From the NCBI GenBank assembly GCA_951406725.2, contig OX597823.1, positions 68,076,001 to 68,140,000 on the forward strand: a DNA stretch of 64,000 nucleotides. The letters are read 5' to 3'. Under the pieces are notes generated by a model, which was given only the letters and a program-made list of their open reading frames with translations, was not told the origin of the DNA and ran no database searches. This document shows, one piece after another, positions 1 through 64,000 of this stretch. The stretch's first letter is position 1. Every line of letters begins with the position of its first letter. Source of the stretch: Octopus vulgaris (Eukaryota). Made by a program: the position numbers and the translations under genes.

Positions 1-110
1 CCTTTCATCCTTTCAGGGTTGATAAAATAAGTACCAGTTGAGTATTGGGATTGATGTAATCAACTTATCCCCTTCTCCGGAATTGCTGGCCTTGTGCCAA
101 AATTTGAAAT
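1..110 (+). mobile_element. 3' part of a dispersed SINE (family B: CCTTTCATCCTTTC...GTGCCAAAATTTGAAA)
   Basis: The same motif string recurs at about 21360-21575, 40840-41040 (+) and 17590-17810, 29240-29600, 53590-53780, 55135-55300 (-). Confidence 0.75.
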
Positions 111-129
111 AAGTATTTACCTTTGCTCT

Positions 130-410
130 TGCCTTAACCATGCAGCAGTGCCTTGCTCTATATTTTAACCATGTAGCCACAATTATGCCCATATTTTAAA
201 GACATAGCCTTGCATTTATCCATTTCATGGCCTCACAACCATATCTTCATCCATGTTTTAAGCATACACCCATGCTTTTATCTGACTTGAACTACACAGC
301 TATGGCCTCACCATGTAACTTAGGCTTTTTAACTTCATATCTAAGCTTACATTGATATCTTAACCACACATACATTCCTTCATCCATGTCAAAACTATAT
401 AGCTATGGTT
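130..410. repeat. Degenerate minisatellite, period about 30 bp
   Basis: Recurrent units ttaaccatgcagc, ttaaccatgtagc, ttaaagacatagc, ttaagcatacacc, tgaactacacagc, aaaactatatagc. Confidence 0.5.
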
Positions 411-553
411 GAATCTATAAAAGCTGCTGATGATTAAGTGTTTACTATAGAAAAAACTGGTTAAATGTATTAATATAAAGTTCTATATTTAAGAGATGAG
501 GAATTATTTACGTTATTAACATTTTATGGATATTTGTCCTCTTGTTTGTTGTT

Positions 554-596
554 AACACTTTTCAGCTGATATACCCTCCAGCCTTCATCAGGTGTC
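554..596 (-). ncRNA. Minimal type I hammerhead ribozyme motif (stem III deleted)
   Basis: Minus strand reads GACAC-CTGATGA-a-GGCTG-gagggtatat-CAGCT-GAAA-a-GTGTT. Confidence 0.6.
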
Positions 597-737
597 TTGG
601 GGAATTTTCGAACCTGGGTTCTCATTCCTAAGGTATTTTTTGATGTTATTTTTATTATTATTATTATTCAGGTCACTTCCTGGAATCAAAGTCAGAATCT
701 TGGGGTTAGTAGCCTGTGCTCTCGACCACTATGCCAT

Positions 738-810
738 GGGCATATAGCATAGTGGTTAAAAGCATGGGCTACTAACCTCAAGATTCCGAGTTTGATTTCA
801 GGCAGGGACC

Positions 811-811
<1 letters not shown>
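738..811 (+). other. tRNA-derived Pol III head (not a functional tRNA)
   Basis: A-box-like TAGCATAGTGG at 745-755, B-box-like GAGTTTGATTTC at 788-799, anticodon-like loop CTACTAA. Confidence 0.65.
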
Positions 812-847
<36 letters not shown>

Positions 848-892
848 CATCAAAAATACCTTAGGAATGAGAACCCAGGTTCGAAAATTCCC

Positions 893-933
893 CTGATGAC
901 GGCAGGAGGCTATATCAGCTGAAACGTTGAGTT
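893..933 (+). ncRNA. Minimal type I hammerhead ribozyme motif (5' strand of stem I deleted)
   Basis: CTGATGA 893-899, GGCAG...CAGCT stem II, GAAA 921-924, palindromic AACGTT stem III. Confidence 0.6.
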
Positions 934-1627
934 AAGAACAAACAAAATGAGAACAAATACCCATCAAATGTAAATAATGTATTAATATATTTTATAAATA
1001 ATAGAATAAAAGGAATTACAGCAATAGTCAAAGATGATGAAACCGTGTCATTTCTTTCGACTAAAAGCAATGAAATAATTTCATATCACAGAGTAAATCA
1101 GGGATATTTTTAACAATAGATCGGAAATTTTAAATTGATTAAAGAGTAAAGTTTAGTGAACTAAAAGTGGTAGACATTTTTAATGTGAAAATAGTAAATC
1201 AAAAAGGTATCTTATACTCATTATTATTAATTTAGTTAATTGCAGTGAAGATAATGAGAAAGTGGAAAACTGAAGTAAATATTCTGCAAAAGGCATACTG
1301 ACAAAATTTTCAGAGACATCTCCATTATGAAACATTTCCATTATGAGTTCAACTCCTGCTGTTGTTAACTTTATGATGTTCTTAAAGAATTGATAGAATA
1401 AGGTACCAGCCAAGTATTGGGTTGAATTAATTAACTGCATCCCTTCCCAAAATCTGTCACCCTGGGCCAATATGAGAACTCAATTGTCAGAGAAGTTTCA
1501 TTCCATCAATAGAGAAGCTGCATTGCATCATGAACTAATCTAAGCTGCATTCCATCATAAACTAATCTATCACCTTACTCAGTTTACATTAGTTTTTTTT
1601 TACTGTACATCAACATCAAAATAAAAA

Positions 1628-1963
1628 TCAATGGAAATTGTAGTTGTCATACCCGTGCCAGTAGCACGTAAAAAGCACCAGCCGAATGTGGCTGATGCCA
1701 ACGCTGCCTTGACTGGTGTCCATGCTGGTGACACGTAAAAAGCACCAACCGATCGTGGCCATTTGCCAGCCTCCTCTGACCCATGTTTCCATGGCATGTA
1801 AAAAGCACCCACTTCTCTCATGGAGTGGTTGGCATTAGGAAGGGCCAGAAACACTGCCAGATCAGACTGGAGCCTAGTGCAGCCTCCTGGCTTCCCAGAC
1901 TCTGGTCGAACCATCCAACCCATGCTAGCATAGAAAACGGATATTAAATGATGATCATGATGA
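1628..1963 (+). mobile_element. 5'-truncated RTE LINE 3' UTR ending in (GAT)n
   Basis: Matches 46330-46695, which directly follows an RTE ORF; carries GTGGCACGTAAAAAGCACC units. Confidence 0.8.
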
Positions 1964-2132
1964 AAGCAAATTTTATACAAATACTGTCATGATACACAGT
2001 TCTTAGATTTCCTGTTTTGCATTTAACACAAGCATAAATTTAAATTAGTAACAATTGTATTAATTTAATCTTAATTATTATTAAAAGATTTATAATATTC
2101 TTTGCTGCATTTTTCATATGAGTCAGTTGTAC

Positions 2133-2275
2133 ATTAAGCTATATATGAAGATTTATTAAACAACACATTCAATTTCTCAACTAGTTCTCATTTAGAAAAT
2201 ATTTCCCTCTAAATAATGATAAAAAGTTTACACAATTTTTCAATTGTCTTTCTATAACAGGTAGCAGATTTATCA
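2133..2275 (+). repeat. Dispersed repeat of about 140 bp (second copy about 7598-7738)
   Basis: Both copies share TATATGAAGATT(T/C)ATT...ATTTCTCAACTAGTTCTCATTTAGA. Confidence 0.7.
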
Positions 2276-2709
2276 AATCTTTAGTTACAAGAAAATCTCA
2301 AGCTGGATGAGAATATACATTTGTAATACCCAGCAAGACGAGTAAAAATACAAATTTTAATTTAGCTGATTAAGCTTTTTCCTTATTCAATTGACTATGT
2401 AAAAAGAGAAAAAGAAGAGAATATATTAATGTAGGTAATTTTAGACTGTTTTGTTGTAAAATTTAAAATATCTTGACTAAAATCTTATTAGAATTTCTTA
2501 TTTCCAAATTTTTACTATCATTCATAAACATCAAAAATTACTGCTGTTTAGGCTATGGTAGATGTGTGGTCCAATACTCATAGGTGGCTTGGTTCACTTT
2601 TCTCCTTTTAAGAGTTTTTACCCCATATAAAATGAACTATCATTTGTATCTACATTTGCATTTGGGCAATACTATAAAAAGATATTAAAAAATTTCTTTT
2701 ATACAAGAT

Positions 2710-3031
2710 ACTGGTGGCATGTAAAAAGGACCATTCAAATATGGTCATTGCCAGCGCCACCTGACTGGCTCCTGTGCTGGTGGTACATAAAAAGCACCAT
2801 TTAAGTGTGGTCGATGCCAGTATTGCCTGACTGGCCCTCATGCTGGTGGCACATAAAAAGCACCCACTACACTCTCGGAGTGGTTGGCATAAGGAAGGGC
2901 ATCCAGCTGTAGAAACTTTGCGAGATCGGATTGGAGCTTGGTACTGCCTTTTGACTTGCCAACCCCCAGTCAAATCGTCCAACCCATGCCAGCATGGGAA
3001 ACGGACATTAAACGACAATGATGATGATGAT
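2710..3031 (+). mobile_element. 5'-truncated RTE LINE 3' UTR
   Basis: Tandem units of about 67 bp, then GGAAGGGCATCCAGCTGTAGAAAC and a (GAT)n tail. Confidence 0.8.
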
Positions 3032-4956
3032 AAAGATACCTATTTATCTATATTCTTCCCTCAGTTAGTCTTCCTGTATTAGAAAAGAATATCTATATTT
3101 CAGCTAAGAACACTCTACTCCATTTAAAGCTTCTGACAAAATTAGAATCTTTAGTTATGAGTTCAATAAATGAATTTTTTGCTTATTTTCCCTCATATTA
3201 TCGTATTCTGATAAGTTGGTTTTAACATAAACACCTGCATACATTTCAAAACTTACTTAATTTACAAGAGTTGGCTAGTTCAAGAACATTTGTCTAACAT
3301 CAATTTTTTGTTAATCACAGTTTCTCTCTTACATTAACGACACATGCTTCAAACATATATTTGACTCTCTGTTTTCTAAAATCTGTAATATTTTATTATT
3401 GTTCATTTGTTTTGAATAAATGTCATTGGTCCTTATACATCAGATGATAAACAGTATGAATGGCAATATTATGCACAGAAGATCTGACCAAACAATGTTG
3501 ATAATGATAAGAATTTATATTAATTATTCTTGCTAGGATAGGTTTTGTAAATTTGTTCAGTAATGTTTCATCAATTGCTTTTATTATTTGATGGCTTTCA
3601 TACTACAACTACTCAGCTATGGAAGAGGAATGTAACCATTTGTCAGATAGGCCAATTGAATCTCTGTGATTCAAAAAGAAAGAATACATTTCCTGACTTA
3701 TGAAATAACAATTAAGATTTATCTATTGTTATTTAAACTAACATTACTGCAATTGATTTTATTTGGGGAAAATAGTTTTGTTTTTACTTCCAACATTTTT
3801 TAGAAGATGATTATTTGGTTGAATTCAAAATCATGTTTTGTATACCTTACTGTACATTTGAAAATTAAATAAAAGCAATTTAAAAGAGTATTGTATTTTG
3901 CTTGAAGCGTTGTAATGATCTAAATGATCTAAATATTACAAAATGATCTAAATATTACAAAACCCTTTAAGCAATGCAGATGAGGAGCTAAGTAGAATAT
4001 GTAAAGTGATACCAATGAATAAAAACAAAAACAAGATATTGTATTACCTTACATAGGTTGTCTAATGCCTTTATTATATTTTGGGAAAGATTCCCCTTAT
4101 CAAATATAAACTACAAAGTAATACAAGAGTTCAAAAATAGAGGGTTATTATGGGCATGACATTCAGCTTAGAAGTTTTGCCATCTTTAAAAAATGAAATA
4201 TCACTAAATTTTTTAAAGTACTGTTCACTAACTATAGAGAAATAAGCTCAATAACAAGTAACCTAGTTTGCTAAACACACTATTAGTAGTTCTCTTCTAC
4301 TAAATTGAAGAAAAAAACTTGGTTTTAATGTGGGTTTATATTTTATTTTCAGTTTATTCTCACAGCAGCAAAACTATTCATAAAAAATGTCTGCATCAAA
4401 CTTTTTTTTTATTAGCTCACCTAATAAATAAAAGAATGATATATGAGCATTACCCATAAATTTTTGCAGGAATTTCATAAACAAACTTAAAAGAAATTAC
4501 TATCTAATCAATGAAATTAGTTATTAATTTTAAAATATTCAAGCATGTGTTTTTGAAATCATTGAAATCCAATTTGTAAGTTGTATATTAATCTGAGCAA
4601 TCCAATCCTTGCATGTACTCACAAAGAATTGGTTGGCCTGAGTGTTACAGTAGGAGAAATGACCCATGGTACCATACAGTGGGAATGAACTCACAGCCAC
4701 ATGGTTGAGAAGTGAACTTCTTAAACACACAACAATGCTTACTCTACATAATCATAATAATAATAATCAAAACATACTAAATAAATACTTTTTCTCATTT
4801 TAAACATAGACTTAATATTATAATTATTGTTATATATTTATTTATTATTTTCAGAAACATAAATTTTATAGTGGATAAATGTATCGTAATTATTTACATA
4901 TATATATATTAATTACATATATGTGTATGTACCAGTAACCACACACGCACACATAA

Positions 4957-5000
<44 letters not shown>

Positions 5001-5002
<2 letters not shown>

Positions 5003-5102
5003 TGAAGTGTATTTTCCACCTAAATGTGGATGACCCATATGGGATGATGCTAATGTTGTCTTATATGGGTCAGCCACACTTAGGGAGCAAATATATTTCA
5101 TG
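5001..5102 (+). other. Imperfect hairpin of about 100 nt embedded between (TA)n tracts
   Basis: Arm 5001-5049 pairs with 5054-5102; most non-Watson-Crick pairs are G.U on the + strand. Confidence 0.75.
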
Positions 5103-5148
5103 ACATTGTGCTGCTACTGTTTACATCTCGCTCAGAGATTTATTATTG

Positions 5149-5185
<37 letters not shown>

Positions 5186-5186
<1 letters not shown>

Positions 5187-5590
5187 GTGATCGTTGCCAG
5201 GGCCATGGATTGGGTCCCATGCTGGTGGCACGTAAAAAGCACCATTCGAGCATGATCATTGCCAGCATCCCCTTGTCAGCACGTGAAAAACAACATTTGA
5301 GTGTGTTCATTGCCTGTGCCGCCAGACTGGATCTCGTACAAGTAACACATAAAAAGCGCCTTTCGAGTGTGGTGATTGCCAAAACTGCCTGTCTGGGCCT
5401 CATGCTGGTGGAACATAAAAGCACCCACTACACTCTTGGAGTGGTTGGCATTAGGAAGGGCATCCAGCTGTAGAAACTCTGCCAGATCAGACTGAGCCTG
5501 GTGCAGCCTTCTGGCTCACCAGTCCTCAGTCAAACCGTCCAACCCATGCCAGCATGGAAAGCAGATGTTAAATGACGATGATGATGATGA
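5186..5590 (+). mobile_element. 5'-truncated RTE LINE 3' UTR
   Basis: Four tandem AAAAAGCACC-type units and a (GAT)n tail. Confidence 0.8.
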
Positions 5591-5599
5591 TATATATAT

Positions 5600-6012
5600 G
5601 CACTGGTATTGCTGTCTGGTAAGAAGCTTGCTTCCTAACCAGATGATTTTGGCTTTAGCGCCACTATGTGGCACCTTGGGCAAGTGTCTTGCACTTCACC
5701 CTTGGACTGACCTAAACCTTGTGAGTGGATTTGGTAGGTGGAAACTGAAAGAAGACTGTCTTATATATATATATGTGTGTGTGTATATATGTGTGCTTTT
5801 GTGCCTGCATATGTCCCTCACCACTGCTTGACAACTGGTGTTGGTGTGTTTACATCCCTGTAACTTAACAGTTTGCCAAAAGAGACCAGTAGAATAAGTA
5901 CCAGGCTTATAAAAATTAAGTACTTGGGCCAATTCATTCAACTAAAATAATTCTTTAAGGTATGACCCAGCATGACCACAGTCTAATGACTGACACAAGT
6001 AAAAGATAAGAG
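5600..6012 (+). mobile_element. tRNA/CORE-type SINE (family A)
   Basis: TGGTAAGAAGCTTGCTT head, CACCTTGGGCAAGTGTCTT CORE-like box, internal (TA/TG)n, tail ATGACTGA(A/C)ACAAGTAAAAGA. Confidence 0.8.
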
Positions 6013-7597
6013 ATACATATGTGATTTGTATTTTGAAAGGTTTACTGAAAAGTTTAGAATAGTGGTTACTGTAACTATAAATAAAACTGGTGTTTGCCAG
6101 TTAAATATTAAAGAATTCCTTAAAAGCATTTCAAATTAGCGTAGAAAAATCCAATCAGTAAAAAAGTAAGTTGTTGGTGTAGTAAAAATTAAGTTCCTAG
6201 GAATACAAATAAAGAAGGAGCTTTGGAGACAATATCCAAAGATATATCATGGCTAATATATAACCCCTTTCTTTGGTTCTCTCAGGAACTAACAATGACT
6301 CTTAATTAAATTTGACCTGGGTCCCGAAAAATCACGTTCAAAATGAAAGGATTTAAATTTGGAACTTTAAGCTAGAGAACTATTTTGTGAAAGATGTCAA
6401 TAATACTAATGTTCTTGAGAGGGTGAAGTAATTTTTATCCTTATATTAAGTGTAGAGGCTAATAAAAAGAGTTAATTCTATTGATTTTTTAAAGTATATA
6501 TATTCTAGTATTTTGATTAATACATATCTGCTTCTTTCTTGAATTCTTCACCTTTCAAGGAAAGGAATACAATATATTATTGTTTGCATCCAAACATTAA
6601 TTGCTAAAACTTTGAACATTTTTCAGTCAGAAATTCATTTCAGCTATTAATCTTCACAAAGGCTTTTTTTATAAGTGACAGTTTGAATCTAGATGTGTCT
6701 GTTTGTCTGTGACAATTGTGACTGGATTATATATACAATAGGATTTCCTTGGCAGATTAAAAACATAATTTTTGCTTTCATCAGCACAACTGATTCTATA
6801 TTGAAAACATTGACATTTCCATTTGTTTCCTTCTTAAATTCAACATTGTATATGATGGATAAACTTTTCACCTTTCTTTACATTTTTTGAATGATTAACA
6901 GTTTTAAAGATTTCATCTAAAGAGCAACAAGTAGCTTACTATCTCATGTAGTTATGTTTGGAACAAACAATGGTCCACAACATATTAAAGTGAAAGTTCT
7001 CACACTAGCTCTAGGCCTAATAGAGATTAAATCACCCAAGCCTTATTATAGCTTTATGGCATTTTCAGTCTTAGTGTTATTAAATAAATTAATCTGTATG
7101 TTCATCGACTGAGTTATTGATTTTTTTTTAATGTTCAGATTAAATATGAAGTGTTTTTATGTTGCTTTCATAAAGAAAGCTTCACAAAAGACTTTTAGCC
7201 AAACAAAAACTTCCCAAAATAGCCACAGTTTTAGATCATTACATGTATTTTCAACATTTCAAACATAATTTTGTTTTCTGTACTTTTATTCAGACAGAGT
7301 TTATATTTAAACTTTATAAAATTGAGGAAATTTGCAAGAAGCCATCCACTTCTTTACTAAATCAGTATTCCTACATATTTTCTAGGGTGATGGTCCATGG
7401 TAAACAGAGAAGTTTCAATCTATCAATTATTAATTGAACACTTTAAAACATACAAGTCTGTCATAACATATTTTTGGAAAGTGTTTGTATTTAAAATTAT
7501 TTACAACTGTATAATATTTAATCTTAAGAAATTTCAATGAACTATTAAATCATAAATGATTAAACATATCTCCTTTCTCTCAAATTTTTCAATTACT

Positions 7598-7738
7598 TTA
7601 AGCTTGTATATGAAGATTCATTGAACAACCTAGTTGATTTCTCAACTAGTTCTCATTTAGATAATTTTTCTCTCAAAATAATAAAAAAAATTCAACAATT
7701 TCTCATTTATTTCCACATAACAAATAGGAAATTTATTA
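7598..7738 (+). repeat. Dispersed repeat, copy of 2133-2275
   Basis: Direct sequence similarity to 2133-2275. Confidence 0.7.
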
Positions 7739-9291
7739 GTTGCCTGAAAAGTTAAATTTGACAAAAGAAATAAAATATATAACTATAGATAAGACAGAAT
7801 GATCATTCATTAGTTTCTGCCAAACTTCTGTAAGAATTATAAAATTTACTTAAAGAATTTATATTCTGTTGATAGCATATTTCAAATAATACTTTCACTG
7901 AAAATACTTGATGTCATCATACATAAAAAAAAGAAAAAAGAAAATCCACAAAATTGAATATTATGCTATCAATAATTTGAAAATAGTAATTTAATAAGAA
8001 ATGTAATACAGAACTTTCTTTTGTTAGCTTACAACAACACATTTGTAGTTTTCTCTTTTCCTAACTAATATAATCAAGTGTTCTTCAATTGCAATGCTTT
8101 TGTAGGAACATTGCTCAAGCATTATACTTAATAAGCAGTTCTAATGGTATTTCTCAAAGTATCTGTTTATCAATTCAATATTGACAATGGATTCTGCAGG
8201 TTTACAGACGTGCACGTTTCTAGATTTCAGTAAATAGTTTTGTATTCTTACCAACTTCCTTTGTTCCTCTTATAAACAGCAACATAACAGATGCGACAAT
8301 CTTTTTTTAAACCTCCTTCACTAAAGAGATACTACTTATTCACAGATATAAAGCATTAGAATTCACAGCATTCATACAATTCCTTTTGAGTGTCTGAACG
8401 ATCTTTGAGCATTTCTCATCTCATTGGAATGGACAGGTTATTGTAACAACTTAATCCTATTTTCAATGCCACATCCTATATATTTCTAGGATATTTTAAA
8501 GGCATTCTTTCAGATAAGGAGCCAGAAATCTAGCTATATATTGAATAAGACTCCAGTTGGTTGTTGTAATACTCCATGAAATAACATTTTGCCACTAGCA
8601 TCAAAATGAGTGACAAGTGAATATTCAAATGCAACTATGTTTTCTTGCACATATATAAAAAAACCCCAATAAACTTACATGTTTAAACATATATAATAAG
8701 CCAAGTATACTGTCATAATTGGTATATTCTTTTCCAAAACTATGACAAAAATTTAGTAGAACTACTGTTAGAATTATAAACAAGCCTAAAGTTGAATATA
8801 TTCAGTTACTGAAATAGCAAGATCTGCTAAAGATAAAGATAAAATTATTTCTTTTAGGTGAGAATAACACTATATTCATTTGGACTAGAGGTGTGGAATG
8901 ATTGATTGATGTTTGAACTGTTAAGTTTAAATTTTTCTGTAAAGCTTGCTTTTAATGTATGCATGTTGGTTTTGTACTAGTATCTCAATGATTAAAGATA
9001 AAAGAACTTCTCAGCACCACCATCACTTCCACTGCTGCCACCACCATCACTTTCACTGCTGCACTGCCATCACTACTACCTCTTGCAGTAACAACAAATG
9101 TCAGAAAAGATAGTTATGTGAGAAGGCTATGGTTTAATTTTAAAAGTTGTAATGCTGAGTTGTAATTTTGTTGGTTAATTACTAGGAGATAATGTAAAAA
9201 TGTGCAGATTGAAATAGTGTCAGGAGAATATCGGTCTTGATATGAATAAATTAGAACATAATGCTGCATAGTTTACAAGCAATATATGTAT

Positions 9292-9851
9292 AAAAGGTTT
9301 AAAGATGGCATATGGATTACCACAAAGTCCCTAGAAATGGATCCAGAGGACATAGAAACCCTTGCTTTGGATTAAGTTGCATGGTGAACAAAAGTGTGGA
9401 GTGGAGTGAAAGTGGTTAAAAAGTCAGGATAACGCATGCAAGACTCGAAAGGGATTTAAAGAAGAATGTTATGATTGAGGTAAATCACAATGATCTTTTT
9501 GTGTGTACAGTTTGTGACAGACCATGCCTTTCTTTTGTTGGGCTCAAATCTCATTTGTGAACCCATGAAAAACGAACCTCCACCAACTATTCTGCCTATA
9601 TGTCTGTGCACACCTTTCAATGCAGTGTATGCCAGAAGGTCTGCAAATCTAATGGAGGCCTCAAAAGACATTTTAAGATCCACAAAGATCAGAACTTAAC
9701 TGCAGCTCTTGGTGGTCCAAATCGGATATACAATCTATGTGGATGTCTTTTCAAAACATTTTCTGGTTTAAAAAGCCACATCAGATGCCATGATGGTTCT
9801 AAGGTGTAGGTACAGGAAGTGGTCAAACTCTGCATAAGGAGTAGACAATCA

Positions 9852-9853
<2 letters not shown>
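9292..9853 (+). pseudogene. Degenerate 3' end of an RTE-type LINE ORF with three C-terminal C2H2 zinc fingers
   Basis: KRFKDG...IETLALD*VAW (RTE C-terminal motif), a frameshift, then one frame 9498-9809: VCTVCDRPCLSFVGLKSHL*TH, FQCSVCQKVCKSNGGLKRHFKIH, YNLCGCLFKTFSGLKSHIRCH. Short 3' UTR into (TA)n. Confidence 0.7.
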
Positions 9854-9895
<42 letters not shown>

Positions 9896-10074
9896 GACAT
9901 GATAGATCGTTAGCCACTACACACCTTTTTTTCTCTCCTTTTTTTTTTCTCAAAACACAAAAGACTTTCTCTATTCCTGAACATTATACTAATACATCTG
10001 TTTGTTTTGTGTACACCATCTGTCTTCCTCTTTTGTTTTTTTTTCGTAAGCTCTCCCTATATATATGCTTTTAG

Positions 10075-10483
10075 CTGAGATGACAAAGGACTGAGACACC
10101 TGAGGCCTGGCTGTAATCGAGAAGACCTATACCCCACAGCAGAAGTGTTAAGACTGATCCTTCTGGTGGTGTAAAGCACCTACAGTGGTGCCATGTAAAT
10201 ATACCTATGCAGTGCCACATAGAAGCACCTGTACAGTGACAAGTGAAAGTACCCTTGCAGCAACATGTAAAGGTACCTATGCGATGACACAGAAATGCCT
10301 TTGTGTGGTGCCCATGTGGGGTATTCAGCATATTCTGTAAAGTGGTTGGTGTTAGGAAGGGTATCCAGCTGTAGAACCCATGCCAAATCAGACTGGAGTC
10401 TGGTACAGCTCTCCAGCTTGTCAGCTCTGGTCACACCATCCAACACATGGACAATGGATGTTAACTGATGATGATGATGATGA
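10075..10483 (+). mobile_element. RTE 3' UTR variant with a minisatellite of about 27 bp
   Basis: About six units resembling GTGCCATGTAAAGCACCTATGCA at 10165-10310, then the standard RTE tail and (GAT)n. Confidence 0.7.
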
Positions 10484-10512
10484 TTATATATATGTATATA
10501 TATATATACATA

Positions 10513-10816
10513 GCACCATTCAAGCGGGATCATTACCAGCGTCGCCTTACTGGCACTTGTGCTGGTGGCATGTGAAAATATTCAAGCTGGGTCGTTGCCA
10601 GTGCCGCTGGACTGGCCCTCATGCTGGTGGCACATAAAAGCACCCACTACACTCTCAGAGTGGTTGGCATTAGGAAGGGCATCCAGCTGTAGAAACTCTG
10701 CCAGATCAGATTGGAGCTTGGTGCAGCCATCTGGTTTGCCAGTCCTCAGTCAAATCATCCAATCCATGCTAGCATGGAAAGCGGAAGTTAAACAATGATG
10801 ATAATGATGATGATGA
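10513..10816 (+). mobile_element. 5'-truncated RTE LINE 3' UTR
   Basis: Same units and tail as 46330-46695. Confidence 0.8.
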
Positions 10817-10819
10817 CAT

Positions 10820-11430
10820 ATATCTTTTGTATTTCATCTTTTACCTGTTTCAGCCATCTGAGTGCAGCTATGCTGAGGCACTGTTTTGAAGGGCTTTAGT
10901 CAAAAAACAAATCTACCCCGGGACTTGTTTTTTTGTTTAGTATTTATCCTATTGGTCTCTTTTTTGCTAAATTGCTAATTTACAGGAATGTAAGCATGCC
11001 AACACCAATTGGGGAACAAACACAGACATGGAGATGCACACATGTAGATACATACATCGTTGCTTTAATATCCACTTTTCAAACAATTCATTGAAGAAGA
11101 AAGTTTATGGCCAGAATTCTTTCTGTTTGCAACTCTGATTTGTTTCAAAGTGAGATAATATTTCACCATCACTGGACAGGTTCTCATGGAATATTGGAAA
11201 CAAATAACTCTGCTTGTATGAGGGTAAGACATATTTGCAACTATCTTGTGATGTCAAAATGACTACATACCATCATACATGCATGCATACACTTATCTGC
11301 CTGTCTATTTAGCTACCATTGATGAGCCTTGGCTATGGTAAAAAATACTTGTCAAAGATGCTATGCAGTAGGACTAAACCTAAAATCATGTGGATAGAAA
11401 GCAAATTTCTGAATCACACACTTATACTTG
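10820..11430 (-). mobile_element. Family A SINE, degenerate, with a second tail module at about 11060-11270
   Basis: Reverse-complement matches to the family A head (11290-11430) and tail (10820-11030). Confidence 0.6.
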
Positions 11431-11463
11431 CACTGCTATATAAAAATATATTCATATATATAT

Positions 11464-11524
11464 ATAAATATGAGAGAGAATCCACTATATGGACGCCATA
11501 TAGTGGATTCTCTCTCATATTTAT
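11464..11524. repeat. Perfect 29-bp inverted repeat with a 3-nt loop
   Basis: ATAAATATGAGAGAGAATCCACTATATGG-acg-CCATATAGTGGATTCTCTCTCATATTTAT. Confidence 0.9.
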
Positions 11525-11869
11525 GTATCAATAGTATTTACTGAATCTCAGTTTTTATGCGCTAAATCACTGGTGTTAAATTGATATTATTAAATTAATA
11601 TCCAATTTTTTCATCCTCATTTTGATTATATTCATATGTATATATGTACATAGGTACCTATGAATGTAAATACATAAATTCTTATGGTAATGTACTATAT
11701 GATGAAGTATGTCTATCATGTATAATTTTACTCATATTCTGGATATGAATTTCTCAAAACAAGGTCACCAGAGAATCCTCAAACATATAAAAGTCAGATG
11801 TTTATACATATGGATATGAGAAAAATTTTAAAAACTCTGAGCATAGGCATATGTAAGTGTAGGTGTGAA

Positions 11870-12750
11870 GAGGTGTAGGTGTAGTTGGAAAACTTGCTTC
11901 CCTACCATGTGGGTTTGAGGTTAGTCAACTGCATAGTACCTTGCCTGAATGTGTTATTGTTTAGCCCAAAACAGGCTAAAGCCTTATGAGTGGATTTGCT
12001 AGATAGAAACTGAAAGAAGCCCTGTGTTTATATGAATATGTATTAACTTTAGGTGCACAAGGTAGTGCTGAATAAAATTTATGCATGCAAAATCATATTT
12101 AACATGTTTTAGTTCATTTGGACATGGGAAGACCTTTCACTATGAAAATAATCTGGGGAAAAAAATCTGACCCTATAGAAGTGTGGAAACAATTGGGTTC
12201 GCTGGATCAAAGGACATGTAATTCTGCACAGTTACATATCAACAATTACATCCCTGTAAGAACAGTTGTTCTTATATATGGCAAGTGTAATAGTACATTT
12301 GCTGACGTGCACAAAGCTTGGTCAGGCAGGAAATAATTAACTGGAAGCTTATAATGCAGTGCTGAATGAAATATATGTATTTACAATCATATTTAACATG
12401 TTTATGTACACTTAGATGTGATAAAACCAATTACTGCAGATATGTACATGTATGTATGTATGTGTGTGTGTGAGTGTGTGTATGTGTGCCTGTGACTTTG
12501 GATACTCTTGTCTTGACATCACATGATGATTTTAAGCAAGCATCACTGTCATACAAGTGATGCTGTTCATTTCCGATCTCTCATGAAAAATGGGTTTGTG
12601 CATGGGAAAAAAGCACCTTGCTTTAAAACAGGTGTGTGTTGGTAACAGGAACGGCATCTGGTTGTAGAAAAAACTGCCTCAACAAATTCTGTCTGACCCA
12701 TGCAAGCATGAAAAAGTGCATGTTAAAAACAACGATGATGATGATGATTA
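11870..12750 (+). mobile_element. Family A SINE head joined to an RTE-like 3' tail, interrupted by an insertion at about 12045-12440
   Basis: Head at 11870-12030; tail GGAACGGCATCTGGTTGTAGAAA...CCCATGCAAGCATG...(GAT)n at 12640-12750. Confidence 0.6.
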
Positions 12751-13406
12751 AGTCAATAAGAATTTAGACTATTGGTTAAGATGTCATGAGTTAATAATCT
12801 TTTACTGGCACTGTTTCTGCCACATAGAGTGACATGCCTTTGTTCTATATATCATGTAGTAAAACAGGTAAAAAGCAACAACAAAAAAAACAAAGAAAAA
12901 AGATGAATAAGAGTGACTCTTTGGTAAAGCAGACATCTAACAGATGGAAACTGATAGATATTAAAGTGGTTGACAATACAGTTTGACCTTACTTAAATGA
13001 GAAATAAATTACTAAAGAGAAAATGAAATTTCTGTTTTATTGCTGAAGGATATTGATTTCATTTGTTAGGTGTGAGTATATTTCATCAAATTCTTTCTTC
13101 TTTGTTGTTTACTGGTTTTTCAACAGAATGGGAAACAACGTAATAAATTCAACTTAACCTTTTCAGACTTTCTTTGTTGGACATATGAAAGAATTACTTT
13201 GAATAATATTTCATAAAGCGACATCTTCTTATTCTTATTCAATCAGTGTCATTTGGAATAACCATCAAACACAAATCATAGCTATTGGAGCAGTATAAAA
13301 GTACAAATTTAGGCAGACAAAATTTTCTCTTATTTTTTTAACATTTGTCATCTGTATTTTAATTTCTATATGGAATGTCTGCTGGTCTTGTTTTCCAGGA
13401 TGGAAT

Positions 13407-13413
<7 letters not shown>

Positions 13414-13448
<35 letters not shown>

Positions 13449-13560
13449 CATACATACAAACATATATACATACATATATATATAAATATATAATATATAA
13501 ATATATGTTGTGTGTGTATATATATATGTATATATATATATATTTATGTGTGTGTGTGTA
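13414..13560. repeat. Compound (TA)n/(CATA)n/(TG)n microsatellite
   Basis: Read directly from the sequence. Confidence 0.95.
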
Positions 13561-14210
13561 TCAACTGATTGTTTTGATTGTTTTTATCCTATTTTACAAT
13601 ATTTCTTTGAAACAATCAATTTATGAATATGATTGTGAACGCATTTAAATCTGTTTAATCTAGAATTTTGCAGGAATTTCACAACACTGAATCATTTTTC
13701 TGACTTGGATTAAAGAGAAAAGAAATTTAAAATATTGAACACAGGTACAGATGTAGAGACAAAGATACAATTGTAATTTATATTATTATTATTGTAATTA
13801 TTATTATTTCTTTTGTTGTTGTTGTTCCAAACGGAATACCTGAAAGTAGCAGCATTTTCAGTGATAACATAGTATTATAAAAAATCTACTTTGCACTACG
13901 AGAAGATACTTAATAAACCAATCTTTTACATGAAATACAAAGGCCATTGTTCATTAGCTCCCAGGGCAATACTGAACAAAGCATTTTATCACAATCAAAA
14001 GCATTCCAAACATGTTTCTAGTAAAAACCCACATATTTCATAGAACATTCTCTACAGGTTAGCTCGAATTAAAATACATACTGTATTTATTGCATGAATC
14101 TTGTTGATGCATTAAATTTGTTCTGTGAATATGTTATCTTTAACATTCTTTTGTCATATCTCTAGATGAACTCATAACAATTAGAAACAATGAATAACAA
14201 TTACAACTAC

Positions 14211-14213
14211 AAT

Positions 14214-14279
<66 letters not shown>

Positions 14280-14340
14280 AATAATGATAATAATAATAAT
14301 AATAATAATAATGATAATAATAATGAGCTCAATAATAGTA
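14211..14340. repeat. (AAT)n microsatellite
   Basis: Read directly from the sequence. Confidence 0.95.
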
Positions 14341-15587
14341 ATGCTACACATTTCATTTGAATACTAAAGCTGACTGAATTACCTGCCTAGTAGTTATGGA
14401 AATGAAGCAATGAAAGCCAAGATAATTAAAAGAGATGATACTAAAATGTTTTAAGACATTTAATGTAAAATTCTACTGTTTCTAGTACCTCAACTATATC
14501 AATTATAAGATCTACATTTGAAACAAACTTTCAATTGAAAAAAAGCAGTACATTGAGCATTTTTTCATAATAATACTCAAATTACCCTCATCTTTTATGA
14601 GATTAATGAATATCAATTCCCAAGATACAACACAGCTATATCTGCTTCATATATTCATAGTATTCCAATACTTTCCTAATATGTTATCTTTGTTTCCAAG
14701 AAGAGTATCTTAAGAAAGTCCTACGACAAGTAGTTACAAAATGTGTTAACCTGCTATAAGTGGATTATGTTAAGATATGCAAATAGCTCAGAGATACTTC
14801 CTGAAAGACTTGTTCAAGCTTTAAAACACATTTATAGGTTTGAAATTGCCATAAAGAATTGCTTTTTAGCAAACCTAACAGTTCAAATCAATAAATATTA
14901 GAGTTGAAATTAACCAGAATATCCTAAATATATGAGCAAGTGATGTAATCACTGAAGGACTAGATGCGGCATATGTAAAAGTATAAAAACAAAGTAATAT
15001 ATTTGAAGACTGGAAATTACACAGACTAATGAAATGTGTCTAAAACTAAATAAAATAGAACCTCAGTGTAGTATTATATCAACTAAATTTCATAAAATGG
15101 ATTCAAAGAAAGGAAGCACTTTAAATTGGAATCTCATGTAAAACGTGATAGACATTGTATAAGACACTGTAGTAGTAGAGGTTTTAGGTGAGCTCTGTAG
15201 TATCTATAGTTAGTCTAGACATCAACTTCTATAAAAAAAAAAATAAAATAAACTAGTGCTACGGTATTAAAACAGGAAAACAATACAAATACTTCTATAC
15301 AAACAAAAACGAGATTTGTTTAGAATTAGACACATCTCACTTTACATATAGTTTGTTGAAAATGACATGTATCTTAACATGTGAGAAAACCTGATTTTAA
15401 TGAAAATGAATAATCAACTAAGGTGTGGTAAATCTGAAAAATTAAAAATGACTTGGTTACTAAAATTTCTACAAGACCAGGGCTATGTTGCCTCTAAAGA
15501 GTTGCCTCTAACTAAAACCATATACACTGAAAAGAAGACAGAACAGCAAATAATTGCAGATCAGTACCAGTGTCTCACATCTAAATA

Positions 15588-16055
15588 TAACACTGTGTAA
15601 CAAAATTTCTATTTTTTTTTTTTCCTCTTTGGTCAGTAAGTGATATTTTCTTTTTGCTTCTGTCTAGAAATCAAAGGAAATCACTACTATTCCTGACAAA
15701 CATTGCTGGCTGTTGATGTTTTAAAACTGACCTATTTTCCATTACACTTCAGACTGATTCAGTGCTGAGTTGCTGAAGCAGAAATATCATTATAGCAAAT
15801 ATTCTGTTCAATACCACAGATTTGCTTGTCAGCTGCTTGACCTTAATCATGTTCCTTAGCAACTAACAATGTGTATCTCTGATGATGAGCAGGAATAGTG
15901 GTGGAGCATCACAGCTATGTGTTGAGAGGGATTCTTTGGGGTTTAAATAAATCTAACAAATGCAAAGTTTGAAGGAAATATTAGCTATTTCTCATACTTT
16001 CTATGGGTAAACAAATAGGAAATAACAGATGCTACCTAAGGACATAAATTGGTTA
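15588..16055 (+). mobile_element. MITE-like dispersed element of about 470 bp (copy at 48811-49290)
   Basis: End-to-end similarity with 48811-49290; short termini TAACAC...G(T)GTTA. Confidence 0.7.
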
Positions 16056-17589
16056 TATTCAAGAAAGTAAATCATAAGTTTACATATATGAAAGCTAAAT
16101 TTAGCAAATATTTCATAAAAATAACTTTCTGATATATTGCTGGGCCTGTTTGCTGGATGAGTAGGATGGGATGTCACAGTTTGAGTCAGTTCTTATTTGG
16201 ACTTACTGCCCTTCTAGACTGGTTGAAAAATCATGATTGGCTGATACATTTCATTTTTGACTTCGTTTTTGTAGTTGGATGCCCACATTTTATCATGGAG
16301 GCAGCAAGTCATCTTGACTCACATTGTCCATCCATTCACCACCAACTTACAATGTGTCTTGATTGGATTATAGACTATAAGGCTACACAAGATGGATTGC
16401 CTTGTATTTATAAGATTAGAGTCTTCACCTCTCTATGATGTGCTCATTCACTCAAAATTACATGGCTGAGGAAGAGTAATGATAGGTGAAGAAGTATGGT
16501 ATGATGGTAGAAATAGAATGTATGGAGTGAGATGATTGTAGGTGGGGAGAGGAAAAGATGGATAGTAACAGATGTAGATAAAGGGTAAGGCTGAATGATG
16601 GATGTCAATAACAAAGGGTCTAAAGTGGATGAGAAACTGATGGCCTGAAGCAGATGGGTATACTGGGTTTTGTATATTTTACCCCAGAAGGGCAATATTA
16701 GATTGTTTGGGGTGCTTCTAGATCTGATGTATGGTGAATAGGAGAGATCCACTGCAATTCTTAGTTATCTTGGCAGCACAGTACAGGGAAAGAGAAAAGA
16801 AAGTGATAAAAAGATGATGACAGAAGAATGAGAAATAGAATGATAAATAATATCTTTCTATTGAAAATGAGTTCCTTTTCAAGTTTGAGCTATTTTTGGT
16901 TTATTTTATATATTCTTTTCTAGTTTGATGAATAACTCCAATTTCTGATTTGACTATCTCTATTAGATTATCTGTGACATTATCTGCATACATTTCTTTG
17001 TCTAATGGCTGTATCCAATATATACATGATTTTTATTACAGCAACATAAAGAAAAACTAAGTGAAATGTGAATAAAATCTTGCTATTGAAAACTTAGCTG
17101 ATAAGCAACCATTTTCAGAGATCACTGAACATCATCAACTTTTATCATCTAAAGTTCTGTTGATGAAACAATGGCAAGGGTTACTAATAATCTGTCTTTC
17201 AATAAAAACTGAATGATCTAGTTTGATCACAGTAACAATTATCAAAATGAATCAGTTTCACAAATAACCAAAATGTCCTTCCATGGAAATCACATGTTCA
17301 TAAAGCATCATAAATCTATGAAGGATACATTCTAGTATTTATCCAATAAATTTACTAAAATGAATTTTCTAACATGGTCTAATAAGGTATGATTTTGAAG
17401 AAATTATACAGATACTGCAATTTAGCAACTGAAACAATAAATCTGACATAATAAAGTAATAATATTGTTGCTGTTTTTGTTATTTAGCCCCCTCTCCACC
17501 CCACTCCATCACTCATCTCAGTTAAGCAGATTAATGATAAAAGATATGCCCACTACAACAGTTTACATTTTAATATATTTAGGACTACA

Positions 17590-17812
17590 TTGCCTATTGG
17601 TTTCAAATTCTAGTACAAGACCAGCAATTTTGAGTGAGGTTGTAATTTGATTACATCGACTCCAGTACTCAGCTGGTATTTGTTTTATTGACTGTGAAAG
17701 GATAAAAGATAAAGTCAACCTTGGCAGAATTTGAACACAGAATATAAAGATGGATGAAACACTGCTAAACATTTTGCCTGGTATGTTAACGAGTCTGCCA
17801 GTTCACCACTTT
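17590..17812 (-). mobile_element. Family B SINE
   Basis: Reverse complement of the 1-110 and 21360-21575 motifs. Confidence 0.7.
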
Positions 17813-19687
17813 AATTCAAGCTGGTATTAACATCCAGTTAAGATAATTGATATAAATACATAAGCCATTCCAGTTGTAAACTGGAATTTTAAGTGAATTG
17901 AAGAGCTTTATTCATTGCCACTCTTGGAGGCAGTAAAATGTAAATTGATTGGCTCAGTAAGGAAATATGAAGAACACTAAATCATTTTCTCTATATCTCA
18001 GGAAACAATATGATACAAATTAGAAACTAATTCAGCAAGTTTAGGTAAAAGCAAAGCAATTAAAAAAAGAGAGAATGATACAATTAAAATAGAAATGTCA
18101 TAGTAGAAACCCTCTCCATGGTGAATATCCTGCAATACTCAATGTAGATGAAATAAGTTGGTATGAAAGTCAAAAGTGGTTTAAAAGTTCTAGAATAAAA
18201 GCAGAAAGAGAAGGCCTGATTATACTGATTATAATGCTACAGAATCAATGCCTAGTCATAAAATTAATAATAACTAAACTGATAATAAAATAAGAGACTT
18301 GTATCAATTGCAGACTATACAATAACCCCAATTTTGTTTTAAAATAGCACATATTCTATATAATCATCACTTAAGACAATAATATAATCCAGAAGACAAA
18401 CAAACAAAACTTAAAGAGTAACAAGGAAACAAACTTTCACAACAAAACAAATTAGAAGTAACATACACACAACAAACTAGAAGACCATGCTGCACACACC
18501 TTAGAAATACAGAGATGCAACTGATAGTGCAATAGAAGCTCATATGAAACCATTGGAAATATAATGACATTAATTACATCTATGAACAAGAATATTAATA
18601 ACAATTATAACTAGCATAATATGAAATAAAAATAAACAGAAATTTAATAATTTCATATTGTGCAAAGGGAATATATATTTTATAGGTATATTTTTCATAT
18701 TTCTCAAATTAATGATGCAAATCTACAGAGATAATCTAATTACAGTGATAAGGTAAAGAATTCGGAAGATGGATCATGAATACAAATATGTTAGATAATT
18801 GTGTTCATGAAACCATGAAAACATTTTCCTAATGAGAAACAAGATATGCAGATAATTTATATATTTTTAGTATTTAATATATGTGTGTCTAAATAAATAC
18901 AATTATATATAATTTATATATATAGATGTGTGTGTGTGTGTGTATAAATATATGTATATATACATATATATCATTCAACTATGGTAGTAGTTGAATAATA
19001 TTCTTAAGGTCACAATTTACTCACATGCAGCATCTTTCAGAGCTTCTTGCTAATTCAGTTCTTAACCAAATGGGAAACTGTTAACATGTTTGAAGAGGAC
19101 TGGTCCCTAGCTACATTTTGACATACAAAATTTTGAGATTTGCTCCAGTTGAAAAAAGTTTACATCAAAATTTGTAGCGACATTATAGGAGAGTAAGTAA
19201 CACCACCAATCAAGTTTAGATCTAAATAACTTTTTTATTTTAAAAGCAAAATATATTTATCTTAGCTTTAATGAGAGAAGAAAGCATGAAGAATTTCATA
19301 GTTTTGATCCCATGCAACAAAAATTTATATCAAAAAGTTGTGAGGTAAAATATCATGAAAAAATATAAGGCAAAAAAGTGGATTTAAGTATAATTAACTT
19401 TTACAATTTAAAAACAAACTATATTTTAATTAAGCTTAAAGGATAGAGCTCAATTCAATGAATTTCATAGAATCCACCTCATGTAATGAAATAAAAAAAA
19501 GTTTTGAGTGTTTGTTTCTCAAATTTGAGGGTGATAATGTAGTTCTATACTTTTTATGAATATATTTCTATAAGGGACTTTTTATATATGTCATGAGCAT
19601 CATTAAGGTAAGGAAAAAATTATCAACAACACCACTAATTGACACATTATTAATTAGCATAAAAGCATAGCCTGGAAAAAACATCTA

Positions 19688-20121
19688 TTACATGGAAAAA
19701 TGCAAGCAAGAGAAATAATATTCTTAAGATTATAAATCTGGAAAATTACAGGACAAGTTATACTTGGAAAAGTTCAGGACAAGTTATTAAATCTGGTAAA
19801 GTACAGAACAAGAAAATTTTTACTTAAAACATTGCAGCTAAGGATAAAATATTTTGAGTTATTTTTCATTTTTAATAGAACAAGTAATAACTTGTAATAA
19901 AATTTTTAGCTTTAATAAAAGCTAATATTTTCTAAGCCTAAATATTTTATTTGAAATTTTATCCTTAGCTGTAATATTTTAAGCAAAAATGTTCTTGTTC
20001 TGTACTTTACCAGATGTAATAATTTGTCCTGAACTTTTCCAAGTGTAATAACTTGTCCTGTACTTTTCCAGATTTATAATCTTAAGAATATTATTTCTCT
20101 TACTTGCATTTTTCCATGTAA
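19688..20121. mobile_element. Foldback/MITE-like element with inverted arms of about 165 bp and internal subrepeats
   Basis: Arms 19688-19850 and 19956-20121; three GGAAAAGTACAGGACAAG-like subrepeats per arm; TA at both outer ends. Confidence 0.75.
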
Positions 20122-20133
20122 AATATGTATGTA

Positions 20134-20173
<40 letters not shown>

Positions 20174-20634
20174 TACACACACATATGAACACACATTATA
20201 TATTCCCTATATATATGTGTGTGTGTGTGTGAGAGTATGTATGTACATATACATACACAACCATGCTCACTGACAGTTTATATACATATGTGTATGTATG
20301 GGTGTCCACACACACATACATACACATATAGACTAAGGATGTGTGTGTGTGCCCATGTATAAAAGTTGCTAGAAGCCCCCAGAGAATAAAAGCAAGACCT
20401 TTCAAAAGAATACATGAATCCAGTTTAGAATCAATGACCATTTAGCAATAGTTAGAGTAGGCAAGTATTATCTTGGAAATTTTTCAAAAGGTTATCAAAA
20501 ATAGGTAGTTGTGTCATATTACCTGTACTATTGTGATTATATATGCTATTCTGTGTATTCTTTGTCCTCAGTCCACTTAGGCATACGTTTAGTATTATTA
20601 GAAAAACTTCAGGAAAGGGAAACTTTATATATAA

Positions 20635-20947
20635 CTAGCAGTATCGCCCGGCGTTGCTCGGGTTTGTAAGGGAAATAACTATATAAGCATTTTTAGAGAG
20701 TTATAGCCAAAAAATAGCAAAAAAAAATGCATTAAAATTGGAAAAAAAATTATGGTAAATTTTTTTTTAAATCGTTGACTCATCGTAGACATTTTTAGAG
20801 AGTTACTTCCCTTATATAATAGAAAATGATTAAATGGAAAAAAAATGCATTAAAATGGAAAAAAATGATGGTAAATTTTTTGCACCGCAAAGATAGTTAG
20901 GACTCATCGTAGAGACAGACACACAACTTCTCTTTTATATATAAAGA
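20635..20947 (-). mobile_element. Non-autonomous Helitron
   Basis: Minus strand A|TCTTTATATATAAAAG at the 5' end; GC hairpin CCCGAGCAACGCCGGG (20647-20662) 8 nt before the terminal CTAG|T; inserted between A and T with no TSD. Confidence 0.85.
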
Positions 20948-21359
20948 TGTGGACTAATACCCAGAAGACCAGCATCAATCTCCCTTCCCTATCAGGTGTC
21001 AGTTTGTGAATGGTATATGTCACATTGAGTACCAGATCAGATTACACAATTAGCAGGAGAAAGTGGAGTAGACTCTAAACAAATATGTCTCCTTTTAAAA
21101 CAAACTATTTCTGCAAAGTGAGCACCCATGTCAGGGAATCCATTAAAGAAAAGCTGTGCAAGAGGGGAATGAAAAACTTTATCTCAGATTTTGAACTTCA
21201 AAAAATAACTGACAAAGGAAGACAATTGTGGAATGCTGCATTGGAAAGGACCTGTCTAATCCATACAAGCATAAAAGAATGAAAGTTAAAAACGATGATC
21301 TCCATGATGATGTATAAGAAACTGCTCAAATTAAATTCTTTCATATGAAAATGAACTAA

Positions 21360-21575
21360 GGTTGAAAGGTGTGCTGGCAGAATTGTTACCTCACCAAACA
21401 AAATGCTTAATGACATTTCTTCCACCTTTAAATTTTGAGTTAAAATGCCACCAGGGTTGACTTTGCCTCTCACCCTTTCAGAGTTGATAAAATATGTACC
21501 AATTGAGTATTGGGATCGATGTAATTGACTTATCTCCTTCCCTAAAATTGCTGTCTTTGTGCCAAATTTTGAAAT
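21360..21575 (+). mobile_element. Family B SINE
   Basis: GCTGGCAGAATTGTTA head...GTGCCAAATTTTGAAA end. Confidence 0.75.
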
Positions 21576-21632
21576 CAAAATTATCAAAGATTGAATAAGG
21601 TAAATTCTTAAAATTATCTCTCAGCTAATTAA

Positions 21633-21790
21633 GGTGCAGGTGGGGCTGCGTGGTAAGAGGTTTACTTTCCAGTCACACAGTTCCAGGTTCAGTCCAACAG
21701 TGTGGCACCTTGAGCAAGAGTGTTCTCCTATAGCCTCAGGCCGATCAAAATGTGAGTAGCTACAGTAGATGGAAACTAAAACAAGCCTAT

Positions 21791-21831
<41 letters not shown>

Positions 21832-22100
21832 ACACATATATATTATATATATAAACGCACATACACATAGGTTTGTGTATATGTAACTTTATGTCTGTGT
21901 TTGTCCCCCACCACTGCCTGACAGCATGTGTTGGTGTGTTTATGTCCCCAAAATCTAGCAGTTTGACGAGAGAGACCATTAGAATATGTACCAGACTTTA
22001 AAAAATAAGTACTGGGGTCAATTTGTTTGACTATAATTTGTCAAGGCAGTGCCCTAGAAGGCTGCAGTCTAATGACTGAAACAAGCAAAAGATAAAAATA
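21633..22100 (+). mobile_element. Family A tRNA/CORE SINE
   Basis: GGTGCAGGTGGGGCTGCGTGGTAAG head, GGTTCAGTCC B box, internal (CA)n, GACTGAAACAAG tail. Confidence 0.8.
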
Positions 22101-22769
22101 AAACATAACTGCAACTACTACAATCTGATATACATTTTGATTCCCTTTCATCATTTGTATATGAATCCATGCCAAGGCTAAAGCATTTATTTCTCAATTA
22201 AACTGATGACAGGTTTCTGAATCTGTCCTTCAAATCATTTCTAATCTCTCTGAAGCTGTTCAATTTCTCAAAGCATAACACTGATGAAAGCAATATATGA
22301 TTCTATATTAATGATCAAACTCTTTCTCTCTATACTTACTCTCCAGTGATATTTCTGTTAGTTTCCTTATAGATACATCAGAAAATTCAATTACTTTTGA
22401 ATATAGTGAAGGACAGGTAATTTACAGCTCAAAATTTCTTTCTAACCCCAAACACATTATTACCGATTTTCTGGTTGCAGTTAGGCATGTCACTGTAAAT
22501 ACTGGTGCTCTACTATCTGTTCAAATCATGACACGACTTTCATGCTAATAAATCATTTTCAGCCTTACATCTGTTTTCCAAACTAGTATGAGTGGTGTGT
22601 TTTATGTTGAAGCTATTATCTTTAGAAACAGAATGCTCTTTCTACTGCTGGCAGCTTAACTGTGAAGTAGGAATAAAATGTTGGTGTTATTCCTGAAAAT
22701 TGGAGCAAGTGAGTTAGGTGCCTTTGTCAGAAACACTACAAAGTAGTTTTAGCAGAAAGATTTGAAGTA

Positions 22770-23195
22770 CAGGTCGTCATCGACTTACAACCACAATTGG
22801 TTCTGATAAGTCAGCCTACAGGTCTACATAGCTTTGTTTATATTCTTACATTTTTAAGGTAATTCTTAGGTAAAAGTCACACACAGCATTCTGTATTATA
22901 CAATTATACTGGCATTAGTCAAAAGTTTCAGAGTTTCAAACAGTCACCTTATAAACAAATATGAGGTTGATTTGATGTCTCCATGACAGGATATTCATCC
23001 AACTCTTGGGATAACTACAGAGGCATTTGATAACCAAACCTAGGGGAAGCATTTGCTAGCTGACATCACCCATAGATGGGTTAATTTCTAAGAAATTAAA
23101 CCCATTCGATTTCAACTGGACTATTTATTATTGCTGCTGGGAGCTGGCACACCAATCATCGTAAAGATGACTGGTCGTAAATCGACAACAACCTG
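22770..23195. mobile_element. Tc1/mariner-pogo (Tigger-like) MITE
   Basis: 24-bp TIRs CAGGTCGTCATCGACTTACAACCA / TGGTCGTAAATCGACAACAACCTG, flanked by TA on both sides. Confidence 0.85.
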
Positions 23196-24086
23196 TAACA
23201 GTTTTGTTGTTGACGAAGGCCATCTTCAATGAACAAACACCAGTATCAAACTGGTACTCCAACTGAGAGGTATAAAAGACAAAGTTTTATTTTTCAAAAA
23301 TTTAATTCGAACTGTAAAAAAAAAAAATGCAAAAAGAATAAAATAAAAAAAATATAAGTAAATATAGCAAGACATTTAGTCAGACAGTAGCTTCATTATT
23401 GTTTACATATCTAATGTGAAAACATTAAAAAGATAATTAGAAATAATTATGCAGTGAAGGAAAAAACATTATAAGTGAATGATTAATAACCATTTTTAAT
23501 TAATTTGGCAAGCATGTTGACATCTATGCTTATCTATTGTTCTTTCATGTGGATGATGTCTGTGAGTAATTATTTATTCTCTTAACAATTGTTTCTATGC
23601 CAACTATTTCACAATCTTGAACATTTATATTGTGATTTTTGTTATACTTTGTTTAGTATGATGTAAAATCACTATTCTTTATTTATTATGTCATATTAAG
23701 ACTTAATTATCTCCAGAGTTGTCTCATATATGGAATAAAATAATGAAAATAATAAGACTGTAACATTTTGTACCCCAAAATATGCTTTAGTGGATGCAAT
23801 TTTGTTTGACCATAACCCTGGAAATTTTTGTTTGACCACATGGTTTTATGTTTACAGTTTAAACTAACGATGTTTCGGCCAATTAGCAAGCTATAAATAC
23901 AAAACCACGTGATTCTCTGCTTTTGCATCTTTAAGGGGTATAATCAAATAAATATGCACATAGTAAAGCATATTTTAGGATCTTTGTGGTTCTAATCACT
24001 GTTTACAATTTTGTTCCAGATGTTTTCAAATTTGGTATATGGATTAAGCTTTGTATACTAATTATGAAAAGGAAATGAATTTTTCT

Positions 24087-24362
24087 TATAAACCCAGCCT
24101 TTAGAATTTGCAACATTTGGGTATTGTAGCCAATCAGAAGCAAGTATTTTACATATCACTGTGGTAAAAATTTCTATTTCCATAGTAACAAAAGCAAAGA
24201 AGCACCATGTGATGCATAGCTGATTGCAAAGAACTGTTTCCATAGTAACCAAAGATGCTGTGCATGTGCACAAAGAGGGGAAGGAGATACAAGAAAGATA
24301 ATTTATTTTATAAAATCCCTGATGATGAAAGAAGCAGTGAACGTGCTGTTTTTTGATTGGCT
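24087..24362. promoter_or_regulatory. Candidate RFX (X-box) and NF-Y (CCAAT) cis-regulatory module
   Basis: AGCCAATCAG 24128-24137; (A/G)TTTCCATAGTAAC at 24176-24189 and 24236-24249; TGATTGGCT 24354-24362. Confidence 0.4.
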
Positions 24363-24919
24363 GAAAATTCAGAAAATTATTAAACTTTGAATACTTGTAA
24401 CATTTTTGCAAAATTTTTCTAGAATATATGAATAAAAATCTGGATTTAGTATCAAAAGTTACATCTATACGATACATTAAAAAATTGTTTTGAATATAAT
24501 TATAACAGTGATGAAAACCACAAAGATCCTCAAATAGATATGCAGACACTAAAGCATATTTGTGGATTCAAAGAATTAAATAAACGCTAAGGAAGCATCA
24601 CAAATTTATTGCCAACATATTGGTAATTAATGTATACTATCAATTTTGTATTGCTATATAAATGTAGTCATATCAAGACTGATTTTGTTTACATGATAGT
24701 ACCTCTACATCTAGCAGCAACTAAGAGGTAGTGTACAACTTCCAACAAGGCTTGAACAAAAAGCCAAAACTTGCCAGACAATCTTACTTTCTAGTTGCTT
24801 AACCATATGGTCTATTTTCGAAATGTGTCAAAATATATGTTTACTAAAGTTATGTTGTAACTTTGGTTACAAATGTAATTTCAAACATTCTCTGTTGGCT
24901 CAAGGTTATACATATATCT

Positions 24920-25325
24920 TTCTTTCTTTTACTTGTTTCAGTCATTTGACTGCGGCCATGCTGGAGCACCATCTTTAGTCGAATTAAATCAACCCCAGGA
25001 CTTAATCTTTGTAAGCCTCGTACTTATTCAATCAATCTCTTTTGCCGAACCGCTAAGTTACAGGGACGTAAACACACCAGCATCGGTTGTCAAGTGATAT
25101 TGGGGGGGACAAACACAGACACAAACATATACACACACATACACATATATATACATATATATGACAGGCTTCTTTCAGTTTCCATCTACCAAATCCACTC
25201 ACAAGGTTTTGGTCGGCCTGCGGCTATAGTAGAAGACACTTACCCAAGGTGCCATGCAGTGGCACTGAACCCAGAACCATGTGGTTCATAAGCAAGCTAC
25301 TTACCACACAACCACTCCTATGCCT
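24920..25325 (-). mobile_element. Family A SINE, near full length
   Basis: Reverse complement of 46712-47290. Confidence 0.85.
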
Positions 25326-25329
25326 ACTT

Positions 25330-25482
25330 ATATCATCATCATCATCGTTTAGCGTCCGCTTTCCATGCTAGCATGAGTTGGACGGTTCAGCTGGGGTCTG
25401 GGAAGCCAGAAGGCTGCACCAGGCCCAGTCTGATCTGGCAATGTTTCTACGGCTGGATGCCCTTCCTAACGCCAACCACTCC
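25330..25482 (-). mobile_element. RTE LINE 3' tail fragment
   Basis: (ATC)n followed by the reverse complement of the RTE tail. Confidence 0.8.
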
Positions 25483-25614
25483 ATATATATATATATAGTC
25501 ACCAGAGAATGTTATAAATCAGAAGAAGTATGCAATTGTATATTTGAAACAAAATGGGTATATTAGCGTGTACTATATTATATATCAATTTCAGGTGATA
25601 TTACCAATTAGTTT

Positions 25615-25700
25615 TTGCACAAGAAATGCCAACTGATATTCTGGTATACTTAGGTTTTGCAAATATAACTTAAGTGTTATTCCTTTCTTAACCACATAGA
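25615..25700 (+). repeat. Direct repeat of about 86 bp (second copy 28443-28529)
   Basis: TTGCACAAGAAATG(C/A)CAA(C/T)TGATATTCTGGTA...CCTTTCTT(A/C)ACCACATAGA in both copies. Confidence 0.8.
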
Positions 25701-26479
25701 GTGTGAAACTGATTGGTAAGATTGGCTGAAATGGATCCATAATACTGTATACTTTGAGTAATATGTATCTATATACATATTATTTAATAACAGTTTGACT
25801 CAACTCCATGCAATTTATAATTTTGTAGGCTTATAGAATGAACGTAGCTTGTCAGACACTTGGAGATCAAGTAACAAGAAATTAGACAAATTCAAGACTG
25901 TTTCTAGATACGTTACTGGTTTGGAAGTAACATCAGATCTTATTTTTGTTTTCGGGTTCACATAGTCAGACAGGATATTGTCACGGCTATGTTTGGAGGG
26001 AGGCTGAGGTAGTGTTTATTTAGCACCATTAGTTTATTGTATTTGTTGCTTCATATGGCAGTGTGCAGTGTTGTCATGGGTTAATGGAGAACTAACACTG
26101 TAGCATTGACAGCTTTTCTATGGGAGTAACCAGATTTGGTAGTGCTGGATTAAAATTTTGTAGTGCTAGGTAGGACTGTCAACATCTTGTCGAAACCATG
26201 TGGACTTAAGAACAAAGGAGAGATCTGATGTCATTTCAAAAGCAATAACACCAAGTGATCTGGGTTGACCAATAGAGGCCAAACATCTAGAATCCTCTTG
26301 GTTTCATTTCTTATTATTTGATCTCAAAATGTCTGATGAGCCAGATTTTTGGTATCTGAGCCTATGAAACTAAGTTGTATGGATCCAAGTCAAACTGTTA
26401 TTAAATAATACAAGTAACTCCTACTGAATGTGTTGAGTGCCATTGCCACTTTCTTTCATCTGTCTGCTCACTCATATAT

Positions 26480-26605
26480 ATGTATGCATGCATGTATTTA
26501 TGTTTGTATGTATGTATGTATGTATGTATGTATGTATGTATGTATGTATCTATATACCTACCTACCTCTGTGTATATGTGTGTGTATGTATATACACACA
26601 CATAC
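26480..26605. repeat. (TATG)n compound microsatellite
   Basis: Read directly from the sequence. Confidence 0.95.
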
Positions 26606-27724
26606 ACTCGACTCTCATATTGCTAAAGGGTAATTCTATAAGTATAGAAATCTGTTAATTATTGGAAAAACTTCAGTCACAATCAATAAAATTTTTAGAT
26701 GTGTGTGTGTTCATGTGTGTATGAGTGTAAAATGTTTGCTTTGAAAAGCATTTCAAAAGGCTGCTGAAACTTAAAATATCACTACTGAAGATGTGTTAGT
26801 AGGTGATATATCTAATCTTAATAATTGATCTCTAACAGTAGAATTAATACACATAATTAGAAATAACAAATTAGATAAATAATAAATGCTTTATGATACA
26901 AAGCATTTTTAAACTACTATTAAATGTAAAAGAGTTCAAACTAAATTTTCACGTTTTAACAAAAATGAATTTACTACTTCGATTCTGTAGTAAATATAAA
27001 GAAAGAAAACATTTTATATGTTTCAATAAGTAAGGCTAAAGCTAAAATTTTATTTTGAAAACTAAAATAAAGGATTAAGCCATCTTTGAAAACAACACTA
27101 TTTGACAAACATTAGCAGAAACACAAAGATCATCTCAGAATGCATGTTTTAACCACAAAAACCCACAATTAGTATTAGTCTATTGATATCACGACTATGA
27201 GCATGATCCTTGTCAAAACTTAAAATGATGTTTGTCAGAAATGTTTTCTAAGATGATAAACAATGGAAAATGAAATCTAAGAACTTTAACAAGTGAATAT
27301 CAAGTACTTCATAACATTTTATGAAACAAAGATAGTAACCTGGTAAGATAATGTTCAACACCAATTTGCTGACTACTACACCATTATCATCATCATTTAA
27401 CATTTGTCTTCCATCATGATGATGTAAAAAAATTGGTGTTGCTAAAGACAGTAAATAAAAATAAATTGAAAAAAAAAAGTTTTTAACAATTTTACATTTT
27501 TGCTTTCCTTACTAAAATAGATTATTTTGGGGGGTAAATTGTATAGAAGTTAGGTAGTTTTCCTAACATTAACCAAATAGTAAGAATGGGACACATTTTT
27601 ATCAGTCAAACAAAATGGGACAAGTTCTGTTACATGCCCTTATTAAGAGTACAATGCAACAGATCTAGTGACCAGGCCACATTATCAGTCCTTAACTTCA
27701 CAAATGAAATTTAACACCTCAAAT

Positions 27725-27950
27725 TCATTGTTGTTGTTTAGTAGACCTATAATCAAAAGCATTCTAGCAATGACCATCCCATTTTATCCCATACATACTG
27801 TATATAACATTATATTAAACAATGTACTGCATTACTAGTAGCATATATAGTAACTTAGGCTACATTATTTTTTAACAGGATAAAAGTGGTATGAGGGTGA
27901 TCTGACTTCTATTTCTGGAAGGTTAAGCAAATAGAGGTTTTCTTACTAGC
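27725..27950 (+). repeat. Old dispersed repeat family (copies at about 50965-51200, 51655-51800, 53945-54130)
   Basis: Shared motifs GACCTAT(A/G)AT(C/T)AAAG and GAGGG(A/T)GAT(C/T)TG...CTATTTCT(A/G)G. Confidence 0.55.
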
Positions 27951-28246
27951 TTGAAATTTAACTTGATTTTTATGTCTGGTTATTAATGTTGAGAAATAAA
28001 ATGCTATGTAAAACTAGCTAGATCGAGTCAAATTTTGAATTATCAGACAACACAAATTTTATGGGACACAGTTATATTCTATAGCTACCACTTAACTTCC
28101 AGAACATACAGATGCTGCATGAAATATCACCTTTATGAAACAGTTCATTCCATACAATTCAAACAAACTATGAAGCCAAATTTAGTCAATGAATATTGAA
28201 AGTAAGCTGTAAAAGCAAACTCATATGTGCTTCTGTCTCCACTTAC

Positions 28247-28289
<43 letters not shown>

Positions 28290-29239
28290 TAGACAGATAG
28301 ATAGATATATGTATATATAAATATACACATACATAAATATACATATATGTATGTATGTAAATATGATACACATATGATTACATACATGCACACATAGATA
28401 CACACACTCATATATAAATATACAAGTATATATATGTTTAACTTGCACAAGAAATGACAATTGATATTCTGGTACAAATATAGTTTTGCAAATGTAACTT
28501 AAGTGTCATACCTTTCTTCACCACATAGATAAGAGAAATACAGAAAGAACATTATTTAAAATTATAAATGAACAATGACTGGTCTCTCTGGAATGAAAGA
28601 ATGTTGTACATAGTATGACAACAATACTAATGATAGACAGAAAAGCAACCTTAAGAAATTCCTAAGAGACATAGGTTTGTGTTTTAGGAATGATAAGAGG
28701 AAATGTATATTTTGAATATATGTCAAACAGAACTACCCTTTGGTTATCTCAAAACATTCAAAATCCATAAAAAATATGTTTATGCTTAACATATCAACAG
28801 CATTGCAGGAATTGTTTCATTGTTTTTGTTTTCAAGAAAATCTTTCCTTTGTTGCATCTTCCAATGAAGGAAACTGCTCATGGCTTATGAAGGCCTACCT
28901 GTGTACAAATTGAGTGAGTAGAATAGATATGTAGTTAATTTATTTGTAAAGGTGGTTGTCAGAATAGGTAGAGACATAGCAAAGAAAAGGTAGGAAGTCT
29001 ACAGAGATGTCTTTCTATAAAGAAGGATTATGTATGCCAATCAGGGAATGATGTAATAAGCAGAGACACAAAGAATGATTAAAAATTATGTTATGTAAGT
29101 GATAGATGTTGTTTGGATTATGTGTATACATTATCATAATGACAGAATAAGCAGAGTGGAGAGAAAATATAACCTTGGTTTAAAAGCTGATGATTGTTGG
29201 TAAAGAAACGTATCTCTATTAGATGGATTACTCTTTTCT

Positions 29240-29603
29240 AAATATTAGTCTCAAATTTTTGCACCAGGCCAGCAGATTTAGGGAGGGGGCAAGTCATATA
29301 CAACAACCCTAATGCTCAACTGGTACTTATTGACTTTGCCTTTCATCCTTTCGGTATCGATTAAATAAGTACTAGGTACGCACTGGGGTCGATATAATCG
29401 ACTTAATCCGTTTGTCTATCCTTGTTTGTCCCCTCTGTGTTTAGCCCCTTGTGGGTAGTAAAGAAATAGGTATTTATTTTATCAACCCTGAGAGGATGAA
29501 AGACAAAAATGACTTTGGAAGAATTTGATCTCAGAACACAAAGACATGAAATGCCACGAAGCATTTTGTCCAGCATGCTAATGATTCTGCCAGCTTGCTA
29601 CCT
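29240..29603 (-). mobile_element. Family B SINE with a nested, oppositely oriented related fragment at 29331-29475
   Basis: Host GGTACTTAT|TTTATCAACCC is split by GACTTTGCCTTTCATCCTTTCGG...AAAGAAATAGGTATT. Confidence 0.75.
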
Positions 29604-31434
29604 AACTCTTTTCTACATATAACTTCATATCTGTGTTCCTTAGCCATTTTAAACGTTGTAGAAACTTTGGATTGAGTTGTTTCTAAAGAAAATTCTAAGA
29701 ATTGATAGACACTAGTGGACTTACTGAAATAAACTTAATATCTGAATAAATTTAAATAAATAAATGTAACATCTAAGATAAACTTGGATGTTGATGATCA
29801 TATGCAGCAAAGCACTGATTACATTTTACCTAACTATCAATACCTTTTGTTTTATATATCTAGATGCAATGACAATTTTAAAATCTTTTCTAATAATAAA
29901 TTTTCTTCTAGTTAAAACATTTTGAACATAAAAACAAAACTAGTATGAATAGAAAAAATTTTTTCCATTGTATAATTTGGTGCATTACTCATTTTTTTTT
30001 AATATGTTACAAGTAATAGTTTTCATTCAGAAATATTTTCCTATCCAAAATTAAAGGAGAAAAGACTACAAGTTACAAATATCTGTTCATATTTTCAGAT
30101 TTTAATCTTATTTATTGCCAAGGCTAAAAAAAAGAAGAGAGAGAGAGAGCAACAAACAGGCAGACAGAGACTGAGACAGATAGAGAAAAAGAGAGTGGAA
30201 GGGAAAAAAATGATTTAAAAATAAATGACAGAGAAATAGATAACTTTTCATAAAAGAGGGATGCTTAATGGATGCAATAAGCACCTTACAATGAAATAAG
30301 CAAATATTTATTTTTAGAGTTTATGAATAGAAACAACAATTACCATTTGCTATCTTATTTATAATCTTGCTATATTTATGACACTTACAAATATTGTTAC
30401 TTGCATAAATTTCTAAATTGTGATAATGTTTAAGTAATTTTGTATGATTCATATAGAAGTTAGAAGTCTGTTCAGTACTTTAAGCAGTAGCAACAGTTTA
30501 AACATGATAAAGGATTAATCCATACTTAGTGCTATAACTTAGAGATAGTACATCTTGCTTAAGGTGCACTATTTGGAAACCTCTGTTATCCCTACTCATT
30601 TCCATATCGTGAGACTTTCTCACAATACAATCATTATGAAACTGTTGCCTTTATTACCATTGGGATGTTTTATTCTCTTTTTTGTTATCCACTTCTTATA
30701 CACTTTATCAGACTCCATTCTTTGTTACTTTCATCTCACATTTTTCATATACCATTATTTTCTCTGTTTCTTTATTGTAATCTAAAGAAAGCTCCAAGTC
30801 TTTTAGTTATCCCTTTCTTTACACTTGTTTTATATCATATTTTCTTTCTGAGATTGGAGTTTTGCAAATTTACATTTTAGAATAATTGTCTTTGCAGTTA
30901 AATCTCATTAACCTTACTATTGTTAATTTTCAAAATGCAAAGCAGAAATTCCACCTTATAGCCATCAAACAGACTAAGGCAAACAGATAAACAGAGATAT
31001 GTGACATTCACAAGAAATACAATACAAGAGTTATAATAATATGATTTCAAGTCCTATTCATGTCCTTTAATTAATCTAAACTGTCACATATATTGGTGCC
31101 TATCATCCATATCTGGGTTAATTGATATCAATTATCAATGCAGAATATATCAATATAGAATTAAATGTTGACTCCATCCCCTGAACTCCCTAACTCAGAA
31201 ATCAAATATTGCCCTAAGTGAGCCAAAATAAATATAGTAATTGATTGCAATAAAAAAAAAACATATATTTAATAATTGTTGCCCATCAAGAATATTATTT
31301 AAAATTAAATGTCTCATTATTTGAAATTTAAAATAAATGGCGAGTCCTTTGTTTTAAATGGCATTGACTATTTTATATACAGTTTGAAAATAAATATGAC
31401 ACAACTTTTAAATTATTTCAGAATTTCAAATTAC

Positions 31435-31490
<56 letters not shown>

Positions 31491-34400
31491 TATATATATA
31501 TGCATGTACACACACACACAAATATTTATATAAACAATGGTATGTGCATACACATATACAAACTTATACATACATATATATATATGTGCGTGAGTGTGTG
31601 TGTGTATTCACACACATACATATATATCCATATGATCTTTTAGATAACTTAATTAATTAAATTTGAAAGGTGTGCTATATTTTAACTTTATACCAGGAAA
31701 AGTAAATCACTTCAGATAATCACAAATTTCCAATTTTTTCTTTCATTTCTCAATAGTTAAAGCTTTTATCACTAATTAGAATTGAATTTCATAAGATAAT
31801 ACAAAGAAATAACAAATGTGAACGATGAAAATTAATAAAATTAAACAGCCATAAAGTATTTCATCCATTATTAGCAACAGTACATATCTAATGCCCTACA
31901 TTTATGATAAGACACATCTCAGTGTAAAACATTTTTGGGGATTGAATCATAATTATTCTGACTGAGAAATTCAAAACATGAAATTTCATATTCAAAACAC
32001 ATCACAATAAGAATTTTTGTATTTGAGCAAGAAATACATTTCAATTTACTAATGAGGTTAGTAATTAACACTTACATAGCCTGCTGGTTTTCAATAGAGG
32101 CTATCCCTAGTAAGCTTATGTAGTAGTTCATTATTCAAAAGTTAAAAATAAATGATGAGCTAGATAATTAACACATAAGTGAAAATTAAATGCTGAGGAA
32201 CAAGAAGTAGGAAACATTAGGAAAAGGAAAAATTGCTAAACGAATGTGAATGATATTTTGGAGATGAATATTGTACAGACTATTAAATATCACTGAAAAA
32301 TAGTTTTTAAATTCATATATATATATATATATATGTAAAGATAGATATCCACCTGATTCTTTTCATTATGTAGAAATAGTTGCTACTGCTGGTATTGTTG
32401 TTAAAACCAAGTTACACTGATCAAACTGATTTATGATCAAAGGTATTCTTAATATGACAACTACATTCTTGTTGCAACTGTAGGACTACAATATTTATTA
32501 TCTTTCTTTCGTTAAGGTGGTAGAAAGTATAATTTGAGAGAATTTTGTTGCTTTTTCGAGCAGATTGAGTGACCACATAGAGGTTCCCTTTTTTGCTCAG
32601 TAGAAATAGGCTGTTGAAATCTGTTGAAAGAGAGAACAAAATGACTAATATCTTTAATTTCCTTTAAGAAAAGGAGACAACTCAAGTCCTGTTTCACTCT
32701 TATTTTGACCTTGTCAACAAAGCATAACAACCCTCATATTTGCCAAAGAGGTGATGAGTGAATCACAAAGTAACTATACAGAATTATACATTTATTAGTA
32801 TACAAAAATTGTATTGTTTAAGGATTATATGACTCAGAGTTATCATCTGTACAAAAATATTAGCTAAGTCACTGTTAACATTTAGTGTTATGAGCGAGTG
32901 TGAAATAGTCAATTTCAGCAGGCACATTTTTCAGCAAATAAGCATATTTTTCAAGAACAAACCATTATAATCGTATGTATTATTATCATTTGTAAAACAG
33001 AATGAATTCATGTGTTTTCTGATTTTGCAAACTGTGATAGGGTCCTTATTCATGGAAGAAATGTATAATTTGAGTTAGGGTAAATATATTTAATGTATGA
33101 AGCATTAAAAATTTAATCAAACTTAAATAAGTTCTGAGAAAAAATTTCATTAATCAATAACTAATATGTCACAGGTTTTAGAGATGAAATAATTCAGTGA
33201 TGCAGTCAATATGAAAAACAATAAGATAAGTCTAGTGGTAAAGTATTTAATGCATAGAGCATTAAAATTCTGTTTCTCAACACCAAGGAATGAAGTAGAG
33301 GAAAAATTCACAATTAATCTGTAAGTTAGTTTTAACAGGTGGAATATAAAAACAATTTTTTTCTGAATACCTCTTTAATAGAGACAATATGACAAAGCAA
33401 ATTTAAGCACTTCTTAATCCAAAGGCACCATAGGCCATACGAATACGTTACTTTGAAGTCTTTTAAAATGAGTTCCTTGTCAAAAGATAGGTGGTTCTAT
33501 TAAGATATAAACATACTTCATGTTGACAAAAGCATTTATGTTGAAAAGAGATATGATAATTTTGGTGGAAAATTATTTTTGAAGTTCAATGCATGCTTTG
33601 AAATTAAACCTCATATTCTTGTGTCATCTTAAAGAAATATTCTATATGAAATCATTAAGTTTTTCAGCTTTTACAATAATTTACATTAGTGATCATAAAA
33701 GCTATTTGACTCAGAAATATAGATAGAAAAACAATGAAGTAAAAATTGGAGTTTCTTAGATATTTCATTTCAATACAATGTAAATATTAACAGATACTGC
33801 TCTAGAATTACAAAGATATATATCCTATGAGGCCAGTATGTCTAGCTATTTATTTTGAATTTTAGAATGTCTCCTGCAAGTTTTATATTAAATATATCCT
33901 TCACTATAATGAGTTACACCTCATTAAACAAGCTTTTCTCTTAACTTTGCATAAAAATTGATATATAAAACAAGTCTAATATTTTAAATTTATTTCATTA
34001 TTTTTATGTATCGTATGTTTGTGTGAAAGGATCATCATAATTTGTGAGTAGAGTAAATAGTTTCAAAGAAACTAAGTAGAAAACTAATGTGCTTGAAAGT
34101 GGATGGGTATGAATAAATACAATAAAGCAAAACTGACAAGACACACTTCAAAACCCATTATTTTAATCATTTCTGAGTTACCATTGTATCGCAGATCCTG
34201 TTTTTGTTCTATACAAGGTGTATAACTTACTTGTGACAGCTAAAACCAAAATAGTTTCTACTCTGACTTCATGGTTTAGTGGGTTCTAGACAAGCAGTTG
34301 TCACTCTGATAATACATGCAAAAGTCTATGTTGATAAGAAATGGATTTTAATTATGACCTATAAGACTAACAATATATTCACAAAGAATAAAATAGTGTA

Positions 34401-34902
34401 ATTTCCTAAATGTTAATCAAGACTGAATATTGGTGAAAGCAATGAATAGTAAAGAACATATGAAATTTGTAAGATTGCCAAAGTTAAAACACAGTTTAAA
34501 AATATATTTCAGGAGCCAAGTGTCAGGATTGTAAATGTAATCAACAATACTGTATGAAGAAAAAGGGAAAATAAAATTCAGACTATTATAATTGAGACTG
34601 ACCTAAACAGAGAAATACAATAAATAAAAGAAACAACAGGTTGCAGAGAATGAAAAATAAATATGAAAATAAAAAATAAATAGAAATACTGAGTGATGGT
34701 GAATACACTGATACAGAAAACATTTTTACTATGACAACAAAGTTGATGTCATCAAAAGTAGTGACCAAAGGAATAACTTGACAGGCATATGCTTGTAGAA
34801 AGGAAAAGTATTTAGTAACAGGACTTAGTATTCAGATCTGACAGATGATCATCTCACAAATGTATGTATGTATGTACGTGTGTGTGTGTGTGTGTGTGTG
34901 TA

Positions 34903-35018
34903 TTTCAGATGACATTATGAAAACAATAACCATTGTATTGTAGTTACTGTTATATATATATATATATATAACAGTAACTACAATACAATGATTATTGTTT
35001 TCATAGTGTCATCTGAAA
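34903..35018. repeat. Near-perfect palindrome centred on (TA)n
   Basis: Arms of about 48 bp (34903-34950 and 34971-35018) with 2 mismatches; the (TA)10 centre is self-complementary. Confidence 0.9.
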
Positions 35019-35949
35019 AAATCTGATTTTTCAGTTGGAATATTTACCAGAAGAAAAAATGCCTCAGAAAGTAATAAAATATTTAAAGAAATCAGAATAT
35101 GACATTGCACTATGAATTATTGGAAAGATTGATGTAAAATGTAAACAAAGAGAATTGAAGAGTGTTAGTGAAATAAGATAGGAAAGCTACTAAATCAAGC
35201 TAATAAAGAACATAGGTTAGTAATGAAAAATTGAAACTAACCAAGATAAAAGAATCATGATGTATATTAATTCTAAATAACATGTTTGGAGGTTAATGAC
35301 AAAATGAATAAACAGTATTGATGCATAACACATTTTATGTTCCAGTTGATGTTAAAATAAAGATGAAGAGAATTCCACCAAAGTATCAGATAGGTATGAA
35401 AACAGGAAATTGTTTTTTCATTTCAAAGTAATTAGGTTATTTTTAACTATAGCTTAATTCTTATACTATTTTTATGGTTTTCTTGGTTCCAGTTTTTATA
35501 TCTATAATGTACTTATAAGTATGATAAATGTACAAATTCAAATTTACATAAGTTCTCTTTTGTAACAGGATTTTTTTCTCATTATCTACAGACTATTTGA
35601 TTTCAGTTATGTACAGATTAAAATAAGCCGAACAATCAGTCTTGATCAAAGTTATTGTACCTGCAGCAAAATTTGAACTAATATCATCATTAACCTTATA
35701 TCTTTCCTGAAGCAATTTGCTATGACACTATAGTAAGAGTTTAATAGCATCTAATATACTTTAAAATGGTTTCTCTACTTTTGTTGAGTCCATATGAAAA
35801 TCCAAAGAACATTTAAATTAGAGTTGTGATAGTTTTTCTCAAAGATGTTATTAAGTATAATTAAAGAGAACTGAAACTGGGTCATTGACTTCATTTAATG
35901 GAATCTTAACTATGTGCACCCATAGTTAGCCACATTTAGAAACAATATT

Positions 35950-36375
35950 TAAATTTATGGACACCAACCCATGCCGAATTCCCTCTGATATTCCAAATCA
36001 AAGATTATTCCAGTATGCCTGAAGGTTTGATTATATCTCTAACACTGTTCCTTCTAAATATTACTGATCTTGCTGCTGATACCTCTAATAATATGCACGA
36101 CTATGCAGATAGTCATTAACCCTCATTCTCTCTTTGCCTTCTGCACACAGGAAGTACCTGTATGCAATTAGATACTTCATGCCAAATTTGTACTGCTTCC
36201 ATATAATTGCTGTTAGTTTTATTATACATGAAAATTAAACCTCCCACTCCAATGTCTCGACAAATGCTAAGTTTCGCAGTTCTTGATGGTGTAACTGCAT
36301 CCAGAACCAGGTTTCTTTTTTAGGTTAGAAAATACTTCAGTAGTGAGGAGTTGTTGACTTGGTACAAGGCTTTAA
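35950..36375 (+). pseudogene. Degenerate CR1/L2/Jockey-type LINE reverse transcriptase relic
   Basis: SMPEGLIISLTLFLLNITDLAADTSNNMHDYAD at about 36012-36110 resembles the GVPQGS..SP.LF..Y..D...YADD RT motifs. Confidence 0.65.
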
Positions 36376-36381
36376 TGTGAA

Positions 36382-36702
36382 GGCATGTAGCTTAGTGGTT
36401 AAAGTATTCAGCTCATGATTGTAAGGTCATGAGTTCGATTCTTGGCAGTGCATTTTGTCCTTGAACAAGACACTTTATTTCACATTTCTCCAGTCCACTC
36501 AGCTGGCAAAATTGAATTGTACCCATAATTCAAACAGCTAGCTTTCTCACATTTTGTGCCATGCTGAATCTTGCTGAGAACTATGTAGAGAGCATGCATG
36601 TTTGTAGAGCACTCAGCCACTTGCATATTAATTTCATGAGCATGCTGTTCCATTGATTGGATCAACTGGAATTTTCACTGTCGTAACCGATGGAGTGTCA
36701 GT
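36382..36702 (+). mobile_element. tRNA-derived SINE (family C)
   Basis: A box TAGCTTAGTGG, B box GAGTTCGATTC, TCCTTGAACAAGACACTT core; the 3' part recurs inverted at 50538-50720. Confidence 0.8.
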
Positions 36703-36879
36703 TAATCAAATTAAATGAGAACCATATCAGTATGTAATTCACAGTTCTAGTATGATAGTGTTGCTACAGACACAAACATTCTAGACCATTGTAAACCATT
36801 TAGCTGATTGGAAAAAATTTCAGGCACAGATGTAGCTTTCTATTTATATACCTTTACTACAATGAATTCCAAGACATAC

Positions 36880-36984
36880 TCCTGTTTCTTATTCTTTTGC
36901 TGTACCTGCAATATTTCATCCTGTAAACCATACTTGTTCCAGTCATTCATTTTAAAAACTGCATTCTTCTGAAATTCCTTTCCG
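36880..36984 (-). CDS. Candidate isolated 105-bp coding exon, unknown protein
   Basis: Acceptor tttctgctgtttaag|, open frame GKEFQKNAVFKMNDWNKYGLQDEILQVQQKNKKQE, donor GA|gtatgt, same phase at both ends. AAG acceptors are uncommon and no partner exon was found. Confidence 0.25.
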
Positions 36985-38301
36985 CTTAAACAGCAGAAAT
37001 TCACTATGAATACCAAGCATACCCTCTTAAAAGTGCATGTAAAAGTTGTAAGTTTCATGTGTCTTTTTCCTTAGGATATCTAAATAAATCAATGACAAAG
37101 CTTATGGATGGCATGAATATTGTTTATATACATTAATACTTCACTTCCAATGAGAAAAGAAATCTTTAAAATCTCATTGACAGATTATTAGAATAATTAT
37201 CAGTTACATTTGAAGAGTGGCAGAATAAAGAAATAAAGATTAATATAGCATATTACATTTTTTTCTGTAAGGATTTACACTAGAGAATTTCAGAGCTGGA
37301 GTAAAAGAGTATTGAAATGGGAAAACAAAAGTTTTACAAAATGCAAAACAAAATAAAAACAAACCATAGGCAAGAGAATAAAAGACAAAACAATATGGTT
37401 TCACAGCGATTTTACAATCCAGAACATGTTTCCAAGAGGTTCGAGATGCATAAACAGTGCAAAGATAGTTAAGTAATGTAATGCTCATGATTCCAACATT
37501 TAAAACTACTTACACTTAGCAGTGACTATTACTGCAGACAAAATCAATTTTAAATTATCCTGCTTTTGTTTGCATGGCTACTTAATGTTGGAGCAGATTA
37601 CTGCCAGATTTTCTACTAATATCACTGTCCGCTATAACTACTTAACTAACATTTTCCTAGCTGAGCAACATGAAGTGTAAGAGTTATATTGATAACGAGC
37701 ACACATCTGAAATCTTGCTTGAGAGAAAAGATTATGCATAATACATTTGGTCTCTTATTATTCCAAAATTGGAAATCCAAGGCTCACTTGGAGAGATATT
37801 AATGTAAATTCTTAGCAGACATAGAGAGATGGCTGAGATGGGTAACTAATGGATATTTTTAAAAGAAATATTTTAATGGATATAGCATTTGTGATTTCTG
37901 AATTATGTACAAAAACAGTTGAAATGACCTTTATGTCTAACTAAAGATATAGCTGTTAATACTGTCTATCAGGTTTGCTTGTCCTCTTATATTTAGATGT
38001 AAGATTATGACAAGATGGTGTCTTTATAGTTCAGTGCTAAATAGACATAACTAAAGAGTACATTTTCTTTATTATCTAGAGCAATAACTTTAAGATCTAT
38101 TAATGCTACCTCATCCTCCAGTTTCTCTGATGTCAAGAGGTGGTTGATAAATATATAATATAATGACAGTAATTGTGAAAAAACAACTTCCTAAAGTTGT
38201 TAAACTTCTGGAATGACCTGTTTCTTTGAATCTATATCACATATGTCATTTGAGTTTACTGACACTTCATTAAATAATTTAAACATGAATTAATTTAGTC
38301 A

Positions 38302-38346
<45 letters not shown>

Positions 38347-38433
38347 AAGGGTGGAAAGGAACACACGAGTTGATATATATGAAAAAACAAGTCAAAAATA
38401 GAAAATGCTAAGATAATTTTATAGTGAATCTTT

Positions 38434-38471
38434 CAGTACCGGTTTCGGTCATTTTGAGACCTTTTCAACTG
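38434..38471 (-). ncRNA. Minimal hammerhead-like motif, variant core
   Basis: Mirror copy of 38727-38764. Confidence 0.55.
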
Positions 38472-38726
38472 TAACGATTAAATAATTAAATTTAGAAAAA
38501 TTAGAAGAAAAGTTTTTTTAAAGGAATATTTCTATAGTAGTGTTCAGATATAAGTGGCATTCTGCCTTTCTCTGACTCCCTTGTTTGCACTTGTGTGTTC
38601 GAGGTCGTTGCAAACAAGGGAGTCAGAGAAAGGCAGAATGCCACTTATATCTGAACACTACTATAGAAATATTTCTTTAAAAAAACTTTTCTTCTAATTT
38701 TTCTAAATTTAATTATTTAATCGTTA

Positions 38727-38764
38727 CAGTTGAAAAGGTCTCAAAATGACCGAAACCGGTACTG
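38727..38764 (+). ncRNA. Minimal hammerhead-like motif, variant core
   Basis: CAG-TTGAAAA-GGTC-tcaaaat-GACC-GAAA-CCGG-TA-CTG: stems I and II, palindromic ACCGGT stem III, GUA cleavage triplet. Confidence 0.55.
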
Positions 38765-38813
38765 AAAGATTCACTATAAAATTATCTTAGCATTTTCTAT
38801 TTTTGACTTGCTT

Positions 38814-38848
<35 letters not shown>

Positions 38849-39000
38849 GACCCATATATATATATATACACTTACATATATATATATATATATATAGACT
38901 CAATAGTCATATACCTCTGAATGAAGTGTTAGTCAAGTACAGAGCAATAATAAGAAAAAAGATGACAAAGGAATAAACAATTATCTTATGAACTTTATTA

Positions 39001-39042
39001 GCTTACAACTGTTTCCACAATAAGAAGTAGTGGACTCATAGT
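39001..39042 (-). ncRNA. Degenerate hammerhead motif
   Basis: Minus strand CT-ATGA-GTCCAC-tacttcttatt-GTGGA-AACAGTTGTAAGC. Confidence 0.4.
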
Positions 39043-40834
39043 TGAGTGCCTGAGCAACACCTCACAGTTTCATCACTCAGGCAACAAAATATATGTGTGT
39101 GTGTGTATGTTTGTGTGTTTATATCTTGGAAAGGACATCATAACTTTATAGAGTTTTTCTTTGAGTGAAATATATAGGAAATTATAGCTAACATAATTTC
39201 AGTAAATATTACTAAAAGTTAAGTGAAATGAAGTGACAAAAAACAGTAGAGTGTTTGATTAAATCCCTTGCATTATTTAGTTCCATCTTTATACATTCTG
39301 ATCTCAGTTCCTTGTAAAATTCATAGAATAGTACTAGTTATAAATGAGAACATCTCAATAGACTCCTATGCATTTTTAACCTGTGCCAACATGAATAGAT
39401 CAGTGTTACAAAAAATTAAATATGGCACGGAAGGAGTTTTACAATGAATAAGACTAAATTGTTAGTCTTTTGCCTTTTTTTAAGAAAACATTCTATTGTT
39501 TAAAAAAACCCAATTAATTCAAGCTTGTGTTACATTTTAGCTCAAGAGATAAAGTCCTGACATCTTGATGCAATTTTAATGTTAATTTGCAGAGAGTGGG
39601 CTCATTAAACTTGGGAATTATATATAAGAATAAGTATGTGAAGTAATTCTGTTTTGAAATAAGTTACATGTTTATTTTTATAACAGATTTTTTTTATTGA
39701 GATAGATCTACCGAAAGACAATCTCTGATTAGCTATTACACTTCAAAACCAGCCATTCACAACATTAGTTCCATTGGGCCACTGGATCAGCCTGAAAGTC
39801 CTTTCAGCTTGTACCACTTGGGTGGATCTATCAGTCTCGGTACCCCAAGAGGGTAAAATGATATGTAATATGCTAATAAAGTGAAGATTCTTGCAAAGGA
39901 AAAAGTAGATATGTATATGTTAGTTTGATAAAGGTCTTTGTGAAGGAAAAATTAGATGTCTGATAATGACTGATGTAGTTAGAATTGCCAAAATATTAAA
40001 CGGGAAGCAAAGGACAAACAAGAGGCCTAAATGTGTATAGGGTTAGTGTTAACTAAAATAAATATTTCAGAAAGAGTATATAATACTCAATTCATATAAA
40101 AGTCTTAAAAGAGTGTGTCAACATCTGTTATGTATAGTGCATTAAGGAAGAAGTTTCAAGCTCAGGAAATTAGTTCTAGGTGTTATCAATAAGAAGGGAT
40201 TTTGATATACTTTATTTCATTAAGAATTGTTGTCTGTAAACCATAAAAGTTTATTTCATCAAAATTTTCTAATGCTGTATACAGCTAATAGCATTCTGCT
40301 GGCAACCTATGTGCCCACTTGTGTTGAAAGTGTGACAGCTCTATCATGAAAACAATGATTGTGGTGATAGAGGTTGATTACATAAAAGATGTAAGAAATA
40401 CTGTGAAATAGATTTTGATAATGACTGATGTTAAGATTAGAGTAATATTCCAAAGGATGATGTTGATAACAAACTGTTTTAATAGTGCCTGCCAAATTTT
40501 CTTTCAGTTACTTGAAGAATCATTTATTTGTTATTTTTGATATTTACTTTTTATCCCAGAGACATATTACTTAAATAAACACTGTGCTTTTAATCAAATT
40601 CAAACTTTAAGCTGCTTTGGATTAATAATAATACCCTCAAGTAGTAAGCGGATATTTTAGTATAACCACATGCTGTCATTTCATTGTTGTTTGACAGTTG
40701 TAAATTATAATATTCACTCCCCACTACCCAGGAGTTAAGTTTTGCAGGATATTTAACAAGAAATGTGTATACAATGTTGAGGAGAATGATGATGATGGAG
40801 GTTGTGTAAAGCTAAAACAGTGATGATAAAGTGG

Positions 40835-41040
40835 ATAACTGACAGAATCATTAGTATGTTGGACAAAATGCCTTACAGCATTTCCAGCTCTTTACTTTCT
40901 GAGTTCAAATTGTGCCAAAGTTATATTTGCCTTTCATCCTTTCAGGGTTGATAAAATGAAATACCAGTCATGTACTGGAGTCAATGTAAACTAATTGCCT
41001 TCCACTAAACCCTACTGGCATTGTGCCAAAATGTGAAATG
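40835..41040 (+). mobile_element. Family B SINE
   Basis: B box GAGTTCAAATT; TTTGCCTTTCATCCTTTCAGGGTTGATAAAAT. Confidence 0.75.
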
Positions 41041-41397
41041 GTAACCATGATCATGATGCTGATGATGATAAGTAGGGATGATTGCAGAAGTAAGATAAAT
41101 CATGATGACAAAGTGGTGATAAGGCTTCAATAGATAATTGATGGCATTTTGATGTATGTCATGTATTCATGAAATATATCAATCTTTGGTAAAATTCTGC
41201 AAGATATTTAACATATCTGAGATATACTTCCTTGGTTTATCAAATAGACATCCAAGAAAATAGCAATGTATTCTTAAAATTCAAATTTTCTTCTTGAAGC
41301 AAATGTATATCTTATGGAAATTATACTATGTGGATAGAAGTTTATTGAATATATTTACAAAAGAAAAATTTCATACCATAATTCAATTCAAAAATCG

Positions 41398-41410
41398 TGT
41401 GCATACATGC

Positions 41411-41445
<35 letters not shown>

Positions 41446-41585
41446 TGTATGTATGTATGTATGTATGTATGTATGTATGTATGTATGTATGTATGTATGT
41501 ATGTGTGTGTGTGTATGTATGCATGTATGTGTGTGTATGTGTGTGTGTATGTGTGTGTGTGTGCATGTGCATGTGTGTATATGTC
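41398..41585. repeat. (TATG)n/(TG)n microsatellite
   Basis: Read directly from the sequence. Confidence 0.95.
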
Positions 41586-41784
41586 ATTATTCAGTCTCAT
41601 TTCAAGAGTTCTTGCCAATAGAAAAAGAGTTGGTTTCTAATCCAGATCCAAGGTTCCTTCATTGGAATTTCAACATCAACAAAGTATTTTTGCATGTATG
41701 CATATGTGCAGATTTGTATGTTCTGTTTTATGTATGTATTCTCATGTATATAGTTACATATCTAGACATGTTCATATATACTTA

Positions 41785-42790
41785 AGTGTTCTCCTTGTTT
41801 TTGAGAAGCCTAATTTCTCAAGATAGGTATTTAGGCAGTGTGTTACATATCCCAGTGTCCCAATAATTACAGGTATAAACCTGAACTTGTAATCTGGATA
41901 GAATAACTGCAGATTTCTCAATAGTTCACTGTAGGTATTTTCCTTTTCATTGATCTTCAGCTTTATGTTAACATCTGCTGGGCAGCCTATTTCCACAACT
42001 GTATATTTTCTCTTCTCAGCCCCAAATCATTATGTCAGGTCTATAGTATTTACATTTTGCTGATGTTTTCACTGGAACATTCCACCAGTACTCCTTTTTA
42101 TTATGAGTAGCTATGGCTCCCACTGTGCTGTGGGTTCTTAGTTCTTTGTCCTTAGGGTTATCCTTCTGACGGATCTTGTTATACTATATAGTGTCCTAGC
42201 TACAACATCATGTCTTATTGGTAGATGATACTGTGATGATATTTTTGGACAACTGCTTATGATGCGGGAGATATCTTTGGTGTTAACTCCACAAAGTCTG
42301 CATTGGTTGTCACATTTGGCTGCTTTTCCTGCATCTCTGTCCCTTTTGCATATCAGGTTGATATTTCATCTTCCTGGATAGCAAATGTATACTTTTCGAA
42401 GAGGGAGGTAATAATCCAGTTGTTGGTTCATGATAGACTGCTTTGTTGACCAATATTTCTATTGTCTCGGAGCTTTCTACTTACATATCCATGCATGGTC
42501 TTCAGCTGATATACACTCATCCTTTCATCTGATGATACATTGCAGTAGAGTTGGTTGATTTCTTTGGGCATGTAGTTAAGGTTAACAGACAAAGAATGCT
42601 GCTCAAAGAGTTGCTTTCCAAATCTTATGCACCTTGGCACTTAGTGGTTAATAGATATTGCCAAAGGGACATGATACAATATTCAAAGGCAGTCTGGATT
42701 GATGTTAAGCCCCTGCCACCTTGTTTTTGTTTTAGGTACATGTGATCTATATCACTGTTGATGTGGAAATTATGTGCTGTGAAAAGAAGG
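41785..42790 (-). pseudogene. R4/Dong-like (R2 group) non-LTR retrotransposon fragment with CCHC knuckle and restriction-like endonuclease
   Basis: YLKQKQGGRGL; CRLCGVNTKDISRIISSC; RHDVVA; WWNVPV...RPDIMIW; VEIGCPADVNIKLKINEKENTY...FIPVIIGTLG. Stops and frameshifts present. Confidence 0.85.
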
Positions 42791-42991
42791 AAACTGGGTA
42801 GATGGAAACTGTTGGATGAACTGTACATGTAACTCAAAGAGCCAGCCTATTCATATCTGCTATGTTGATTCTACCTGTGAAGTATGTTAAGGGTACATGC
42901 GTCTATGAAATACTCAGCTATTTTGATAGCTAATTCAATGAACAAATTGCTCAGTTTATCAGAAAAATGCATACTCATATGTTGAAATTGA

Positions 42992-43397
42992 CTACTTGCT
43001 TCAGCCACTGTGGCCATTTGGCTGTGGCCATGCTGGAGCAGTGCCTTTAGTCGAGAAAATCGACCCCAGGACCCAGGACTTATTCTATGGAAGCCTAGTA
43101 CTTATTCTATCGGTCTCTTTTGCCAAACCGCTAAGTTAGGGGAATGTAAATACATAACCATCAGTTGTGCGGGGACAAACACAGACACACAAACATACAC
43201 ACACACACACACATGCACACACACATATACATATATACAATGGGCTTCTTTCAGTTTCTGTCTACCAAATCCACTCACAAGGCTTTGGTCGGCCCGAGGC
43301 TATAGTAAAAGACACTTGCCCAAGGTGCCACACAATGGGACTGAACCCGGAACTATGTGGTTGGTAAGAAAGCTACTTACCACACAGCCACTCCTGT
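42992..43397 (-). mobile_element. Family A SINE
   Basis: Reverse complement of 46712-47290. Confidence 0.85.
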
Positions 43398-43879
43398 ACA
43401 GTAACAATCACTTATGTATACATGTATGTATGCATATATGTAGACATGTATTTATAATGTATGTGGATGCGAGCATAAAAGATACATAAAAATATTTAAA
43501 AGTTAGTAACATGAACTGATAACTTCTAATTAATACCAATGTGCATTGAGAACTATACTACACTGCCTGGTTAATTTTATAGTCGAATGAGTCACATTTT
43601 ACTTCCATTTCAAAATAGAAATTTTGATTCAAGAATTGCTGCTGCATACGTCTGCGGCAACAAATTTATTTACAACTCTACAATTCTAATTGCAATTTTC
43701 TATCATCTTACTTTGAATAGTGACTGTTACCTGATTTATTTAGCTTGACTAAGAAATATACTCCTCTCTTAGCCTTTAACTGGTGGGAGAGTTGCATGTG
43801 TGTGCCAAATGGGCAAAAAAACACAAAAAATTTCTCTTTTCCTTAGAGTTATTTTTTTTTTTTTACTTATTTTCACTAA

Positions 43880-44055
43880 CCCTTTAGCATTCAGATTTCT
43901 CTATCAAATGTAATGCTTATTTATTCTCATTGGTTTGAATTAGTCTTGCATTATCTTATTGCTTTCAGGTTTCAATGATGTGATTGTTTATTTTTAGAAT
44001 AATATTGAAGGGTAAATGTCACAGGCAAGATATGGCTGGTTTAAGTACTAAAGGG
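43880..44055. mobile_element. piggyBac-like MITE
   Basis: Termini CCCTTTAGCA...TACTAAAGGG with degenerate TTAA flanks (CTAA and GTAA). Confidence 0.55.
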
Positions 44056-44722
44056 GTAAATAAGTGCAAAACCTAAAATAATTCTTAGTCTCTCACTCAT
44101 TAAAATTTATAATTGCATTATCAAAAAGTGATGTAAAATATTTACATTCTTTTGATGATAGCCTAATCCATTTAAAATTTTTGAAACATCAACTGATGTC
44201 ACTGTTTTCGAATGAAATACAAGCTGATGATGTCTGCCATATAAGGGTTAATCAAACCAACTAGGAAGACTCTACAGAGTTGCTTGAACTGCATGGACTA
44301 GTAGCTAAATCTCTCTTTAAACCCACCTTGTCATTGAAGCACAAGTGAAAAAATTAAATCAACAAACAAAAATGTGAAGATCATGTGGATAGATAAGGGT
44401 TAGAATGGTTGAAATCAATAGGTTTGCAGAATAAGTGCAGACTTGGTTGGACAAATAAAAGGCATGATTTGGTCTGAATGAACCTTTTCAAAAATACTAT
44501 ATTCTTTTTAGTTCGCAAGATTAATCATATATGTATAGACACACACATACAAACACACGCACGCATGCATGCACGCACACACACTTCAGTAGTTCATACA
44601 TCTGAAAAGAAGCACGCTCTAAAACATTAGAGCAGTAATAGATAGAAGTTTGTCCATTATGGCTGGTCAGAGAATGACCATTGTTTCTGCACTTATTAAG
44701 CACTTAGCTGCATAGACTGATG

Positions 44723-45100
44723 TTGTCAGCAGGCAGTTTAGCTTGATGGCACACTATTCAGCTGGTTTTTGAGAGGTGTGGGTTCAAATCCCGTAGCTGT
44801 CTGCTGACAAATTTATGTTATATAAGGGCAAAACACCTAATCTTTCTGCTGTTTTCAGGGCTATACTTTGTTTGAAATATTACTTCCATCTATCTATGTA
44901 ACAGCGTGTGTAAGGTTGGCAATTTTTTTCCTTCGTTTTCCCTTCCTTGGATCTTTCCTTTTTCTATGTTTCTGATGAAGAGCTCCGCTCGAAACATTAA
45001 ATCCTCCTTCTTTCCTTCCTTTCCTGAGTGTCCAATAATACTATACATGTTCCACGTCCTCGTGTTGTTGTGTTTTCTCTTTGTCTTTTCATGTTTGGAT

Positions 45101-45104
<4 letters not shown>
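44723..45104 (+). mobile_element. SINE-like element with a tRNA-like head and hammerhead-containing tail ending in (TA)n
   Basis: A box TAGCTTGATGG 44739-44749, B box GGTTCAAATCC 44781-44791, hammerhead at 44968-45002. Confidence 0.55.
44968..45002 (+). ncRNA. Minimal type I hammerhead ribozyme motif
   Basis: GTTT-CTGATGA-a-GAGC-tcc-GCTC-GAAA-CATT-AAAT; AACATT is one CpG-type change from palindromic AACGTT. Confidence 0.7.
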
Positions 45105-45144
<40 letters not shown>

Positions 45145-45149
45145 CAATC

Positions 45150-45370
45150 AATTAATGTCAACTTTTCCATGAATGTATGTGTTCTATAAAATTTGTTGAA
45201 ACATTTTCTATGGTTGGATGCCCTTCCTGTTGTCAACCCTCACTCATTTCCAAGGAAGGTTAAGGTAATATTTCCCATAGCCAGACATATTTTTCAAAGA
45301 AGACTAGAAATGAACAACCTCGCTCATATGATGATAATGCTCATTCTATAACCATCACATGATATCTAGA
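45150..45370 (-). mobile_element. SINE tail module sharing the RTE 3' end
   Basis: Reverse complement of 12500-12750 (GGATGCCCTTCCTG, CATTTCCAAG). Confidence 0.65.
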
Positions 45371-45442
45371 TATACACACAAAGTTCATATACACACACAA
45401 ATCTGTCTGACTGTCTGTCTATCTATCTATCTATCTTTCCAT

Positions 45443-46695
45443 AAAGGCAGACAAATCACAAACCCCTTCAGGTAGATGGCCCTGCTCGATCTGTTGAAAA
45501 GCCGTAGATAGAAACTCCATAATATGAACCCAGTATAAGCTATGGACACATAAGAGATCAGCAATATCAATGGAAGGTTAACTGGGAAGATAGTTTTTGC
45601 GTGTGGCAGATGTACAGGGGCAAAAACCACTGATGATGTACAGAAAACAGACTCTGTCGCATGCCAGGGGGAAAAAACTAGAAGTAGATGATAGCTTCCA
45701 TTACCAAGGTGACCAAGTCAGTAGCAGGGGGTGGATGCTCTGAGAGTGTAGCTGCTGGAATAAGAATTGCCTGGGCAAAGTTCAGAGAGCTCCTACCTCT
45801 GCTGGTAACAAAAGGCCTCTCGCTCAGAGTGAAAGGTAAACTGTGTGATGCCTGTGTGGAAACAACTATGCTACGGAGCAGTGAAACATGGGCTGTGACT
45901 GCTGAGGACATGTGTAAGCTTGAAAGAAAAGGAAGCTAGTATTCTCTACTGGATGTGCATGACAGAGTGTAAGCACCCTGAGAGAAAGAAGCATCAGATG
46001 TGATGCACAAGAAAGACGACTGTGCTGGTATGGTCATATGTTGAGTATGGATGAGGACAGCTGTGTGAAGAAGTGTCACACCCTAAGAGTGGGGGGAACC
46101 TGTGGAAGATGTAGACCCAGGAAGACATGGGATGAGGTGGTGAAGCATGACCTTCAAATATTGGGCTTCACAGAGGCAATGACAAGCAACCGAGACCTTT
46201 GGAGATATGTTGTGCTTGAGAGGACCCGACAAACCAAGTGAGATCATAGTTGGGGTTGTTGCCTAACTGGCCTGTTTAAAAGTAACCCTTCAATCATTGG
46301 GCAATATGCTGGGCTTGAGAAGACCTATTGAGTCAAGTGAAATTGTAGTTGTGGCTGATGCCAGTGCTGCCTGTGCTGGTGCACGTATATAGCTCCATTC
46401 AAGTGTGACAATGCCAAGTGTCACCTGACTGGCACTCGTGCTGGTGGCATGTAAAAAGCACCATTCAAGCGTGCTTGATGCCAGTGCCACCTGACTGGCT
46501 CCTGTGCCTGTGGCACATACAAAGCATCCATGACACACTTGGAGTGGTTGGTATTAGGAAGGGCATCCAGCTGTAGATACCTTGCCAGATCAGATTAGAG
46601 TCTGGTGTGGCTGCCCTTCTTGCCAGTCCTCAGTCAAACCGTCCAACACTGTCACCATGGAAAGCGGATGTTAAACGATGATGATGATGATGATG
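45443..46695 (+). pseudogene. 5'-truncated RTE-clade LINE (end of ORF, 3' UTR, (GAT)n tail)
   Basis: RIAWAKFRELLPLL...SETWAVT; RRLCWYGHML...RPRKTWDEVVKHDL...RDLWR; stop at 46241; frameshifts present. Confidence 0.9.
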
Positions 46696-46711
46696 ATATA
46701 TATATATATAT

Positions 46712-47290
<579 letters not shown>

Positions 47291-48115
47291 GTATATATAT
47301 ATATGGTTCAAATATGGGAAGAAAAAGTTGGATATAAGAAGCATCAGATGTGGTGTATTAGTTTGACATGAGGGAAAAATGGAAATGACAGGCTTCTTTT
47401 AATTAACATCTACCAAGTTCACTCTTGGAGCTAAAACAGAAGACACTTTCTCAAAGTGCCCTGCAGAGGGACTGAACCATAGAACATGGTTGGGAAGCAA
47501 GCTCCTCAATCACATACTCATGTCTGCAACTACATACCAATTCAGAGAGAGAGAGAGAAAGAGGTAATGTAGTGATGCAGTAATAAATATCATATGTATG
47601 AAAGAAAGTACCTCAGGAGAGCATTCTTCATACTAAATACAAATGTACTAAAGTCTTACATATGTAAATATAGCGAACTGAAAAAACTTTGGTTAACTGA
47701 GAGAATTTGTGCAATTAATAGACAAAATCTCCCTCCAGCATAGTTTAAAATCTAAAAACATCAACTATACACACACACACTTTCATGCACACACACATTC
47801 AAAATATTTTCATGCAGGTGTATGTACATTTGATTTTGTGAGGATGTATCTGATCATTAATGGAAAAAGTACTACAAAAGTTTTGAAAATTACTTTCAAG
47901 AAACAATATTGTATATATTTCATAGCTTTCATGTTAAGCAGACTGATGAATATTATCTGTGATCATGTTTACTCATTTCACAAACTAAAAGAATTCATAT
48001 GATTGCTATTCACCTGAAGTCTTTATAGTATTAAGAACATGAGAAATAATCTTCCCCAGAATTAAGAGTACAAATTACTGCAAATAAATTTTCCACAGAT
48101 TTCTGATATTTTACA

Positions 48116-48809
48116 CATAAGAAGCATCAGATGTGTGCATGAGAAATGACTGCTGATATGGTCATAGTCATGTGTTACATATGGATGAGGACAACTGTGT
48201 GAAGAAGTGTCACACCCTAATAGTGGAGGGAACTTGTGGAAGAGGTAGACCCAGGAATACCTAGGATGAGGTGGTGAAGCATGGCCTTTGAACATTGGGC
48301 CTCACAGAGGCAATGACAAACAACTGAGACCTTTGGAGATATGCTGTGCTAGAGAAGACACTGCAAGCCAAGTAAGATCATAGTTGTGGCCTATGCCAGT
48401 TTTGCATAACCGGCCCATTTAAGAATACTCTTCAATCATCAGGCAATATGTTGAGTCAAGTAAAATCGTTATGGTTAATGCCAGTGTCACCTGACTGGCA
48501 CCCTTGCTGTGTTGCACATTAAAAGCACCATTTGAGTGTGGTCAATGCTAGTGCTGCCGGATTGGCTCCTGTACTGGTGGCACGTAATAAGCACTAATCA
48601 AGCATGGTTGATGCCAGTGGCACCTAACTGGCCTCCATGCCAGTGGCACATAAACAGCATCCACTACATTCTCAGAGTGGTTGGCATTAAGAAGAAACCT
48701 TTCCAAATCAGATCAGAGCATTGTGAAGTCTCCTGGCTTGCCAGGCCTCAGTCAAACCATCCAACTCATGCTAGCATGGAAAGCGGACACTAAATGATGA
48801 TGATGATGA
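48116..48809 (+). pseudogene. 5'-truncated RTE LINE 3' fragment
   Basis: Colinear with 45986-46695. Confidence 0.85.
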
Positions 48810-48810
48810 A

Positions 48811-49290
48811 TAACACTATGTAACAAAAGTTTAATTTTTTGTTTTGTTTTTGGTCAGTAAATGTTGTTTCCTACTTGCTTCTGTCTAGAAATCAAAGGAA
48901 ATGAGTAATGTTCCCTTCAAACTTTGCTTTTCTGATCCGGACATCAATGTTTTGAAACTCACCTATTTTCCATCACACTTCAGACATATTAAGCACTGAG
49001 TTGCTGAAGCAGAAATATCATCATAGCAAATATTCTGCTCAAAACCCACAGATTTTCTTATCAGATGCTTGGCCTTAACCAGCTGAGCATGTCCCTTAGT
49101 GGCAGACAATATGTACATCTCTGATGATGAGCAGGAGTAGTGGGGAAGCATCATAACCATCTGTTGAGAGAAATTCTTTGGGGTTTGAATAAATGTAACA
49201 AAAGTAAAGTCTGAAGGAAATATTAGCTACTTTTCATACTTTCAATGAGAAATGACAGACAGTTGCTACCCAAGGACACAAATCGTGTTA
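48811..49290 (+). mobile_element. MITE-like element, copy of 15588-16055
   Basis: TAACAC...GTGTTA termini and internal similarity to 15588-16055. Confidence 0.7.
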
Positions 49291-50289
49291 TACAGCATAA
49301 TTAGTGAGACAAAATCTCAGCTGTGAATATGAACTAATGGCTCATGAGCAGGGTTAACTAATGGTTTTTCTCCATTTGCCCACTTTCTAATTTCTTTAAT
49401 TTTAATAGACTCATCATATTGATTCATGCTGTTGATTTTGATGAGATGAAATTCAAAATATAAATTAATCACTATTATTATTACTGTTTTTTTTCCCCTT
49501 TTACAACTTGCTTGTAAATATCTGATTTTTCCATATTACTCCTTTTGTATTCTTCCTTACTGTATCTTATTTTAATTTACTTTATTTTATTAAACCTTTT
49601 TTGATGTCCTTCCAAAAATTCTTGACACTGATGAGAATGACAATGCATAAATTTAATTATAATTACTATGATTATAATATTTTTGTTACATATTTGTATT
49701 GTCCTTTGAAATGTGCGTATGTATAGAATCCTATTTTGTATTAAATCTAATTCTGATGCAACACCTTTTTCTCCTGCATTTTTCTATAATTGTTTATGGT
49801 ATATTTATGCCTATAACGATATTTTTCAACTACTATTTTCATATTCTTATTACTTGCTCTGACTGTTTTGAATATGATGAATATGATGAATCTTTATTAG
49901 AAATCATTCTTTCTCTCTTTCAAGACCCCTCAAAAACTTTGAATTGTTCATTTTTGAACTTTTAAATATATATATATATATACATATACATATACACACA
50001 AATACACACACAAACACACACAGAAGTAGTGTATCATGAGCTGAGGTATTGCACAATTTTCCAGTAATGTAAATGATTAATTCTAAAGATAAAATTGAAA
50101 AAAATGAGTTGAAAAGCTGTAACTAATGAGTTGGAAAATAAATCGAGGTAGGTAATTCTGTATTACTTGAATGTTTGAGTGATTAATATCAGGATTAATT
50201 AGAAGTGTCTCTTATGATAGGAGGGAGAAATATATTAATGAGAAATGCACATTTAGCAATAAAAATATAGGCATGTGTATATGCAGATG

Positions 50290-50305
50290 TGCATATATAT
50301 ATAAA

Positions 50306-50363
<58 letters not shown>

Positions 50364-50535
50364 TATATCTATATGTATACATACATATATATATATATAT
50401 ACTTACATATACACATATATATACATATATATATACATACACACACACACACACATATATATATACATACACATACACACATATATATATATAGATACAG
50501 ATATATGCATACATATATATATATGTATATATACA
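50290..50535. repeat. Compound (TA)n/(CA)n microsatellite
   Basis: Read directly from the sequence. Confidence 0.95.
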
Positions 50536-50537
50536 GA

Positions 50538-50722
50538 GGAGCACTCAGTCAGTTACGATGATGAGGGTCCCAGCTGATACAATCAATGGAACAGCTTGCT
50601 CATGAAATTAACGTGCAAGTGGCTGAGCATTCCACAGACACATGTACCCTTAACGTAGTTTGCAAGGAGATTCAGCATGACACAGAGTGTGACAAGGCTG
50701 GCTCTTTTTTGAAATACAGGTA
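50538..50722 (-). mobile_element. Family C SINE 3' fragment
   Basis: Reverse complement of 36520-36700. Confidence 0.8.
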
Positions 50723-52366
50723 CTATACATATACTACATATACGTATATGTATATATATATATATATATTCACATATATAAACACACACACACACATATA
50801 TATTCACATATATAAACACACACACATATATATTCATATATATAAACATACACACACACATATATATATACACACAAATACATATACATACAGAAGTTTG
50901 TGCAGGGCATAATCTATCCTTTCTTTGAGGATGTCTTGTAGTCTTTCTTGTGGTTTCGATCCAGGTTAACCTTCATCACACAGACCTATGATTAAAGGTG
51001 TTTTACCATGACAAGTCAGCAATTTTGTAAATAAATCACTACTTTATCCAACATTTTCCTCTTCATGTGTCATGCCAACAGTTGTCTGTGAATCATACTT
51101 CCATCCTATTATTGTTGACTATATCTTCCCATATAAAAGCTGTCAGTTGAGGGAATATTTCTAGTGGGTGAGCAATCTTATAGAAGCTCTCTTACTGATT
51201 CTAGGATATATTATCTGTACTGGTGAAAAACATATATGTACAGAAGTTACATATATATATGCTTCTGATGAGATAAAACACAGCATTCAGTGGATACACT
51301 AAATCATGCTTCTACATCTCAAGTGTCACCAAAACTAGAAAAAAAATACCAAACGATTTCTTACATTAAAAATCTCATCGTTTCTCTTTTTATTGTAAAC
51401 TTGTGTATAAGTGCATATTCCCAAGCATATGTTTGCACATAGAATGAAACTGGCCAAGCAAAGATGAAATTTAAGGAGTTACACACACATACATATATAT
51501 TCCACTGAAGAATGTGATTATAATTCAAAGTTTTCTGTGTATGACAAAGGTGAATAATAAGGCAGGGATGGTGTGGGTGGGGAGTAATAATATACAATAG
51601 TCAGTAGGGAAGAAACAATGCAAGTTTTATTACTGTAGTTGCAGACAAAAGAATATTAACCATGAACATTCCATCATTTTGTCTATCTTTGGCCAAATTC
51701 TCTTAGGTGTCCTATTTCTTTTAAAAGACAGTAGTGTAATTTGAGGGAGATTTGCCTACTATTTCTAGAAAGCCCGTGTATTTATTAAAAGCCTTCTTAT
51801 TTAATTGTTATAAGTAAAATCTGATGATTATTGGATGCCTAGAAGATTATTAGAAAATAGCATATTGTAGTCCATCTGCTCCTTAATCCCTTGTTCGCAG
51901 AAATTTGGCAATTTAGAAAGAGATATGATGCTGGAGCTTTAATTATTTCTCAAGAATTAGCCATTTAGCACAAATGTGTCCATAAGAGATATATAGAAAA
52001 TAAGAAAAAGAGGGAAAGAGTGGAAAAAGAGAATCCTTTTAAGAGTATATCAATAGACGATCAATGAAAATTACAACAAATCTTCAAAGGCAGAATAAGA
52101 AACAATGCTCCAGAATTGTGAATGCAGAAAACTCACTTCATTTCTTTCCATTTTACCCCACTATCAGTAACTTGATAGAATTTATCTGTTGATGTCCACC
52201 AATGATTGAAAGGAGACGGTAGGAAATCTGACTAATCCACAAAAATCTGCATTACTACTACTTTCTCCTAAGAGCATGACAGAGAGAGAGAGAAATCAAC
52301 AAAAATGGACATGTGACTTAGCGTTTAAACACTTGCATGTACACACATACAAACTATCTATCTATA

Positions 52367-52410
<44 letters not shown>

Positions 52411-52415
<5 letters not shown>

Positions 52416-52711
52416 TTCTTTGGTGACACCGACTGACATTGGCAGCTGAAACAGCTGTAAGTGATGTTCAAGTTTTGTATTAAGATAATATTTAACTGAT
52501 GGTAGTCGATTTGTTTGTTGATCAAAAGTTTTCTCCATTTTCTGCACATTTTAAATTTAATTCCTGTTATTATTATTCTGTTATTACCTGTATCCTATGT
52601 GCAGAGTATGCTTGCATATCCATGTCCGGGTTAACATAGGTAATTTATACTGGTAGTAATAACGAATATTCTTATCCCTCAGACGGTTATTCCAACTGCT
52701 AACTCTACTTT

Positions 52712-52715
<4 letters not shown>
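52411..52715 (+). mobile_element. Insert of about 300 bp between two (TA)n tracts, with a degenerate hammerhead motif
   Basis: CTGA at 52433...GAAACAGCTGTAAG 52448-52461 (palindromic ACAGCTGT). Confidence 0.45.
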
Positions 52716-52770
<55 letters not shown>

Positions 52771-55134
52771 TAGATAGATAGATAGATAGACAAACAGACA
52801 GACAGAAAGATAAAGATAGATAGATAGATATACTAGTTCCAGTAAAACCATCTAACCCATGCCAGCATGGAAAACAGATGTTAAATGATGATTACAATGA
52901 GGATGACATGATGTATATATATATATATATATATATGCTGAGAAACATAGAATACTGTGTTTAATTTTAGAAGAGTTAACCTAATAAAAAAAGTGAAATC
53001 ATTACTAATCATTGTGAATAGAAATTCAAAATAATTAAACAACTAAGAGGAACTTGGTTACAGTGGCAAAAGATAGTGAAACAAATAATGTATTTTATTT
53101 GTAAAGCGTATTGTACTAGAACTATGTTGAAATCTGAATTTATCTTAGTAAGAAAATGTTCAGTCAACACTCCAGTAACAATGACAAATATTAAATGTGA
53201 GAAGTAAAATATTTAAGTATATAAGTGAAAAGCAAATTCTGTGATAGATATTGGATTATGAACAATGATAATGCAGTTACACAAACATTGAATAAAATAA
53301 AAATGATGTAAACATTGTGGAAAACTATGACTTAACCATGTTATTTACAAAAAATTTCAATTAAAAGAAGACTTAGGAGTTATTTTAAATCTTTTGCTTT
53401 TCTGGAGAAGATTAGAAAACAGGTTACAGTCAGGAATCAGATTTTATTAAAAATCTACTTTTGAGTTTTTAATAAATGAAGTTTATTTTAAATTAGAAAG
53501 CTAAAACTTTTGTGAACAAATTGAAATACCCTTGTAAATAATCAATTTGGCATGTCTAGCAAATTTATTTCTCAGTAATAATTCTTACAGTTGTAAGCAC
53601 AAGGTCTGAAGATAGTCAATTACAGCAACCCCTGTGTTCAACAGGTATTGATTTTATCGACCCCCAAAAGGAATAAAAGTGAAGTTAATCTTGGCAGAAT
53701 TTGAACACAATATTTAACGACAGACAAAATGCCTCTAAACATTTTGCCCTGCATGCTAATGGGTGTGTCAACTCACCAGTAATGACAAAAAATGGATAAT
53801 TTGTAATTTTTTACATACAAGCATAACGCTGGATTGAGGAGTTTAATAATTTCAGTTTACCTTGAATGTATTTATTTTATTAACCTTGAAGGGACAAAAG
53901 GCAAATTTTCCACCTTGAGATTTTGTAAGTCAGCATAAACAGATGTTACTGTTGAGCTCTGGATTAGTTCAGATCAATCTGACTTATATTCAAAGATATT
54001 CAGGATGTAATCTTCCTGTCTTCTTTTTTTCAAACTTATTCTTCCTACTTTTAAGACATTATTATGTGATATGAGAGAAATTTGATGACTATTTCTAGCA
54101 GATCATGTGCCTACATAGAGGCTTTTATATCAGTTCATACAAACGGATATTATTAAATACTTGTAAAGTATTTTTTTAATGCATTATTTATTCAGCTACA
54201 GAGGGTGAGTCAATGATGGAAATGGTTAAATATAAGAATTATACAAATAAACATACTAAAGACACTAATTAAAAATTTATTGCTAAATTCAAATATATAG
54301 ATATTTAGATAATTTAATCGCAATAAACAATGACAAAATACAAGAATACTATGAGATTTATCTGATAAAGTTAGAATTATAAAAGAAAACAGCCATATAT
54401 TATCAATGAATTTCCTTGACATAAACAGAGAAAAATTTCATACATAAAATATTGGATAAAAGAAAGAGCTACCAATAAGAATACAACAGAATAATAGCAA
54501 TATAACTAATAAAATATTATATGCTTCAATAAATATAGAATTACAAAGCTTAGTAAATGGAAAAATACAAAACAAAAATGTTGCATATTTCTTAAATAAT
54601 TTAAAACATCTTTTAGAACATAGTTGTAAGAAAACTTTTCTATCCAATACTTTAAAGAAGGTCTTTCACAAATACATAAAAATTTTTTTCACATATTGAG
54701 AATCAACAATATAAAGCAAATAGAAGATATATAGTAGCTAGTATAAGCAATCAATAAATAGTTGACACACAAGACTGATTACAAGGAGGTATAACAAATA
54801 TGATATATATATATATATATATATACATATGTATATATTGTACATTGAAATACATGAAATGTATGAGCAGGTAAATGTGGATTGTTTATGAGCGTATATA
54901 TTTGGATGCAGGGTATTTTTAGAAATATATGCAAGTCACAAATTATGGGGTTAGAGATATAAACACTTAAAATGACTTTACCACTTGAATAGTACTTGTG
55001 TTATTCACTATAGAATGATAAAGGACAAAACTGGTTCCAGGAGGAATTTCTAATTGAAGTGCAGGACTAAATAAGTAATGAACACCCAACTGATTCTGAA
55101 TTATGTCACTATTTTAATAATAATAATCATAGTT

Positions 55135-55300
55135 ATTTCTGATTTTGACACAAGACCAGCAACTTTGAGGGGAGGGGTTAGTTGATTTCATTGATCCCAG
55201 TAGGTGGCTGGTATTTTCTTTGATTAATTCTGGAGGATGAAAAGCAAGGTCAATCTTGGTAGGATTTGAACTCAGAATGTAAAGAGTAACTCTTGGATGC
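55135..55300 (-). mobile_element. Family B SINE
   Basis: Reverse complement of the family B motifs. Confidence 0.7.
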
Positions 55301-56072
55301 ATTTTTTTTTTATATAAATAAAAACTAACAGACCCAGTAGTATATTTATTGTTATATATTTTTTACTTGTTCCTTTAGCTAAGAAAATACATATATTATT
55401 TTCTGATTTAATTACATATTTTATTCCAAGGAGATTTTTAAAGATATATTAAGGGGATTTGTAACCTTATTATATTTTGATTATGGGTATATTACTTTCA
55501 AAAACTTGTGAGCAAGGTAAAAATGTGAAACTTAAAATACATACATATTTACTTAAATATATATACATACATATGTGTGTGTGTGTGTGTGTAAATATGT
55601 ATATATTTACTGAGAAACGAGGAGTATTTTCAGCAGTGTATAAATATTTACACACCAGTTTTGTCTCCAATAATTTTCCCTCTTGTTTGCAAAGTGCAAC
55701 ATACACCCATAATTGCTTCTTATTTGTCAAGCACTTTTAACAGAGAACTATATTACATGTGTGTGTGTGTATTTGTGGAAGTATCTTGTATGTCTCCTTG
55801 GTCGAGACTGCTGGGAATAGCCTTTAATTTGAATCATAATCCAAATCCAATGTAAATCAGATTGAAGCAATTAACAGAGTTTGGTCCAAGTCTAAACTAT
55901 ATTGATCTAGCCAAGCACTCTAGAATACAAAACAGAGAATTATATGAAGACAAAACAGATTAAAGGGATCTATCTAAAAGCACAAGGAAAAACCACCAAT
56001 AGATCCAAATCTATTTGGCCACCCTACTTTGCTTCTACACTTTTTCAGTATCTATTTATACATATACACACA

Positions 56073-56230
56073 TCTCTCTTTCTCTCTCTCTTGCTCTCTT
56101 TCTCTTTCTCTCACTTGCTCTCTCTCTCTCACACACTTGCTATCTCTCTCTTTCTCTCACTCACTTGCTCTCTCTCTCTCACACACTTGCTATCTCTCTC
56201 TTTCTCTCACTCACTTGCTCTCTTTCTTTG
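56073..56230. repeat. CT-rich tract with an exact 50-bp tandem duplication
   Basis: 56111-56160 is identical to 56161-56210. Confidence 0.9.
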
Positions 56231-57899
56231 TGTCTGTGTGTGAGAGAGAGAGAGCATCATTTATAAGCAGAGACAGAGCACTCAATATCCATGTTATTAG
56301 AGTTTGTTATACTTCATTTTTGTATATTGATATTGGCGTTATGACTTTCCCTAGACATAACAGAGTTTATTAGAGTATAATGTAATATAATCAACAGGAT
56401 ACAAATCATTTCATGAGGTGATGTCATATTCATGCAATTCACATACCAAGTTCAAAAACAGCCAATAACTATTCTGATTAAAGGTAGGAAGTAATTACAA
56501 AGAAAAAAAAAAGAAAGAAAAAAAAGAAAAAACAAAAATGAAAAAATGGTGAGAGTTAACTGAAATATGTAGCTGAAATTTTTCTTCCTTCAAGTGGTGG
56601 TCCTAGGCTTGTGAATATTTGTGTTCATGCATGTACAGAAACATACACACATATACATAAACGTATGCATAAGTACATACATATTTGCACATATGCACAT
56701 ATAAGTGTATGTACATGTGTACATGCATATAAAAATTAATATACATTGATCAAATAAATTAAATGGATAAGGTTATCTTCTAACTTAGATGCAGGATGAC
56801 CAATACTGTATCAGTGGAAAAGGGCAGTTGGAAATTAGATAAAAATTCATTATACATTTCTATATTTGTATACGTCTACTTATTTTTACTAGTGTAAACA
56901 TCTATGTCATAAAGTATAACTTTGCAATCTGATAAAAAAATAGATCAATAAAATAAGTTTCAAAATGAGGAAGTACTAGGAGTGATATGATTGACTAAAA
57001 GCTCTTGATGGGTATGCTGTAGCATGGCCATATCACAAAGACTGAAACCATTAACAAACAATAAATAAAAGTAATAAAATCAGTGTATTTATATAATGTT
57101 GTAGACTGATATAAATAAAAATAGTATCTTTTCAACTGATGAATTTGATATTTGTTTGGCAGAGAATTTATGGCTTCTGTTATACTGTTATACAGTGATT
57201 TCTATCAGATCAGTTTACCTGTTGTTGTATTGTTTTGTTTTTATTATAATCTATATTCAGTCAATTATATTAATCTTATCATATGCAATATTGCACGCTA
57301 GCATTTCTACATTAGAGTTCTCATAATATGTTGCATTTAATTTAGAAAAATCTAAGTTGATGTAAACACGTTAGAAAGTTAAGAATAAAACCATACAGAA
57401 ACAAATATTTAGAATATAAACACAAATGGAATGCATCTCTTAAAAGAAAGAATTATAAACAGGACTTTAATATAATTTTAGCAACTTTCCATTAAATACT
57501 TCTAGGATGAAGAGTTTTATTTTATTTATTGCATTGAGCTACAGAAAAGACAAAAAACTACCAAATTATAAAATTACAGATAAATTGTATTGTGTAATAG
57601 CTAAACCATAAATTTAGCAGAGATATCACCTTTATATAGAATATAAGCTTGTCTCCTTATATATCACCTGTTTAGTTAATTTTTTTAATATATATTTTCA
57701 TTTTAAATTCCCAACAAAAAGAAAACCAATCTGCCAAAATCCTCGCCATTTCTAATACATGTCACAGTTATGTGATACTAACAGTATGTAATGTAAGTAA
57801 TATTACTAAACAACCTGAAAATGCTGAGATGCCTTCAGGTGAGACATCTTCAAGTGAAAGCTCATTTTAAAATACCTAAGTAAAGAAAAATGATTAGTA

Positions 57900-58155
57900 T
57901 CTGTGCATGTGTATGTAGATATATATGCATATATGTATGCATATATATGTATATATTATATATGTATGTATATATATGTAAGTATATATATATATATGTG
58001 TGTGTGTGTGTATATATATATATAATGTATATATATATATATATGTGATATATATATATGTGAATATATATATGCGTGTGTGTGTATATATACGTGTGTG
58101 TGTGTGTGTGAGTGTATTGTATGATATGTGTGTGTGTGCTTCAGTGTGTGTATGT
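57900..58155. repeat. Compound (TA)n/(TG)n microsatellite
   Basis: Read directly from the sequence. Confidence 0.95.
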
Positions 58156-58731
58156 AATTGAATGTGTAAGTCATCTACCCACAAATCACACTCAGACATT
58201 CATCACCACCATTGATTATTTTTATCCGAATTTTTTCATTTTCATATAAAACGTGCTGTACACCTGTTGCTCCTTAATACTTTTTATATCTAATATAACA
58301 GTGATAAGTGACACATTTGTCTTTAAAAAGAGTTTCTCAATAATGTCGTAAGTTAGTGAGAAATATAGTAGTAGCATATTTCTGTTTCATACACACCATA
58401 GCACAGGTAACTGCATTGCATTCATATTATCATATGTAATAGAAATTTACAACCTTTTAATCTCAGACTACTGGTTTTCTTTTGAATATATATTTAGTTC
58501 GTGCCACTAGTGTTGCATCTCAGAGATTTTGTGTGTGAGCACTTCTTCAGAGGAAATAAAATATACACAACAAATACTGACCTCTCACATTCATTATGCT
58601 CAGCATGTATACATACATATATATATATATCACAATCATAATGAGTAAGAGAAAAATTAGCATCTGGTATTGTGGTAGATTATAATAATTAAATTCAGTT
58701 GACTTGTGCCAAGAATTTCTCTCTTGTCATA

Positions 58732-59090
58732 GTGATACCTGCTCAGAGGCCTATGCAAAGTTGCAGAAAGTATACAAAGAGTAGTGTATGAGCCACACAC
58801 AAGTGTACAAGTGGTTCAGACATTTCCAGCATGGCTGAAAAAATGTCGCTATTGACGAATGTTCTGGGAGACCCACAACCAGCAGAACTGATAATAACAT
58901 CGCAGATGTGCATGCAGCTGTGAGGGGAAATTGCCAAATCACCATCTGTGAGTTATCAGAGGATGTGCAGATTAGTTACGGTTCAGTTCAGTCCATTATC
59001 ACTGAAAAGTCAAGTATGAGACGCATGTCTGCCAAGTTTAGGCAAAAATTGCTTTGCACAAAGATCTCTTTGACTGTGTCATAAATGAAA
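58732..59090 (+). pseudogene. Mariner transposase N-terminal (HTH) relic
   Basis: DTCSEAYAKLQKVY...SHTQVYKWFRHFQHG*KNVAIDECSGRPTTSRT...ITICELSEDVQISYGSVQSII...MRRMSAKF. Confidence 0.85.
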
Positions 59091-59347
59091 AACTTTTTGA
59101 AAACTTTGTGTAGGCCTCTGAGCAGGTATCACCAAGCTTTTGGCAAAATTTGATGATGGTTCTCTGTCATGGTCAATGCAATGATCACACACTACATATG
59201 TTCCTTCCAAGCACTGCTGTAAACAAGGGAAGTAAGCTAGAATGTTAACAACAGAGATCAAGGTCAATATGTGCTAAGCAGCTTTACTCTGTGTGCTTCA
59301 GCTTCGTTACTATAGCAACAATCCGGATACTTATTGATCAGACCACG
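59090..59347 (-). mobile_element. 5' end of the same mariner (TIR, 5' UTR, ATG) in inverted orientation
   Basis: Minus strand TA|CGTGGTCTGATCAATAAGTATCCGG TIR; ATG at 59170; IKFCQKLGDTCSEAY. Confidence 0.8.
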
Positions 59348-59799
59348 TACATTGAAATTACTGTTTAAGTATTTGTTAAATGACCTTGGGCATTTCCAAA
59401 TACTCACACCTTCAGTATATACAATACATAAGGTTTCTCTTGCAAGTGTTGCATTGTTGCCCACACAAATTTTGTAAAGCATGCAATGACAAATATGCAG
59501 CTTAATAAAGTCCTTGTTTTCCATTGTCTACCAGACAGAGATTAAATACAAATAATGTGTGTTCGTGTTAATGAGTGTCCACATTAATGTTTGGTCATTA
59601 GCTCTATGCTGATTGGTTGAATGCAAGGATACCTTTTATTGGCTTGTGGAATATTTGTGATAGATGGTCAGACTACTTGCTTAAAAATATGATGTTACTT
59701 TTCAAAGCTCCTCATATATATATATATATGTATGTATATATATGATTAGTGGATGCATGGAAGATGGGCATTAAATGATGATGATGATATATATATATA

Positions 59800-59992
59800 T
59801 TTTATCTTTTACTTGTTTCAGTCATTTGACTGCAGCCATGCTGGAGCACTGAATAAATTGACCCTACAACTTATTTTTTTAAAGCCTAGTACTTATTCTA
59901 TGAGTCTCTTTTTCCTGAACTGCAAAGTTATGAGGACATAACACACCAACACCGGTTATGAAGCAGTGGTGGGGGACTAATACAGACATAAA

Positions 59993-60040
<48 letters not shown>

Positions 60041-60215
60041 TACATACATATATATATATACGACTGGCCTCTTTCAATTTCAGTCTACCGAATCTGCTCA
60101 CAAGGCTTTTGTCGACCTGAGGCTATAGTAGAAGACACTTGTCCAAGTTGCCACGCAGTAGGACTGAATCCAGAACCATGTGGTTGGGAAACAAACTTCT
60201 TAACACACAGCCAAT
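59800..60215 (-). mobile_element. Family A SINE
   Basis: Reverse complement of family A, with internal (CA)n. Confidence 0.85.
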
Positions 60216-62184
60216 GCCTGTTGTTATGAGTTATTAATAAGAGATTATCAATCTAAGCAAAATACTTCTCAAGCTCTCAGTTAATACAAATACACCAGGC
60301 CAACAAAAAGTTTTCAGATTGGTGTAGAACTCCAGGCAAGATCTGGGGTTGAAGTTCCTTACTAGTTGACCTTGTAAATCCATGGTTGCATTCACCGGTT
60401 AATATGGTATTCTTCACAAAGTGACATACAAGAAAATGTATACATAATGGACTTTACATATTTCTTTATTGGTGCGTCTTAGACTTTCAACTGTTTCTGA
60501 TATACATCATAGGTGCATTCAGGGTCCCCTTTACTCAATCAATCGATTGATTGATTGAAAAAAAAAAGAATGAGTTTAACAAATACTATCATCTTCACAT
60601 GATATATATGTATGTATACACAGACACAGAGTGGGCTATATCTATACACACACACACACACAAACACACATGCACATAGTATTTCAATTTATGCACTAGG
60701 AATAGGTCTATCATGTAAACCTATCAATACTGTCTACTTAACGTATATGCATTATTTAAACCACAACTTCTGCTGTTTAAACAACGAAAGTATGTGATAT
60801 TGATAGGTTACACACATATATTTATGTATGTATATAATGCATATATGTATATATATATATATATATATATGTGATATAAACATACACACACACTCACACA
60901 TGTATGTACAAATGTATATATACTCATATACAGACACCATCTCACACACATTTTTTCTCATTGATAATTTTATGGCATTAGGATAGCTGGATAGCTGGCA
61001 CAGCTCAAATAAATCACTGATATTCAAAATAGAATTGCTTCGTTCATTCAGATTGATCAACATGCATGTATTTCAATACAACACCTTTCAGGTTATGTGA
61101 GTTTATTGGAAAAAAACCAAAGATAATTTGATTTACATAAACTGACTATCCTGACAGGGAAGGTATAGAGATTAATAAAATATATGGAATTTAAGAAATT
61201 ATATCCACCAACTATATTACTTTACAAACTGTATATTTCATTTCTAACAGTGTTTGTCATCTACTTTGAAGTGCATATATTTAGATGAAAACTTTGTAGT
61301 ATAATAATCTAATTGAAGAAAAAAAGAATTGACAGACCCCTAACACTACTCCTTCCTTCAATGATGTCTACTCTTTTACCCTCTCAACAACAACCCTCTT
61401 ATAACTACAGATATATTCTACTTATTTAATTTCCTCTCCCTCACACACACACTCTCTCTCTCTCTCTTGTTTCCTACTTTAGTTATAGGGGGCTACTTTA
61501 CCACCGTAGTCTCGCATGCTGCAAGTTGATCTCACATGGGCTGGTGCTTCCATTACACTCTGTAAAGTGGTTGGTATTAGGAATAGTATCCAGACAGAAT
61601 TCATTGAAGTGGATTTTCTACAGTCCTTACTGCCATCATATGTCACTTGTTTCCAAGCAAGGTAATTTTTTTTCTTGGTTGGACATGTTTCATGGAAGGT
61701 AGTGTGATAACACTACAACACTACTTTAAAGAACGTAAAGATGGACAAAATACTGCTAAGCATTTTGCTCGCTGTGCTAATGATTCTGCCAACCTGTCAC
61801 CTTAAACTACTTGTATGATATTGACATGATTTCCAAGACGAAGAAATACAAACATGTACACTCCCCAACACACACACACACACACAAAATGGATTTAACA
61901 TGGTTTCTATGTACCAAGCTCACTCACAAGATTTGGCCTCAATCTATAAGGAAAGACAGTTGCCCAAAGTACTACATAATGGGAGTGAACTCAAACTCAT
62001 GTGGGTGAAAAGCCAGCTTCTTAACCATATAACCACACCAGCACTTATATGTATATGGGTGTGTATGAAACACAAAAACTACTTAAATTTAGCTGATCAT
62101 GATTTGATTTTAGAACTGACTTAGAAAAGGCCAAATTATCTTTTTCAAGTATGTTTACATATATATATACACATCTATACATCT

Positions 62185-62870
62185 TTCATCTTTGGTCTTT
62201 TATCTTTTACCTATTTCAGTCATTAGACTGCAGGCATGCTAGGGCACCACTTTGAAATTCTTTTTTTTAGTTGAAAGTACCCCAGTACTTATTTTATAAG
62301 CCTGGTACTTATTCGATTGGTTTCTTTTGCTGAACTGCTAAGTTATGAGGATCTAAACACACCAACACCAGTTGTCAAGTGATGATAGGGGGACAAACAC
62401 AGGAAATGTGGAGTAGATAAAACAGTGGACAACTGATGAAGGGATTGTCATTTATGTTGCCTGTCTTGTTTTTCTATTTGCTTCTTTCATTGTTCACAAA
62501 AAAAGTTTGTTTTCTATGTTTCTGTTTTTCATGTTGTTTATGTCTTTTGACGTCCTGTACCCATATATGCATGTGTATATACATATATATGTAAGTATGT
62601 ACATGTATGTATATATGCATATATATATATATTTATATTATCATATGATTGAATGCCATGCATCCATTTCCAAGTAAGTTTTACACACACACACACACAT
62701 ATATATAGGATGGTCTTCTTTCAGTTTCTCTCTACCAAATTCACTCACAAGGCTTTTGTCGGCCTGGGGCTATAGCAGAAGACACTTGCCCAAGAAGACA
62801 CTGCCATGCAGTAGGACTGAACCCAGAACCTTGCAGTTGGGAAGCAAGCTTCTTACAACACAACCACTGT
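62185..62870 (-). mobile_element. Family A SINE interrupted by an insertion at about 62402-62680
   Basis: Tail at 62185-62400 and head at 62705-62870. Confidence 0.75.
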
Positions 62871-62901
62871 ATGCATGCATACATGAACACATGGATGAAA
62901 A

Positions 62902-62952
<51 letters not shown>

Positions 62953-63529
62953 ATACACACACACAAAAATAACCACACATACATATTTTGCATTCACATA
63001 TATATAATGAAAATATATAAATATATTTTTTTAAAGTTATTTTGTTTTAATTCATATAATTTGAATCAATATAACCAAATATATTAAAAAGGTTTTAGTA
63101 GATTTTTGTTTATCAGACCATGTAATATGAGGTATTAATTATGCCAAACTTAGATATATATATTAAACATTTTTAATCAACAGTACTCTACAAATATTCT
63201 TACATGTAATACTAAATAGCATAGGAGAGATGTTATTTAACTAAATTAATAAAAGTCTGACAAACCAGCTAACACAAAGTGGTGTTTATATTAATTTTTC
63301 ACAATCTCTTGCTACATCATTGAATAGATATGCATCCATGCTTATATAGATATTTAGCAGTAACAATATAATTGCATAACACATACTCACATACATACAT
63401 GAATACATACACATACATGTACATAAACACACACACACACACACACATGAACACACTATGATTCTGCATGTTAGCATCTAGATTTTAATGTGTATGTAAA
63501 TAAGTACGTACATACATACATATTCCATC

Positions 63530-64000
63530 ACATGCCACGGGGAGAAACTAGAAATAGTTGGTAGCTTCCGCTACCTACGTGACCAAGTCTGTAGTGGGAG
63601 TGGATACTTGGAGAGTGTTGCCACTAGAATAAGAATAGCTTGGGCAAAGTTCAGAAAACTCCTACCTCTGCTGGTGACAAAGGGCCTCTTGATCAGAGTG
63701 AAAGGTACATTGTATGATGAATGCGTGCGATCTGCCATGCTACACAGTTAGTATGATCCACTGGATGTGTAATGTCAGGGTGTGCACACTGCAGAGTATA
63801 AGCACCCTGAGAGAAATGTTAGACATAAGAAGCTTCATATGTGGTGTGCAAGAGAGACGACTGCGCTGGTATAGTCATGTGCTGCGTATGGATGAGGAGA
63901 GCTGTGTGAAGAAGTGTCACTCCCTAACAATGGAAGAATCCAGGGTAGAGGGAGACCCATGAAGACATGGGATGAGGCGGTGAAGCATGACCTTTGATGT
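63530..64000 (+). pseudogene. RTE LINE ORF fragment running off the window end
   Basis: LEIVGSFRYL, RIRIAWAKFRKLLPLL, QERRLRWYSHVLRMDEESCVKKC; colinear with 45660-46150. Confidence 0.9.

What the first reader, a model, noticed from the sequence alone, without database searches (positions are those of the whole stretch)
38373..38825. Very young 450-bp palindrome with a non-canonical hammerhead core
Seen: arms of about 217 bp differing at only two positions that I could find, embedded in (TA)n. Both arms carry CAG-UUGAAAA-GGUC/GACC-GAAA-CCGG-UA-CUG. All helices and the GUA site are intact, but the core reads UUGAAAA rather than CUGANGA, in both arms. Established: hammerhead positions 3 and 8 form a tertiary pair (C3-G8), and U3-A8 is the compensatory alternative. 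Inference: a covariant, possibly active ribozyme in a recently mobile Penelope-dependent element.
Basis: partly seen in the sequence, partly recalled or inferred. Interest (0 to 1): 0.8.

Follow-up and report, generated by a model that had tools for sequence, protein, structure and literature searches.

The report
Inverted Penelope retrotransposon ends with hammerhead
The palindrome is two short, back-to-back end fragments of a common Penelope-type retrotransposon, each carrying a predicted self-cleaving hammerhead RNA with a known alternative U3-A8 core pair; it is an ordinary insertion, and the ribozyme here would likely be locked in a hairpin.

Summary
In detail: 217-nt arms, two mismatches, and a UUGAAAA hammerhead core in both arms. 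It is not a small dependent element. Each arm is the 5'-truncated 3' end (pseudo-LTR) of an autonomous Penelope-like element (RT + GIY-YIG, Neptune-like). U3-A8 is fixed: 1,799 of 1,808 genomic motifs. It also holds in an older subfamily, a sister family (68% protein identity) and a third repeat family, with different stems, which supports selection on a working fold. All of this is described already: U3-A8 in Schistosoma PLE hammerheads and opposite-strand pairs (PMC4209133), and inverted copies, tails and (TA)n targets (PMC8557442). At this locus a read-through RNA is predicted to bury the core in a 217-bp hairpin, so activity here is unlikely. Side findings: A-to-G hyper-changed hammerheads in four presumed RNA runs and in one genomic copy (likely ADAR editing), and a conserved -1 frameshift-like ORF overlap. 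Verdict: new member of a known kind, low interest.

The parts
38305..38342 (.). left (TA)n target microsatellite
38343..38372 (-). PLE 'tail' (30 nt, then TATATAT at 38373-38379); matches the first bases after the 5' pLTR of a full-length copy; on this end only
   Evidence: window against L060 junction; tail at exactly one end in 36 of 37 pairs
38380..38610 (-). left arm: 5'-truncated 3' end (pLTR) of the PLE; includes the 19-nt apparent spacer
38427..38479 (-). type I hammerhead, U3 at 38468, A8 at 38463, predicted cut between 38437 and 38436
38609..38610 (.). 2-nt overlap (TG) joining the 5' ends of the two arms
38609..38818 (+). right arm: 5'-truncated 3' end (pLTR) of the same PLE, no tail
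38719..38771 (+). type I hammerhead: stem I CAG/CUG with bulged extension, core UUGAAAA 38730-38736 (U3 38730, A8 38735), stem II GGUC/GACC 38737-38751, GAAA 38752-38755, self-complementary ACCGGU helix III, predicted cut after GUA between 38761 and 38762
38818..38896 (.). right imperfect (TA)n target microsatellite

Best explanation
The palindrome is a 5'-truncated, diverging inverted insertion of an autonomous Penelope-like retrotransposon (likely Neptune clade) in a (TA)n repeat, and its hammerhead is a predicted dimer-type PLE ribozyme with the compensated U3-A8 pair that would likely be inert at this locus. [quoted passage not shown] Inferred mechanism: the element's protein cut the (TA)n target, and both DNA ends primed reverse transcription on RNA of one source element at the two internal start sites (one gives the tail, the other does not). 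Both cDNAs stopped early and were joined through a 2-nt overlap. Inferred role of the ribozyme: in tandem pLTR-ORF-pLTR transcripts two hammerheads would pair through ACCGGU and cut after GUA, probably with help from the element's protein. In a read-through RNA of this palindrome the core would instead be paired in a long hairpin, a likely ADAR substrate.
For: Upstream of the same 3' end, other copies carry RT (RVT_1, E 7.8e-9) and GIY-YIG (E 1.1e-4). L060 holds two hammerheads 4,386 nt apart in partial tandem; L063 and L065 hold unbroken 784-aa RT-EN frames. DKG, YLDD, a CX4CxxC linker and CCHH motifs are present. 22 of 26 close pairs among the first 100 listed motifs are diverging inverted. 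The tail lies at exactly one end in 36 of 37 pairs; among 25 resolved pairs the tail arm is shorter in 10, longer in 9, tied in 5, and one has a tail call on both ends, so neither arm is simply a copy of the other. Arm differences average 2.0 against 5.26 after re-pairing, 0 of 5,000 permutations (18 pairs; 34 of 37 pairs gave 1.32 against 4.19). U3-A8: 1,799 of 1,808; older subfamily 23 of 25, family B 26 of 27, family C 15 of 16, with different stems and positions 7. Helix III dimer -8.3 kcal/mol; whole-palindrome fold -351.5 kcal/mol with core unpaired probability at most 0.003. Literature: PMC4209133, PMC8557442, PMC11167929, PMC3088659.
Against: No cleavage assay; min-HHRs cleave weakly in vitro (PMC4209133), and in the anole PLE the ribozyme was not needed for insertion (PMC11167929). 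[quoted passage not shown] Rfam does not call the motif. The clade rests on motifs and a by-eye comparison, not a tree. The window's own junction was not bridged by any listed contig, so reads neither confirm nor refute it. The two-priming steps are inferred from architecture. Whether this locus is transcribed is unknown.
Confidence: 0.88

Rival explanations
1. The palindrome is a small non-autonomous element (retrozyme- or SINE-like) that is mobilised as a unit by Penelope proteins and carries its own active ribozyme.
For: Short palindromes of 170-320 nt between anchors recur, several with near-equal arms; the motif is high-copy.
Against: Junctions and arm lengths differ from locus to locus, from about 50 nt to over 3 kb; the sequence is continuous with the RT-EN ORF in other copies; no second locus with this junction was seen among the 50 matches listed or the loci held; the core is predicted to be fully paired.
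Confidence: 0.05
2. The insertion is a PLE inverted copy, but made by one cDNA folding back and copying itself (snap-back) rather than by two primings.
For: The arms share subfamily variants; junctions show 0-3 nt overlaps or short gaps; 5 of 25 resolved pairs have equal arms.
Against: In 10 of 25 resolved pairs the tail is on the shorter arm, so each arm holds sequence that the other lacks.
Confidence: 0.12
3. UUGAAAA is a dead core: two fixed mutations carried along by an element that does not need its ribozyme.
For: Ribozyme mutants did not impair insertion in vitro in the anole PLE (PMC11167929); Naiad PLEs spread without canonical hammerheads (PMC8557442); the genome is AT-rich.
Against: Four lineages keep U3 and A8 with paired but different stems I, II and III, a compensatory G-C to A-U change in stem II, and a free position 7 (A, U, C); U3-A8 is reported as natural and active in vitro (PMC3088659, citing earlier work).
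Confidence: 0.12
4. The palindrome is an assembly or long-read fold-back artefact, or a MITE/foldback DNA transposon.
For: Near-perfect symmetry, (TA)n flanks; no listed contig bridges the junction.
Against: The flanks are not mirrored, the tail is on one end only, the arms differ at two sites and in length; 37 loci show the same build with different junctions; the arms are retroelement 3' ends, not fixed terminal repeats.
Confidence: 0.03

Closest known systems
Minimal hammerheads of metazoan PLEs, including the U3-A8 variant of Schistosoma mansoni Cercyon (Cervera and de la Pena 2014, PMC4209133)
   Same: Type I hammerhead in the pLTR, short palindromic helix III (dimer type), G10.1-C11.1, U3-A8 core (about 1,300 hits reported in S. 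mansoni), pairs on opposite strands 100-700 bp apart.
   Different: Here stem II is 4 bp, there is no extra base between 9 and 10.1, the motif is almost invariant (1,765 identical 38-mers), and the host element has the Neptune/Nematis linker zinc finger.
Neptune-clade EN+ Penelope-like elements (architecture as in Craig et al. 2021, PMC8557442)
   Same: RT then GIY-YIG, CCHH and CX2-5CxxC motifs, partial tandem pLTR, inverted 5'-truncated copy, 30-40 bp tail at one end, (TA)n targets.
   Different: This family was not found named in the papers searched; it has a 410-aa upstream ORF overlapping the RT-EN frame in -1. Craig's Fig. 1 legend mentions a frameshifted ORF1, but the figure was not visible, so which clades it covers is unknown.
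Poseidon from Anolis carolinensis (Frangieh et al. 2024, PMC11167929)
   Same: AT-rich target, tail explained by two internal RT start sites, both target strands cut and extended, protein-assisted hammerhead.
   Different: Different clade, canonical C3-G8 core, single ORF that starts inside the ribozyme.
Non-LTR retrozymes of animals (bioRxiv 10.64898/2026.07.22.740005; passages and listing only)
   Same: PLE-derived, hammerhead-bearing short sequences.
   Different: Retrozymes are tandem non-autonomous repeats; this is a dispersed inverted truncation of the autonomous element.

Membership tests
EN+ Penelope-like element | RT domain with DKG and catalytic DD motif | tested here: met
   In longer copies of the family: RVT_1 E 7.8e-9; DKG at 159, YLDD at 429. 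The window copy is truncated and has no RT (tblastn empty).
EN+ Penelope-like element | C-terminal GIY-YIG endonuclease with CCHH finger | tested here: met
   PF01541 E 1.1e-4, at the curated cut-off; LIY..CxxC..YIG and two His.
EN+ Penelope-like element | pseudo-LTR from partial tandem arrangement | tested here: met
   L060: 5' pLTR, ORFs, 3' pLTR, hammerheads 4,386 nt apart. One such copy among the 20 loci.
EN+ Penelope-like element | inverted 5'-truncated copy and 30-40 bp tail at one end | tested here: met
   22 of 26 close pairs inverted; tail at one end in 36 of 37 pairs; present in the window.
Neptune/Nematis type | CX2-5CxxC linker finger before the nuclease | tested here: met
   CX4CxxC at residue 650.
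Neptune clade (against Nematis) | RT phylogeny | tested here: inconclusive
   No labelled references were available to the tools (homologues carry no clade names). By eye the RT3 and RT4 motifs resemble the Neptune rows more than the Nematis rows of Craig Fig. S1; (TA)n targeting fits.
Type I hammerhead ribozyme (PLE dimer type) | core 3-UGAN-8-A and GAAA with a 3-8 Watson-Crick pair, NUH site | tested here: met
   U3-A8, GUA; fixed in 1,799 of 1,808.
Type I hammerhead ribozyme (PLE dimer type) | paired stems I and II, palindromic helix III | tested here: met
   Free fold of one arm forms stem II and the stem I extension; ACCGGU duplex -8.3 kcal/mol; stems differ but pair in three other lineages.
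Type I hammerhead ribozyme (PLE dimer type) | extra unpaired base between 9 and 10.1 (usual in min-HHRs, not essential) | tested here: not met
   A9 is followed directly by G10.1.
Type I hammerhead ribozyme | match to an Rfam hammerhead model at gathering score | tested here: not met
   (only a tRNA-like hit elsewhere in the window).
Type I hammerhead ribozyme | self-cleavage after H17 | not testable with these tools
   Only contigs were available; they cannot show RNA ends.
Non-LTR retrozyme / non-autonomous element | fixed short unit, tandem repeats, no ORF in the family | tested here: not met
   Variable 5' ends, continuous with the RT-EN ORF.
MITE / foldback DNA transposon | fixed terminal inverted repeats shared by all copies | tested here: not met
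   Many copies are single-armed and arm lengths vary.

The most novel reading that the evidence does not exclude
In this genome U3-A8 is the fixed core of at least three hammerhead families, and the inverted insertions turn the element's own ribozyme region into double-stranded RNA that ADAR hyper-edits across A6-A9, destroying the core; such edited RNA can be copied back into the germ line (L162, 18 A-to-G changes and no other substitution in about 115 aligned bases). Penelope palindromes would then be a major source of editing substrate in this animal and a self-limiting brake on the element.
Probability: 0.35. Interest if true: 0.55.

Novelty: new member of a known kind. Interest (0 to 1): 0.27.

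Why it matters
The finding as posed matters little: the core variant, the inverted pair, the tail and the target are all described for Penelope-like elements. The family is still a good test case. It has about 1,800 near-identical copies, unbroken RT-EN frames, natural single (C3-A8, U3-G8) and double (C3-G8) variants, and sister families with the same core, so it can be used to ask whether PLE hammerheads cut in vivo, an open question in PMC8557442 and PMC11167929. The pair statistics support a two-priming origin of inverted copies. The A-to-G footprints link PLE palindromes to ADAR editing.

Tried and rejected
Rfam scan of the window: no hammerhead call. Read support for the junction: four DNA-type runs of three organisms hold the family, but their contigs are short and none listed bridges the junction; presence, absence and polymorphism stay open. 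No RNA holder is on record, which is no evidence on expression; contigs of presumed RNA runs cannot show a cut site. A C3-G8 sub-lineage: rejected; only one true copy (C13), the second hit is unrelated sequence. '++' pair L061 as a tandem unit: rejected, no ORF between the copies. Family C as a PLE: no tblastn match to the RT-EN protein in the 18 family-C loci tested, so unassigned. First arm-identity and tail count overran short junctions and was redone; one search dropped 3 of 37 pairs (L029, L071, L073). Clade by homologue names: uninformative. The 26 open frames of 100 aa or more in the window were listed but not scanned, so no host gene is assigned. Literature searches without a relevant hit: 'hammerhead ribozyme + U3A8', 'Penelope-like + Neptune + ribosomal frameshift', ADAR-edited genomic copies, octopus + Penelope + hammerhead (only Craig 2021 relevant). 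Lunse et al. 2017 on PLE hammerhead dimers is not held and was not read. Earlier findings of the scan: none.

Full report
Observation. The inverted repeat is at the stated place: arms 38373-38589 and 38609-38825, 217 nt, two mismatches. Each arm holds a type I hammerhead with core UUGAAAA, stem II GGUC/GACC, GAAA, ACCGGU and a GUA site; U3 is at 38730 (+) and 38468 (-). Rfam at gathering thresholds does not call it. The genome has 2.8 Gb in 227 contigs; I take it to be an octopus from its size, AT microsatellites and mollusc-associated homologues, which is inference and recall, not a tool result.

What it is. A search with the right arm gave 1,380 candidates, of which 40 were scored, most at 98-100% identity. 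All 30 loci fetched share the 3' end and differ in how far they reach 5'. Longer copies run on through a 3' UTR into an ORF with RT and GIY-YIG domains. L060 is a full unit: 5' pLTR, a 410-aa ORF1, the RT-EN frame and a 3' pLTR, with hammerheads 4,386 nt apart. L063 and L065 have unbroken 784-aa RT-EN frames with DKG, YLDD, a CX4CxxC linker and CCHH. Craig et al. (PMC8557442; read: introduction, passages, supplement part 54 of 59 and search hits; figures not seen) give the linker finger as the mark of Neptune and Nematis; by eye the RT motifs are nearer Neptune. The window has no RT match, so its copy is only two 3' ends.

Anatomy of the locus. Left of the palindrome, 38343-38372 is the reverse complement of the bases that follow the 5' pLTR in L060: the PLE tail. 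The right arm has none. The 19-nt spacer is the longer 5' reach of the left arm, and the arms meet at a 2-nt overlap. This build is common: among the first 100 listed motifs on chromosome 1, 22 of 26 neighbours within 6 kb are diverging inverted pairs. Craig et al. describe the inverted 5'-truncated copy, the 30-40 bp tail at one end and (TA)n targets. Cervera and de la Pena (PMC4209133; read: parts 1-2 of 4, supplement file 2 part 1 of 3; supplement file 1 could not be searched) report hammerhead pairs on opposite strands 100-700 bp apart.

How it arose. The tail is at exactly one end in 36 of 37 pairs. Among 25 pairs with a resolved junction the tail arm is shorter in 10, longer in 9, tied in 5, and one pair has a tail call at both ends; 12 pairs were unresolved. 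The arms of a pair are more alike than re-paired arms: 2.0 against 5.26 differences, 0 of 5,000 permutations, in 18 pairs from the chromosome-1 list; 1.32 against 4.19 in 34 of 37 pairs, a set partly chosen for likeness to the window. So both arms come from one source element, yet often each holds sequence the other lacks. Frangieh et al. (PMC11167929; read: parts 1-2 of 4) show that a PLE protein cuts and extends both strands of AT-rich DNA and starts at two internal RNA sites that bracket the tail. I infer two primings, one per DNA end, early stops and joining by microhomology. Snap-back copying fits the shared variants but not the 10 pairs with the tail on the shorter arm.

Age. This pair differs at 2 of 217 sites; 11 of the 18 unbiased pairs differ at none of 128 columns. 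The family is recent, and near-identical words occur in runs of three organisms, but this copy is not unusually young. Polymorphism and the junction itself could not be settled with contigs. An artefact is unlikely, given unmirrored flanks, the one-sided tail and 37 loci of the same build.

The U3-A8 core. With positions 3, 7 and 8 free, 1,808 motifs match; 5 are not U3 and 5 not A8, one being both, so 1,799 are U3-A8. These counts cover only copies that are otherwise exact over 35 nt. No variant at 38730 or 38735 reaches 5% in four DNA-type runs. An older subfamily (81% identity) keeps the core with stem II AGUC/GACU; sister family B (67.8% protein identity) has UUU-UUGAUAA-GGUUC/GAACC-GAAA-CAUG-UU-AAA; family C has ACG-UUGACAA-GAGG/CCUC-GAAA-CUGCAG-UC-CGU. 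Tallies anchored outside the core give U3-A8 in 23 of 25, 26 of 27 and 15 of 16. A canonical C3-G8 motif was seen in another repeat (L017). It is not new: Cervera and de la Pena found U3-A8 in S. mansoni Cercyon PLEs, about 1,300 hits, and Perreault et al. (PMC3088659; passages) report natural U3-A8 and cite its activity in vitro.

Activity. One arm folds into stem II and an extended stem I, and ACCGGU self-pairs at -8.3 kcal/mol, as expected of a dimer-type ribozyme. The two motifs here are on opposite strands, so one transcript holds one ribozyme and its antisense; the predicted fold is a -351.5 kcal/mol hairpin with the core unpaired at most 0.3% of the time. Against any strong role: min-HHRs cut weakly, and the anole ribozyme needs protein and is dispensable for insertion in vitro.

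Editing. Contigs of 4 of 4 presumed RNA runs (four studies, two organisms; RNA is the tool's guess) have loose ends that read as the hammerhead with A-to-G changes at A6-A9, and in some also in loop II and stem I. That form is absent from the assembly. The nearest genomic match, L162, is a short family copy between (TA)n runs with 18 A-to-G changes, no other substitution and one 13-nt gap in its aligned core, counted on the printed alignment; it is the only match to a pattern that needs G at both 7 and 8. Rare variants in 105 of 107 ordinary copies show no A-to-G excess (5 of 50). I read this as ADAR hyper-editing of double-stranded family RNA, once copied back into the genome. Porath et al. 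(PMC5625713; passages) report heavy editing of lizard Penelope and very high hyper-editing in octopus. The runs are from other individuals, and the source loci are unknown. Two searches found no paper on ADAR-marked genomic retrotransposon copies; the library is partial.

Verdict. It works like, and by the features tested is, a PLE inverted insertion with a PLE hammerhead of the known U3-A8 kind. It is a new member of a known kind; interest 0.27.

Noticed in passing
L162 (G000:C12:48450178-48450211, minus strand): Genomic family copy of about 130 nt between (TA)n runs with 18 A-to-G changes over the hammerhead and no other substitution in the core: likely an ADAR-edited RNA copied into the germ line.
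   Followed up: partly
L060:5234-5239, runs X13, X16, X6, X7: Loose ends read as the hammerhead with A6-A9 changed to G in four presumed RNA runs; this form is not in the assembly.
   Followed up: partly
L060:3895 (minus); L063, L065-L067, L035; L150-L155: ORF1 overlaps the RT-EN frame in -1 at CAT TTT TTA GAC in 7 of 7 family A rows (two rows are one locus) and 5 of 6 family B copies: candidate programmed frameshift at U UUU UUA; no stimulatory structure was tested.
   Followed up: partly
L055 (G000:C13:524775-524809): A single C3-G8 double variant among 1,808 motifs; about 0.007 expected from the single-change counts (4 C3, 3 G8; hand calculation).
   Followed up: partly
L058/L059 (G000:C23:31260734-31261086): Both arms of an inverted pair carry the same U3-C8 change, so it was present in the template.
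   Followed up: partly
L135-L149: Family C: a high-copy repeat (2,532 candidates) with a U3-A8 hammerhead and no RT-EN match nearby; parent element unknown.
   Followed up: partly
window 38591-38600 against 38355-38366; L057: The tail has 8 nt complementary to the stretch where this and several other short arms stop (about 140-155 nt upstream of the ribozyme); L057 joins an inverted tail to an arm at that match. Possible truncation hot spot.
   Followed up: no
L033:2462-4844; L035:4476-6827; L072:3947-4999: Other long RT-like frames beside family copies, apparently further PLE families.
   Followed up: no
window 36383-36452: Weak tRNA match (30.4 bits) with a non-tRNA tail; probably the head of a tRNA-derived SINE.
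   Followed up: no
one search hit list: Close homologues of the RT-EN protein are filed under bivalve gill-symbiont assemblies, probably host contamination.
   Followed up: no
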